The notes beneath the pieces are model-generated. The model had not been told where the DNA came from. It worked only from the letters and a program-made list of their open reading frames with translations, and did not search any database. The position numbers were made by a program, and so were the translations under genes. A stretch of DNA of 62,833 nt, counting the filler, from Diploschistes diacapsis (taxonomy: Eukaryota), in assembly GCA_023645945.1 (NCBI GenBank). It is 13 parts of 13 records of this genome, joined end to end, with 100 filler letters (N's around TTAATTAATTAA, not from the genome) between each part and the next. Parts side by side here need not be neighbours in the genome. Positions count along the whole stretch, not along the records: positions 19,524 to 24,271 come from JALAIB010001656.1; 12 more parts are not named here. One strand, given 5' to 3'. This document shows, in pieces, positions 1 to 62,833 of this stretch (positions are counted from its first letter, which is position 1; each line of letters opens with the position of its first letter).

Positions 1-761
1 GCCACGTAATAGTTCAGTTCAGTTCGGCCAATCAAATCCGTTAAAATTCATTTCGGCCAATCAAACCCTTGACTGATACTTTCGGAGTTAATTTCTTATC
101 TACGGTTTTTTCTACGCCCATAAACACACTAATCTGCAACTTAGTCCTGCGCTTCGCTTAAAAACAAATAAAAAGTATTCTGCCAAGCCTTTTCGGATTT
201 AAGGCTTAACTCCGTAGTGAAACCACACCAGCACGGTCATCAATTCCATCATACCAAAAGTTGTCGGTCAGCCCCCAGGCTCTCCATTATGAAGGAAATG
301 CAAAAATTTCCTCCCCGCCATGTGCATATAGCTTCATTTTGAAATATCCAGAATGCCTGTACTGAGGCAATAAAGAAGATGGAGATAATGAGTATATATT
401 CTTTAAGCAACTTTGTTTAGAAGTTGTCAGAGTATTAACCTAAATAGGTTAGTCTGTCGGATCAATAAGTTATTAATGGGATGTCGAAGGTTCCTCTGGT
501 CTGACCTACCAGGAGGTGAGAGATTCCCATATTACGAAGTACGTTTTCCAGCCCACGGAAGGAATCCTACAAGCTACAATAGTGAATGTTTGAATACATT
601 TAGTACTTGGCATATTGGCGCGCAGTCTCTCTCCCTGGCAGCCAAGAAGATTGACCCGCTTATACGAGTAAAGCGTTCTACTCCATCACTCTAATCCCTT
701 CACTCTTTAATATATTACTGGAGGAATTTCCGAGTGGCTGCGACGCTCGACTTTGGGTAAA

Positions 762-1886
762 ATGGGTAAATCCTCAAAAGACAAAAGGGACGCTTACTAC
801 CGTCTTGCGAAGGAACAAGGTTGGCGTGCACGGTCCGCTTTCAAGCTCATCCAGCTAGATGAAGAGTTCAATCTTTTTGGAGGGGTCACAAGAGTAGTAG
901 ACCTCTGCGCTGCTCCTGGAAGCTGGAGTCAAGTACTCTCGCGAGTGTTGATCAAAGGTGAGAATTTTGGCAGGCGAGCGTGGGAGGAGAGGCAGGAGCG
1001 TGACAAAAAGGTTCTGGACGGCGACTATGAAGCTGTCCTGGAAGAACAAAAGAACTCGGAGCTTCAGCCACGAGAAAATGTGAAGATCGTTGCTATTGAT
1101 TTACAGCCCATGTCTTCGCTGGAGGGCATTACTACGCTTGTTGGGGACATCACGCATCCTTCTACCATTCCAAGAATCTTAAAAGCTCTCGACCCCGATA
1201 CCTACGATCCTGAATCAGCTGCCATTTCTACGAACCACCCCGTAGACCTGGTGCTGAGTGATGGTGCACCAGATGTTACTGGCTTGCACGATTTAGATAT
1301 CTATATTCAGTCTCAGCTTCTTTTCTCTGCTCTAGACTTGGCGCTGCGAGTGCTCAAGCCAGGAGGCAAGTTTATGGCCAAAATATTTCGTGGCAAAGAT
1401 GTCGACTTGATATATGCACAGATGAAGTGCTTCTTCTCAGACGTCCGTTGCGCCAAGCCAAGAAGCTCTAGAGCAAGCAGTCTTGAAGCTTTTATCGTAT
1501 GCCAAGGGTTTTCCATGCCGAAGGGCTATAAGCTGGATAAGCCGGTTGGTCTGAGCAGTCAGATACCCAAACTAGCAAACGCAAAGGAGAAGGAACGAGA
1601 GCCCTTTGTTAACGGCCAGAGAAGAACGAAGCGTGAAGACAGTATCACTGTCTTGGAGTTTGAATCTGACGAAGAAGATGATGTTGGTTGGATTGCGCCA
1701 TTTGTGGCCTGCGGAGATCTATCATCCTGGGATTCTGATGCTACATATCATCTACCAAAAGATAGGGTCACACTGGACCCAGTCCAGCCCCCCACAGCTC
1801 CACCATATAAAAGGGCACTCGAGCTTCGAAGACAGCAGGGAGGCTTCTATGGGAAGACAAAGAACAAAAATCAAAAGGAGCCATAA
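762..1886 (+). CDS. TRM7: tRNA (cytidine32/guanosine34-2'-O)-methyltransferase, FtsJ family; intronless
   Basis: [30 protein letters not shown]-terminus, [16 protein letters not shown] motif, [34 protein letters not shown]; first ATG at 762. Confidence 0.96.
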
Positions 1887-2256
1887 GGCTGAAACGATAT
1901 TTTCGGTCTTATATCACCATTCTGTGCATCGTGTTTTTTCGAGTCTGGCTTGGCCAAAGTGCATCAACGGCTAATTCAAAGGCAGGAGTGCCTCGGTCGA
2001 CTAGATCAATACCTATGGCTAGTTGTTAGAGCCAAGCATGGCCCAAACTAATCCTTTACTACCCAGATTGGGTCAGTGTCTAGAAGAATGTTTTTGGATA
2101 CGGTGACCAGCGTCGGAAGGCAACTTCTTGATTGTCAGATCCATCGTTCCCTTAGCACTGCTAGCTGCGCGTGTTCAGAGCAACGGGTGGGACTCTATTG
2201 CGAGACCGTGATAAGCCGTTCGGGACCCTCTGCTGACATGGGAAGTTGTGTTCGTG

Positions 2257-3257
2257 TCATACAATACGTCCGAGGCTCGAATACTTAGGGCGTTGGAGAG
2301 GCTTGATGCCCCTATGTATGGCTGCAATACCGCCTGTCAAAATTTCATAGCCTTCTCCGGAAACCGCAAAGCCAGCCTTCTCAATCATGGCTTTGAACTC
2401 TTCTTGGCTTGGGAAACGCTCGATGCTTTCAACTAGGTACTGATAGCTGTTCCGATCTGCAGCAACAAGCTCCCCAATAATGGGAATCGCGCTGAAGCTC
2501 CATCTTTTGTAGATAGCGTTGAACAAGCTATTATTAACCTTACTGAACTCAAGGCAGGCGAATGCGCCACCCGGTTTCAGGACTCGGAACGCCTCTTTCA
2601 GCGCTCTTTGTTTGTCTGTGAAGTTGCGAATACCAAATGCGACAATATAAAGGTCAATCGAGTCGCTCTTGATCATACTCAGCTCTTCCGCATTAGCCTC
2701 AATAAATTTGAGCCTGTCAGTGCTCATATATGGCGTTGCTGAGCCTCGCTTCTGTCCCTCTGCAAGCATGTCTGCGTTAATATCCGCGACAGTCACGGTG
2801 GTCTTGTGATCGCCCTTCACTTTAGTCGCGTAATCTAGCATGCGGAACGCGATGTCCCCTGTTCCTCCTGCGATGTCCAATATATTCCATCCTTCGCCGG
2901 ATGACGTGCTGCCAGGACTCAACGAACTCACGAAGCGGTCCTTCCAGAGGCGATGCACACCAAGTGACATCAAATCGTTCATGGTATCGTAGGATGAGGC
3001 GACAGAAGAAAACACTGAACCAACTGGACCACGTTAGCATGCGTCGAAGCTGAAGTCGGAGATACAGCCGACTTACCTCTGTCCTGCTTCGCCGACTCGG
3101 CGATGGTCTCAAACCCAAAATGAGTTGTTCGCCCATTCTGACTATCCTTTCGTTTCGCTTTGCGAGGCGTACAACCCAGATATCTTGCGTTTTGGAAATG
3201 TGTACTTTTGCGAAGAGCAGCCGCTGCTCTTCTGCTTGAAAAGCTCGTGACAAGCAT
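2257..3257 (-). CDS. COQ5: Mitochondrial ubiquinone biosynthesis C-methyltransferase (UbiE/COQ5); 2 exons (3257-3077, 3023-2257)
   Basis: THFGFET, VFSSVASSYDTMNDLMSLGVHRLWKD, LDIAGGTGDIAF, AFGIRNFT, YQYLVESIERFPSQ; intron 3076-3024 (GTAAGT...GCTAAC...CAG) restores frame; basic presequence-like N-terminus. Confidence 0.95.
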
Positions 3258-3569
3258 ATGGGAGCAACAGTAGATATAGAATGTCAATTCTCTCACCGAA
3301 ATTAACAACCAACTTTTTTCCCGAGGTTTTGTTATAATGCCAGGTGCGGCAAAAAATTTTGTAGGCGCGTTGATGAGCTTGAAGTGAGGATCTTTCAGCT
3401 TCAAATTTAAGTAATCCTTACAGATTCTTAACTAAAACCCATCCCGCAGATGCTTGAATGTGTATCAGAGTGAAATGCACGGCTCGTAATAGACCTACTT
3501 TCTCCGTTGTTGGCCGCTGAATGACAGCGAGCTTAGCAGAGCAGTTATTCCAGCATAGTTATTCTGACT

Positions 3570-4795
3570 GAAATTAATTTTTTTTACCCCTATTCCTAAA
3601 CAGGTAGGTGAGCTCCCTTTTTACTATTAAGCAAATTTTTCATTCTTTTTTTTTTTTTTCTTATATAAATTTTCGATCATTTCGAAGTTTTATCGAATGT
3701 TTAATCTCGAGTAATAAGCATCTCGAAGCTTATTACTTAATTAATATAATATCGCAGGACCTAAAGCGCCTACTCGTCGCCGTTAATGCCGCCCTCGACG
3801 GGCCGCTAGCTCCTACGTCTTCGCTCTCTTTTTCTACCGTCTTTTCTCGTTTTTCGACGCCGTTCTCCGGCCTTTACGCCTTTTTCGAAGATCTCGTCGT
3901 GTAACGGAAACGTCTTTTCGCTGTAAACGAGAAGTTTATATTTTCCGTCGCGTAATAAATTATTTTATAATCCTTCGTCGATAACGTCTGGTCCTTTCGG
4001 GATCGTTATAAGACGACGAAAACTTTCCGATATCGTCGATAACGAAAGAAATAAACTATCGATCTATACGTCGTTAATTTTAATAAAAAAAGAAAAATAA
4101 CCCGGGACGCGTTAAAATATAAAATAATAATTAAAACTATCTATATATTTAACGACGACGTCGTTTTATCGCGTATTCGTAAATACGTCGACGTTTATAT
4201 CGATAATCTCGAAAAAACCGACCGCGTTAAAATCTCGAATATCTTTATAGATTTCGCGGCCCGATAAATTTTTTTAAACTTTTCGATCGCCGATATCGCC
4301 CGACAATTCCGCGGCGTCGACAATCCCGACCTCCGCACCGCCATCGAGGCCGCCGGCGATAAATGATTTTTCCGTCACAGTATCCGCAACGTCGGCGTTA
4401 TTTATTTCAAAACGCATCCGGACACGAAAAGAAAGAACGCGGAAATCGGTTAAAAAGAACTCGCTATCGATAATAACTAAATAGAATTATCGGCGTACGA
4501 GAAAAGATTAACGACAGAAACGGGCGTTTATTACGATCCAAGTACCAGACTTAGCACGTCTTAGCTTTATATATAGGTTAGTTACGGGATCAAGAATCAC
4601 GTAATACGTTTATTACTCGCGTTTACCCTCGTGAGCGGTAAGCGAGCTTTCGTTACCGCTCGACGGTCGCGTTTATTCTTATAAACGGCGAGTCTCGGGA
4701 ACACCGTTCGTTAAACTTACGATAAACGGCAAGCGAGTTAATTATATATAAATACGATTTTATTTTCGTAAAAAAGAACGTGTTTATTTTTATAA
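3570..4795. mobile_element. RIP-degraded AT-rich repeat relic, family not identifiable
   Basis: Abrupt switch to AT-rich sequence, rich in TpA, poor in CpA/TpG, CpG retained; no intact ORF; runs to contig end. Confidence 0.7.
4529..4606 (+). mobile_element. 78-bp solo-LTR-like insert
   Basis: Inverted ends TATTACG...CGTAATA (RIP form of TGTTACG...CGTAACA), CGTT on both flanks, first 16 nt identical to the Gypsy 3' LTR start at 24152. Confidence 0.55.
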
Positions 4796-4895
4796 NNNNN
4801 NNNNNNNNNNNNNNNNNNNNNNNNNNNNNNNNNNNNNNNTTAATTAATTAANNNNNNNNNNNNNNNNNNNNNNNNNNNNNNNNNNNNNNNNNNNN
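4796..4895. other. Artificial contig spacer (N-TTAATTAATTAA-N); also at 9690, 14569, 19424, 24272, 29109, 33936, 38762, 43582, 48399, 53216 and 58026
   Basis: Identical 100-bp spacer with six-frame stop linker, 12 copies. Confidence 0.99.
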
Positions 4896-5096
4896 GGAAA
4901 GACCAAGGGGCTCAAAGGGTATCAAAAAGGCCTTCCGTATTGGCTTGTTGACCTCAAGGAGCCGTCTGAAACGCCAAGGAAAACCACACCATGACCCAAT
5001 ATGACGCCAAAAACAAAAGGGGGTATAGGTGAACAAAGCTTTGTCAACGAATGTGCTCATCAATGTCCATACGCATTGCCGCATGCCCACAACACC

Positions 5097-8000
5097 TCAT
5101 GTGCTGATGCCTTGAACTCCCAGGCCAAGACCCGGGCCGTCGGTCTTCACCTTCGACCCTAGAGCCCCTATTACTGGGACGTTGCCGATGCTCTCCTGTC
5201 GCCTCTCGCGGGCCGCTCTGACCGTGCCGTTCTTCCGATCGGCAACCAGCTCTCCCTTTTCCACTTTCTCTTGGATCATCTCGTCAAGCATCCGGCTCAT
5301 TTCATCGATGCTCTTCCGGTTGGGGCCTTTTCCATTCGCGAGGCCGATGCTGTTGGAAGGAGAGGTCCCGGCCGTGGATGCCTTGGCTCCCCCGAGAATC
5401 TCGAACGGCGATCGCTTGTTCGGTAACTCGACCGGCGACAGAGATGTGCTGTTGGTCGTGGTGGTAATGCTGCTGCCGAAGCTTCCTTTTGGCTGGTGCG
5501 TGTTCTCGGAGGATCGGAGGTTGCTGGAAGCGGTAGGCTGATGCACGTCCAACCTGCTCGCAGCGTTCACGGACCGGAATGCGGCGATTGTACGATCGCG
5601 CTCTTCCAGCTTGATGCGTAATTCTGCAATCTCAATATCCTTCTCTTGCAACGCAGTGAGGGAGAAGCCGCCGGAAGTCCGAGAATTAGAGGTACGGCGC
5701 GCTTGAATGAGCCGACGCTCTAATGCCGAGATGTACTTGGTCTTCTCCGTAAGGTCCGATCTGAGCGCACGATTTTGAGCCTCTACCGAGGCCGTCCCGT
5801 CCACATTCTCTTCCCCTTCGTCGCCCACGTTGGCAGCAGGCTCCAAAGAAGCAACGCTCGCTTCGCGTAGAGTTGCAAGCTGGTGTCCTATTGTGGCGGT
5901 CGATGCGCCCGAGGCAGTTCTATGAACTGTCGAGAGACTCGTAGAAGATCGAGCAGAATGCGTGCCCAGACTCGGAAGAAGCGGAGGATGCATGCTCAAA
6001 GAGGAGTACGAACCGCTGGCGTTGACCCCTTGGGATTGGGACGACAGAATCAAGCGGTTCAGGTGCTCGATACGCTCTTTCAGCGCGGTGCGCGCGAGCT
6101 GCAGCTCAAGCATCTGGTCATTGTGTCGAGCCTCGGCATCTTTCTCCAGCTGCTTCTCTTCCTTTTCAAGCTGTAGTTGATTCTGATGCTCGAGCTGCTG
6201 TTTCAAAGTCTGGATCTCTGAGCGATACCTTTCGAGCAACCCGCGCGAGGCCGGATCTGCAGCGACGCCAAGCGCTTCATCGGCCTTCCTCGCATGGCTC
6301 ACGATGTTGTTCTTGGCTCGCGCAGCAAACTTCAAAGTGTTGAGAGTTTCGGCCGTGTGGGTGTTTGCTGTTGCCGCGCTCCCCGCCGAGCCAATCTGGA
6401 TCGTGCACAGGATGCTGATCAACGAGTCTCCCGACAAGGCTTGCTGCAGCAGACGGGTCAGTTTGCTGTCTCTGTACGGTAGATGTCGGCCATCCTTGTC
6501 TGTCGGGTTGCCGTTCTTGTCCTTGCCTCCGGACAGTCGGGCAACAACGGTTCCCAGCGTGAGGAGACTTTTGTTGATATGGGCTCCTTCCTTCCTCCTC
6601 TCCTTGCTGTCGGCTGCTTTCTCCGAACCCGCCAAGTCGATGAGACTGAGCGTGGAGACTCGGACGCCTCCGGGCCCGAGCGCGGCTCGCTTCTCGCTCG
6701 AGGTCTCCGCCCGATCGCGGCTCTCCACAACGATCTTGACCACAGCGTGGCTTCGAGAACTATGGGCATTGAACTGAGTGGTCCCAACGTGCCTGGCCCT
6801 ATCACCCCGCGAAATGACTCGAAGAAGCTGCATCGGGCTTTGCACGATTTCTTCGCGTAATGGCGTGACGTAAACACCTCGTTTGCTATCCTCTCGCAGC
6901 TTGATCTTCTCCGGCTCCGTTCCGTCGGCAGGAAGAGGTGCAAGCAAGTCTCTGACATCTTCGTTGTATATCTCGAGATAACTCGCTCGCAAAAGGAATT
7001 CCCGATGAGGTGTCTCTCGTATGAAAGAAAAAATGTCCGTGATGGCGCGGGGTATCACGCCAGGCGAGGCCGTCGTGCCTTGCATGGAGAAGGTCTTGCC
7101 CGTCCCGGTCATACCGTATGCGAAGACCGTGCCGTGGTATCCTTCCATGACTCGCCTCACAAGCCGCTTGGCCGAAGCATCGTAAACTTTTCCGTTATCA
7201 TCGTGGCTGGCAAACACGTTGTCTGCTCCAATGTCAGTTACCATATTCCTCCAAAAAGGAGGGGGGGGGGGCCGCTTGCTTACCGTAGTAGTAATCGCCC
7301 CCTTCTTTGCCTCGAAAAGCAATCAACGATCGTCGCCCGTCCACCATCCACTCGCCTTCGGATGTCGCATCGCCGCCAGCATCCGGACGGACACGAACAC
7401 CGACCACAACGTTTCCTTTCGCTTCCCTGCCGCTCAGGCTACTCTGCTCGCTACCGTCCTGAGCATCGTCGCGCCCTCTTCGAGGCACTTCGTCCTCCTC
7501 AAACTGCGTTGCTTGCGTCGAATAGGAACCTTGGGCCGAAGAACTTCGGCTGTGGGCAGGTGACGGCAGGTTGAGGAAGCCTCCTCCGGCGCTCGATGAA
7601 GTGGAGACGGCGGAAACCGCGACGCTGCCGCCGCTGCCGTTGAGCAGGCTGGGCGTGCCGGCATAGGCCGAGCCAAGTGCCGGGGATTTGGCCGGCCGCT
7701 TCAACTTCTTTGGCTTTGCGCTGTCTGCACTGCTCACCGGCGTGGTCGGCGTGGCAGACTCAGCCGATGTGCTTCTGAACGAGTCCAAATTCGTTGTGAT
7801 CGGTGGTGACCCCAGCGAGGGTCGTCCACCCGGTTTTCCTATTCGAGAAATTGGATTCGGCGGCGGCTGGGGAAAGGCCGCAATGCTGACGGATCGCCGA
7901 ACGTTCCTGTCGTTGGATGTGTCGCCGACCTGCAGGGCCGCACTCCTCAGGGTCGGAACGGCAGGCGTCGAGGACGTTTGTTGGGCCGGGACATGGAAGG

Positions 8001-8178
8001 CTCTTCTCGTAGGCGTCGAAGGGATTCTGAGCTTGGAAGGGGTCTGTGGAGCCGACGGCAGACGGACTTGACCCGGCGAGGTCAGGCTTTTCCGTGTCTT
8101 CGGAGTGGGTAGTGGAGGAAGCGCAGCGGTGGGGGGGTCGCTCGGAGGACCCAACGCTCTCGGTAGCATGGTGTTCAT
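5097..8178 (-). CDS. KIP2: Kinesin-7 (Kip2/KipA/CENP-E family) motor; 2 exons, intron 7283-7223
   Basis: NVVVGVRVRP, FAYGMTGTGKTFSM P-loop, NAHSSRSH switch I, LIDLAGSE switch II, HLPYRDSKLTRLLQ, ETLNTLKFAARAK; coiled-coil tail; GTAAGC...CAG intron joins YYY-DNVF. Confidence 0.92.
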
Positions 8179-9432
8179 TGTTGTTTCAGATGGAGGGACT
8201 GTGGTGATGGGTCTGGAGCGGAAGTGATTGCAGAAGGCCTATGGAAGGAGGCCGTATAGTTGCTGGCGAGTCATTCAGTCCGAGATTGTGCCAAGTTCCA
8301 TGCCCATGCTGTCAAGTAGAAGTATGCGAGGGCCCGCTGTCAGACGGATGTTGCCCGAGAATGTGTATCCCGACACTGACTGCTCGGCCTGGTTTGTAAC
8401 CCCAGGGAGATCACGGGTATGTCGAAAAGTGCCGCGAATCTAGAATTCGATATAGGGTGAAGTGCGGAATTAAGTCGAGAGACAAGGATTGTAATGCAGC
8501 TGGCCGGCAAAGCACAGAGCACAGCTTTCCTGCAGAGAGACCACGTTCAAGGCCTCGAGGTTGCTGCGCAGTTGCAATTGCCGGACGGGGTCGAGGCGAT
8601 TGCTTGTTGTATTGTGCGTTTTTCTGGAAGGAATTGGAAAGCCGGCCTTCGAGAGAATGATGGCGCTGTTCCGGCAGTAAGGGGACTTCCCGTAGAACTT
8701 GCTATGCTCTTGGGGCCGCAACCACACCACACCACACCACACCACCCCGGTTTCGTCGTCGATGCTGACAGGTGTTTGAGTATGGAAAGAGTTGTGCGGA
8801 ACCTTTGACAAGGGAAAAGGCTCGCACCGGTGCAGCTTGGTGCGCAGAGAGATCAGGGTTGCGGACCACAGACGGGCGGAGAAGACTTAGGATATGATTC
8901 ACTCGTGCAACAGAGATAGATGGTATCAGCACCTCCCTGCACCATAGTTATAATTTTCAAGACACACGATAACCTTGTACTATGATGACTGGCAAGGTAA
9001 AGAGGGTGAAATTGGGGGGGAGAAAGGGAGCACTTCCAAGGCCAACTACAACTACAAGGAGATGGTGGAAGAATAATGGCGGTGGAAAAAAATAACAGAC
9101 TAACTCAAACTGCCTCCGTGCCCAAGATCGGGGGGTATGGTGGTATGGGGTATGGGGCCGTATGGGCCATGGGTAAGGGAGAATGCTAGGTAGAGTTTTT
9201 TACCATGGTCGATGGTTCAAATGCTTTTCAGAAAATAAACAACCAAAGTTAATAATGAAGATCGGAAGGGACCCCTAACGCTTACGCACCAGTAGTTAGT
9301 GCACTAATCCCTAATTCCCTGTCCCTATCCCCAATAACCCCTTCTGGAAATCCGCTACTTTTAAACGGCTTGCCTTCTTCTCCTGGAATGGGAGGAGAAT
9401 GGGAGGGGCATAATTACTACTAGTACTTGGTA

Positions 9433-9458
9433 GTAATAATAATAATAATAATAATAAT
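9433..9458 (+). repeat. (AAT)n microsatellite
   Basis: About 8 tandem TAA/AAT units. Confidence 0.85.
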
Positions 9459-9789
9459 ACTGGCCCCCCGGGGCAACGTCCAATGGGCGGCCTCGTCTGT
9501 CAAAAGGGCGACTAGGCTCCTTAAGTCATTGGAAGACCAAAAGCAGGCCCAAGAAGCCAACAGTCGCTGCAACGCTGCTGCTGCTGCTGCAACGCTGGCA
9601 AGCCTGCAACAACGCACAAACCGTTGAAGAAATAACCTACCAAACTTAAACCTCTTAGCCTTTTGCCCTTTGATAGGGAAGTTTGAAAANNNNNNNNNNN
9701 NNNNNNNNNNNNNNNNNNNNNNNNNNNNNNNNNTTAATTAATTAANNNNNNNNNNNNNNNNNNNNNNNNNNNNNNNNNNNNNNNNNNNN

Positions 9790-10538
9790 CCTTCCCCACC
9801 GCTCCCGTTCTTCCGGCCCGTGCCAGCGGCGCCCACCCCCCTGAAGCCCGAGTACCTGCTGGTATCCCTAACGCGGCGGCCCTCGTGGCCGAGCCTCAGG
9901 GCGGCCAGATCGTTGGCGAGGGCGTGGCCGACGAGCACCCTGCCGCGCAGCAGGGCGGCGACGACGGCGCGCACGGCGTCGAAGTCGCGGCCGCGGGCCA
10001 GCAGCGCGGGCGTGACGCCGGACCAGCGCGTGCGGTAGTCGGTCACGCGCGCGCCCGGCGCCGGCAGCACGAACGAGTCGTACACCTGGTGGCCCGTGTA
10101 CGACACCAGCGACACGCGCGCCAGCCTCGACGCGTCGTGCGGCGGCGCCCGCCCCGTCCCCACCATCTCGCAGTCCAGCCCCACGTACTTGCCCAGCCGC
10201 GCCGCGTGCGCGCCGTGCAGGCCCGTGTTCTCGAGCGCCCGGTCCAGCGCCGAGGTCGGCGAGAGGATGGGCAGGTCTGCGGCGGCGGCGGCGGTGGTGG
10301 TGGGTTCGCGCGCTTCGGAGGCCTGGACCGAGGACGCGGGGGAGGACGAGCTGGGTTTGCGGCGCTTGCTGTGGCTGGAGTGTTGGCCGTTGCTGGAGGC
10401 TTTGCGCTTGAGCGCGCCGTTGTGCTGGTGCTGGTGCTGGTGCTGCTGCTGCTGGTCTTGTGGCTTCGTCTGCGAGGTTTCCTTGTGCAGCGTCTGCCGG
10501 AGCGCCTTCCAGTTGCTGGAGAGGTTGTGCAGCTCCAT
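9790..10538 (-). CDS. REX4: RNA exonuclease 4 (DEDDh), 3' end lost at contig break
   Basis: LSSNWKAL N-terminal motif, GKYVGLDCEMVG, LARVSLV, VTDYRTRWSGV, LVGHALANDL, RDTS. Confidence 0.92.
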
Positions 10539-11332
10539 TGTCGCTTCCTTTCACCGATTTGGTGGGAGCATCGTGGGAGGGCGAAGATAGGCCGAATGGC
10601 AGAGGTAATTTCAAGTTGCTTTCGCTGATCCGGCTTAGGTGTAGGCTCAGGTGCAAAATAGGACCTCACTATTTGTGTGGAATTGAAGCCGTTGGATGTT
10701 TTTTTGTGTTCCAGGAAGCGGAGTTTGCGGAGACACCCGGTGGGTGTGTGTTTAATTTCCAGCAAATTACCACCACTACTTTGGCATGGCTCTATAAGGG
10801 AACAGGAGTGCACAAGGATGCTATCTAAGTTTGTTTTATTATTATGGAGGAGCTTTTTCGTGGATAAGTTAGCAACCAGGCCACTACTTTAACTACCGTC
10901 TAGTCAACTCTTTTACCGGACCCTCTGAATTCAACGTCTCCCAAGCCATTTCGCTGCTTGATTGTCCTGGAACGGGACATATAATAAGTACTATGAACAA
11001 ACTACTCCGCCTGTGCTTCACACCTGAAAACCGGACTGAATGAAATGCTTTGGGTAGAGAGTTATATAATTATATTAACCACCTACGGACGTAATTAGAT
11101 ACAATGAATGGCTAAGACGTGCCAAGGTGGGAAACCTTGGATCGTAACAGCATGAAAGGTTATTACCTATATTCCCAAAAAAGTTCATCGGGATGGTGTT
11201 TATCTAATATCTAACAAACCAGTACTCATGATACAATGCAACGGAAAAGCAATCGCGGATTGCAGCCATATTGGAAGGGGTTGTCGATTCACAACCAAGC
11301 TCGATGATATTGGAATTACGATCTACTGCAGA

Positions 11333-14113
11333 TTACTTCACTCTCATGAAAATCGAAGTTTCGCAGCAATCAAAAATAAAGAATAGAATGACATTTCGGC
11401 GGCCGCATAATGCTTTATGACGATGACTTAACCGGCTCGCAATATCCTTCTGCACGTAGATCTGACCAAATAAATCGGTAACGTCGATGAAGACGCGGAT
11501 GCTTTTCGTGATACCGGGTCTCTCAATCACTGCACCTAATCTTTCCAGTGCCAGTTCCATACAGCCTCGTTCAAATTCGGCTATAGCCATCAGCTCTTCC
11601 TTCATCGCCTGTACCGAATTGAGGGCCTCCGCCTCTTCTATTTCGATCTTGTTGTCAGCAGGGGCTTCAGCCTCGGCAGAATGAATATCAAACTCGAAGT
11701 GCGGCTTTGAGTCAAGCTGTTCACTGGAGTTCTCGAAGAACTCTGCAAAATCGAGGCTGTTGAGATTTCCTTCCTCGGTATCACGTGCCGAGGAACCATA
11801 ATCATTATACTGCCTACACATGGTAGCGAGATGCCGAGCCAGACCTTGGCTTAGGTATCTGCTCTGAGGTCGTTCGAATGTTGACTCGTCAGATTTGCCT
11901 ACAAGGCAAATGAAGAATAGAAATGAAAATGGGCAGCTGGTATTATCTGCGGCAGTCGAACGTACCCATTTGAAGTAGTCGTTTTGTGAGAGGCATGCAC
12001 GGGACTTGTGTCTTGATTGCGTCCCGGACTTCTTCGACGCCCTAAGTCTTTCGTTGTCAACATTCTGAATTAGGTGTGCGAGTAAGAAGTTGTAAAGTTC
12101 GACGGCAAGATTTGTTCGGATCCAAGAAGGAGCCCGAAGAACAACTGGATGCTGGAGTATATGCTCGATGTATGTCGAAATAGTGGAACAGGTCTTGCTC
12201 AAAAGTTCTGATGTTGGAGAACCGTTATTTCGATCCGGAAAGAATGGTCCTGATGAGGCCTCGCGGATACCGCCAAGTAACTCTAGACCGAGCAGAGAAA
12301 CATAACAGTCATTAATTCCGCAACCATCTTGAATCCTAAACACCAATGATCTGAGTTCCGACTTCGATAAGCGCAGGACCACTGTCTCCATGTATTCATC
12401 GATCTGATAGTTCAGCATTGAAAGGTAGATCATCTCCCAAAGGGTTTCTGGGCTTAAGCTCTGCCCAAATTTTCCGTTACAGATAGTCCATATGATTGGA
12501 ATATATGGAAGATATTTATCCGTGGTCATGGGCATTTGCGCGCGGGGAAAGATGTCGGATCTGGACTGGTAAAGGCGTCTTGTAAAGTAGTTCGCCTCAA
12601 GGAAGGCTATCTCAATATACTCCGAAGATGACTTTCCGAAGAGCGGAAGGTTGATCAGCATTTGCTTCATCTGCGTGGAGTTCTCTGCTGGTAAGACAAA
12701 AAGTCCCCGGAGTCGATCGCTCCAATCAAATCGCTCAATGGAGATTTGAAGAGCCGTCAGTTGATATACCTTCTTCAGAAGCATGGAACCGTAGGTTACT
12801 TTCTCTACCCACAAGTAATCGTTGTTTTGATTCGTTCCCAAGTGTGAAATGTAATTCCGGGCCCTTTCAAACGCCTGAATTAGCAATAAGTTTAATTCGC
12901 TGCTCCATGGATGGTGTAGAAATATTGCTATCATGATGGTACAGTATGCCGTTTCTTCGGTACAATCTCCCCAAGACCCATTCATTCGCTGGTTGCTTAA
13001 TGTTCTCGAAAGCAAACCACAAACCGCAGTGACTAATCTTTCCTGGGGGATATCTGGATCAGGTTCTATGATCCCTCTTTCCGTCTTCTGAAACAAGTGC
13101 ATGAATACTTCCGAGAGCAGCATCAAAGAATAATACGGAGACAAGTTCCATTTATCCGAGATCTTTCCGGAATCCCATTGTGCTAGCAAGAATGTAATTG
13201 TTTGTTTTATTAACGGAGTATATTGCCTAAGAGATGTTGAATGAAGTAAAGCGAGAAGTACGTTACAGTTTGCACTAAAGCTTGGGTTTCGTTCCGAAGG
13301 ATACGTCTTGAAGCAGGAAGATGACTTGAACCTTTTAATCATAGGCTGAGGGTCGGTCTCGACGCCGAGATGATGTAGCGCAAGTATAGCACGGGCAGTA
13401 TCATCAGAGTCTTCCAGAATTCCTGGCGCAAACCCCACCAAGCCATGTTGGATACGGATCACGTTTCCAAGGAAGGACGATAGAGTCTCGACAACATTAA
13501 TGTCAAGTTCATTCACCTTGACCGAGAAGGGTAGAGAGGGTCTAGTGGCGTCAGCTCATTAAGCGAACATTCCCATATGCCGTCGCAAAGGCGCCCAAGA
13601 TATGGCCAGGAAACACTCACCCAAGCAATCTCAAACACGCAGGTAGGAAAAGCACTTGGCACAGTCCCATTGCCCGATGCCCTTAGTGTTGCTCTTAGAT
13701 AGGATTCAGCTTTGTCATCCCAGCTTGAGCAGTATATCAAGTATGCCGCTGTTGCTGAGGGTGATCCGAACATTCCAGTCTTTTTGGTACAATGGTGACC
13801 GACCTGGTCGAAATCGATAAGCCCTATCAAAGCCTCGAGAGAATGCAGTAGAGTATGGGCCTGATCTGCATAAACGATTTCTGGTTCGAAACACTTGACC
13901 TTTTCCTCATGTAACTCAAGCAAACGTCGATGCCCAGCGAACTTGAAACGAATGCCATGCTGCTCCAGCAGGCGTAATAGGCAAGGTACTAGAATCTCGA
14001 ATCCCACTTGTACTGTATCTCCTATAGACCAGGTTTGGAGCATGTAGGTTAAACCCAGACAAGCCCTGTCGATGCGGTCAGATAGCCTACCGTTAACGAA
14101 AGAGCCAGCTTTG
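11333..14113 (-). pseudogene. Bifunctional class II/class I diterpene cyclase (fungal CPS/KS family), 5'-interrupted by a Copia LTR and probably frameshifted
   Basis: VGFEIL, TLLHSLEA, GSPSATAAYL, DSDDTA (DXDD), ERNPSFSANCNVL, DKWNLSPYY, LWVEKVTY, YQIDEYME, RQYNDYGS..RD..EGNLNS; frame open up to the LTR edge at 14113; N-terminal part absent. Confidence 0.88.
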
Positions 14114-14568
14114 TGTCAGTTATATTGGTGGAGAAGAAGGATCGTATTATTCTTTGCAAGAGATGTTTGTAAGCGGATTATATACATTCTGTATGACTAA
14201 TCATGTCCCTTTGCTCTTTCTCACATTCCCCCTAATTCGGTTGTATTGTATCTTCGTATATTCTTTTTAAAAAGTCTGAGATATCCGATGCAGCTTCTTC
14301 TTCGGGGAGCTTCGCCTTAGGCTTAAATCTTAAACGGGTTTTCTTTCTTTTATTTTCTTTTATTTTTATTATTTTCTTATTCTCTTTTATTTTTAGGTTT
14401 TTATAGCCTTTATTATCGAAGTATTTAAATATCGTTTTAACGTTAGAAAGATTCTTTAAGTATATTTAAATAATAATATTTATATTCGGTAATATTGTAA
14501 TACGCAGAACCCAATAAGGGCTACCAGGGGGTATGCCAAGCATATACCAAGGCCCGCTAGCGTGTTCT
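14114..14568 (-). mobile_element. Copia-type LTR element 3' end: LTR 14114-14225, PPT 14226-14233, RIP-mutated internal region to contig end
   Basis: Minus strand reads AGGGGGAA-TGTGAG...AACTGACA (112 bp), highly similar to LTRs at 54510 and 57255. Confidence 0.85.
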
Positions 14569-15757
14569 NNNNNNNNNNNNNNNNNNNNNNNNNNNNNNNN
14601 NNNNNNNNNNNNTTAATTAATTAANNNNNNNNNNNNNNNNNNNNNNNNNNNNNNNNNNNNNNNNNNNNGGAGGAGGGAGGGAGCTTACTGGAGAATTCAC
14701 GGTCCGACATAACGAGATTGTAGGAGTAAAGAGTCACACAATCGTATTCAAGAAGGAATGTTAGCGCTTGAGATTCATCGTTGTTAAGAGATATGGGGGG
14801 GCACCGTAAAGCTGGGGTGCTTGGCAGAACGTCAAGGCGGTGTGTTTTCTGCCACTCCGCTGGTGAGGCTCACTGGGATCCACTAACTAATTACTTTCTA
14901 TTTCGTTTCAAATTTTCTTTTTCCATATTCAGATTTTTACAAAATCCACGGAGCGATAAAGCGATGAAATGCTATTGACGTTTCCAATCCTAGGAGTAGG
15001 TGTTCAAGCTATTTTCCAGCTTCCCTAAACCTTTTCCTTATCGTGATGAACTTCTGTGTCGCCCCTATCAGATCGAGAGCTCAAGCTCTCTTGGTGATTT
15101 ACCTGTCCAAGCCAAACGGACTTTCTGATCCTCAAATATTCCACTCACCGTTTGTTCGAGAAACATGCGCTTTCTGTGCTGACCATTCTTTTCAAGCAGG
15201 TATCGAATTGCCCGTCGAACCTTACAATCGCTTTGCTTGTGGTAAGCCTTACCCACTCTTTGAAGACGCAATTCTATGATGAGCAACAATTTTGTACTAT
15301 CAAATACCGATGTCCAATGACGAACAAAATAATGGTTCGATTACCTGAAACATACCTGGCTGTCCACGGTCCATTAATCCATTAAGATTATAGACTCGCT
15401 AACGAAAGACGTAGCTGATGTCCAGATGGATTATGTAGAATGTCTACATCAGCGATTATGGTAAGCCGACACCCCTTCCTCAAATGCACAGCTCATGATG
15501 TACTCAATATATTCTATGCTAAACCTGACCACTAATGCTGAAAACCTTTCGGGTCTTTTCATCTTTCGTCTGAAGCTATTAAATACTTCCCTTGTGAAAG
15601 AGGTTTTCCGCTGATTGCATGCTAACTATCCATGCCTACAGAATGTTACCATCATCAGTCTTTTCAATAGAAATGAAGAAGTTGCTTATGATCTTCTCTT
15701 CCAAAACATTACCTCCTCTTTTTTGTATCTTGTGAAAAGCAGCTTGTTGACCGATGC

Positions 15758-16649
15758 TTATGTATCTTGGAAGGGCCTAGCAATATCCGAGTCCCAGCTA
15801 AGGCCATTAGCAAACCTTCCTTATGATCCTGGATTACCTACCGGAACGCTTGCCCACTTAGTTCTTTCGGAGCATTAAGTACAAGTCGAGCCATCACGTT
15901 CCCAGGTTGCTCAGGTTTGACCAGCTTACCCTCTTCGCGAAGACTTGAGAATCTCTTACGATCTTTCTCGTCCATGGCAGCTGCATGCTTCTCACGAATG
16001 TCTTTCTGCATATCTGTGTCGACTGTTCCGGGCTCAACGGAGACAGTAGTGATTCCCACCTCTTCGACTGCCAGCGTATCCCCCAAAGATTTGAGTGCTG
16101 CTTTGGATGCACCGTATGCGCCCCAAGCGGCGTACGAATGCCTAGCGGCTCCCGAGGATGTCAGGACAATCCTACCTCGTGTTTTGCGCAACGAGGGCAA
16201 TATCGCGTGTACCTAAGATCTGTCAGCTGACTCCTGAAAAAATCCGCCGGGCTCACTAAAGATATTGCACTGAACAGGTTAATGTCGAAGCACTTTCTCC
16301 ATTTTTCTGCCGTGCTTTCTGCAATCCTCTCTACTGGCTCCATTATCCCATGATTGATGACGAGTCCGTTTATTTGGCCGAATTCTGATTCTGCAGTCTC
16401 AGCAATGGTCTTGGCCAAAGCAGGGTCTGTTATATCTCCGGCAATCAACCTAATCTGCCTCGGTGTTTCCGCTCGGAATCTCTCAAGAGCGGCTTCTGTT
16501 CTAGCCGTGACTACCACGTTGTGACCTTCCTGGACTAAGAAACGAGCAATTGCAAGTCCGAGCCCTTTGATATCTCAACTTTTCGCGTTTCTTTCACGTT
16601 TAAGAATCTTACCACGTGATGCGCCAGTAATCACTACTGTCTTTGCCAT
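15758..16649 (-). CDS. Short-chain dehydrogenase/reductase (yeast YIR035C/Irc24-like); 4 exons
   Basis: MAKTVVITGASRG-LGLAIA (TGxxxGxG split by intron), VINHG, TSSGAA, YGASKAA (YxxxK), PGTVDTDMQ. Confidence 0.9.
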
Positions 16650-16938
16650 GTTTACACCGCAGTTGCTAGTTTTTCAATGCCTTTGTGGGTTAAAGAAGGC
16701 AGTCCATGTCTCTTTGAGGGGCGTGATATCCACCAAAATAAGAATGTTAGAGCTATGGAATCTGTCTGTACTTTGCTAATATGAAGGTTCAAAAGAGACA
16801 TAGAAGTGGGGCAGTTGAGTTTTCTGAAGCCCCACCGCAGTGTTGGTTATGATCAGCTTCTGTCCATTCTGACAAATTTGCCACGACTCTGCTCCTTCTT
16901 CATAATATCCGGGATACTTGGGCATTGTTACCGAGCCT

Positions 16939-18233
16939 ATGGCTGTTGTAATTATAGGAGGCGGCATCATTGGCTGGGCAACAGCTTTCTACCTCACCCG
17001 GGAGCCCTCCACTACCGCTGCCAACAGTATTCATGTCGTCGAATCCACGACGACACCAATCTCATCGGCTTCAGGGTATGCTGCCGGCTTTATAGCTAGG
17101 GACTGGTTCTCACACTCCTCTGCTGCTCTTGGAGCCTTGAGCTTTGGTCTTCACAAAGAGCTTGCCGAAAAGCACGGAGGTGCAGAGAAATGGGGTTATT
17201 CCAGGAGTACTTCGGCTTCTTTTGAAAGGAATCCCTTCATTCATGGTGAAAATTGGGTAGAAAGTGGAAGCAGGGCTGAAGTTGCGGGCACCTTTCATGA
17301 GGCGAAGCCTGATAGTCTGCCGACCTGGCTCAAGCGGACGAGGCACGATGAGCTCGATGTTATAGGCAGAGACGACGCAGCTGCTCAAGTGTAACCAAGC
17401 CGTACATGACTATTGCCGACTTCTGACCCTGAGTCACATCTAGTGACCCCTTGCGCCTCTCAACGTTTCTCCTAGAGACTGCCACAACTTGTGGTGTCCA
17501 CTACCACGGCGGAGCCAAGCCAGTCTCCATCTCCCTTTCCTCCGAGAACAGTCCTACCTCAATCACCATCGCTTCTTCAACAGACTCAACACAAACCACC
17601 CAGCTCCCCTGCTCCCGCCTCATCATCACGGCCGGTGCCTGGACCCCCACAGTATACGAAACCCTCTTCCCCCACGATTCGACCCGCATCCCAATCTCCC
17701 AGCTAGCAGGCCACTCCCTCCTGCTCCGCACCCCACTCTGGAAAGCAGGCGACGAGCTCGCCAAGCAACAAGCCAACGGCGGGCCCAGCCCCTCCCTCTC
17801 CCAGGGCGGATGCCACGCCGTCTTCAGCTCCGCCGTGGGCCCCGACGGTCGGGGAGACTGGTCTCCCGAGGTCTTCTCCCGCGCGGGCGGCGAGATATAC
17901 ATCGCCGGTCTGAACGATCCGGCTCTCCGTCTTCCGGAGCTGGCGACGGACAGGAAGCTGGAGCCGGAGAAAGTGAAGATTCTCATGGAGGAGGCGGGAA
18001 GGTTGATTGGGGTCGGGGATGCGGAGGAGCTGGAGGTGCTGAGGGAGGGGTTGTGCTTTAGGCCGGTGACGAAGAGGGGCACGCCGATCGTGGCGCAGGT
18101 GAGGCCGAGGGTGTGGGTGGCGGCGGGGCATGGTCCGTGGGGGATCAGCATGAGTTTGGGGACGGGGAAGGTGGTTAGTGAGATGGTGGAGGGGAGGGTG
18201 ACGAGTGCTGATGTTAGTGGGTTGGGGCTGTAG
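16939..18233 (+). CDS. FAD-dependent oxidoreductase, DAO/Tda3-like; intron 17391-17443
   Basis: VVIIGGGIIG FAD motif, SASGYAAGF, AQVDP across splice, GLCFRPVT, AAGHGPWGISMSLGTGKV. Confidence 0.9.
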
Positions 18234-18474
18234 GAGTTTGGCTATGATTTTTTGCATGGACTTGTCGAGAATGCAAACGTAATCATAGTTAGTTTTGTAG
18301 TTAGTTTTGTTGTGCGAACGATGGATGCTTGTATGAAAACACATCTGCCGAAGCACCGTGCGCGGACATGATGACGCTTCTATGTACAGTTGATAACGCT
18401 GGAGCCCCGCGGGATACTTCCACATACAACCCAGTTTCTCACCTGACGTCTTGGCCTTCACCCTCTTCCTTCTT

Positions 18475-19378
18475 TTATAACGCATTCTTTGGCTTCCTAG
18501 CAACCATCAAATACATGGGCGTAAAGAGCTTTTGCTTCCCGCCCGCCACTAGACAGTCCGCCGCCACCGCCAAGCTACCTGCCGTCTTCTGCGTCCCCCT
18601 CGGCGCGATCCGCAGCGTCTCCAGCCCTCCAATGAACTGGTGTATCAACCCTCGCCCCCATTTCGTCATCCTCGCCACCGTGAACAGATCCCAGACGCTG
18701 CCCATCAGGTGAAAGTCCCCCGCAAGCGGATAATACCACGGCGTCGGGTCGGGCCTGTCCGCCAGGTCCTCGTGAAGCTCGAGCTCGAAGCCGGCGGCCT
18801 TGATCGCAGCCAGGGCCTCGGACACCTTGACCATGTTGCTGATACCGTCGCCCTGCTCTATACCCAGCCGGATCTCGCGATGCGCCTTGTTGGCATCGTC
18901 GTACGCATCCGTCATCAGCCACTCGTACACGCCGAAGACGCCGCCGGGCTTCAGCACGCGGAAGATCTGCCCGTACACGCCCTCGAGGCTGGGCGCGTGG
19001 ACCGTGGCCTCGATGGCGTAGACGGCGTCGAAGGAGTCGGGCGGGAACGACATCTGCATGAAGTCGCCCTTGACGAAGTCGAGCTTGTGGCCGAGCCCCT
19101 CCTTGTCGGCGTAGCGCGTCGCGCGCGCGATCTGGTAGTCGTTGTTGTTCAGCCCCGTGATGTTGGCGCCGGAGAACTTGCAGATCTCGCGCGCGGGGCC
19201 GCCCACGCCGCAGCCGACGTCCAGCACCTTCATGTTGTCGCGCAGGCCCATCATGTGCGCGAGGTAGTGCTCGTGCCGGGCGATGGCCTGGTGGAAGCCC
19301 TCGCCGTAGGCGAAGCGGCAGAAGTGGAAGGACGCGCCCCAGCCGTATTCGTAGAGGTCCGTGGCTAGGTTGTAGTAG
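18475..19378 (-). CDS. ERG6: Sterol 24-C-methyltransferase, 5' exons lost at contig break
   Basis: [67 protein letters not shown]. Confidence 0.96.
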
Positions 19379-22300
19379 CTGCGGAGAAGGGGCGTGAGCC
19401 ATTTGCCGAAGCTGGTGTGGAAGNNNNNNNNNNNNNNNNNNNNNNNNNNNNNNNNNNNNNNNNNNNNTTAATTAATTAANNNNNNNNNNNNNNNNNNNNN
19501 NNNNNNNNNNNNNNNNNNNNNNNTAATAATTCTAACGAGAACGCATCGTACAAATTTAATATTAATAGTCGAACCATTAAACGATAAAAGTACTTTTAGA
19601 AGAAAGCTCTCGTAATTAACGATAAGAACCATCAAGATTATAAACGATTGGACGAGTACGGAGATTTCGAGTGCAATTACGAAGGATATCGCGACGGGAA
19701 ATACGTTCTATATAATAAATTAATAATCGATATAACCTTCGTACGATATTACGAATACGTTTTATTAAATACATAATATCAGAATCATTATTTTATATAC
19801 GACTATATTAATAAGAACTATAAAACGCATTTCTACAATATAGGGAAAGAAGAGAACCTAAAACCACCCTTTACGAACGGAAAGGACGTTATATTAAAAA
19901 TCTATTTCGCGTACGAAACGTGTAAGAACGGAAGGTACAAACATCTATTATATTTAACATTCACGTTACCGCGAAACTGCCGAGATAATAACTACATAAT
20001 CCCAATATACCACGACTAAAAACTCCGAGACGGCATAACTCAGAAGCTAAAACTAACGGACGAAGACTCAATATACCCAATACACGTTTTATAAAGTTAC
20101 CGCTTCTGTAGGGCTACAAACTATAAATATCATAATAGAGGATTCTCCTACCCTACTAACAAAAACATTATAAAAAAAGCCAAAACTTTTTAGTTATAAG
20201 TCGAACTGAAGAGCTATACGTTATAAATATAAGTATTAACGCGCGGACTCAAATACGGAAAATTTAGACCGATCTCGAAATCGGATCAGATCGACAAACT
20301 ATACGGGTATTAATCGATCCTAATATTACGATAAATATTATCTCAATTACTTATACATAAAAATTAAAAATAAAGAATTACGAATTAAAAAAGAAATATA
20401 ATATCGAAACCGTAATAAAACGTAACGTTATACGAATTATTAAACGTACGTTCCCGTTAATAATCAGAATCTTAAGATATATTAAAAAACTTACCTTCGA
20501 TATAATAAAAATGGCCGTTTACGATATCATCCTCGGAAATCCTTAACTAAATATTTACAACCCGTCAATCAATTTTAAGACACGGACTTTCGATATAAAT
20601 AAATATACGTATATTAATACATCCCGCCCGAATGTAGTCATAACAATTACGGCGGATAAAAAAGAAGTATTATATAATACTCCCCGAAAAAAAATCAAGA
20701 AAAACCTTAACTAACAAATTCGATATCGTGAGATAAAGACACGAATCAACAAGAATATTAATAAAAAAAAAAATAACTACCTTTCAAAAATCCCTAAAAA
20801 ATATTAATAATAACTACACCTCTTTTAAAAAAAGATAGGCTTACGAACGCTACTTAAATACAAACCTTAAAACCATATTATCGAACTTATAGACGAAAAG
20901 ACCCCAAAATTTAGACCACTTTATAAAACATTAGTAATAAAGCTGAAATTCTTTAAACAATATTTCCAAGAAATGCTCGAGAAAGGACACATTCATAAAT
21001 CCAAATTACCAATATTATTTCCAATCATTTTCGTACCGAAACCTAACGGCAGAAAAAGATTTATTCTTCGACCTTATATCGACTTCCGGAAACTTAACGT
21101 TATTACTATAAAAAATCGATATCCTATACCGAACATTCAAGAATTACGAGATCGATTATATAACGTAAAATGATTTACGAAATTAAACTAACGAACAAAC
21201 TTTAATCTTATACGCATAAAAGAAGATAAAGAATAAAAAACGGCATTCAGAACACGTTACGGGTTATTCAAGTATTTAATAATATTTTTTAACTTAACCA
21301 ACGTATTAACTACCGAACAGAAATTTATAAACGATATATTACGCGATATCTTAAACGATTACATGATTTCTTATTTAGACGACATCTTAGTCTATTCTAA
21401 CGAAACACTCGAAAATCATCGATAAAAAATAAAGGAAATGTTTCGACGTTTTGACGAACGCGATCTTCGCTTAAAACCAAAGAAATATAAATTCTATAAA
21501 ACAGAAGTTAACTTCTTAAAACACGTGGTAAAATAATAAAGCGTTAAGATCGATTCAATAAAAATCAGTTTGATCTTAGAATAATTAACCTCGAAGAACG
21601 TGAAAGATATCTAATCCTTTTTAGGATTTATTAATTACAACCGATAATTTATTAAGAACTATTTAAGAAAAATAGAACCATTAATTAGACTTACACGAAA
21701 AGACTTACCTTTTAAATGGATATTAAAATAAGAACAAGCGTTTCGGAAATTTAAAGACTTTACGATCAACGTACCTATCTTAAGATTTTATAATCCAAAC
21801 AAACCGATACGAATCGAAACCGATGTTTTAAAATAAGCTATAACGGTATACCTACTTCAACCAAACGTTAACGGTAAGTAACGGCTAATAACGTGTTATT
21901 CACGAAAGATATTATTAGTAAAATAAAATTACGACATAAGCGATCAAGAATTATTCGCTATAATCGTAACGTTAAACGAATGGTATATCTACGTACACGA
22001 AATAAAGGAAATCGAAATCTATATAGATTATATGAATTTACTAAAGTTTATAACGATAAAAAAACTTAACCCGAGATAGTTTCGATGGTTAGAAATTTTC
22101 GAACGATATCGTTTCACGATTAAACGGATTATAAATAAAGTTAACGAACGGGTTGATGCGTTTAATCGACGATTAAACTATATGGTCAGAAAACCACGAC
22201 AAGCGAAGTTATTTAAGATTAACGATGACAGATTATTAATAACGGATTTTCAAGAATTCATCGCAGTCATGAATGTCCTCGAAGATTAACAAGAAGAATA

Positions 22301-23432
22301 CCCAATAATTAAGAAGAAGTTATATATCCCCGCGGAAAGGATTTAAGATTATATACGACAATACTATGATTTATCGGAATACGGACATAAGGGTATCACG
22401 AATATTATTAAAGTTATTTAACGAAACTATTATTTCGAAGGAATGAAGAAATAAGTTACGGACTTTATTAAATAATGCGAAAGCTGTCAGAAGAATAAGC
22501 ATTCAATATACAAGAAGTACGGCATCATACAAATCATACTTAAACCACAGAAACGATGACAATCAGTTATAATGGATTTTATTACAAAGCTATCAAAGTC
22601 TAGAGATCTAGTGACAGATATAGAATACGACGTTATTTAAGTAATCGTTAATAGGTTTAATAACAAACCAATATGCCTACCGTTCAAAGAAAATTACAAT
22701 ATATAGAAGCTACACGCAATATAAGTCGATAGAATAATAAGACATAACGAGTATTTAGAAGAAATAATTAGTAATCGAGTGAAGGCTAAGAAATCGACAT
22801 TATTAAAAAAAAGATGTCAAGAATACCGATTCATCCACTAAGACAGCACTACGACTTGAAAGAAAGCACTAAGAAAAAACAAGATAAACACAGTTTAGGA
22901 AAGATTCTTAATTAAAAAAGAAAAATAAGGTCTATTTATTCGCTAATAACCTTCGCTCGCTAAGACCCTTTAAGAAGTTTAACAATAAAAAGGTCGAACC
23001 TTTCTTTATAGACGAATAATCAGAAGTAACGGACGGATAATTAAGGATTTTTTACCGACTCGTCCTTCCATTAGATACGAAACTTAAGATACCGATCTTT
23101 CATATATCTAAACTCGAATCAGTATATTTAAATATATTATTCCAGATCACGTTTCATTTCGAATAAAACGAGAAAACCGAGTACGAAATTAAAGAAATCC
23201 TTAACGATAGCTCTCGAGGTTATTTAATTAAGTAGAAAGGATATCTAAACGATTAATATACGTAAGAATTATAACGGATATTAATTAATTATAAGAACGT
23301 ATTAAAGGCTTATCACGATAAAAAGAAGCGAAAAAAAAACAATAGCACCTTTATAAGAAAAAAAGAAAAAAAAAGAAAAAAGGATTAAAAAATCTTCGGT
23401 AGTGTCGTGAAACATTATTAAAGATATTTCAT

Positions 23433-23505
23433 TAATTTAGGCCGGAATCGAACTAGCGACCTCGCGTTAAACGAACACACGTTTTACCGACTAAACTACT
23501 AAATC
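23433..23505 (-). tRNA. tRNA-like gene or pseudogene (73-nt cloverleaf, nominal anticodon GTT, non-canonical C33/T37) inside the Gypsy element
   Basis: GATTTAG TA GTTT AGTCGGTA AAAC G TGTGT TCGTTTA ACGCG AGGTC GCTAG TTCGATT CCGGC CTAAATT A; all four stems form with canonical spacing; A- and B-box-like motifs. Confidence 0.75.
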
Positions 23506-23599
23506 TAATTATAAAAAAAATACATATAAATAAGTTTTTATATATTAATTTAAAAGAAAAGAGTCGTTATATCGATATTTTTTAATTCTTAATTAATTT

Positions 23600-23990
23600 A
23601 AAAAAATGATAGAGCGTTGAAATACCGGAAATCCTAAAGATTACCCGCGAGCACCATACTGTTGTTCAAGTTTTTAGCCGTTTCTGCCTCCTCATCCAAT
23701 TAATTAATAAAATATTTCGTTTGCTTAATAAATTTCTTTTCGATTAGTTTAAAAATCTTCCGGAATCTTTCTATCCGGGTTTTATATTTTATCAGCTAAG
23801 AAAAAAGCTTCTACCTTTTCTTCTCTTCCGACTTTAACCTAGATTCTGCCTAAACACATATCCTGTCCATAACCTTTCAAGATGTCGAGATGTAGTTCTT
23901 CCGACTGAAGCGAACGTACCTTTCGTAACGAGAAGAAATAAATAGTATAATAATACAGCGATATAAGATTAAATAGTAAAAATAAGGAAA
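23600..23990 (-). pseudogene. RIP-mutated antisense ORF in the Gypsy 3' region: Zn-cluster-like Cys motif plus coiled coil; boundaries approximate
   Basis: Reads FPYFYYLILYRCIIILFISSRYERYVRFSRKNYISTS*KVMDR; reverting TAY to TGY and TGA to TGG gives PCxxC-x5-C...SSRCxxCVRxGRxxC...SW; then a charged helical stretch (EKKFIKQTK...LDEEAETAK). Confidence 0.55.
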
Positions 23991-24371
23991 GTTAATAGTT
24001 CTACCTGATTAAAGAATACGATTAATAAATTTATGGTTACGAATAGTTAAAGAAGATATCGTTGTTTTACGATATAAGATTTTTTTTTATTTATTATTTA
24101 TGCTTATTTTTCTGAACTTATCGGGCCGATAAAACTAAAGAAAAAAAATAATATTACGATCCAAGTAACTGGACGTAATTATTTAATAACGTTATAATAT
24201 TAAAGGACATTACCCGACCTATCGTTATATATAACTAGTTATATGATTAATAAATAGTTGCCGATAAATATNNNNNNNNNNNNNNNNNNNNNNNNNNNNN
24301 NNNNNNNNNNNNNNNTTAATTAATTAANNNNNNNNNNNNNNNNNNNNNNNNNNNNNNNNNNNNNNNNNNNN

Positions 24372-25047
24372 AAACCCACCCCCACATATTCTCCCCCTTC
24401 CCGATCATGGCAACACGGCCGTACTCTACCCAGGCGACGTAAACGATGTGGTTGAATGTCTCCGGATGGAACAAGCTCTCACTCAGGCCGAAAATCATGC
24501 CCGGCGCCAGTATCAGCGCGTCGACGCCCTCCTTCTCCGCCGCCGCTACCATGGCCCGCTCGACCGCGACGTGTAGCCGGTCCGCGGGCAGCGCCGCCAG
24601 CTCGGCGACCGAGTCCCGGTCGGAATACACCTTTGGATCGGCACCGCCGTCGACGTAGGCTGGATCGACCAGGTTCGCGGAGCCGGAGACTTGGATGAGC
24701 ACGGGCTTTGGGCGGGAGGCGTTGGATGCGGCGGCCTCCTTGGTGCCGCGCGCGACGCCCTCGACGATGGAGAGGATGCCCGCCTCGTGGTCGCAGTCTG
24801 CGCACTGGATCACGATGTCGGCCTTGGAGGCTTCGCCCACGAGGGTGGAGTGCGAGTCGAGGTCACCGGTGACGGTGTGCAGGGAGGGATAGGCGGAGGT
24901 GAGTTTGGCGGACTGCGCGGAGGTGCGGACCAGAGCGGTGATCTGGGGGGTGGGGGAGAGCGAGAGGAGGGCGAGGAGGAGTTGCCCGCCGAGGTAGCCG
25001 GTTGCGCCGGTGAGGAAGATCTTGGGGGAGTGGGTGGATGCTGCCAT
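24372..25047 (-). CDS. NAD(P)-binding epimerase/dehydratase-like protein, 3' truncated
   Basis: KIFLTGATGYLGG, TALVR, VTGDLD, ADIVIQCADCDH, IGKGENMWGWV; ATG at 25047. Confidence 0.88.
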
Positions 25048-26922
25048 TGTTGCGCTTGCTGGTCGTTCTTGGTGTGATGTGGTGTTTGGTTTCGAGGGCA
25101 AGGGGTGGGATAGGTGCGTTTTTGAAGGAGGTGGATGCTTGGTGTTTTGAGCTGTGGAGTCAAGGTTTATAAAGCCTTTGCCTGCTGCTGCTTGCTGCCT
25201 GCTGTGTTGAGAATAAAGCAACGATACTGGACCTGGGGCAGGTAGTCGGCGGTCTTATATAGCCATCCTCACCTATACGCCTGCATACCTCTCACAGATC
25301 AATTACAAATACACCTACACTTCACCAGCGAACCCCCCCCATCCCGAAACATATCCACTACATCCTACAACAAGCCATCGTCCTGGACGTACCCCTAGTT
25401 GATCATGCATGGATTATTCAGACCACGGACCCCTTGGCTGCACTAGTGTCTAGTGCGTACGCCGGAGCTACGGGGTCGTTGAAATCGTGGGAAACGACCC
25501 CTTCCGCCTTCAGACTCTGTAGCCAAAGGGGATCAGCGCGGAGCTAGCGAAGGGCGATGCGAACGCTAAATGAGAATCTGGGATCTCGAGGCAAGAGCTG
25601 GAAGGGATCAATTAGGTTAGTTAGTCATCCAGTGTTGAAAGAGTTCGGGAGGCTATGAGTTGCTCCGCTATCAACGCACGAAATCCTCCGTTGTTTTCTT
25701 AAGTGAATGTAGCTTGGAGGTGATGAAAAGGGGATTCGTAAGCGGACGGAAAGCGGCCGAACTGAGATCGGGTCCTGGACCAATGCTTGCCCGGATCCGT
25801 CCTTATCTCACTCTCACTCTTTCAAATCAAAAATCAAAAAGCTTCAGAACCAAACTTCCTAACACCGCCCGCCGCACGTTGCTCTCGTTGGTATTTATTG
25901 CAGCAGAATTCAAAGCTCGATTCTATTAACTATCTCATTGTCTCACTGTTTGCTCTCTCTCTGTTTTTTGTTCTTCGCCGCGGCGTTCGATTGCTCGCCC
26001 AGTGTATCCCGCTGGTGTATCCATAGATCTTCGTCCTGCTCTGTATTGGTATTCCTCCCCGCGGTTGTTCTGAGGGCTCTGGGTACACGATAGGTAATCT
26101 GAATAGGATTTGTCTCCCACCAAAGGCAGGCATATCCACTAGAACTCTCCCCGCTGCGTGACTCTGCAGCTTGGTACCTCATTTTCTACAAGGAAGGCAG
26201 CCCTGAGGCTAAACGACTGAAATGCTCGCATAATTCGGTTCTCGCTTCCTAATCGGGTTCTCGAAGGCAGGCTGGCGGAATCCTATTGTTGTGCTTCCTC
26301 CCCAAAATGGGGATATCCGCAATGACATTTTTCAAGGAACGTACATAAAGGGGTACACGTATGTGGCTTTCAGAAAAGGCTTGAAGGAAATATCTGATAC
26401 AGCTGGTCAATCTCATGCCTTTCATGGATATCAGTCCTATCTCTTTTATCCCCAGCACAGAGAGACGAGCGTTGAATGTTCCCATGGTACAGCATTGAAA
26501 ACTGGCGGATAATGTGCTCTTATCTTCTTGCTACATCTATCAAAACTCCCAATGTGGATCTTCTCATTCACACCGTCCCCACTCCATTCGAGTTTTCTTG
26601 CAGCCTTTCAGTGATTTCGATGGAAAAGAGGAAAGAAAAGAGTCGATCGTTTCCTTGATAATGGCTTGTTGCTCCACTATGCGTTCCTTGCAACACGCTA
26701 GAGGAGCGCTGGAAATCGCTGGAAAGTCGCCAGCCAGCCGACAGCCAAGACTCGATAGGTTGATGAGAGAATATCGGCAAGTATAATGGTGCGAAAGCCA
26801 GCAGGTCAGTGCAACAATACCAATACACAATACTATTAGACGGTTTCTTGGTAACAGTGATCGTCCCTAGATGTCATCCTACGACTTGTCGGGTCATCCA
26901 ACACGTTAACTACTCATTCAAC

Positions 26923-27744
26923 ATGAACATTATACGCCTCCTACCGTGCCTTCTGTCCCTCCTCGCCCTCTCCACCCCCATCTTCTCAAAAAGAGAGCCC
27001 TTCCTCCGCTCCCCAAATGTCAACCACCCAGGCCCCATCCTCGACCAAAACCTCACCATCCCCGTGCACGACGCCCTTATCCCCAAAATCTGGCCCAACC
27101 CCAATCTGATCCCCGGGAACTACAGCCTCAACCGCACGGACCTCATCCCCGGCTTCACCTACATCCCCCTCGAATATCCGTGGCGGTCCTCGCACGACTC
27201 TCGTCCGGGCCGCAAGAACCACCAGTACTGGCTCACGACCGCCGCGCACGCCTACTGCGTGCACCTCAACCCCGCCCACCGCGAGCCCGCGACACCCTTT
27301 CCCTCCTTCATCGGGTCGCGCTGCACGCGCTCGCTGCGCAGCGACTTCGGGCTCTCCGCCCTCGTGCACACGGACTGCCACGTCAACGAGATCGACTCGG
27401 GCGTGGACCCCAGCGACGCGACGGAGGGGTACCGGCTGCACATGATGCTGTACCGGTGGGACAAGCCGGAGCACTGCCGCGCCGGGTGCGAGACGTGCTT
27501 CGACGCCATGGAGGAGTACGGCGCCGAGGGCGCGTGGTGCGCGCGCAGCTGGAACCTGGCGACGTGCCAGATGGCGCTGCTGAAGAGGGACGAGTACCGC
27601 GCCTGGTGGACGCCGTACGACGTCAAGGGGCGCTTCATCTATTATGGGGACGATATCCAGAGGGCGACGAAGATGCCCGAGCCCATCATGGAGCCGGAGC
27701 GGCTGTTTGATAAGGGGCAGAGCTTTATTTTGCCGAATAAGTAG
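26923..27744 (+). CDS. Secreted cysteine-rich hypothetical protein (~273 aa)
   Basis: MNIIRLLPCLLSLLALSTPIFS signal-peptide-like start then KR; strong GC3 codon bias; 8 Cys in mature part; N-glycosylation sequons NLT, NYS, NRT. Confidence 0.8.
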   Translation: MNIIRLLPCLLSLLALSTPIFSKREPFLRSPNVNHPGPILDQNLTIPVHDALIPKIWPNPNLIPGNYSLNRTDLIPGFTYIPLEYPWRSSHDSRPGRKNHQYWLTTAAHAYCVHLNPAHREPATPFPSFIGSRCTRSLRSDFGLSALVHTDCHVNEIDSGVDPSDATEGYRLHMMLYRWDKPEHCRAGCETCFDAMEEYGAEGAWCARSWNLATCQMALLKRDEYRAWWTPYDVKGRFIYYGDDIQRATKMPEPIMEPERLFDKGQSFILPNK

Positions 27745-30290
27745 GTTTGGGGTTGTTTGGGGAGGTGTGGAGTGCAGGCTGTGGCTGACCAGTTTGTAGG
27801 AATTGTGTTGGTAAGATGGGGTACGGGAGCGTGGCGATGAATACTCGGATTCCTTAGGAGGTTATGATTATTGATGGGCGAAGATGCTACTCGTAGGCTG
27901 CGGGAAGTCCGCTGGGAATATTGGGATGTAATAGCCACGATACAGGCCCCTATGAGCTCGCCTTGTCCAGTGCCTGTCCATCGCTTTCCCTCGTCTCCAT
28001 TGTCCTACTCCCGACCGTCTTTCCTTGGCTTATCAGTAATGTCGTACCTGTGTACGAGACTGAACACTTCCCTCTTCTAAAACCGCGCTCGACAACTCCA
28101 CTGCTTCACCCCCTTGCCCTACCTTGAAGCAGACGGGCCTCATCACCCTCCGTCTCGTTCCAAGCTCATGCCTATTTTCAAGGCCAAAGCTGCAGCGACT
28201 GGACATGTTTTGGGGAAGCTAGATATGCTACCGAGAAGCAACGATTCCTCGCTTGCCTGGCCCTGTGCACTTCTAACCCGCAGATCCAACCGGAACCAGC
28301 TTTGATTCTTGCATCTCTCCTTCCTTAGTCATGAAACCAGGTCCCCTGCACCTCAGGTAGGACTCCGAGCAAAAAATAAAAAATAAAAAAAAATAAACGT
28401 CGGAGCTAGAAGGTCCATACCATGGCTAGTGCCCAGGCTGTTGAAGATGTGCTTCCCATGAGTCTGTTTTTTTTTTTTTTTTTTTTTTTGCAAAAGAAAG
28501 AAAGACTCTGCCGAAAGCCTGTAACGTGCAGCATGGTGGGTGTGGTAGCCCGTCGAGGCTGCTCTGAATGTTTCAAAGGGCTCCTCCCCCGTGGCGCCAA
28601 GATCCTGCAGGGCCATGGAATCCGAACTCGATCCGGCCGGCAAGAAAAAAAAAAGGATATAAAGAGAGAGGCCAGCCACCAAAGAGCAGCAGCAGGAAGG
28701 CACGCGAATTCCGTAGAAACCGCTTCCGAAAAAGAAAAAAGAAAAACACATTCGCAGGACGGGCGTTGTTTCAAGGGACGGTTCGGGCCCTTGCTCGTTT
28801 TTTTCTCTCGTGCATAAGTCGTTCCCTGTAACCACGTGGCGCAAACAGCCCTCGCTGCTCAAGCTCGCCAACCCCCCCCCTCCCATCATCCCCGTATGTC
28901 AAAAAAGCTTCGTCGAACTCCTCACCCTTGCCGCGTTCATAGCGATGGGGTTGACTCTCTGCGCAGGACGTTTTCCATTCCATGTGCATGGCGCATGAAG
29001 CCGAGTCCCGAACGGAACGAGCATTGCGGGACCAAACACCACGAGCAAGATGGCCAGTGAAAGGGGCGGACCATCCGACGCAGCCGATGCTGCCGTCTTG
29101 GTCTATGTNNNNNNNNNNNNNNNNNNNNNNNNNNNNNNNNNNNNNNNNNNNNTTAATTAATTAANNNNNNNNNNNNNNNNNNNNNNNNNNNNNNNNNNNN
29201 NNNNNNNNGGGGTGTTCCATTTATTTTATTATTTTTAATTTACTGAGTAAGTTTAGCCAGACCCCATTTGGAACCATCAAATATTCTCAACAAGCAGAGC
29301 ATGAACAGCAACCGGCAGAAGAACGAACGTAGTAGTACAAGAGGTGCAATTCCCACGTAAGAGCAGTGCCAACAAGTCTGGATGACGGTGGGTGGATGGA
29401 CTATGGATTATGGATTATGGATCATAGATGACAAGAGCAACACAGCCTGCAGAAGAAGAGAGAGGTAAGGTTGATCCTCCAGTAACACCTTGGGGGTAGT
29501 GACCTTGCTTATAGGTTAGTAGCCGCACAGCCAGTAACTTAGCATTAACTTGGGGGCTGTGGCTGGGCACTGATGGATGTGGGACATGACGCTAACGGCT
29601 GGCTTCCAACAAATCATCCAGGTACGAGGTATGTAATTCTTGGTAATTTATAATTTGTGTGGGAGGGGGGAAGGGAACGGGTTTTACTGGCATAATAACT
29701 CCACTCGAACCCATTCTACCACTTGCCTTACCCACGCCCGCTCCAACTCCAACACTCCCCTACTCGCGGCCGTGCAGGTGAATTTCCTTTTCCCTCTGTC
29801 TGTCCTTATGCCTCGTTGTTCACATCAGAGAGGCTTTTCGACTACAGCGGTCCTGGCTACGGAGATATTGGATCTTCCTCGGGCCTGAACCTGACTGTCC
29901 GTTGCCTGATCATTGCATAGCCTTCGCCCCCCTACTCTATCCAAGGCCTCATCTTGCTCGTTTTTGCTCGCCATTTGAACCATTCAGGAGCTCTCCTTGC
30001 GCCTTTCTTCACCACCAACTTGAACCGCTTGCGCAAGGCGCTTGTCTGGTGTTCGCGACCGCAACAAGTGGGATCGCCACGGGAAGTGTAAGGGTTGAAG
30101 CAACCTTTTGACCAATATCGCTGCCACATCTTTGGAACTGTCTACATTGCATGGTTGGGTGGATGATTCAAACAGCATTAATTCTCTCCCGCCAACCCAT
30201 TTCCTCTACACCCCACCACGCTGCTGTTCTCTGCTGTCCGAATCTATGCGGTAGCTAGCCAGAGAGGGCTTCGGTGCAGAGGCCGCCGAG

Positions 30291-32687
30291 ATGAGTGACG
30301 GCTATCGAAGGGTTACCCGAGCCATGAAAAAATCGGAACTGGGCTCTGTCAGGGCGGCGAGGGAACGCCTGGAGGCTGGCATTGAGGACCAGCCCGCTTC
30401 GCCGAATACGTCGCAATGGCCGCCAGCCGGTCGAGGTGCCCAGCATAATACTACAGCCCATAACACCGTCCCTATTCAGATCGATCCGAACAGAGGACTA
30501 CCGCCCCAGCGACCTCCACGACCGAGCTACGTCCCTTCCATTCTTGACAATACACGAACGCAGGAGCAGATGGTCAGGATGTCTAATCAACAGATGCAAG
30601 ACTCGAGGGGTGGCGCAGCGCCACAGCAGATAAAGTACTGGGAACCAAACTACGTTTCATCGCCGCTAGCACCGAGCACGCCGGGTACTGGCATGTCCTC
30701 GAGCTCCAGTCGGGACTCGACGGGGTCTTCGGTGGGGTCGATACCGGAGTTTCCTGTTCCTACCCTCCCAGCGAATCCACCGTCCGGCGTACAGTTCAGG
30801 AGGAACGGGAACTTGGGTCCCCCACCCTCGGCGAGAAGAGGCGCACCTTCATACTACTCCCAAAGCTCCTACGTTGCACCGATCCCCGAAGAATCCTGGG
30901 AATCCTCGTCGCCGGCGCGCCGTGCATTCCCCGGCGAACGCCGTGATCTTCGAGGCTGGAACGACGATGAGCCAGATTGTTATGGAACCCGGGGTCCGGA
31001 AGATGATGGGTCGGACGATCGGGATTCCAGGAGCACCGATCCAGACGACACCACGGGCCTCGTGGGGAAAGCAAGCCTCGGCAAACAGTGCGAGCCAGCA
31101 TTGCCGGTGCAGTCTTCGAGGGAGGCCGCCAGCACGAAGCACGCGGATGGTGTCGGCCGCGCTGCAACGGAGTCCATACCGGTCATGCTCGACGATATCC
31201 ATAATACCACGTTTCTGAGGGGTCCCTCGGAGGAATCGGAAGCATCAAAAGAGATGCTGGCCGAGAAAGAGTCTCCGTCGATGCCTCAGTCGACAGCTGC
31301 GAGACGCGTGCCGGTTGATCCTGAAGTTGAGCTGATCATAAGCGGGCTCGAAAGGGGCGGGGCTCTGAAGAGCGGAACCATGGCTCCAATGATCATCGAC
31401 GTGGACGGACGCTCCTCGCCGCTCCGCGGACCACCGCCTTTGGATCCGGACAGGCCGAGACAGGGTGCGGCCAGAAGCAGCTTGACGAGCCTAACGGACC
31501 TGATACGCCGAGCCACCAGGGTAGCAGCGAACCTAGAAAAGGGCCGAACGGCAAGTCGTTTGGGCACGCTGGACATGTTCAACCAGAGCAACCCGAACCT
31601 CTTGAAGGGAGGGGCCGACGAGCCACGCCGACCTTCGGTATCGGATATGCTAGCTTCCTTCCCTGCTCCGGCCTTGGGAACGCCCTCACGGTCACTCCGC
31701 ACAGAGTCCCGGCCTTCACCTTTCGCCAACTCAAACCTCAACCTTGCACGGGGCTCCAGTCACGATGTGGAGAAGCACGACCAAAGACGGAGTTGCTGCG
31801 GTATGCCGCTCCGGTTATTCGTTCTCCTTCTGTTGTTGCTCCTGGGGCTCATCGCGGCCGCGGTTGTTATACCCATCGTTCTGATAGTCCTTCCGAAGCA
31901 GAACCGATCCCCTCCACCTCCTTCCAACCCTCTAGCGAACTGTCCAGCGAGTCAGCCGTGTTCCAATGGCGGCGTCTCGGTCATTTCCTCGAACTCATGT
32001 CGCTGTATCTGCACAAACGGTTTTACTGGTTCCAGCTGCGCCAATGCCGCCGTTGCTCCATCGGTCTGCACTACTACGGATGTTGCTAGCTTCCAGAAAG
32101 TGACTCTCGGTACCAGCATCCCTCGCTTGTTTACTGGTGCGTCATCAAACTTCTCCGTTCCGCTGAACGCCACCGCTCTACTGTCCGACTTCTCCGCAAG
32201 CGAGCTGGCCTGCGCAGACGAAAACCATCTGGTGTCCTTCTCCAACACCCCCAATCGCCGTGATCTTCCTCATCCGATTCAGGAATATGTCGCGCCCTTA
32301 CCGCGCGTGGCGCTAGCCGCTCGAGTAGCGGATCCAGAGCCGCAGTCTCCAAGCGCAGTTACCGTCGACGGCATTGTATTCAATGGGCAAGGCCCAACCA
32401 GCACAGCCCCGAATCTAGCCACAACAGCGGGCCCCACCCCAACGCCGACGCCCACGTCCTCGTCCAGCGGTCCACTCAGCACGCAACTCGACTTTGCCAG
32501 CGTCGCCATCCTCTACATCTTCCAGCAGACTCAACTTTCCGTGGCCGCCGATGCCCAGACGATGCTGCAGGATGCATTCAATTCCGGCTCGTTTTCAGGG
32601 CCGGTGCTCATTACATCAAACATCACCGTTGATGTGACTCTCATGCGGATCACGATGGGGAACGCAACTGTTGGGAAGATGAACTGA
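30291..32687 (+). CDS. Single-pass membrane protein with long disordered N-region and extracellular EGF-like domain (conserved fungal hypothetical); start could lie further upstream
   Basis: 798-aa ORF; RRSCCGMP then long hydrophobic TM segment; CPASQPCSNGG...CRCICTNGFTGSSC EGF signature. Confidence 0.85.
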   Translation: MSDGYRRVTRAMKKSELGSVRAARERLEAGIEDQPASPNTSQWPPAGRGAQHNTTAHNTVPIQIDPNRGLPPQRPPRPSYVPSILDNTRTQEQMVRMSNQQMQDSRGGAAPQQIKYWEPNYVSSPLAPSTPGTGMSSSSSRDSTGSSVGSIPEFPVPTLPANPPSGVQFRRNGNLGPPPSARRGAPSYYSQSSYVAPIPEESWESSSPARRAFPGERRDLRGWNDDEPDCYGTRGPEDDGSDDRDSRSTDPDDTTGLVGKASLGKQCEPALPVQSSREAASTKHADGVGRAATESIPVMLDDIHNTTFLRGPSEESEASKEMLAEKESPSMPQSTAARRVPVDPEVELIISGLERGGALKSGTMAPMIIDVDGRSSPLRGPPPLDPDRPRQGAARSSLTSLTDLIRRATRVAANLEKGRTASRLGTLDMFNQSNPNLLKGGADEPRRPSVSDMLASFPAPALGTPSRSLRTESRPSPFANSNLNLARGSSHDVEKHDQRRSCCGMPLRLFVLLLLLLLGLIAAAVVIPIVLIVLPKQNRSPPPPSNPLANCPASQPCSNGGVSVISSNSCRCICTNGFTGSSCANAAVAPSVCTTTDVASFQKVTLGTSIPRLFTGASSNFSVPLNATALLSDFSASELACADENHLVSFSNTPNRRDLPHPIQEYVAPLPRVALAARVADPEPQSPSAVTVDGIVFNGQGPTSTAPNLATTAGPTPTPTPTSSSSGPLSTQLDFASVAILYIFQQTQLSVAADAQTMLQDAFNSGSFSGPVLITSNITVDVTLMRITMGNATVGKMN

Positions 32688-34035
32688 GCCTGGCTTTACG
32701 ACATTATGTATATATTTATACATATATACACATCTGTTTGTGCGTTCGACCACCTGGAGCGTCCGGACCTATTCGAGGCATCCTCAACCATCTACCGTGC
32801 GAGGCTATCTTATTCTATTCCTGCTTTACATACTTGGTCGTTTCCTATTTACCGGTTGCTGGAACCTCTCGTCGATTTGGGGGAACCCAGAGCTACTTTA
32901 GCGCTTTGCTATTCGAGATCTCTTCTCCCCCCTTCTCTGTCATATTACAGCCAAAACTGGCTTGGTCGGTTTCCAGCCGTTAGCGCCGCAGCAAATTCGG
33001 CTTGGATAATGCCAGGACTGGCTTCTGGCGGCATGAGAGCGGCGACTTGACTTTTGTTTCTTCTGTATATAATTTCTTGATTGTTGGATTGTTGAGCATC
33101 CGGGTCCTCTTAGGCAAGACTTGCAGGGCAAATGCGCCCGGAAGGATACGGAATAATGTCTCTATACCCCCTGGGCCACGAACGGGGAGGGAGGAGGTGA
33201 TGCGGAGAAGGTTCGGTATCTCGTGGGCTGGCATGGGCCGTGCGAGGTCATGGTGCAGGAGAAGACGTTCGATAATCGGGTAGTTTCAACGACGATATCT
33301 CGGAGATATTCACCATGCGCGTTTCGTGCCTGGGTCATATTGTAGAGATAAAATGGTCAGCGATTCCTTTGTCTATGCTCGCATTCCCAAGGTTCCCCAG
33401 CTCAAGCAGCAAGGTTCTGCTGATGGGCCGAAAACGAATTCACCCCGTAAATACATCTATGTGAGGGCCCCTGTTTTTCACAAGAATCTTTTTTTCATCC
33501 GTGCCTGGCTCTTGAATTCCCGATGGATACAATCTACATATTGCCCCAATAGGACTTTTTCCTTCCATCTCAATGATCGTTGTTGCCGTCCGTAAGTAAG
33601 TCATGTTTCTGCGCTTGACCGCCCGTCCCACGCATACCTAGGACGCCAGGTCCCTTCTACACGTTCCCTTTTATCTGCCATTTTTCATTCTTCATTCTTT
33701 TATCTATATCTATGTGTCTGTGTCTATAGCAATATACACACGTCAGAGAAGCCCTGGAACCGGCTGTGCCCCCCGACGGCCTCGGCACTCCGCACATGCA
33801 ACATAATGCTCTATACTCCCCCTCTGCACACCCTCATTCCCTCCCCCCTTGCCTTTCCTTTCCTTCTCCATCTCCATCTCCAGCTCCAGCAGCAACACCT
33901 TTTCCCCTCATCCCTCATCCCTCCTTCCCCTCTCCNNNNNNNNNNNNNNNNNNNNNNNNNNNNNNNNNNNNNNNNNNNNTTAATTAATTAANNNNNNNNN
34001 NNNNNNNNNNNNNNNNNNNNNNNNNNNNNNNNNNN

Positions 34036-34813
34036 CCACAGCACCCCCCTCCCCTCGTACCACTTCAAAAGCGGCCTACTTGTCTCCTCAAACTTCCGCA
34101 GCCGTCCCCGCCACGTTTCCTCCTTGTCGTCATCCCTCTGCACCAGCCGCTCGCCCGTCACGTCATCCTTGCCCGCCACCCGGGGCGCGTTAAACGTCGT
34201 GTTGTACACGCGCCCACTGCCCGGGTGCACCCACCGCGAGGCGATCCGCTCGAGGATGATGTCGGTGGGCGTGTTCAAGCTGACGACGAGGTTGATGGGG
34301 ATGTAACCGGCCAGCTTGGAGGCTTGGGTCGAGGTGCGGGGAAAGCCGTCGAGAATGAAGGAGGCGGTGGGGTCGTCCGAGACGGAGGCGGGGGAGTCGG
34401 TGGTAGGTGGGGCGTGGGCGACGTCAGGGGATGATGAGGGAATGCTGCTGCTACTAGATGTGGAGGAGGAGGAGGAGGAGGAGGAGCTGTTGAGCCAGCC
34501 TTTTGTCTTCAGCTCGCTGAGGATGAGTGAGAGGATGGCGGCGTCGGGGACGAGGGAGCCCGAGCTCATGATTTTCTCGACTTCGAGGCCTGGATAGATG
34601 TTAGTGGGAGGTGTTCGGAGCGCTCCCGGGACCTTCGGAAAGCTTACCGAGAGGGGTCTTGTTTCGGACGTTTTCGCGGAGGATGTCGCCGGAGCTGACG
34701 GCGGAGAGCTGGGGGAAACGTTTCATAAGACGCTCCGCTTGTGTGCCCTTCCCTACGCCAGGAGCTCCGACTAGGATAATTCTCGCGGCCTTTTTTAATC
34801 TAGCGCTTGACAT
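34036..34813 (-). CDS. ADK2: Mitochondrial GTP:AMP phosphotransferase (adenylate kinase family); intron ~34647-34590; 3' truncated
   Basis: ILVGAPGVGKGTQ P-loop, SSGDILR, GSLVPD, FILDGFPRT, RWVHPGSGRVYN lid, QRDDD. Confidence 0.9.
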
Positions 34814-35592
34814 GATTGCCTTGAGTGGCTGAAACTTTAGGAAGGTCCCAGGATCAGGACTAAAATTGCAACAGTCGATAGGGGAAAAAATATATATATT
34901 GAAAATAGCGGTAAATAGTGTTTACAGGTAACGCCAAAATGTGCCTATCGCAAGTGGGGGGAGCTTAGGAAGAAACGATCTGATACAATCAATTGAAACT
35001 GAAAAACACGATCAAAACTTTGTCAAAAGAGTGATGAGTATACGAGAGAAGGTCCGAAGCTCGAATAAAGGTATTGATAACTACATCCGGGCAAAATGAG
35101 GTTGCCAATGCTGCTGAAGAGGAAGATAAGTGTCGAGGTATGGTGTGAGAGCGGAGAATGTCGGCAACATATGGGTAGAGAGCGGGACTTTGAGGAACTA
35201 CGGATCAAAGCTTCTTCCGTGCTCCATACATTGCCGTCTGCTTTCTGTTTTCGAGCATCTCGTTTCCTGACATTCATTGCCCCTTTAAGCATCGAGTTGC
35301 AGATACCTAGAAAGCTTGTGCAAACTGCACGGATGTTGCACGACCACAATTGGATTGCGTCGATATACTTCATCAAATTCAGGTAATTCCGGTGGGTATA
35401 GATTCCATTTCAAGTCCGAAGGCGAGCCCCTGGTAAGTAGGCTCCCTTGCTTGTCTTCCAGTACCAGTCGAGTCGATGCTCTTTGTCACATTATGCTCTC
35501 AATTCTTCCATTCTATGTGCTACTCGGCTGGTGGCCGAAAGCGGCGTTCATTATCTTGTTTTTCGTGACTGCATAGATTTTTCTTCATCACA

Positions 35593-38103
35593 ATGTATTC
35601 CTCACCGCAGCCAGTGCGGCCGCGTCTACGGCATGAATTGACCACAAGCTTAATTGGGATGGAAAGAGTTATACCTCCTAAATTCCCCTCGCCTGCTTTA
35701 AGTGGAAGATCATCCTCGAGCTTGCATAAACCCTTGCCACCCACGCCGCTCGATCTCACCAAACGTCCAGTATCCAGTATATACAGTCGAACTCAGGACG
35801 AGATCATAGATTCCTACCTACACAGGAGCCCTGATCCAGAAAAGCTTCAACCTTATGCGCTCTTCTCAGAGGCGTCCAAGAGCTTACAGTCCCTACACGC
35901 CCCTCTTGTCAATTCGAAAGCATTTGAGACTCAACAGGAGCTCCATGGGAGCGGAACAAAGTTTGCTGCATCGGACTCTGCACTTGTATTGCCTCTATCT
36001 CCAGTATCACCTCCACATCCGAGTGACAATATAATTAGACAGGATTTACTAAACCAGGAAATATCACCCTTGACACCATCACCACCTCCACTCTCTCCAT
36101 GGCCGCTCGATAGAGCAGGCTCTATCTCGCGAGGTCGTACGACAGATGAGGCCGAGGCTCTAGCAGATACTTACCGCGATACACTGCTTCCCGACCCTTT
36201 CACTGCTTCGCGTATAGCATCACTTGCATATCAAAGCGATGCTGTGCCTCTCAGCGGACCCCGCTCCCCAAAGAGAGTCGTGGACCCTAACGATACACAT
36301 GGTTTTGCATCCGCTAAGCCTTGGTCAAGTTCTCACACCTCGATCAGCACGGTATCCAGTGATATCTCTATCAGTGTGGCGCACCTTCGCTCAATTGACC
36401 TTCGTGCTGAACAGCGTCCCAGCCCTCGCTCGAGTCCATTGATCAACTCCACTCCGTTCAAACTCCCGCCGTTGGCAAAGAGCAAGGCAGAGATAGGGGA
36501 AAAGGTTTATCCTCTACCTTCACCAATTCGCAATGACTCTTTATCGTCCATTGACCTTCCATTTGCGCAGAACGAGGAGTTTTCCAAGTCAGCCCGGGAT
36601 TTCCAAAGAGGCGAGCAGCAGGCAGCTGCAATTTTGCCTTCAATACTACCTCCTCCGCACCGGTTTCTTTATTCTTCCTCCATTTATCCGGAGGTTTCAT
36701 CCCCTACCAAAAGTCTGACCGCCTCTCTTAAACGTAGAGATGCTAATTCATCAGTCGAACGACACTCTGTACGTGGCTCTGCCATTCCATCGACGCCTTA
36801 CCAGTCAATGCCCCTTGACGTTCCGAAGAGTGAAGACCGAGACACTAAGCTCGCAAAACTAAAGAATCGATTCTCTTTGAGGTCCATGACCAGGAAAGGC
36901 TTAGAGTCTTCCTCAGTTCTTGGGTCGCCAAAAGCTGGACGATTACAGAAAAGTCTGAAGAAACCGGATAGAGTCAACGTTGATGAATGGGCAGACATGG
37001 GCTCACAGCTAACCCAATACAGTAGACCAGCAATAGGTTCTAACCATTCCCCTTACGGTGCCATTCCAGACACGAACGACTTCGACTCCGGCATCCCCTT
37101 CAACGAAACAGAGACATATGAAACATCCCCCCGTGCCGCGGCGGCGGCGTCCGTACTCTACAGCGCTCCTCCCTTCAATCGCTCGCAGACCTGGCCCGTC
37201 AAGGAACCTGCCCAATCCTATACCGACCTCCACACTCAGGAGCATCCCACAGAGAGCGAAGACAGCAACGCCAGCACCCAAGTCCACACCTCCTCCATCC
37301 CCCTCACCATGTCCCCTTCCACCCTCGCCTCCGCGCCCCACGCCATCATCGATCTTCGCCCCGCTCCGCCCTCCAGAACAGCCACGGCCTCCATTCCGGG
37401 CCTCAACGCCGCCGAACCCCTCCATAAACCCAAACCCTGCCCAACCACGGAACCGAAATACCATACGCACAATGTTTCTGCGGCGATGACCAGCTCCCGC
37501 ACCAGCGCCTCGAGCAAGGGCACGAACGCGAGCACGAGCATTAGCGCGGCGGGCAGGAAGATGTCGTGGCTGCAAAGGCAGCGGCGAAAGGGCGAGGAGA
37601 AGACGGAGAGGTGGAGGGAGGAAATGAAGAAGAGGATTACGGTGAAGGGGGTGGAGAGCTCGACTTCGGGGATGGGGATGGGGACCCATATGAGTGGGTA
37701 CGTTGTTGCTGGCATGGGTAATGGAATAGGTAGTTCGGGGGGTGAGCGGGAGCCAGCCACGAAAGTAGGTAGCAGCGAAAGGGCTGAGGAAAAGTGGAAG
37801 GCGGTGCAGAAGCAGCAGCAACCAGAGTGGGTCCAGACGATGAGGGACGGATTGCCGAGCGGGGAGTGGGAATACGATCTCGGAGACGAAGATGGAGGGG
37901 AAGTGGAAGGGGATCAAAGAGAGAGGGGAAGAGCGCGAGAAAGAGACGGAGGTCGAGCGCGAGGCTCGGCGTGGACGGGCCTGCCGGGACAATACGTAGA
38001 GGATGCGGAGGATGCGCTGCTAGCGGGCCCGACACTGGGGCCGTATGCGTTTTCGGGCGCGGAGAGCGGGGAGATGGATAAGGTTGGGGGAAGCTGGTTG
38101 TAG
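35593..38103 (+). CDS. Hypothetical Ser/Pro-rich disordered protein (836 aa)
   Basis: Long ATG-initiated ORF; KPLPPTP and WREEMKKRITV motifs; no recognisable domain. Confidence 0.7.
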   Translation: MYSSPQPVRPRLRHELTTSLIGMERVIPPKFPSPALSGRSSSSLHKPLPPTPLDLTKRPVSSIYSRTQDEIIDSYLHRSPDPEKLQPYALFSEASKSLQSLHAPLVNSKAFETQQELHGSGTKFAASDSALVLPLSPVSPPHPSDNIIRQDLLNQEISPLTPSPPPLSPWPLDRAGSISRGRTTDEAEALADTYRDTLLPDPFTASRIASLAYQSDAVPLSGPRSPKRVVDPNDTHGFASAKPWSSSHTSISTVSSDISISVAHLRSIDLRAEQRPSPRSSPLINSTPFKLPPLAKSKAEIGEKVYPLPSPIRNDSLSSIDLPFAQNEEFSKSARDFQRGEQQAAAILPSILPPPHRFLYSSSIYPEVSSPTKSLTASLKRRDANSSVERHSVRGSAIPSTPYQSMPLDVPKSEDRDTKLAKLKNRFSLRSMTRKGLESSSVLGSPKAGRLQKSLKKPDRVNVDEWADMGSQLTQYSRPAIGSNHSPYGAIPDTNDFDSGIPFNETETYETSPRAAAAASVLYSAPPFNRSQTWPVKEPAQSYTDLHTQEHPTESEDSNASTQVHTSSIPLTMSPSTLASAPHAIIDLRPAPPSRTATASIPGLNAAEPLHKPKPCPTTEPKYHTHNVSAAMTSSRTSASSKGTNASTSISAAGRKMSWLQRQRRKGEEKTERWREEMKKRITVKGVESSTSGMGMGTHMSGYVVAGMGNGIGSSGGEREPATKVGSSERAEEKWKAVQKQQQPEWVQTMRDGLPSGEWEYDLGDEDGGEVEGDQRERGRARERDGGRARGSAWTGLPGQYVEDAEDALLAGPTLGPYAFSGAESGEMDKVGGSWL

Positions 38104-38590
38104 ATTGTGGGCGACATTTGGATTTCGTAGCCTCCCTTTTTTTTTTGTTTGGGCAGTGTTGCCGAATACAGGCGACCTAAAATAAATAGGGAGCTAATTA
38201 AGAGGTTTGAGAGCTTGCAAAAGTGGGATGCTTCATCGGCTCACGCTTCCGGTCAGGTTACTGTACGGCATTGATGGGTTATACGAGTAGCAGTCAGGGT
38301 TGGAATGGATTCAATTCATTTCATATCGCTATCAAAGAGAACCCCTTCAATTATCCGAGAGGGCAACCGAAAAGCAGACTCGCCCATCCCGGTAGTATTA
38401 ATAACCCTAGTGTTAATCATACAATCACTTGAAAAGGCTACCCTAGTCTAGCCATCCCGGCCAATCGTCTATGCCCCGCTCTAGAAAATCCCACTTTCGG
38501 GCCAACTAACGTCCCTCAATCAAGCCCCTCGAGTCCAGAGTCTCTACTCCGTTACCGCGTCATGCCCACTTCCCGTATCTTCCATTTACT

Positions 38591-38761
38591 TTACAAAGTC
38601 ATCGCGAACCTCTTCTTCCTCTCCTCGGCCGCCGCCCGGTCCTTCTCCGCCTGTTCCTTGCTGGTCTTCCCCCTAGCACCACCAACGCCACCTGCACCCC
38701 CACCGCGAGCGCCACTGCGCCCACCTCCTCTCCCGCCCGCAGCCACAGCCTTGGCACCACC
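38591..38761 (-). CDS. C-terminal fragment of a Gly/Arg-rich protein, possibly Tho1/SAP-domain ribonucleoprotein
   Basis: GGRGGGRSGARGGG...EKDRAAAEERKKRFAMTL*; RGG-like tract and terminal RKKRF. Confidence 0.5.
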   Translation of the reverse strand, partial: GGAKAVAAGGRGGGRSGARGGGAGGVGGARGKTSKEQAEKDRAAAEERKKRFAMTL

Positions 38762-38861
38762 NNNNNNNNNNNNNNNNNNNNNNNNNNNNNNNNNNNNNNN
38801 NNNNNTTAATTAATTAANNNNNNNNNNNNNNNNNNNNNNNNNNNNNNNNNNNNNNNNNNNN

Positions 38862-40142
38862 GTATTAAAAAAAGTATAAAATAACCGAGGAAATAAACCG
38901 ACGAGCGCTGGGAAGGAGTGAAAAGGTATTAAAAGTGGAGCATCCCGACATATTAATTAGCGTGGGTAATTTAGCATCGGTGCTTAAATATTAAAAAAAG
39001 TATAAAGCAGCCGAGAAGATGAACCGACGAGCGTTGGAAGGGAAAGAAAAGGTGCTGGAAATAAAGCATCTTTCGATATTAATTAGCGTTAGTAATTTAG
39101 TATTGGTGTTTTAGTGCTAGAAGAAGTATAAGACAGCCGAGAAGATAAACCGACGAGCGTTAATAGGGAAAGAAAAGGTATTAGAAGTAAAGTATTTTTC
39201 GATATTAATTAGCGTTAATAATTTAATATTAGTATTTTAATATTAAAGGAAGTATAAGATAATCGAAAAGATGAACCGACGAGCGCTAATAAAGAAAGAA
39301 AAGGTATTAGAAGTAAAGTATTTTTCGATATTAATTAACGTTAATAATTTAGTATTAATATTTTAATATTAAAAAAAGTATAAAGCGGCGGAAGAGATAA
39401 ACCGACGAGCGCTGGAAAGGAATAAAAAGATATTAAAAATAGAATATTTCGATATTTTAATTAACGTTAATAATCTAGTATTTATATTTAAATATTAAGG
39501 GAAGTATAAAATAGCCGAGAAGATGAACCGACGAACGCTGGAAGGAAGAAAAAAGATAGTAGAAATAAAACATCCCGATATATTAATTAACGTAAATAAT
39601 TTAATATCGATGCTTAAATATTAAGAGAAGTATAAAATAGTCGAAAAAATGAACCGACGAGCGCTGGAAAGGAGAAAGAAGGTGCTAGAAATAGAGCATC
39701 CCGACACATTAATTAGCGTAAGTAATCTAGCATCGGTGCTTTAAGATCAGGGAAAGTATGAGGCGGCCGAGGAGATGAACCGACGAGCGCTGGTAGGAAA
39801 TAGGAAGTGAGAAGGTGTTAGGAGTGGAGCATCCCGACACATTGACCAGCGTCAATAATCTAGCATTGGTGCTTCAAGCTCAGGGGAAGTATAAGGCGGC
39901 CGAGGAGATGAACCGACGAGCGCTGGTAGGGAGAGAGAAGGTACTGGGAGTGGACCATCCCGACACATTAACCAGCGTTTACTGCCTTGCTCATTTATTC
40001 CACTCAGCAACGATATGATAATGCATCTATACTTTATCTTAGAGCTTCAGCAGGCTTTTTGAAGGCGTTAGGTCCAAAACATCCGAAAACACAGAAATGC
40101 CCCCAGCTTTATACGTCCATAATTCAGAAAATGGAAAGCTAG
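38862..40142 (+). pseudogene. RIP-mutated tandem 42-aa TPR array (kinesin-light-chain-like repeats typical of fungal NLR C-termini)
   Basis: Anchor AACCGACG at 38896, 39022, 39148, 39274, 39400, 39526, 39652, 39778 (126-bp period) and 39911; last unit LGVEHPDTLTSVNNLALVLQAQGKYKAAEEMNRRAL; many stops, two frameshifts. Confidence 0.92.
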
Positions 40143-41211
40143 GGCGGAGACTTTGAATAGTCAGATGAACATCTCTACCAATCTATACCTGAGCTCTAGC
40201 AGTTCTTGTGAATTGGGTCAGTTCTGTAATTATTAGGATATTGTGATTACGGCAAGAAAATTCTGAACTAGCTCGGAGATCGTGTGTAAAATAGAAGCGG
40301 TAATGTTATTACATGCCTTATCAAATTAATCTCTACAGTCCATTAAGCAATATTCTTAACAAATCTAGTGAACCATACTTCATCAACAGGACCAGTTGTG
40401 GGTAAACCACACATTTATCTCACCTCCACTCAACCTAGTGACATTTCTGCTCGATATAAGTGGGGTCACTGTTCAATTTCTCGTCGACGCCATCACAATT
40501 TATAGAAAGCACTCGTGTGCTATTAAACGGAATGATGCTTATAGCCGGCTGACGAGCAAATTCGGCTACCGCCTCCGGGAACTGCTGTACTCCTAAGAGC
40601 ACCGCCTTAGGAGCGCATTGTTGTTAGGAAAACGCGGCTCCGAGGGAAACGGATGGCGTAGGTCCTGGGAGACTACATCCGGAAGTTGTCTGGCTCCAAA
40701 GAAAATGAGCTCCTGGAATATTGGACGTAGGAGAATCTGTCCCCTGTGGTACTGAAATTAGGAAAGCATTATTCCTAGGATGGTGGCTAATACGGCGAAG
40801 TTGAGTATGGCTCTACAACGAGTCCCAGACTGAAAATAGCTGACAGTAAGGGCATTAGACCCTTTATAATTATAGATATCTGAAATTCCTATATCAAAGC
40901 CCCAGTTTGACTGGTTGTATGTTAGCGTCCCTACTGACTATTCACCAGGTGTGGAGGCGACTAATGAATTTACAAGAGCGACGGGGTCATTATGCAGTCA
41001 TCTACGGGAATTTTCAGGCAATTCCTGACATTCATGTAGAACAAGGGAATTGAGCACATCGGCGGAACTCTTAGCGTCTTTCCGGGCTGGCTTCGTAGTG
41101 ACATCTGAGCTTGAAATTAAGCTAGATACGCTCCATCAACTCCTTGCATCAACGGTGACTTGCATCGTCTTGTTATCGCGAAGCGAATGTGACAGCCCGA
41201 CCGTATCCATC

Positions 41212-42469
41212 ATGCTTGCACATAAGAGATCCACTACACCTTCCCAATATCGCGGTAAGGGAACTAGAGTGGTCTATGTTTCAAACCAAAATCTTCTATC
41301 CCGTCCATTGATTCCGACTCAGACAATCATATTAACAAAGACAGCCAGCAGTCTCCTTGACTTTCTGATCTCATGCCACAAAAACAAAGAGGTGGAATCG
41401 TGGACGGTATTCGTGATCAAACCAGAAGAGATCCAAACGTTATGGTTGATGCTGGAAAGACACAAATCGCTTTATGGCTACCTTTTGGGCAAACTCCGGT
41501 AAGTGGACAGATCTTTTTAGCAAAGATATGGCACTGATGAGTATCACTGTAAGCACCTAGCTTCGACTGGTCTCCACATACTTCCTAGTTCACCGTCAGG
41601 ATGCCAACATCTACCCATGATATATTCACGGAGCTTATTATCCTGAAGGTTGGATCCCAGCTGGAAAACGTTGCTTGTAGGAATACGGATATCGCAGCTA
41701 TTATTAATTCGGTCAGGTCCGGGTCAACCATAGACGTCTATTTCTATAGACACGAACCCATCGACGAACGTTATTCCAAGTACACACTTGACGCCTCCTT
41801 TGCACGTACCAATTCTTAATATCCCTTCGTCGTTATCGAGACGTCTTACTCACAGCAATACAAAGACTTGGTGAAGCTAGCTGATGAATACATATGCGGT
41901 TCCGACGGGAATATCGGCGTGATACTGGGGCTCGACATTGAATACGGTGTTGGGTCGAAAAGGGTGTCGATTTCCATCTGGCGACCTGGGTTCGCGCTGG
42001 ATCTATAAAACAAAGAAGGCGTGGTTCTGAAGACAGTTGGTGTCCAGGAAGCTGATGTACTATCCTCCTGGCCCTTGATCGAGATCTTCGCGACATTTAT
42101 GCTGACCAATTTTGCTTTTGGCAGCCGTTTCGCGCCGACGACGGAACCACTGTGCAAGGTCGTAGACTGTCGCTCCAGCTCTGTAACTTTGTGCCAAGGA
42201 CTGGCTTCGCCAATGTGCCTCCAGATACACAAAGCATGAACGCCATTCAGATGATATGTAAGCAACTTTCTTCTTTCCTACTCGATGCCAAGACCAGACG
42301 TGAGATCAAGCGAGCACAACGAGGTGTACCATTTCCCCTCCCACCTAACTGCCGGAAAATACGTCGAGAAGCTACACCGCCTGAAGCGCTGAGTCCGGAA
42401 AAGGAGGCGAAATTTGCCGAATGCGAGGCAGAAGAAGCGGCAAAATCGGAGGCAAATGACCCGATATAA
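41212..42469 (+). pseudogene. PD-(D/E)XK (Uma2/REase-fold-like) fungal protein pseudogene
   Basis: RMPTSTHDIF...YTLDASF...*YPFVVIETSYSQQYKDLVKLADEYICGSDGNIGVILGLDIEY..ISIWRP; in-frame TAG (~41586) and TAA (41817), frameshift near 42005; intron donor GTAAGT at 41499; tail REATPPEALSPEKEAKF. Confidence 0.65.
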
Positions 42470-43681
42470 GATGATTGTCTAACATAGGATAACGACGAGT
42501 ACGGGATCTACGGAGATTCAGTCGAGCCTTAACCTTACTGCCACCTTTTATTTCGAATATTCAGCGTCGACAAACAGACGAGCGACCCATAGAACGATCG
42601 TTGATGCGTCTGCTTCGCCCTACCTTCAGACATCTACTATAACACCGGTCAGTACCTCGATAAGCCTGCATCATAAGGGCGGAGAGGATAAAGAGGCAAA
42701 CCGATCAGGATGTCAGGAGCTACCAAAAGAACCCGAGACGGCATAACCTTGCTCGTTGGACGATTAGCTGCGATTAACGATTAAAAAGTCCGAAGAATAT
42801 AAATCGGAAGAATGGTTATTGCTATATATATTTATGCATATTTCATCTCCGGGTGTTTTTCTTGGCTAATTATTATGCACTCTAGACGTCTTTTATAATG
42901 GCATCCGCGTATGTAATCAAATGTTATGGAAAAGCGATCTAGGCCGCCGTGTAATTCAAGATACATGCGATTGCTTTCCTCCGACTTAACTCCACACTGC
43001 CGCACTAAATCTCGCCACGTCTATGTGTCCTGCAAAGACTCGAGACCTGCTATTTCCAATATTGTTAATGGTTCTTTCACCTTTTGCGGGCTTTCACGAT
43101 TATACTTATCAAAGTCTCGAGGGAGCAGATTCACCGGTAAAGGGTAAGACTCTTTTTAAGGTTGAGTTAGCATAAGGTGGATGTATCTGTCGGTTTTATA
43201 CCTACAATCTCTGTGATGGTGGGAGGCCATTGATGGTGATTAGTCGATTGATAAGTATAATATCTTTCTATTTCTACGGATAATCAATGCAACGTCTGCG
43301 TGACACAGTCGTGTCAGCTGATCTGTCTTTTTTATTAAGTTCGGTTTCCTTCTGGTGAACTGCTGCGCTTCTGCTTTTGTTGCGTAAGGCATTTTCTATC
43401 TTTCTTGTTAATTTAACAACACCGTCCTTATCATGTGAGGGAAAATTCACTTTTAAATCCCTTTATCTTATCTTCTTCGCTCTTCTCGCCCACTGAAGGA
43501 TTTGAATTCGATTTCTCTCATTTATATTTTGATAGCGTCTCAAATTAGAGGAGGGGGTTGCCAGAATTGGCGGGGGTAAGGNNNNNNNNNNNNNNNNNNN
43601 NNNNNNNNNNNNNNNNNNNNNNNNNTTAATTAATTAANNNNNNNNNNNNNNNNNNNNNNNNNNNNNNNNNNNNNNNNNNNN

Positions 43682-45930
43682 GCCCCACCATCCTTACCCT
43701 TCTCCCCCAAACTAACCACCTCCCCAATCCCCGCCTGCTCTTGCTCGTCTTCCATCGCCATGATCTCCTCTCTAACATCCCACCACCTCCCCTCCGCTAT
43801 CTCAAACCCTTTCTTCTTCAACTCCTTGATCGAACTATTTGCCAGATCGCTCCCATCGCCACCCGACATCACAATCTCCTGCCACTCCGCCGACGTCCTC
43901 GCGTAGAAGTCCCGCAGCGACTCGAAGGGCCGCGGGTAGGGCTTATTATCCGCCGCCACCGCCGCGGACGGGAGGGAGTCGGAGGCTTCCATTTCCACCT
44001 CCGCTTCGTCGGGTACGGCGGTCATGCCCGTGTTCGCTGTCGCCGTCGTGGCCACAGAGGCGGGCGGCTCGTCGACATCCATCTTATCCGCGCCGTCTTC
44101 CTCCTCATCTTCGTCGTCCTCGTCGTCGTCCTCGTCCCCCTCCTCCTCCTCGTCGCTGGACCCTTCCGCGCTGCCCACCCAATTCTCCAGCTCGCGATGG
44201 AAGACCTGCCGGACGCCGTCCAGCTTGCCCAGGTCGACGGCGTGCATTTCGTCGAAGGTGTATTCGCGGTCGCCGTGCTCGTAGGTGCCGCCGAAGATGT
44301 ACAGCACGTCGTCCTGCACCGCGAGCTGGGCGTTGAAGCGCGGGTGCGGGAAGGTGTTGAGGATTACTACTTCTTTCTTCTCCTCCTCGTCTTCGTCCCC
44401 CCTTTTATCATGATTCCCTGCATCGATATCCATCACATCCTCCTGCCCACCCTCCAGAGTCCCCCTCGTCTCCAGCCTCGCCAGGTTCCGTAGTAATTCC
44501 TCCTCATCCGCCTTTCCCCTGCCTCTCCTCCCCCCTCTATTCTCCACCTGCCCTGCCGCACCACCACCACCACCGCCGCCGGTCTTCTTCCCCTGTGCCC
44601 TCGCCCGCCGCAGCGTCAGCGGGAAGAACCTATTCCGCTCGATATTCCACGCGAACAGCCCGTCGAAGAATTCGCTGTCGATGCCCTCCTCGCTCTCCTC
44701 CACGTCGTGCACGCCGCCAAAGCATATCCCGCGCGCCTTATGGTACGCCATGGTCGCGCCCGCGCGCGGCGGGTTCGGCGCGTTGGCGGGGCGCTTGCGG
44801 CGCTCCCAGCGCACCGTCGGTGGCGCGGAGCCGGAGGCCTCGGGGCCCGGCTGCACGATGCGGAGGAACCAGGTATCCTGGTGCACCACGGGCTTCAGGG
44901 CGGTGTTGCGCTTGGTAGCAGCGACGGCTTTGCCGGACGCGCCACCAGAGGCAGAGGCGGTGGCGTTGGCCTTGACGCGCGAGTAGCCGCCGTAGAGCAC
45001 GGCGCCGGCGTCGTGCGGCAGGAGGGAGAAGGAGGAACGGGCGTCGGGCTTCGGGCTGGCGGGCGGGAGGGACGGCTGGTGCCAGGCGTAGTTCTGGGTG
45101 TCATAGAGCCAGAGGTCCGCTAGGTACTTGGTCGAATTAGAGGTGTCCTGGAAGCCACCGAAGAGGACGATGTAGTTTTTGTAGTATGTCATCCTGTGGC
45201 CCGAGCGCGCTGGGGGGGCTTTATTGCCCTTGGTCGTCTCGATGCGGCTCCATTCGCGGACGGAAGGGTCGAGGCGCCAGAAGTCGTTGTAGTGGTAGAA
45301 GGTGCCTTGCTTGGGCGAGGAGAATTCGCCGCCGAACAGGTAGATGCCGCCGGCGTTGCCGCCGCGGGTCCAGGCATGGCCGCTTCGCGGGAGGGGGCTG
45401 TTGGGGCTGGTGGCACGGCGCCAGTCGGAGCGGTGGGTGTTGTAGACGTAGAGGTCGTTGAAGAAGGTGGCGAGGGCGCCGTTGAAGTGTTCGCCGCCGA
45501 AGAGGAAGAGTTCGTTGCTGTTTGCGGGAGAGCCGAGGAAGGTGGAAGAGGAGCGAGCGGAGGGCGGGTTACAGATTACTTCGGTGACCTTCAAAAATTG
45601 CTCTTGCTATTTTTTGTTGGCTTCTGAGTCTTTCCGATCTTGGAGAGAATCATGAGGAATATGGATACACAGGGGGGACAGCACCTTCTCATAGAGAACA
45701 CTAGATGTTCGTACAATCAATGATCGCTGGAAGAGAGAAATTAAGACCAATCTTACCTGTTTTGCATATTCTGCTAGGACAGCTTCAAGGTCAACCTCCT
45801 CTTCGGATCCATCCTCGTCCTTGGACTTCAGCTTGGTCTTTTTCTCTTTCTTATCTGTTTTTTTGGTCTGCCTGGCGGCTTTTGCAGCCTTCTTTTCCGC
45901 AGCTTTAGCTTTCGCGTCCTTTTTCGGCAT
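43682..45930 (-). CDS. KEL3: Kelch repeat protein (Kel3/KLHDC4) with acidic C-terminal region; intron 45756-45607; last codons lost
   Basis: Lys-rich N-terminus, LFLFGGEHFNG, SPLPRSGHA, LFGGEFSSPKQGTFYHYNDFW, PPARSGHRM, PRPFESLRDFY. Confidence 0.92.
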
Positions 45931-46161
45931 TTCTGGGTTTTGTTATCTTGAAGGAAAGTTCCACTGTCTGATTGAAATCATGTCGAAATTAAAGGTTACA
46001 TGGATTACTCTTTACCAATAAAGAGGGCCAACTTGGTCGCTTGTCTCTCGTGTAGTTCCTTCTAAGGTACATACCATTGTGGATCATGGATATAAATAAC
46101 AGTTATAGAGTATTATGAACTACATGCTCCCAGTAGCATTTGTCAAGATCCACTCCAGATA

Positions 46162-47759
46162 TTATACTAGCCCTGTCAGAACCTCCTTGACAATCTGCAG
46201 ATCTCTATCTAAATCAACGTTCCATCTTGCTATCGCGAACCTAGCAGCAGGCTTGCCATCCCATTTAGTACCCGACGCATATATCTTCCTCGATGCATTG
46301 ATCTTCTGTACAAGCTCGTTGTTCAGGCTCTCATCTCGGGCGCGAAACAGCACAACGATGAAAATCGACCTCATCACTCCCGGATTGGAGGATCGAGGGA
46401 GCAGCTCCAAATGAGGGGAGTCACTTTCAATAAATTGCGAGATTCTGCGTGCTAGCTGTACCATATTTGTTATCATCTGGGAGTACCCATCCTGCCCTTG
46501 GTCCATCAGCGTAGCGTATAGGGGCAAACCTCGAAAACGTCTCGAATTCTCTATCCCAACATTTAAGGGAGAGAGTATTGCTCCAGAGTCGTCTGTTTTC
46601 AAATAGGCAGCATTCCGATTCTGGCAGACTTGACTTGGAATGTCACGGTGACGGCTGAAGAATATGCCGCAATCGTACGGCACATTGAGTAGTTTGTGAC
46701 CATCGGCAGTGATCGAGTCTGCTAGTTCGAGACCAGACACACCTTTACGAACTTCTTCATACTCGGATGTTTGCGGTAAGACACTGGCAAATATACCAAA
46801 AGCTAATTATACCAATCTCAGATACGACCCCATCATCATAATTCTGTGAGTGATGATTGAGAAGCTGTGGAGTGCTCTGTGGGCTGGAACGAGCAGAGGA
46901 AATGGCAAAACTTACCTCCGTCTACATGCAGCCAGGCACCATGCGTATCACACAATTGACGGATAGCTTCAACGTCTTCAAAAGACCCAGTAGCGAAGGC
47001 GCCAGTATTGACTTCTCCACACGATATAACGACGATTGATGCCAGTTTTGTTTTCGAAAGATATTGTTCAAGTTTAGCCATATCGAATCTTATAGTACCA
47101 TCGTCTCTTGATATATCCACAACACATGTGCTTCCCAGTCCCACCAGATTCGCGGCCTTTGCAAGTGAGGAATGTGGCAGAGTAGATAGGACTTGGAAGT
47201 CTTCAATACCAGCTCTGCGACAAGCCGAAAGAATTCCTTCACCGTCCGAAGATTCTTGACCAAGCCGTCTCAAGCTTTGCGTAATGGTGAAATGCCTGCC
47301 ACATGCGAGGCCGAGGATGTTGCTCGCCGTTGCGCCGGTGTTTAAGGTTCGAGAGGGCCATTCGCTAGGTTTGAAGCCGAGAAGCTCCAGGGTTAGGAAC
47401 AATGCTCGGCCCTCAACGACAGTGGCTATAGTTTCTTCGGGTAGATGAACTGCTACGTTCTGATCGTATAAAGTAGTCAAACTGTCCGCGATTCGTGCAG
47501 CTGGCGTTACTCCTCCAGTGACAAACCCATAATAGCCAGATGAAAGCGACGAACAGTTAAGGCCTGGTAGTACATGAGATCTGAGATGCTCTGAGGTCCT
47601 TTGCAAGCCATGTCCTTGGCTAGGAATATTCCGAATTAGACAGGCCTCAGCTCGCCGGATATCAGCCAGAGCCGGCAATGGTGGGAATGTCGACTGCCCC
47701 AAAATCTCTTCAACATGTGCTGTTACAGATCTCATGACCTCAATAGCTTGAGTGTCCAT
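46162..47759 (-). CDS. Group II PLP-dependent (aromatic amino acid type) decarboxylase; intron 46915-46803
   Basis: YYGFVTGGVTP, GATASNILGLACGR, HSSLAKAA, AWLHVDG/AFG, DSITADGHKLLNVPYDCG (PLP Lys), ENSRRFRGL. Confidence 0.92.
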
Positions 47760-48680
47760 CTTTGGCAAATATGCTTAGAATGACCGGCAGCAACAAAGGT
47801 GTATCTTGTGATATTTTGCCCTAGTGGAAGTCATCCTTTAAAGATGACTGAAGATTACGTGGAAACACTGTCAAGGTCGAGAATGCAACGCAGTATGTTA
47901 AACTAGATGAAGTCCTAGAAGAGGTGGTTTTTCCCAATTAGCTACTGTTCTACATCTTATATATATCCAGTTTGAATGTTGAATGAGTCACCCACAGATC
48001 TGTTAGCCCGGTGGCACCACTTTGTGGCCCGGATTACAACCCAAACCAAACAATTTGTAACTCCGCAAGGCATCCTTCGAGAACTTGCCTTATGCTAAGC
48101 CAATTTAGCCAATATTCCTATTCAATATCCTTACCTGACGCGGCTCGCCTCCATCATGTCTCCTCCTATCTGATTATTTTAATCAGTATTTTCAACCCCA
48201 TCAATAGCAATCACAGCAAACGCCTGACGAAGAGCGTTGGGGCTGGGGGAAAGCCCTCCCTACCCCAAAAGATTTTGGGATAAGGAGGGAAAACTTCGGG
48301 CACCTCAAGGGCCCGATGGGCCTCCTGCGGGAGTTCCCCGTGGCTCCCGTAGAGTTCCCCTTCCCCCGCAACACTGCTTCTCCGGCCCCCTCCTGCGCNN
48401 NNNNNNNNNNNNNNNNNNNNNNNNNNNNNNNNNNNNNNNNNNTTAATTAATTAANNNNNNNNNNNNNNNNNNNNNNNNNNNNNNNNNNNNNNNNNNNNAA
48501 TAATCGTTAAATTTAATTAATTCACTATATATTTCTTCATTATATTCACTTTTAAATCGTTATTAAGTAATACGCGAATCCGATAATTCTTAATCATGAT
48601 TATTACTTCCGGATAAATAACCGAATATATGATATTTTATAACTATAGATTTATTATATCGGCTAATTATTTTAAATTAA

Positions 48681-51600
48681 TATTATACGTGTCAAGCTAT
48701 CTGACGGATAGGTTATGCGTAGAATAAATAAACTTCTCCGGTTCCGGTTCTTCGGCGCGAGCATTCTCTTTAACAGCATGTAACAAGGACAAGGCTGGTG
48801 AGATGGATTGTATTGATAGAAGAGGATGGGCCCCTCCAAAAGACTATGGCCTCTTGGCCCAAGCAACGCCAAGCCTATCTAATCCTATCAGGACCACATA
48901 CCGGTCCCGTTACAGTGCCCCCTTCTTAAAAAGCCATTGCCCCAATGGCCTCTATATCCCTACTTTCCAAAAGTATATTTATAACCATAAGCAATCTAAA
49001 AAGCAACTCGATAACAACTTCCAGACCAGCGCGCCACACTTACAATTCCGAAAAAATTAAAAGCCCATATAAACTTTTGATCACAAAAGCCCAAAAGCCA
49101 ACGCTCAAAACATACTTAATAAGTCCTTTATAACAACTCCCGAAGCTGCTCTATATCCCAACTTCATATCAATTAGCTTCGAAACCGCCTATTACCGCCA
49201 AATACAGGCTCCTATCTACCTAACATCTTAAGATCCTATCTTCTATCTTCCCATAATAATTCCTTCGCAGAACCTCTAGGTCCTTTTTAGATATCTGCTT
49301 ACTGTAGAGCCTATTACTGCTCCTGTTTCTACATACGTTCGTAAGTATCTATAAGTTCTGTAACATACCTTAATTTTTTGATATTGATCCATATATTATC
49401 CTTAGGTGGATATCCTAGCCATCTAATTAAGTATTCCGTAGTATAACTTCTACCTCTTTTATACTTTTTCTTTATCAATAACTTTTCGATTTCGAAATGT
49501 CCCTCTTACTTATCCACTATGACAGGTTAAGGTGGGGGTGAACGTCGCTTGTACGGGTCGTTTCCCTGTAAAAGGGCTTCGAGATGGACAATCGATACGA
49601 CTAAATGAAATTTGACATGTTCCGGAAAATCCAATCGGTAAACCAGCTTTCTAATTCTTTCTAATATTTTGTATAATCTTGAGAATTATTAACTTATTAC
49701 CCGATTTATTATCCCAGAGAACTTGAACCCTCGGTACAATTGTAGCCTAACCTTGTCGCCGACGTTGAAGAATTTGGCTTAATGGCGATTGTCGTAATAA
49801 CCCTTTATTATAATCTTAGCCAGCGTTAATACGTCCTTAACATCCATTATCAATAATCGATGCTATATTAATGTAACCAATTCTTAATCTTTTCGAATCT
49901 CTCGCGGAAGGTGCGAGAAAGGTTGTAAAATATCCGCTCGATTATTTCGTTCAATTTAAATTGCGTTTAAATATTCTTATTATAAAAGCTATCTTTCTTA
50001 CTTTCTCGTCATTACCGGGTATGTCCTTGTATTAAACGCTCGTTATTGTAAAATATGGTTATCTTGGTTCTTAAAAGCTAAATTCGCGTTAAAATCTGTC
50101 CTAAGTTCTTGAAATTGCCTGCCTATAGATACTATAGTATCTTCGTCTGGCCTGATCTGATCTTGACCTGTATTTGCTCGTAGAAGACGATTAGATTCAA
50201 CGTCTAAAAATTTAAATCCCATTAGATCCAGAGGCTCTCGTATTTTAAATCCGTATAAAACTTTTATAAATATTAGTCTAATCGATTGCTTCATAGTATT
50301 GTTTAGTCCGATCTAAAGCTTCGGTAACTTTAAAGGCTATAATCGTTCGTCTAATAACGCGGCTATGTAATAACGTAAAGCTATTTCTATAGTTTAATTT
50401 ATTCTTTCAGACGCACCATCGGTCTGAAAATAATAGCTAATAGATAGTAAAGAATTCACACCCAATTCCTCAAAAAGCGCCCTCCAAAGGACGGACATAA
50501 AGCGGCAATCTCGGTCTATAATCGTCACTTTTAGAATCCCCTAGTTCAAGAGATATAACCTCTACATCAGAACTGATCCCCAGCGCTGTCCTCCTTAGAT
50601 AGTCTTTCCTATTATAAACGTTATGGCCTTACTAAATTTATCCGTAACGCTTAAAACAGCGTTTAAATTATCCAACGTCCGAGATAGAACAAAAATGAAA
50701 TCTAAAGTTAACGTGTAGAAGGGGCGAGGTGCAGCAGAAATTGGCTATAGAGCGCCGTATGGTCTATATCTCGGAATTTAATTCGCCTGGTATTGCGAAC
50801 AATGCTTAATATAGGATCTCAGCTTCTTCGTTATGTCGAATATGTAGACCTGTTCGCTGAACCTTTTGTAACAACGATTAACCCCTAAATAACCTAGATT
50901 ATCGTGTATCTGCTCGAAAAACGTCTTCTCCAGCGCTGTCGGTACGACCAATCGATAATCGTGTTCCATATCCACGAAATAGAGCAAATCTCCTTCAATT
51001 TTAAAGGACAGATTCGCTGCATTTGCATTCAAACTCTGATTATTTCGTAAACATTCTAGCAGCTTTTTCCAGCGTGGTTCAGCCTCGTAGGCCTCAACTA
51101 TCCGGTTCTTCAAAACAGGGTATAATTAAACAATCGAAATAAAAAAAGAATGCACTATATCCGAATTCAATACGTCCAAGATCGACTCGTTCGTTTCAAA
51201 CCTAAACTCTCTTAAAGTTAATCGAGATAACGCATCTAAAACTATATTAGCTTTACCCGGTTTATATCGCACATTTAAAACAAATCTTTAAATATATTCC
51301 GATGCTTTAACGAACCGTAAATTCAGCTTTTCTATCGAAACACTATTTAGCGAAATCTATCTAAAGATCTATACGATCGAGCTATAATCGGTAAAAACGA
51401 TAACAGATAGTTTTTAAGTCGATTCCATTATATATCTCGTTTTCCGTAAAGTCCAAACCAGCTCAGTTACTTCGAGTTTAATCGGCCAGTAACGTTTTTC
51501 TGCTTATATTAGCCGGCGACTAAGGAACAGGATCGGTAAAATCTCCTTTTAACCCGGATACTATTTTGGGTCCTAATCCAGCTTTTTTTCTAATTTCACG

Positions 51601-53215
51601 TGGTATACCGTAACTCCTATACCCATTTTAGAAATATCGATATCGATATAAAGCCGCTTAATTTTATCGAAATGGACTAACATCGTAACCCGTCCAAATA
51701 AAATCTATAACTAATAAAAACTAGCCAATTCTTTTAATATCAGGCTTCGTAATGCTTCTTTTACAACCCCGATCTTTCTCTTTACCCCTTTAACTAAGCC
51801 CTTACCTCTTAATTCCTTAATTAAAAAGGTCTTGCGCTCTTCGAAAAGTGCCACGATTATCGAAAACATCGAGATATAATGCCGTAAATAACTAACAAGC
51901 CCGATGTATTACTCAAGGACCTACAATGTCCGAAAGAATTCGAGGCTCGTAATTACTGCCAGCTTGTCCTCTGCCGTCGCTAGACCAAAAGCGTCAACCT
52001 TTTATCCCAGCAATTTCACGCTCGGATATCCCACAAAAGATTTCTTCGACGCTAACGTTATATTAACTCGATCCAACGCTCTAAACATTTTCGTTAGATG
52101 TTCGACATGTTCCCCCAAGCTCTTACTATAGATTACTATATCGTCCTAATATACCCTACAAAAGTTTCGATATAGGCGTAATATCCCATCTATTTTTCGC
52201 TACACATAAACAAGGGAATTTCGATAGCCCATAATAAAAACATTAAAGGTTTCTTAACCTCGATAAGAAACCATTATTAACTTATGCCGGTCCTCTTATT
52301 AAACATACTACTAATAAAAGAAGCTCGTGCAATCTACTATAATAATGAACTAACAACCCGAAATTTCAGCCAAGATGTCGCTTTATAAAGGTATCGGATA
52401 AACATTCTTCTCGCTTATCTTATTTAAACCCCTGATATCGACGATTATCCTATTTTTGGACCCGTTTTCAGGCATATTTTTATAAACCATAAAGTATGGG
52501 TAAAAGAACGACGTTAATGATTTAGTTTAGCTCATTCTTCCTGTCCTATATAAATCATTAAAAATACTATCAATAATTTACCTGTCGGTTATACTAGTTA
52601 GATATATTTTGGCCTAATTAGATTTAATAGCACCGGTCTTCTCCTATCTTTTAATCAATGAGATTAACATATAATTCCTCTTAAATAGATTAATATTACC
52701 GATATCGCGCCAAAGATTTAAAAAACCTTTTATCACGGCTCGAAGCTCCGAAATCACATTAAAAAAGTTCCTACAAATGGTGATTCCGTTTTCGAGAATA
52801 ATCTCGAAAGGTCTTGCCCCATCGATCGCCGTTTTTAATTATATTATAATTAAATTTGCGGTAGGTTCTATAAGGTTTATTATAGGTATTAATGAGCTCG
52901 TAAGCGGCGTAAATATCGTTATACCCGATCCGGATTCTTAAATTTTAAACGAACCTGTTTCGAAAGCTAAAGTAATTATTAGATTTGGACCGAACTTTAG
53001 AGGTCCCGAATTCGTAATTAAATTGTATCTTATAGACCCGATTAGAAGCCTTTTCTAAAGCTTCTTCGCCTAGGCTTTTCTTTTCGGCGGTAAAGCTGCA
53101 AGATGTTTAATCTTACACCAGTTAAAGTGGATGTAATAGGCTTTATCTATTTCGTAATCTCGCAGAAAACTTAGGTATAAGTTTTTAAGTATAATGATGT
53201 TTGTATCGTTATTAT
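48681..53215 (-). mobile_element. Second RIP-inactivated Ty3/Gypsy chromovirus (different family): RT, RNase H, IN, chromodomain, PPT, 3' LTR ~48681-48914
   Basis: Minus strand IIVDIRGLNK, FCRVY*DDIVIYS (~52140), HDNLGYLG..RCY, RPFYTLTLDFI, QTDGASER, FEIEKLL..EYLIRWLGYPP; AAGAAGGGGG PPT before TGTAACG. Confidence 0.93.
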
Positions 53216-53315
53216 NNNNNNNNNNNNNNNNNNNNNNNNNNNNNNNNNNNNNNNNNNNNTTAATTAATTAANNNNNNNNNNNNNNNNNNNNNNNNNNNNN
53301 NNNNNNNNNNNNNNN

Positions 53316-53641
53316 AATCTATCCTTAACAGACGTCTATTATTAAATATCTATCAATCACGTAACTTAGCGTCCGTAATTAACTATATATAAGAAATAAT
53401 TAAAAAATGCCCGACTAACTATAAAGTATTAAATAACCGCTTAATCACCCTAGATCGTAATATTATTCCTTTTCTTTAATCTTATCGACCCGACAAGTTC
53501 CGAAAAATAAATATAAATATTAAATAAAAAAAATCTTAAATCGTAGAACAACGATATCTTTTTCAACTTCTCGTAACTATAAACTCGCTAACCGAATTCT
53601 TCGAATAAATAAAACCGTTAACTTCTTTTATTTCCACTATT
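53316..53641 (-). mobile_element. Fragment (3' UTR, PPT, LTR start) related to the Gypsy element at 19524-24271
   Basis: Reverse complement aligns with ~23975-24165 (AAGATATCGTTGTTxTACGA...AAAGAAAAGGAATAATATTACGATC). Confidence 0.8.
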
Positions 53642-53753
53642 CAGTGTTATGATCTCTATCTCTACAAAGTAGACACGAGGTATTAATTAAGGTGGGTTTG
53701 GTCTCGTTTAGAAGAGGAGTGCAAGCAGGAGAAGAAGATAGAATAGTTATAGG

Positions 53754-54304
53754 TAGGCTGGCCGTTTCGTGCCACGGTCACTGACACGGACACGACAGCT
53801 AAAATTTTAAAATACGGATACTGACATGGACACTACACTGCAGTGAAAGCACGAACACGGACATTATAATTAAAAATTTTAAAATATTGATATTGACACG
53901 GATACTGTATTTCCGTAAATCTATTAAAATATTGCGGTGAATATACCGAAATAACGCAGTGAAATTTTTTTAAAAAAATAAGAGCGTTAGAAATAGGCGT
54001 GATAATTCTAGAATTATTAAAATTAAAAAAATAATTTAAAGTGTTTCGGTGAATGTACGGACACGGATACCGCAATAAAAATTTTTTCGACACGGACATT
54101 AACACGGACATTATATTATAATAAAAGCACGGACACGGATATTATAATTAAAAATTTTAAAACACTGATATTGATACGGACACTGCACTTCCGTGAATCC
54201 ACGGATACGGACACCGCAGCTAAAAAATCTAAAACACGGATACTGATACTGTTAGTGTCCGTGTTACTGACACGGCCGTGTCAGTGTCAGTGACGGCCAG
54301 CCTA
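53754..54304. mobile_element. 551-bp non-autonomous DNA transposon (MITE, hAT-like ends) with subterminal repeats
   Basis: Perfect 12-bp TIR TAGGCTGGCCGT...ACGGCCAGCCTA; many ACACGGA(C/T)AC motifs and a reiterated AAAATTTTAAAA-containing unit; no TSD visible. Confidence 0.75.
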
Positions 54305-54625
54305 ATTGAAAATAACTATAAGTTATCTCTAAATTCCCAAAAAAGAATGGCAAAAAGTTAACTCTAAAAGAACTAGGGTGCTGACACAGAAAAGAAGATA
54401 TTTAATGGTTCTAGGGAATCATTCCAAAAAGGAAATCTAATACCCAAAAGTATCTCAGCAAAGAGCAAAAGCAAAAGCAAAGTACGGCTAGAGCGCCGGG
54501 CTTATAACCTTTCAGTTATATTAATGGAGAAGAAGGATTGTATTGCTCTGCAAGAGATGTCTGTAAGCGGATTATATACATTCTGTATGACTAATCATGT
54601 CCCCCTGCTCCTGCTCCTTCTCACA
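54305..54625 (-). mobile_element. Copia 5' LTR (54510-54625), PBS and leader, truncated by the MITE
   Basis: TGTGAGAAGG...AACTGAAA then GGTTATAAGCCCGGCG; leader matches 57372-57577. Confidence 0.88.
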
Positions 54626-57254
54626 TGAAGTTTTTTAACGATTGTAAATTCTGATTAAGCCGGGCAATAACTTTTCGGGATAGCTTATACTGGCCTGCCA
54701 CGGCTTGAGCAATTGACAGCGTGAACGGATCGACGTGAGCCACTGGTAGTCTTGATAGGACCGATACTGTGGTTTTCGCATTAGTATTGCCTAGCTCCAC
54801 CTGGTGGATTGTGCCTTGCTGAGAAAGGGAAGACAGGCTTCCGTCTCGTATATTTATTGACATATTGAAAAGCCCACCGACTTATCTTATGCAGAGCATT
54901 CAGATGATTGTCAGCTAATACAATACCAAGAAAAGGGTCAATTGCAAGAGAAACGTGGTTTGAATGCATTTTCTTGAAATCTTTCTAAAGTGAGAGTATC
55001 TTCCCAATCATAATAGATAACCCGGACCGAGGAGCTCAAAAATTCTGAAAATCATTCGAATCTCAAGAACTTCTATCATCTGAAGATTTAAACGAGTAGC
55101 AAGAACATATTTTTTTTGTACATCACTAGGAGTTATGATCCCTATGAGGATGATCCTGCGCGCAAGATCACATCCTGCCAGTCACGAACGACCAGGTCGA
55201 ACGCAGATAGATCTCTTTATACACAATCTATCGATATATCCGATTGTTAGATATCAAATTGAAAAGGAAAAATAGTACAAGTCCATACCACGCGCAGAGC
55301 TACTTACTCAGTACTGTCTATAGCCAGGCCGTGGGCACTGCCGAAAGGGCACACTACATCCACAGCCCCATATATCAACGAAAATTATTCAGACCAGATA
55401 GCTGCTTGCAGACGAATCAGAATCCATTTTGAGTCTATTGCCCCCGTAACGGTGATGGCTGCTTCACCAGAACCTACAATAGGACGGTCGCTGTTATCAG
55501 AATCAAGCAGCCCTCAGGTCTTTGGACACTACACCATACTGGACCTCGAGGCCCTCAAACGTTGTGAGTGAGATGTTTCTCATTTCAGCTGTCTGCTCCC
55601 GAGAATTTACCAGCCTTTTGTGTATTAGTGGAAAATACAATTGGCTCCGAAGCCCAGCTCAGGAGAATATTTACAGAGTGACGTACTGTAAGCTCGATTT
55701 TGATGAGGATTTTAGATCACCTAAAGGGATAAACTTTGGTGACAGACCTGTGGGACGTAGTCATATGCTTCCCCTCAAATCCATCATTTCCCCCTGGCCC
55801 TGACATCTCTTGTTCATCCTTTACCATCAAATCCAGTGAGTCCTGAATTCCCAGGACCTCGCTTCGAAGGTAGCGCGCCTACTTTCTTTGATACACCCCG
55901 TAATCATGGCTCTTCTATTCCCCCCCCCCCAATCTAGAGTGGTCCAGAAGCTTGCTTGCTGGCTTTTTAGGCACTGGAAGGGTCCCTTGTATAACAGCTG
56001 GCAGTTACAACAGACTCGGGCCTGGCATGACCAAAGAAGCATATTGACACCACACGACCTAGATCTCGGCTTCTATGAGGAAATCCCACCCGTGAAGTAT
56101 GGCATCGTAGAGCGGGACCATATCCACAACACCAATATCAAGGCACTAGTAACTGAACTCGCAGCACATCCTGGCCCGTCTCCCTATGTCATGCCTCCTC
56201 CAACCACAATTTACAATCGTCGGGCATTTCAACTATTGTAGCCAGTCATATTTCTGGTATATCGGGCACTGCGGGAGGATAAGTCAGCGCCCCTGGTACT
56301 TGCAGACATCGAAGACAAATAGGAAGCGAAACATGTAAGTTTTTCTGATGAGGTGAAGGGGAGGCAGGGGGGGTGGGAGAGGAAAGAGAGGGTGGCGCTA
56401 GTGCAATGAGATAAACGGACAGGTTGTGAAGGGAATTATTAGAGATAGGGGCTATGGTGCATTCGGTGGGAGAATTCTAGGCTTTTACGAGAGTTACGGC
56501 AATCTTGTCCAAGTCAATTAACAACCTAAAGTATATTCGCCCTGGCAGTTGCAAAAAGAAGTGTATGGCTTTCCCCGACTCCAACTCCTCAATATCTACC
56601 TATATGTACACAAAATACAGCCACTACTATCACATACGGCCACAGGCTACAGAGAACGAGGTATCCCGTCCGCTCTGCCAATCTAAGCTGTAGACCGGCG
56701 AAGTAGTACTGGAGTGGGTGACCATCTGGGAATTCTCGCTGCTGTATGTTTTTGACTCTTTATTACTTTTTTTTGGTTTTCTGGAGACAGACCTACATCA
56801 ATCCGAAGTTGGGACGTGGTATGATGCCTAAATGAAAGCGGAACGGGAATCGAGCCCTAACTTGTTCACGTGACAATGACTACTATTATTAGTTCGGAAT
56901 TTTTGGCCTTCGGCTTCTCACTCGTGCTACTTCAGAGTGTTGATAGCGAAGAGGCTACTCTTGATGGCCGGTCTTGTTGCGAATCTCGCATGTCAGTTCT
57001 CACGCGGCCGGTCGCCGCGACGTTAGGTTGCCCTTTACCTGAGTTTTCTATGGGGGAACATAATGGGAGGCTTCTTTTCGTGATGGATGAGGAGGGATTG
57101 GATTGGCCAGTAGGGATAGTGGAGATGGTAAAGGGGAGACAAATCAGGAGTCGGGACAGAAGAACAGGAGGCAAGTGGGTTGTGTGACGAGGTGGAAGTG
57201 GGCTGCTGACCCCAGAGTGGGATGGGGTTGTCACACGTTCAGTAGGGTCTTATA

Positions 57255-58025
57255 TGTGAGAAGGAGAAGGAGCGGAGGACATGATTAGTCATGCAGAATG
57301 TATATAATCCGCTTACAGACATCTCTTGCAGAGAAATACAATCCTTCTTCTCAATCAAGATATAACTTATAGGTTATGAGCCCGGCGTTCTAGCCGTACT
57401 TTGCTTTTGCTTTTGCTCTTTGCTGAGATACTTTTGGGTACTAGATTTCCTTTTTTGAAATGATTCCCTAGAACCACCAAGTATTCTCTTCTCTGTGCCA
57501 GCACCCTAGTTCTTTTAGAGCTAACTTTCTGCCACTCTTCTTTGAGAACTTAAAGATAACCTATAGCCACTTTTAATAAACCCATCGAGGACAGGATATC
57601 TGTCACAAGAATAAGTAACGTCCCTCGAATCAATTTTAAGATCGATAATCTTCCGAAATTATCGAGCCGAAATAACGATTACGTCACGTGAAAGAACGCT
57701 TAATTAATAGCATTCTTTTATTTAAAGTTAAAGAATATTATCGAAAATAAAGCTATATCGAAAATATTATCCCGAAGATTTAAAACTTATGTTCTATTAA
57801 TATAATCGATAGAATCAAACTTTATCGGATTTATTTCTAAATTTAATAATCTAATAGCGGCTTAAATAAATCTTCGAGATAAATACGATCGTGATACCGA
57901 AATAAGCAGTATTTATCTATTTAAAGCAATCATAGAATTGAAAATGGTATCTAATGGACCCGTTAAGGATTATATAGATACCTTTTATTTAATCTGGCAG
58001 CGAATGATTTCACGGTATTATTCAT
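57255..58025 (+). mobile_element. Copia 5' LTR (57255-57371), PBS (57372-57383) and RIP-mutated gag start
   Basis: TGTGAGAAGG LTR; GGTTATGAGCCC PBS of Ty5/copia type; KIDNLPKLSSRNNDYVT*K resembles the copia gag N-terminal motif. Confidence 0.88.
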
Positions 58026-58125
58026 NNNNNNNNNNNNNNNNNNNNNNNNNNNNNNNNNNNNNNNNNNNNTTAATTAATTAANNNNNNNNNNNNNNNNNNN
58101 NNNNNNNNNNNNNNNNNNNNNNNNN

Positions 58126-58700
58126 ACCCCCGCCTCGACATCCCGCGCCTCGTGCACCTAATCGAAGACTCCTTCGGCCGCCCGCTCGACGCGGCCAGCT
58201 ACTTCGCCCGCATCGCGCCCTCCCTCGCCGGCATCATCATCGCGGGCGCCTACGAGGGCGGCGCGATCCTCACCTGGGAGCGCCCGCCCGGTGCGCCGGC
58301 CTGCGCGAACGGGAGGCTGGTGCCGTACCTGGACAAGTTCGCGGTGCTGAAGCGCAGCCAGGGCGCGGGGGGCGTGGCGGATATTGTGTTCAGCGCCATG
58401 GTGCGCGAGTGCTTCCCCGAGGGCGTGTGCTGGCGGAGCAGGAGCGATAATCCGGTCAATCGGTGGTACTTTGAGAGGGCGAGGGGGAGTTGGAGGCTGG
58501 ATGGGCTTGGGAATGGCGGTGGGAGCAGTGGTGGGAAAGATGGGGTTGACGGCGAGGGGAAAGGGGCGAGGAAGAAGGGCCAGAGCTGGACCATGTTCTG
58601 GACTACGGAGGGCGTGGGCGGCGATCTGTGGGCGGATTATGAGGGCGTTTGTGGGAGCATTGGGACGTGTTGGCGGGATGGGAAGAGGACGCTGGATTGA
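58126..58700 (+). CDS. ARG2: N-acetylglutamate synthase, C-terminal NAT domain (5' truncated)
   Basis: [72 protein letters not shown]. Confidence 0.93.
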
Positions 58701-60158
58701 GAGGGGAAGGAGGGGGTGTGCGTCTGCGTGCGGGTGAGTGGGATATGGGAAAGTCATGGGTGGTGGGGAGCTGGGTCATTGACGAAGCGGATTTTCTGCT
58801 CCTGTATGGATGGTGGATAAGCCGGCCAGTGGGACGAGGGATTCTGAACCTTCACGGCAGTGCTGATTTGGATCTTGTGGGAATCCGTTGGCATCGTGAA
58901 GGGAGGGGGAGATATGATGGAAACGAAGGGTGACGATCTTATATATACATAGACATATACCATATACATAGTCGAGAGTGTTCGAACAATGGGTGGGTGT
59001 GTATTCGCTCCCCCTGGATGTCCGGAACGTCAAGGGACGAGCCATCATCACCGCTGCTTCCATCCTTCTGCGTGTGAAATATCTCGGAAGTCCCTCGACG
59101 CTTTCAGCGACCTGACCTGATGCTCCTTGCCCAGGCAAGGAAAGAGGGGGGAGGAGGGGGCCTCTGGATGCCTTCAAGCGCTCCTTAGCATCCTGATCTT
59201 CTTCTTCTTCTTCTTCTTCTTCCTCCTCCCCCAATAAGAGGTCGATCCAAGATTCACCGGAAGACTCTGCTGTTCGCCCCTCGATAAAACCTGTTCGTTG
59301 GTACTGTTTGCAGCGTGCTGCCTGCCCATTCACTGACCAGCTCAAGGAACACGTTTGGGAGCAAACATCACATGCCTCTTCCACGACAATGTGTTCTGGT
59401 TCTAAACACAAACCCACTCTGTTGTCGTCGTCGTCATCGTTCTTCAGGTCTTGTCATGTCTACTCCCTCTTTTGTCTGTGGCCGCCTGGGTTAGTACCAT
59501 ACTTACCATGTCCCAAGGTTCAGGGGGGGGGGGATTATGTCACTGATAGCATCGAGGTCTCGTGCTTTGCAGTGCGGTCGTTAACACAAGTCTCGTCTTC
59601 TTGATCCTCTTGCGTATATATGAAACTCAAGGATACTGAAATCGGTATCTGTACGGCTGGCGTGCTTGTGCGTGGTCCGAGCGGGTTGTTTTTAGTCTGA
59701 TCTAGGATTTGAGGCTGTTTTCAATAGGTTGCGTTTGTATAAATAATTTTCTTTCTTCATTACCTTATCTGTCTGAATTGAAATGAAGGACTTGCCCTCA
59801 TTTGGACCTGCGGTCTGTTTCGAAATCCCCTTATTTTTTTGGTCCCACCTAGAGGTACTTGTCAGCGATATCTGCAACCATATAGATCAGTTCACTCTTG
59901 TGCTCAGCATGCCCGAAAGCTCACTTTTGCGGTTCATACCTTCATGTTCAGTCTTTAGTGGCCCATTGAGCGATTCTTTTTGTCGTTTAGCCAAGGACCG
60001 ATACCAGTCTCCTCCGCGCAAGTAAGCAGGGCAACTTATCTGGATACATCACAACCATTCCTCTTCGACTTACCAGAGAGTTTGTTGCTGCTTTGCAGGG
60101 CTTTGCACATATTCACCCATCTCTCTTCGGATCTGAAACTCTCTACTCCGCAGCCAAC

Positions 60159-61430
60159 ATGGCCAGCACAGATTCGTCAATAACGGCAGCATCAGGCCAA
60201 CAGATTCCCCAGGGCAAGCTTTTAATGAAGGTAGCAGGCGGTGAGGCGCTTTTCGGAGACGGGTTTGTTGTTGATGCCTTTCAACCTGCACAGACAAAGA
60301 GAGTCCAAGGAGAGCCAGGGATGTATGCCAATAGACCCGTCACTATAACCTTCAACCTTCCTACCGAGAATCCAAAGCAGCATATTCTTGAGCAGAGGAT
60401 AATGGCAACAGTAGGTCCAATGCTCGACGAAGAGGAATGCACTTTGGAAATAGAAAGAACAGGCGAGGGAGGGCTATCCTTTCTGAAACTCCGCTCTACC
60501 ACAGGTCCTCGATATAAGGATCTGGTAAGGCTCCAAAAGTACGTGCAAAAGGGACATGCGGTGACCTTTGATGGTATTACACCAATCTGGTGTATGGAAC
60601 TGGACGGCGAGGAAGCATACTGGGAGAAGCTGCAGACAACGTTGCAGGAAAGACTCGGAACAGGCCCGCTGACTGGAAGCAGCCTGCACGTGGAAAAAGA
60701 CCAAAGCAGTAAAGTGATCAGACTATTCACTTCGGGGGACAATGATACAGACGAGATGGTTGAAGAGATAATCAGAAACATAGTTCCCTTCCGAAAGACA
60801 ATAGCAGTTATGGAAGGCTCGTTGTGTGTTGCCTGCGACGACAAGGCATCGTTGACACTGAGCAGCTGCGGACACAGTTATTGCTCCGAGTGCTTCAACA
60901 ACTATGCATTGTCTGAGTTCATTCCCTTGACTTGCTTTGCGAGTCAAGGTTGTTGCGGAATGGAATGGCCAGCCAAAGAGATAGCAGAAATTGTGCCAGC
61001 AACCATATTGAAAACGCTTTCAAGGCGCGCGCTACAGACTTACCTCCAGACTGAACGGACTCGACTTTTCCAATGCCCTTCCGGAAAGTGCGATGTCATC
61101 CTCCGCGCAGATGTCGTAGGGCTTCAGTACTGCGAAGGGTGCACCTGCACGATCTGCACGTACTGCAAGGCGACCAATCATCAAGGGTTGACTTGTGCAG
61201 ATTTTGAAAAAGCGAGAGGGGAGGTAAACGTCTATACTGACGAAAACGGATCCGTGCAGACGGTCAAGAAATGCCCATGCTGTGAGGCATCCATTGTCAA
61301 ACTTGATGGATGTAACCAAGTTCGATGTCCAAAATGCAAGGTATATCTTTGTTATATATGCCTGAACCATTTCAAGGAAAGCGAGGATGTGTACTGGCAC
61401 ATGGAACAAGATCATCCGGATGACTATTGA
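60159..61430 (+). CDS. RBR (RING1-IBR-RING2) E3 ubiquitin ligase-like protein; possible upstream intron 60022-60153
   Basis: CVAC..CGHSYCSEC..C RING1; CPSGKC..CEGC..ICTYC..HQGLTC IBR; KKCPCC..IVKLDGCNQVRCPKC..LCYIC RING2. Confidence 0.88.
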   Translation: MASTDSSITAASGQQIPQGKLLMKVAGGEALFGDGFVVDAFQPAQTKRVQGEPGMYANRPVTITFNLPTENPKQHILEQRIMATVGPMLDEEECTLEIERTGEGGLSFLKLRSTTGPRYKDLVRLQKYVQKGHAVTFDGITPIWCMELDGEEAYWEKLQTTLQERLGTGPLTGSSLHVEKDQSSKVIRLFTSGDNDTDEMVEEIIRNIVPFRKTIAVMEGSLCVACDDKASLTLSSCGHSYCSECFNNYALSEFIPLTCFASQGCCGMEWPAKEIAEIVPATILKTLSRRALQTYLQTERTRLFQCPSGKCDVILRADVVGLQYCEGCTCTICTYCKATNHQGLTCADFEKARGEVNVYTDENGSVQTVKKCPCCEASIVKLDGCNQVRCPKCKVYLCYICLNHFKESEDVYWHMEQDHPDDY

Positions 61431-61601
61431 AGGGAAGAGCAAAGATATGCTGTGGTAGGAAACCAGTAACGACGGTGATGGTAGAAAAGAATGAACAGCG
61501 GAGCGCAAGAAGTGCGACTAATGAAATAAGCGCTACTAATGGAATAAGCGCTGAGCACAAAGCCTGCACAATTCTGACATAATTTCATCCGTTGTAAGTT
61601 A

Positions 61602-61787
61602 ACGTATTCCACTAGTCAGTGACTAACACAAGTCAGTGACTCACTTGTATCTCTCATACAAAATAACATCTGATGGTACTTAATTGTCGCTCTTCACGTG
61701 ATTATCACGTACCATCACATGTATTTTTGTATGAGAGGTACAGAGTGAGTCACTGACTTGTGTTAGTCACTGACTAGTGGAATACGT
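61602..61787. mobile_element. 186-bp Tc1/mariner (Fot1/pogo-type) MITE
   Basis: TA on both sides; TIR ACGTATTCCACTAGTCAGTGACTAACACAAGTCAGTGACTCACT perfect for ~44 bp, imperfect to ~78 bp. Confidence 0.88.
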
Positions 61788-61887
61788 TATAGATACTTCC
61801 TTCATAAGCTCTGTCGAACAGAAGGTAAACTTCACTAAGACTGATCCGCAGTCTTCTCTGCGCAATGGCCTTCTCATCATCTACGGT

Positions 61888-62833
61888 ATGCCAATCTGCA
61901 TAGAATGCCGCTATCCCGTCCCCCAGCTCTATCACGTCCTTCATAGCACCTCCAAACCTGCAACTGCGCCGGCTCCTGCACCTGCCTTAGCTTCGCACAA
62001 GAAGTCTGCTTCCAATGGCTCGCAGCCTATAACTGCAGCCGCTGCGCTTGCCAATATCAATGAGGGCACAAGAGGTGGCGGCGAAGCCAGAAAGAGCTCT
62101 GGGGGCGGCGATGTGCGTCTGACACAGTGTCCGCGCTGTAAGCGCTTTGCAGACAAGTATGTGGAGCATGACTTTGTAGTGCTCTTCATTGATCTGGTGC
62201 TCGTGAAGCCTCAGGTAGGGCTGCTGCGTTTACCGCGTTTCCATATGCAACCAACTGATTTTGAGATTAGGTTTACCGCCATCTCCTCTTCAACCGGCTA
62301 GGCCGAGACGATGATGCCTTCGATGTACAGCCCCCCTTCTCGCCTCCCTTTCCACCCCCAGCCCATCCCTCCAACCCATCTAACAACCCTTCTCTCACAG
62401 CCCTCAATAACCCGCCTCGGCACCCTCCTCCTCCTCTTCGACGTCTACCTCACCTGGTCCGGCATCGAGGCGCTCCCTCACTTACACACCTCCTCCTCGC
62501 CCATCCCCCACCTGCCGATAATAATCCAATACCTCTTCTTCCTACTCCTCTGCGTCTCCACAACCGCCGCGCAACACCTCACCATCCGCTTTCTGGCGCG
62601 GCTGCCCCTATTCCGTCCATCGCCGCCACCGTCAACGCAGCAGCCATATGGCGCCACAGCCGGCGCATCGTACGCCTCGCACACCTCGTCAGCGCCGGCC
62701 AGCGCGTCGACCTCAGCCAGCAACCTCCTCTGCACTCTCTCCCACGCCCCACTTGCCCCCGTGCCGCCCTCGGCACCGGCTTATCAAAACCCGACATCGC
62801 CGCACATGCCCCCGCCGCAGACTCCCTTTCCCC
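61888..62833 (+). CDS. ARV1: Arv1 sterol/GPI homeostasis protein, runs off the window; introns ~62215-62270 and ~62325-62400
   Basis: MPICIECRYPV, DVRLTQCPRCKRFADKYVEHDFVVLFIDLVLVKPQ/VYRHLLFNRL, RLGTLLLLFDVYLTW. Confidence 0.94.

Follow-up and report, generated by a model that had tools for sequence, protein, structure and literature searches.

A predicted tRNA-like cloverleaf carried antisense by a RIP-mutated chromovirus copy in Diploschistes diacapsis

We describe a 73-nt tRNA-like cloverleaf that lies, on the minus strand, between the end of pol and the 3' LTR of a RIP-mutated Ty3/Gypsy chromovirus copy in an assembly of Diploschistes diacapsis, and that several diverged copies of the same family appear to share. 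Our default reading, to which we give a probability of about 0.55, is that the module represents a lineage-specific capture that was co-amplified with the element as an antisense passenger, unimportant to its carrier and by now dead.

The tRNA-bearing contig and its RIP state

The window, that is, the whole stretch of DNA that was analysed (62,833 nt, filler included, from GenBank assembly GCA_023645945.1), consists of 13 pieces whose lengths decrease strictly from 4795 to 4708 bp and which are separated by 12 linkers of the form N44-TTAATTAATTAA-N44. It is a concatenation of small unplaced contigs and not one chromosome stretch and, since its contigs are merely joined by linkers, whether the tRNA lies inside an element was judged only within contig 19524..24271. 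This fifth piece, 4748 bp long, has a GC content of 29.3% (36–56% in the other pieces), and its RIP-type indices are 1.10 for TpA/ApT and 0.49 for (CpA+TpG)/(ApC+GpT). A mitochondrial origin of so AT-rich a contig was considered and ruled out by the Gypsy pol that it encodes.

19424 to 19523, no strand: assembly linker N44-TTAATTAATTAA-N44, recognised by its N runs, dividing the preceding contig from the tRNA-bearing contig
19524 to 24271, plus strand: predicted chromovirus copy, RIP-mutated and 5'-truncated, with gag/protease incomplete at one end and the initial 326 nt of the 3' LTR at the other (from GC, dinucleotide indices and plus-frame Pfam domains)
23433 to 23505, minus strand: tRNA-like cloverleaf of 73 nt with a non-canonical anticodon loop, B box intact and A box with one C>T (from ARAGORN and Rfam RF00005)

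A complete cloverleaf with a non-canonical anticodon loop

The sole tRNA call that ARAGORN made in the whole window falls at 23433..23505 on the minus strand, and Rfam RF00005 covers exactly the same coordinates end to end (model positions 1–71 of 71) with 46.1 bits against a gathering score of 29, which corresponds to an E-value of 1.2e-6 for the 62.8-kb window searched against all 4227 Rfam families. The original prediction had named a covariance-model score no better than background as an outcome that would speak against it, and the score obtained lies on the other side. Nowhere else in the window was a tRNA-like Rfam match found at E up to 1, and 300 dinucleotide-preserving shuffles of the 4748-nt contig gave 0 ARAGORN calls.

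The Rfam alignment pairs 7 bp in the acceptor stem, 4 bp in the D stem (loop AGTCGGTA), 5 bp in the anticodon stem (loop UCGUUUA) and 5 bp in the T stem (loop UUCGAUU), with AGGUC as the variable loop, in agreement with the arms and loops that had been claimed for a 73-nt minus-strand cloverleaf at this place. A single stem position is unpaired (A52xC62, in the T stem) and there are four G.U wobbles (G1.U72, U27.G43, U29.G41 and U51.G63); a C>T or G>A change would account for each of them, as had been said of the stem mismatches before any search was run. With a complete cloverleaf and a score above gathering over the full model, the sequence belongs structurally with the tRNAs, and on these grounds we take 23433..23505 to be a real tRNA-derived module.

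In decoding tRNAs the anticodon loop has seven members, of which position 33 is U and position 37 a purine. In the Rfam register, the loop UCGUUUA places C at position 33 and U at position 37, while the register chosen by ARAGORN is shifted by one base and yields Thr(CGU), in which U33 is present, a G.A mismatch appears in the stem and the U at position 37 remains. The module thus has the loop of a canonical decoder (U33 together with a purine at 37) in neither register, and the doubt originally cast on decoding, from a loop lacking both features, is borne out fully in the Rfam register and for position 37 in that of ARAGORN. With a pyrimidine at position 37 in both registers, which RIP transitions cannot derive from a purine, the module is unlikely to decode; since RIP produces transitions only, it either would not have been a canonical decoder before RIP or would have been hit by another mutation as well.

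Set against the box consensus, the putative Pol III promoter of the module has an unaltered B-box core GTTCGATTCC and one C>T change in its A box TAGTTTAGTCGG, and the first run of at least four T on the tRNA strand is a T6 at +41 to +46 downstream, farther than usual. A B-box core left untouched and an A box changed at one position in a copy with stops all through pol, the T6 run at this distance and the presence of the module in several copies would all suit a functional Pol III/TFIIIC module, acting either as a chromatin barrier or positioning signal or by giving rise to an antisense Pol III RNA with a regulatory effect on the element; copies that land in heterochromatin through chromodomain targeting would then stay transcribable. 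We consider this role improbable. RIP tends to spare CpG contexts in many fungi, and the surviving C and G of the module lie mostly in CpG contexts, so their survival need not mean selection.

The probable carrier, a dead chromovirus copy

When the plus frames of the contig are read through their stops, Pfam finds the domains of pol in the order protease (weak), reverse transcriptase, RNase H and integrase, and the integrase C-terminus is followed in frame +2 by a chromodomain.

20301 to 20591, plus strand: retroviral-type aspartic protease region, weak (PF08284 RVP_2, E 0.0072, under the cut-off; residues 260–356, frame +1)
21033 to 21518, plus strand: reverse transcriptase domain (PF00078 RVT_1, E 6.8e-19; residues 32–193 of the piece from 20940)
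21792 to 22109, plus strand: RNase H domain (PF17917 RT_RNaseH, E 2.8e-20; residues 757–862, frame +1)
22326 to 22505, plus strand: integrase zinc-binding (H2C2) domain, with the catalytic core behind it shortened (PF17921 Integrase_H2C2, E 1.2e-13)
22954 to 23178, plus strand: integrase C-terminal SH3-like region, frame +2 (BLASTP to residues 978–1052 of the homologue P0003; PF24626 SH3_Tf2-1, E 0.0055, under the cut-off)
23179 to 23313, plus strand: chromodomain, frame +2, with tryptophan codons that are now stops (aligns to the PF00385 stretch of P0003)
23386 to 23388, plus strand: first in-frame stop (TAA) past the chromodomain and a lysine-rich tail; its complement lies within the minus-strand T6 run

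The last 120 residues of pol align to residues 978–1098 of P0003 (BLASTP E 1e-27), and within the chromodomain part of this alignment an X stands opposite the W of P0003 in both KWKGY and TWE; the Pfam Chromo model gave no match on the X-containing translation of 23179–23313. The integrase core is about 190 nt shorter than in another copy, with 24 letters here against 215 there at 22777/22802. A protein search returned 4713 homologues of this pol among 8000 scored candidates, with a best identity of 48%; most of the homologues among the matches listed carry a chromodomain, and those with names are largely fungal, the CfT-1 reverse transcriptase among them.

The domain order protease–reverse transcriptase–RNase H–integrase, with a chromodomain at the integrase C-terminus, is that of a chromovirus. 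Judged from these domains and their lesions, the carrier is a dead, 5'-truncated copy of a fungal Ty3/Gypsy chromovirus; the chromoviral Gypsy identity that had been proposed is borne out by the Pfam matches to reverse transcriptase, RNase H and integrase together with the chromodomain alignment to P0003. The 5' LTR and the primer-binding site fall beyond the end of the contig. Because stops run throughout pol and part of the integrase core is deleted, nothing in the copy at 19524..24271 would work now.

Position of the module between the pol stop and the 3' LTR

Downstream of pol, the order on the contig is the chromodomain (23179–23313), the stop (23386–23388), a 44-nt spacer, the minus-strand tRNA (23433–23505), 424 nt of internal sequence, a purine run and the LTR.

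23506 to 23929, no strand: internal stretch from the tRNA to the purine run, predicted to be non-coding (from stop densities and the lack of Pfam matches; colinear in another copy up to 23939)
23930 to 23945, plus strand: purine-rich run GAGAAGAAATAAATAG, likely the polypurine tract, directly before the LTR start in the alignment
23946 to 24271, plus strand: predicted 5' part of the 3' LTR, ending at the contig end (aligns to 53651..53330 reversed; begins with TA, the other copy with TG)
53330 to 53651, minus strand: predicted second copy of the same LTR start, from a solo or 5' LTR in contig 53316–58025, which fixes the LTR boundary

The boundary rests on the comparison of 23946–24271 with the contig at 53316, in which plain identity is 80% over 204 nt and purine/pyrimidine identity 92.6% over 283 nt. 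Similarity begins sharply at 23946, where our copy reads TATAATA and is preceded by GAGAAGAAATAAATAG, while the second copy starts with TGTAGAG and has unrelated sequence upstream. From 23976 onward, public contigs reach about four times their earlier depth. We read 23946 as the 5' end of the 3' LTR, with a likely polypurine tract before it, which places the LTR start 441 nt from the end of the tRNA. Since the tRNA lies between the pol stop, 44 nt away, and the purine run, 424 nt away, and thus before the LTR at 23946, it would be internal to the element. This is the site between chromodomain and polypurine tract that the original prediction had given for it.

In a relative in which both LTRs are present (L023), pol stops at 6057 and the 3' LTR starts at 6652; a gap of about 600 nt there indicates that a 3' internal stretch of such length is nothing unusual in the clade.

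Other copies of the family share the tRNA stretch

Within the window, plain BLAST, BLAST on purine/pyrimidine-recoded sequence and tblastx found other copies only as the LTR piece in contig 53316–58025, and a short-word version of the recoded search gave mostly noise. Further copies came from one public DNA run, labelled as a lichen metagenome, which contains 75% of the sampled words of the region and may be the window's own sample, in which case it would represent several copies and not several genomes. From this run, 9581 contigs aligned to contig 19524..24271 at 80% likeness. They differ at 1601 places, 1494 of them transitions and 107 transversions, and this transition excess is the RIP pattern across a high-copy family. 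In two further runs from the same study, next to nothing aligned to contig 19524..24271.

Three records of the lichen run cover the tRNA region as follows (positions are those of the window).

22986 to 23638, then 23815 to 23939, no strand: record 4, with 100 differing letters (and 18 in the second part) and 12 gap letters
23012 to 23689, no strand: record 5, with 110 differing letters and 14 gap letters
23012 to 23544, no strand: record 6, with 86 differing letters and 2 gap letters

Thus at least three diverged contigs are colinear with our copy across the tRNA and both of its flanks, and the spans of record and reference differ by at most 12 nt; with spans so nearly equal and gap letters so few, none of records 4–6 would lack the 73 nt. 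Over the tRNA, depth is 204 and 182 in the two bins, close to the 241 and 385 of the neighbouring ones; no joint among those listed skips 23433–23505. At 23570–23621, four contigs with a summed depth of 142 out of 147.5 differ from the window copy, so that most of the depth there comes from other copies. Judged from the spans and gap counts of the copies, the tRNA stretch belongs to the repeat unit. That the module might be present in this copy only had been named as an outcome that would tell against the claim, and records 4–6, which span it colinearly, speak for the opposite.

These copies also bear on a reading in which the tRNA is not part of the element at all, being instead a genomic tRNA gene that stands, through targeting or nesting, beside a truncated element and an unrelated LTR, or that was brought there by an assembly chimera. 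In its favour, the contig is unplaced, short and broken off at repeats, certain Ty3/Gypsy elements integrate next to tRNA genes, and RIP is able to leak into neighbouring unique DNA. This reading is largely refuted by the order pol end–tRNA–downstream sequence that three diverged contigs share, one of them to within 6 nt of the LTR; moreover, the purine run stands directly before the LTR and in the same orientation as pol, and the 44 nt from the pol stop to the tRNA leave no space for an LTR. We therefore regard it as very unlikely.

Secondary insertion and antisense coding

A secondary insertion into the element would be expected to show in target-site duplications or a SINE body, both of which had been named beforehand as signs against the claim. 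The best direct repeat flanking the tRNA matches at 8 of 9 positions, a value equalled at 82 of 613 control positions of the contig and hence at background, and no SINE body was found. We also considered the cloverleaf as the head of a tRNA-derived SINE and rejected this; on the tRNA strand the pol stop follows 44 nt downstream and the sequence is then T-rich, which leaves no space for a body or an A tail.

Read-through of the primer tRNA during plus-strand strong-stop synthesis was another candidate. The orientation fits, but this origin predicts an LTR directly upstream and a CCA, neither of which is present.

The original prediction had also offered the module as a 3'-processing signal for an antisense ORF lying between LTR and tRNA, whose transcript would be freed by an RNase P cut at the tRNA. 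The geometry is the expected one, with the tRNA on the antisense strand and downstream of 424 nt of internal sequence, and one relative, L023, carries antisense ORFs at the corresponding place. In all six frames of 23506–23945, however, stop densities range from 0.041 to 0.096 and none stands out, the lowest being that of a sense frame (by way of yardstick, the true reverse transcriptase frame has 0.037 and the non-coding frames of that domain 0.060–0.106); the stretch from the tRNA to the purine run has no Pfam match; and the antisense ORFs of L023 have no homologue in contig 19524..24271 or in the other 95 related loci. The proposal found no support here, and we rate it as the remotest of the readings considered.

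The module in distant relatives

Relatives outside the family were gathered through an alignment of 18 homologues and comprise 20 loci from IMG/VR and 76 from contigs of prokaryote assemblies, which evidently include eukaryotic contaminants. These 96 related loci are distant, the best having about 39% amino-acid identity to the RIP-mutated pol. ARAGORN found a tRNA in 0 of the 96, 28 of which include the pol C-terminus and continue for 200 nt or more beyond it; Rfam at the gathering score found one in 0 of 20 and 0 of 17 related loci; and at E up to 1 Rfam found none in 15 loci with the pol C-terminus and downstream sequence, the best pol matches included. As measured against such distant relatives, the result of 0/96 favours a lineage-specific acquisition over an old, clade-wide functional part of chromoviruses, and the idea that elements from other sources would keep the tRNA at this place does not hold for them. 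It also weighs against a functional Pol III module, of which none of these related elements has a counterpart.

A scan of metagenomes with a purine/pyrimidine-degenerate pattern of the tRNA 3' half returned 22 loci, 19 with tRNA-Phe genes and 3 without a tRNA. The tRNA-Phe matches lie mostly in Glu-Asp-Phe clusters of bacterial type, and we dismissed them as a clue to the origin of the module, being an effect of the degenerate pattern. A longer degenerate tRNA pattern matched nothing in the viral-contig or genome-contig collections, and the open-access literature that was searched reports no autonomous Gypsy element with an internal tRNA.

Proposed origin and candidate roles

Under the default reading, a tRNA gene of the host, or the Pol III transcript of such a gene, would have been captured by an ancestor of the family; the module would then have been built into the untranslated 3' interior of one fungal chromovirus family and been copied with the element since. 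RNase P and RNase Z cut tRNA folds out of transcripts. Within the genomic RNA, a tRNA fold in sense orientation would presumably be their substrate, and antisense is for this reason the orientation in which a capture would be expected to survive. With its A and B boxes intact, each copy might be a potential TFIIIC/Pol III site, and the antisense transcript would terminate where a T6 run overlaps the pol stop; the element itself would be independent of the module, which would make it a passenger.

The opposite possibility, that an autonomous chromovirus domesticated a whole tRNA gene as a cis-element of its 3' untranslated region, be it a TFIIIC/Pol III barrier or a docking site for full-length tRNA, seems to us conceivable but rather unlikely. 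For the Pol III form of it, precedents exist in LTR retrotransposons that rely on captured Pol III promoters, namely Cassandra, Helenus and Ajax, as described in the available text of PMC10886601. In these known cases the promoter is in the LTR, in sense orientation, and drives the element, whereas here it is internal and antisense.

As a docking site, the complement of the tRNA in the genomic RNA would serve, in enlarged form, as the 3' half of a bipartite primer-binding site and bridge the RNA ends through the primer tRNA, as in Ty3. The Ty3 site is 5'–3' bipartite and its U3 part pairs with the T and D arms of the primer tRNA, according to the portion of PMC5371799 available; the antisense orientation of our module is the one that would give complementarity in the genomic RNA, and the module is located past the coding sequence, in the 3' untranslated part. 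Against this, Ty3 has a short U3 site that covers part of a tRNA, and here a whole tRNA lies 441 nt upstream of the LTR; the T loop TTCGATT is of the elongator type, and yeast elements use initiator tRNA-Met, as far as the same portion of PMC5371799 goes; pairing would be imperfect if the odd anticodon loop differs from that of the cellular tRNA; and no such block was found in the relatives (15 loci, Rfam at E up to 1). We hold docking to be doubtful, somewhat more so than a Pol III role.

Relation to known elements

The nearest known systems are the TRIMp3 LTR retrotransposons, which comprise Cassandra and Ajax (5S-derived) and Helenus (tRNA-derived). In the text of Kojima 2024 available (PMC10886601), these are non-autonomous miniatures of 311–1263 bp that have the small-RNA sequence in their LTRs in sense orientation, where it is thought to drive their own transcription; in fungi they occur in Pucciniales and some Agaricomycetes and are seemingly linked to Copia, and 'not a few' Repbase LTRs are said there to hold tRNA-like parts. 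Like TRIMp3 as so described, the present family would be one of LTR retrotransposons that co-amplify the sequence of a Pol III small-RNA gene, with recognisable boxes, no likely working tRNA, and examples in fungi. Unlike them, the carrier encodes a Gypsy pol (reverse transcriptase, RNase H and integrase) and is not a pol-less miniature, it bears its tRNA internally, 441 nt short of the LTR, and in antisense, and its host has a RIP-active genome of the ascomycete type. By that description, the two features that define TRIMp3, a non-autonomous element and a small RNA in the LTR, are both missing here, and only the general principle is in common.

With the bipartite primer-binding site of Ty3, as set out in the portion of PMC5371799 available, the family shares a genomic RNA that near its 3' end is complementary to a tRNA beyond the ordinary primer-binding site. 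There, short U3 stretches serve the T and D arms of initiator tRNA-Met, while here a full complement of an elongator-type tRNA lies upstream of the purine run.

Chromoviruses of the CfT-1 type (P0052, the 'Cladosporium fulvum T-1 virus' reverse transcriptase, and L023) have the same domain order at about 39% identity, and L023 likewise has several hundred nucleotides from the pol stop to the 3' LTR. In contrast to contig 19524..24271, L023 has no tRNA or tRNA-like match at Rfam E up to 1 and carries antisense ORFs of its own.

Like tRNA-derived SINEs, the module resembles a tRNA, occurs dispersed in multiple copies, and combines A and B boxes with an anticodon loop that is degenerate. It differs from them in being without a body or an A-rich tail and without a significant target-site duplication, and in that it moves within a Gypsy element.

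Significance

As it stands, a tRNA in a dead chromovirus copy is a curiosity rather than a discovery, and any function is putative. Pieces of Pol III genes in LTR retrotransposons are known only from non-autonomous miniatures, within their LTRs, and a protein-coding Gypsy family with a whole internal antisense tRNA cloverleaf widens that picture. In practical terms, tRNA gene counts in such genomes may be inflated, since every copy of the retrotransposon adds a tRNA-like match. The domestication reading, if true, would make this family the first autonomous counterpart of the Cassandra/Helenus-type LTR elements that bear Pol III genes. Intact copies, if they exist in the source fungus or its relatives, would offer a test of a retroelement-borne TFIIIC site in heterochromatin, and also of whether extended 3' tRNA pairing of the Ty3 kind is more widespread.

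Contig joints in the window

The window is made up of 13 contigs, with sizes falling from 4795 to 4708 bp, and the joints between them are linkers of the form N44-TTAATTAATTAA-N44. Apparent features that cross a linker are concatenation artefacts.

Linkers between contigs
4796-4895, linker
9690-9789, linker
14569-14668, linker
19424-19523, linker
24272-24371, linker
and seven further linkers

The chromovirus copy and its relatives

At window positions 22777-22802, the 5'-truncated chromovirus copy had 24 letters versus 215 in another copy, from a public DNA run labelled lichen metagenome, so some 190 nt of the integrase core are missing from the truncated copy. An AT-rich hairpin (23565-23616, minus strand) was observed 60 nt upstream of the tRNA-like sequence; its match to the K10 localisation element was sub-threshold (27.1 bits, gathering score 43) and is most likely due to chance in AT-rich DNA.

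In L023, a CfT-1-like fungal relative with both LTRs, the region separating the stop codon of pol from the 3' LTR carried a pair of antisense ORFs, of 126 and 154 aa, that overlap and look like a single cysteine-rich, coiled-coil reading frame split by a frameshift. Homologues of these ORFs were found neither in the other 95 related loci nor in the chromovirus contig (19524..24271).

Antisense ORFs in L023
5915-6295, minus strand, antisense ORF
6157-6621, minus strand, antisense ORF

Eukaryotic Ty3/Gypsy pol was present at 76 loci (L043-L118, from genome_contigs) in assemblies labelled bacteria or archaea, several of them on contigs of 35-226 kb belonging to MAGs labelled Saprospiraceae, Cyclobacteriaceae and Rickettsiales; these prokaryote genomes evidently include mis-binned eukaryotic contigs. 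Eight IMG/VR 'viral' contigs (L024, L027, L031, L032, L035, L036, L041 and L042) had terminal direct repeats of 102-156 nt with 100% identity, the pattern expected of an LTR element assembled as a false circle.

Other repeats and the 5S rRNA gene

At the start of a contig with 42.6% GC, a unit of about 126 nt is repeated in tandem (38863-39978), its copies being 73-81% alike. A complete 5S rRNA gene (82.4 bits) was identified on the contig that starts with the second copy of the chromovirus LTR start, and is flanked on both sides by inverted repeat arms of 311 nt, 90% identical to each other.

5S rRNA gene and flanking arms
54316-54626, inverted repeat arm
56632-56750, plus strand, 5S rRNA gene
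57254-57566, inverted repeat arm

On a separate contig, a 101-nt stretch (14116-14216) showed 90% identity to these arms. The 5S rRNA gene may lie within or next to another repeat.
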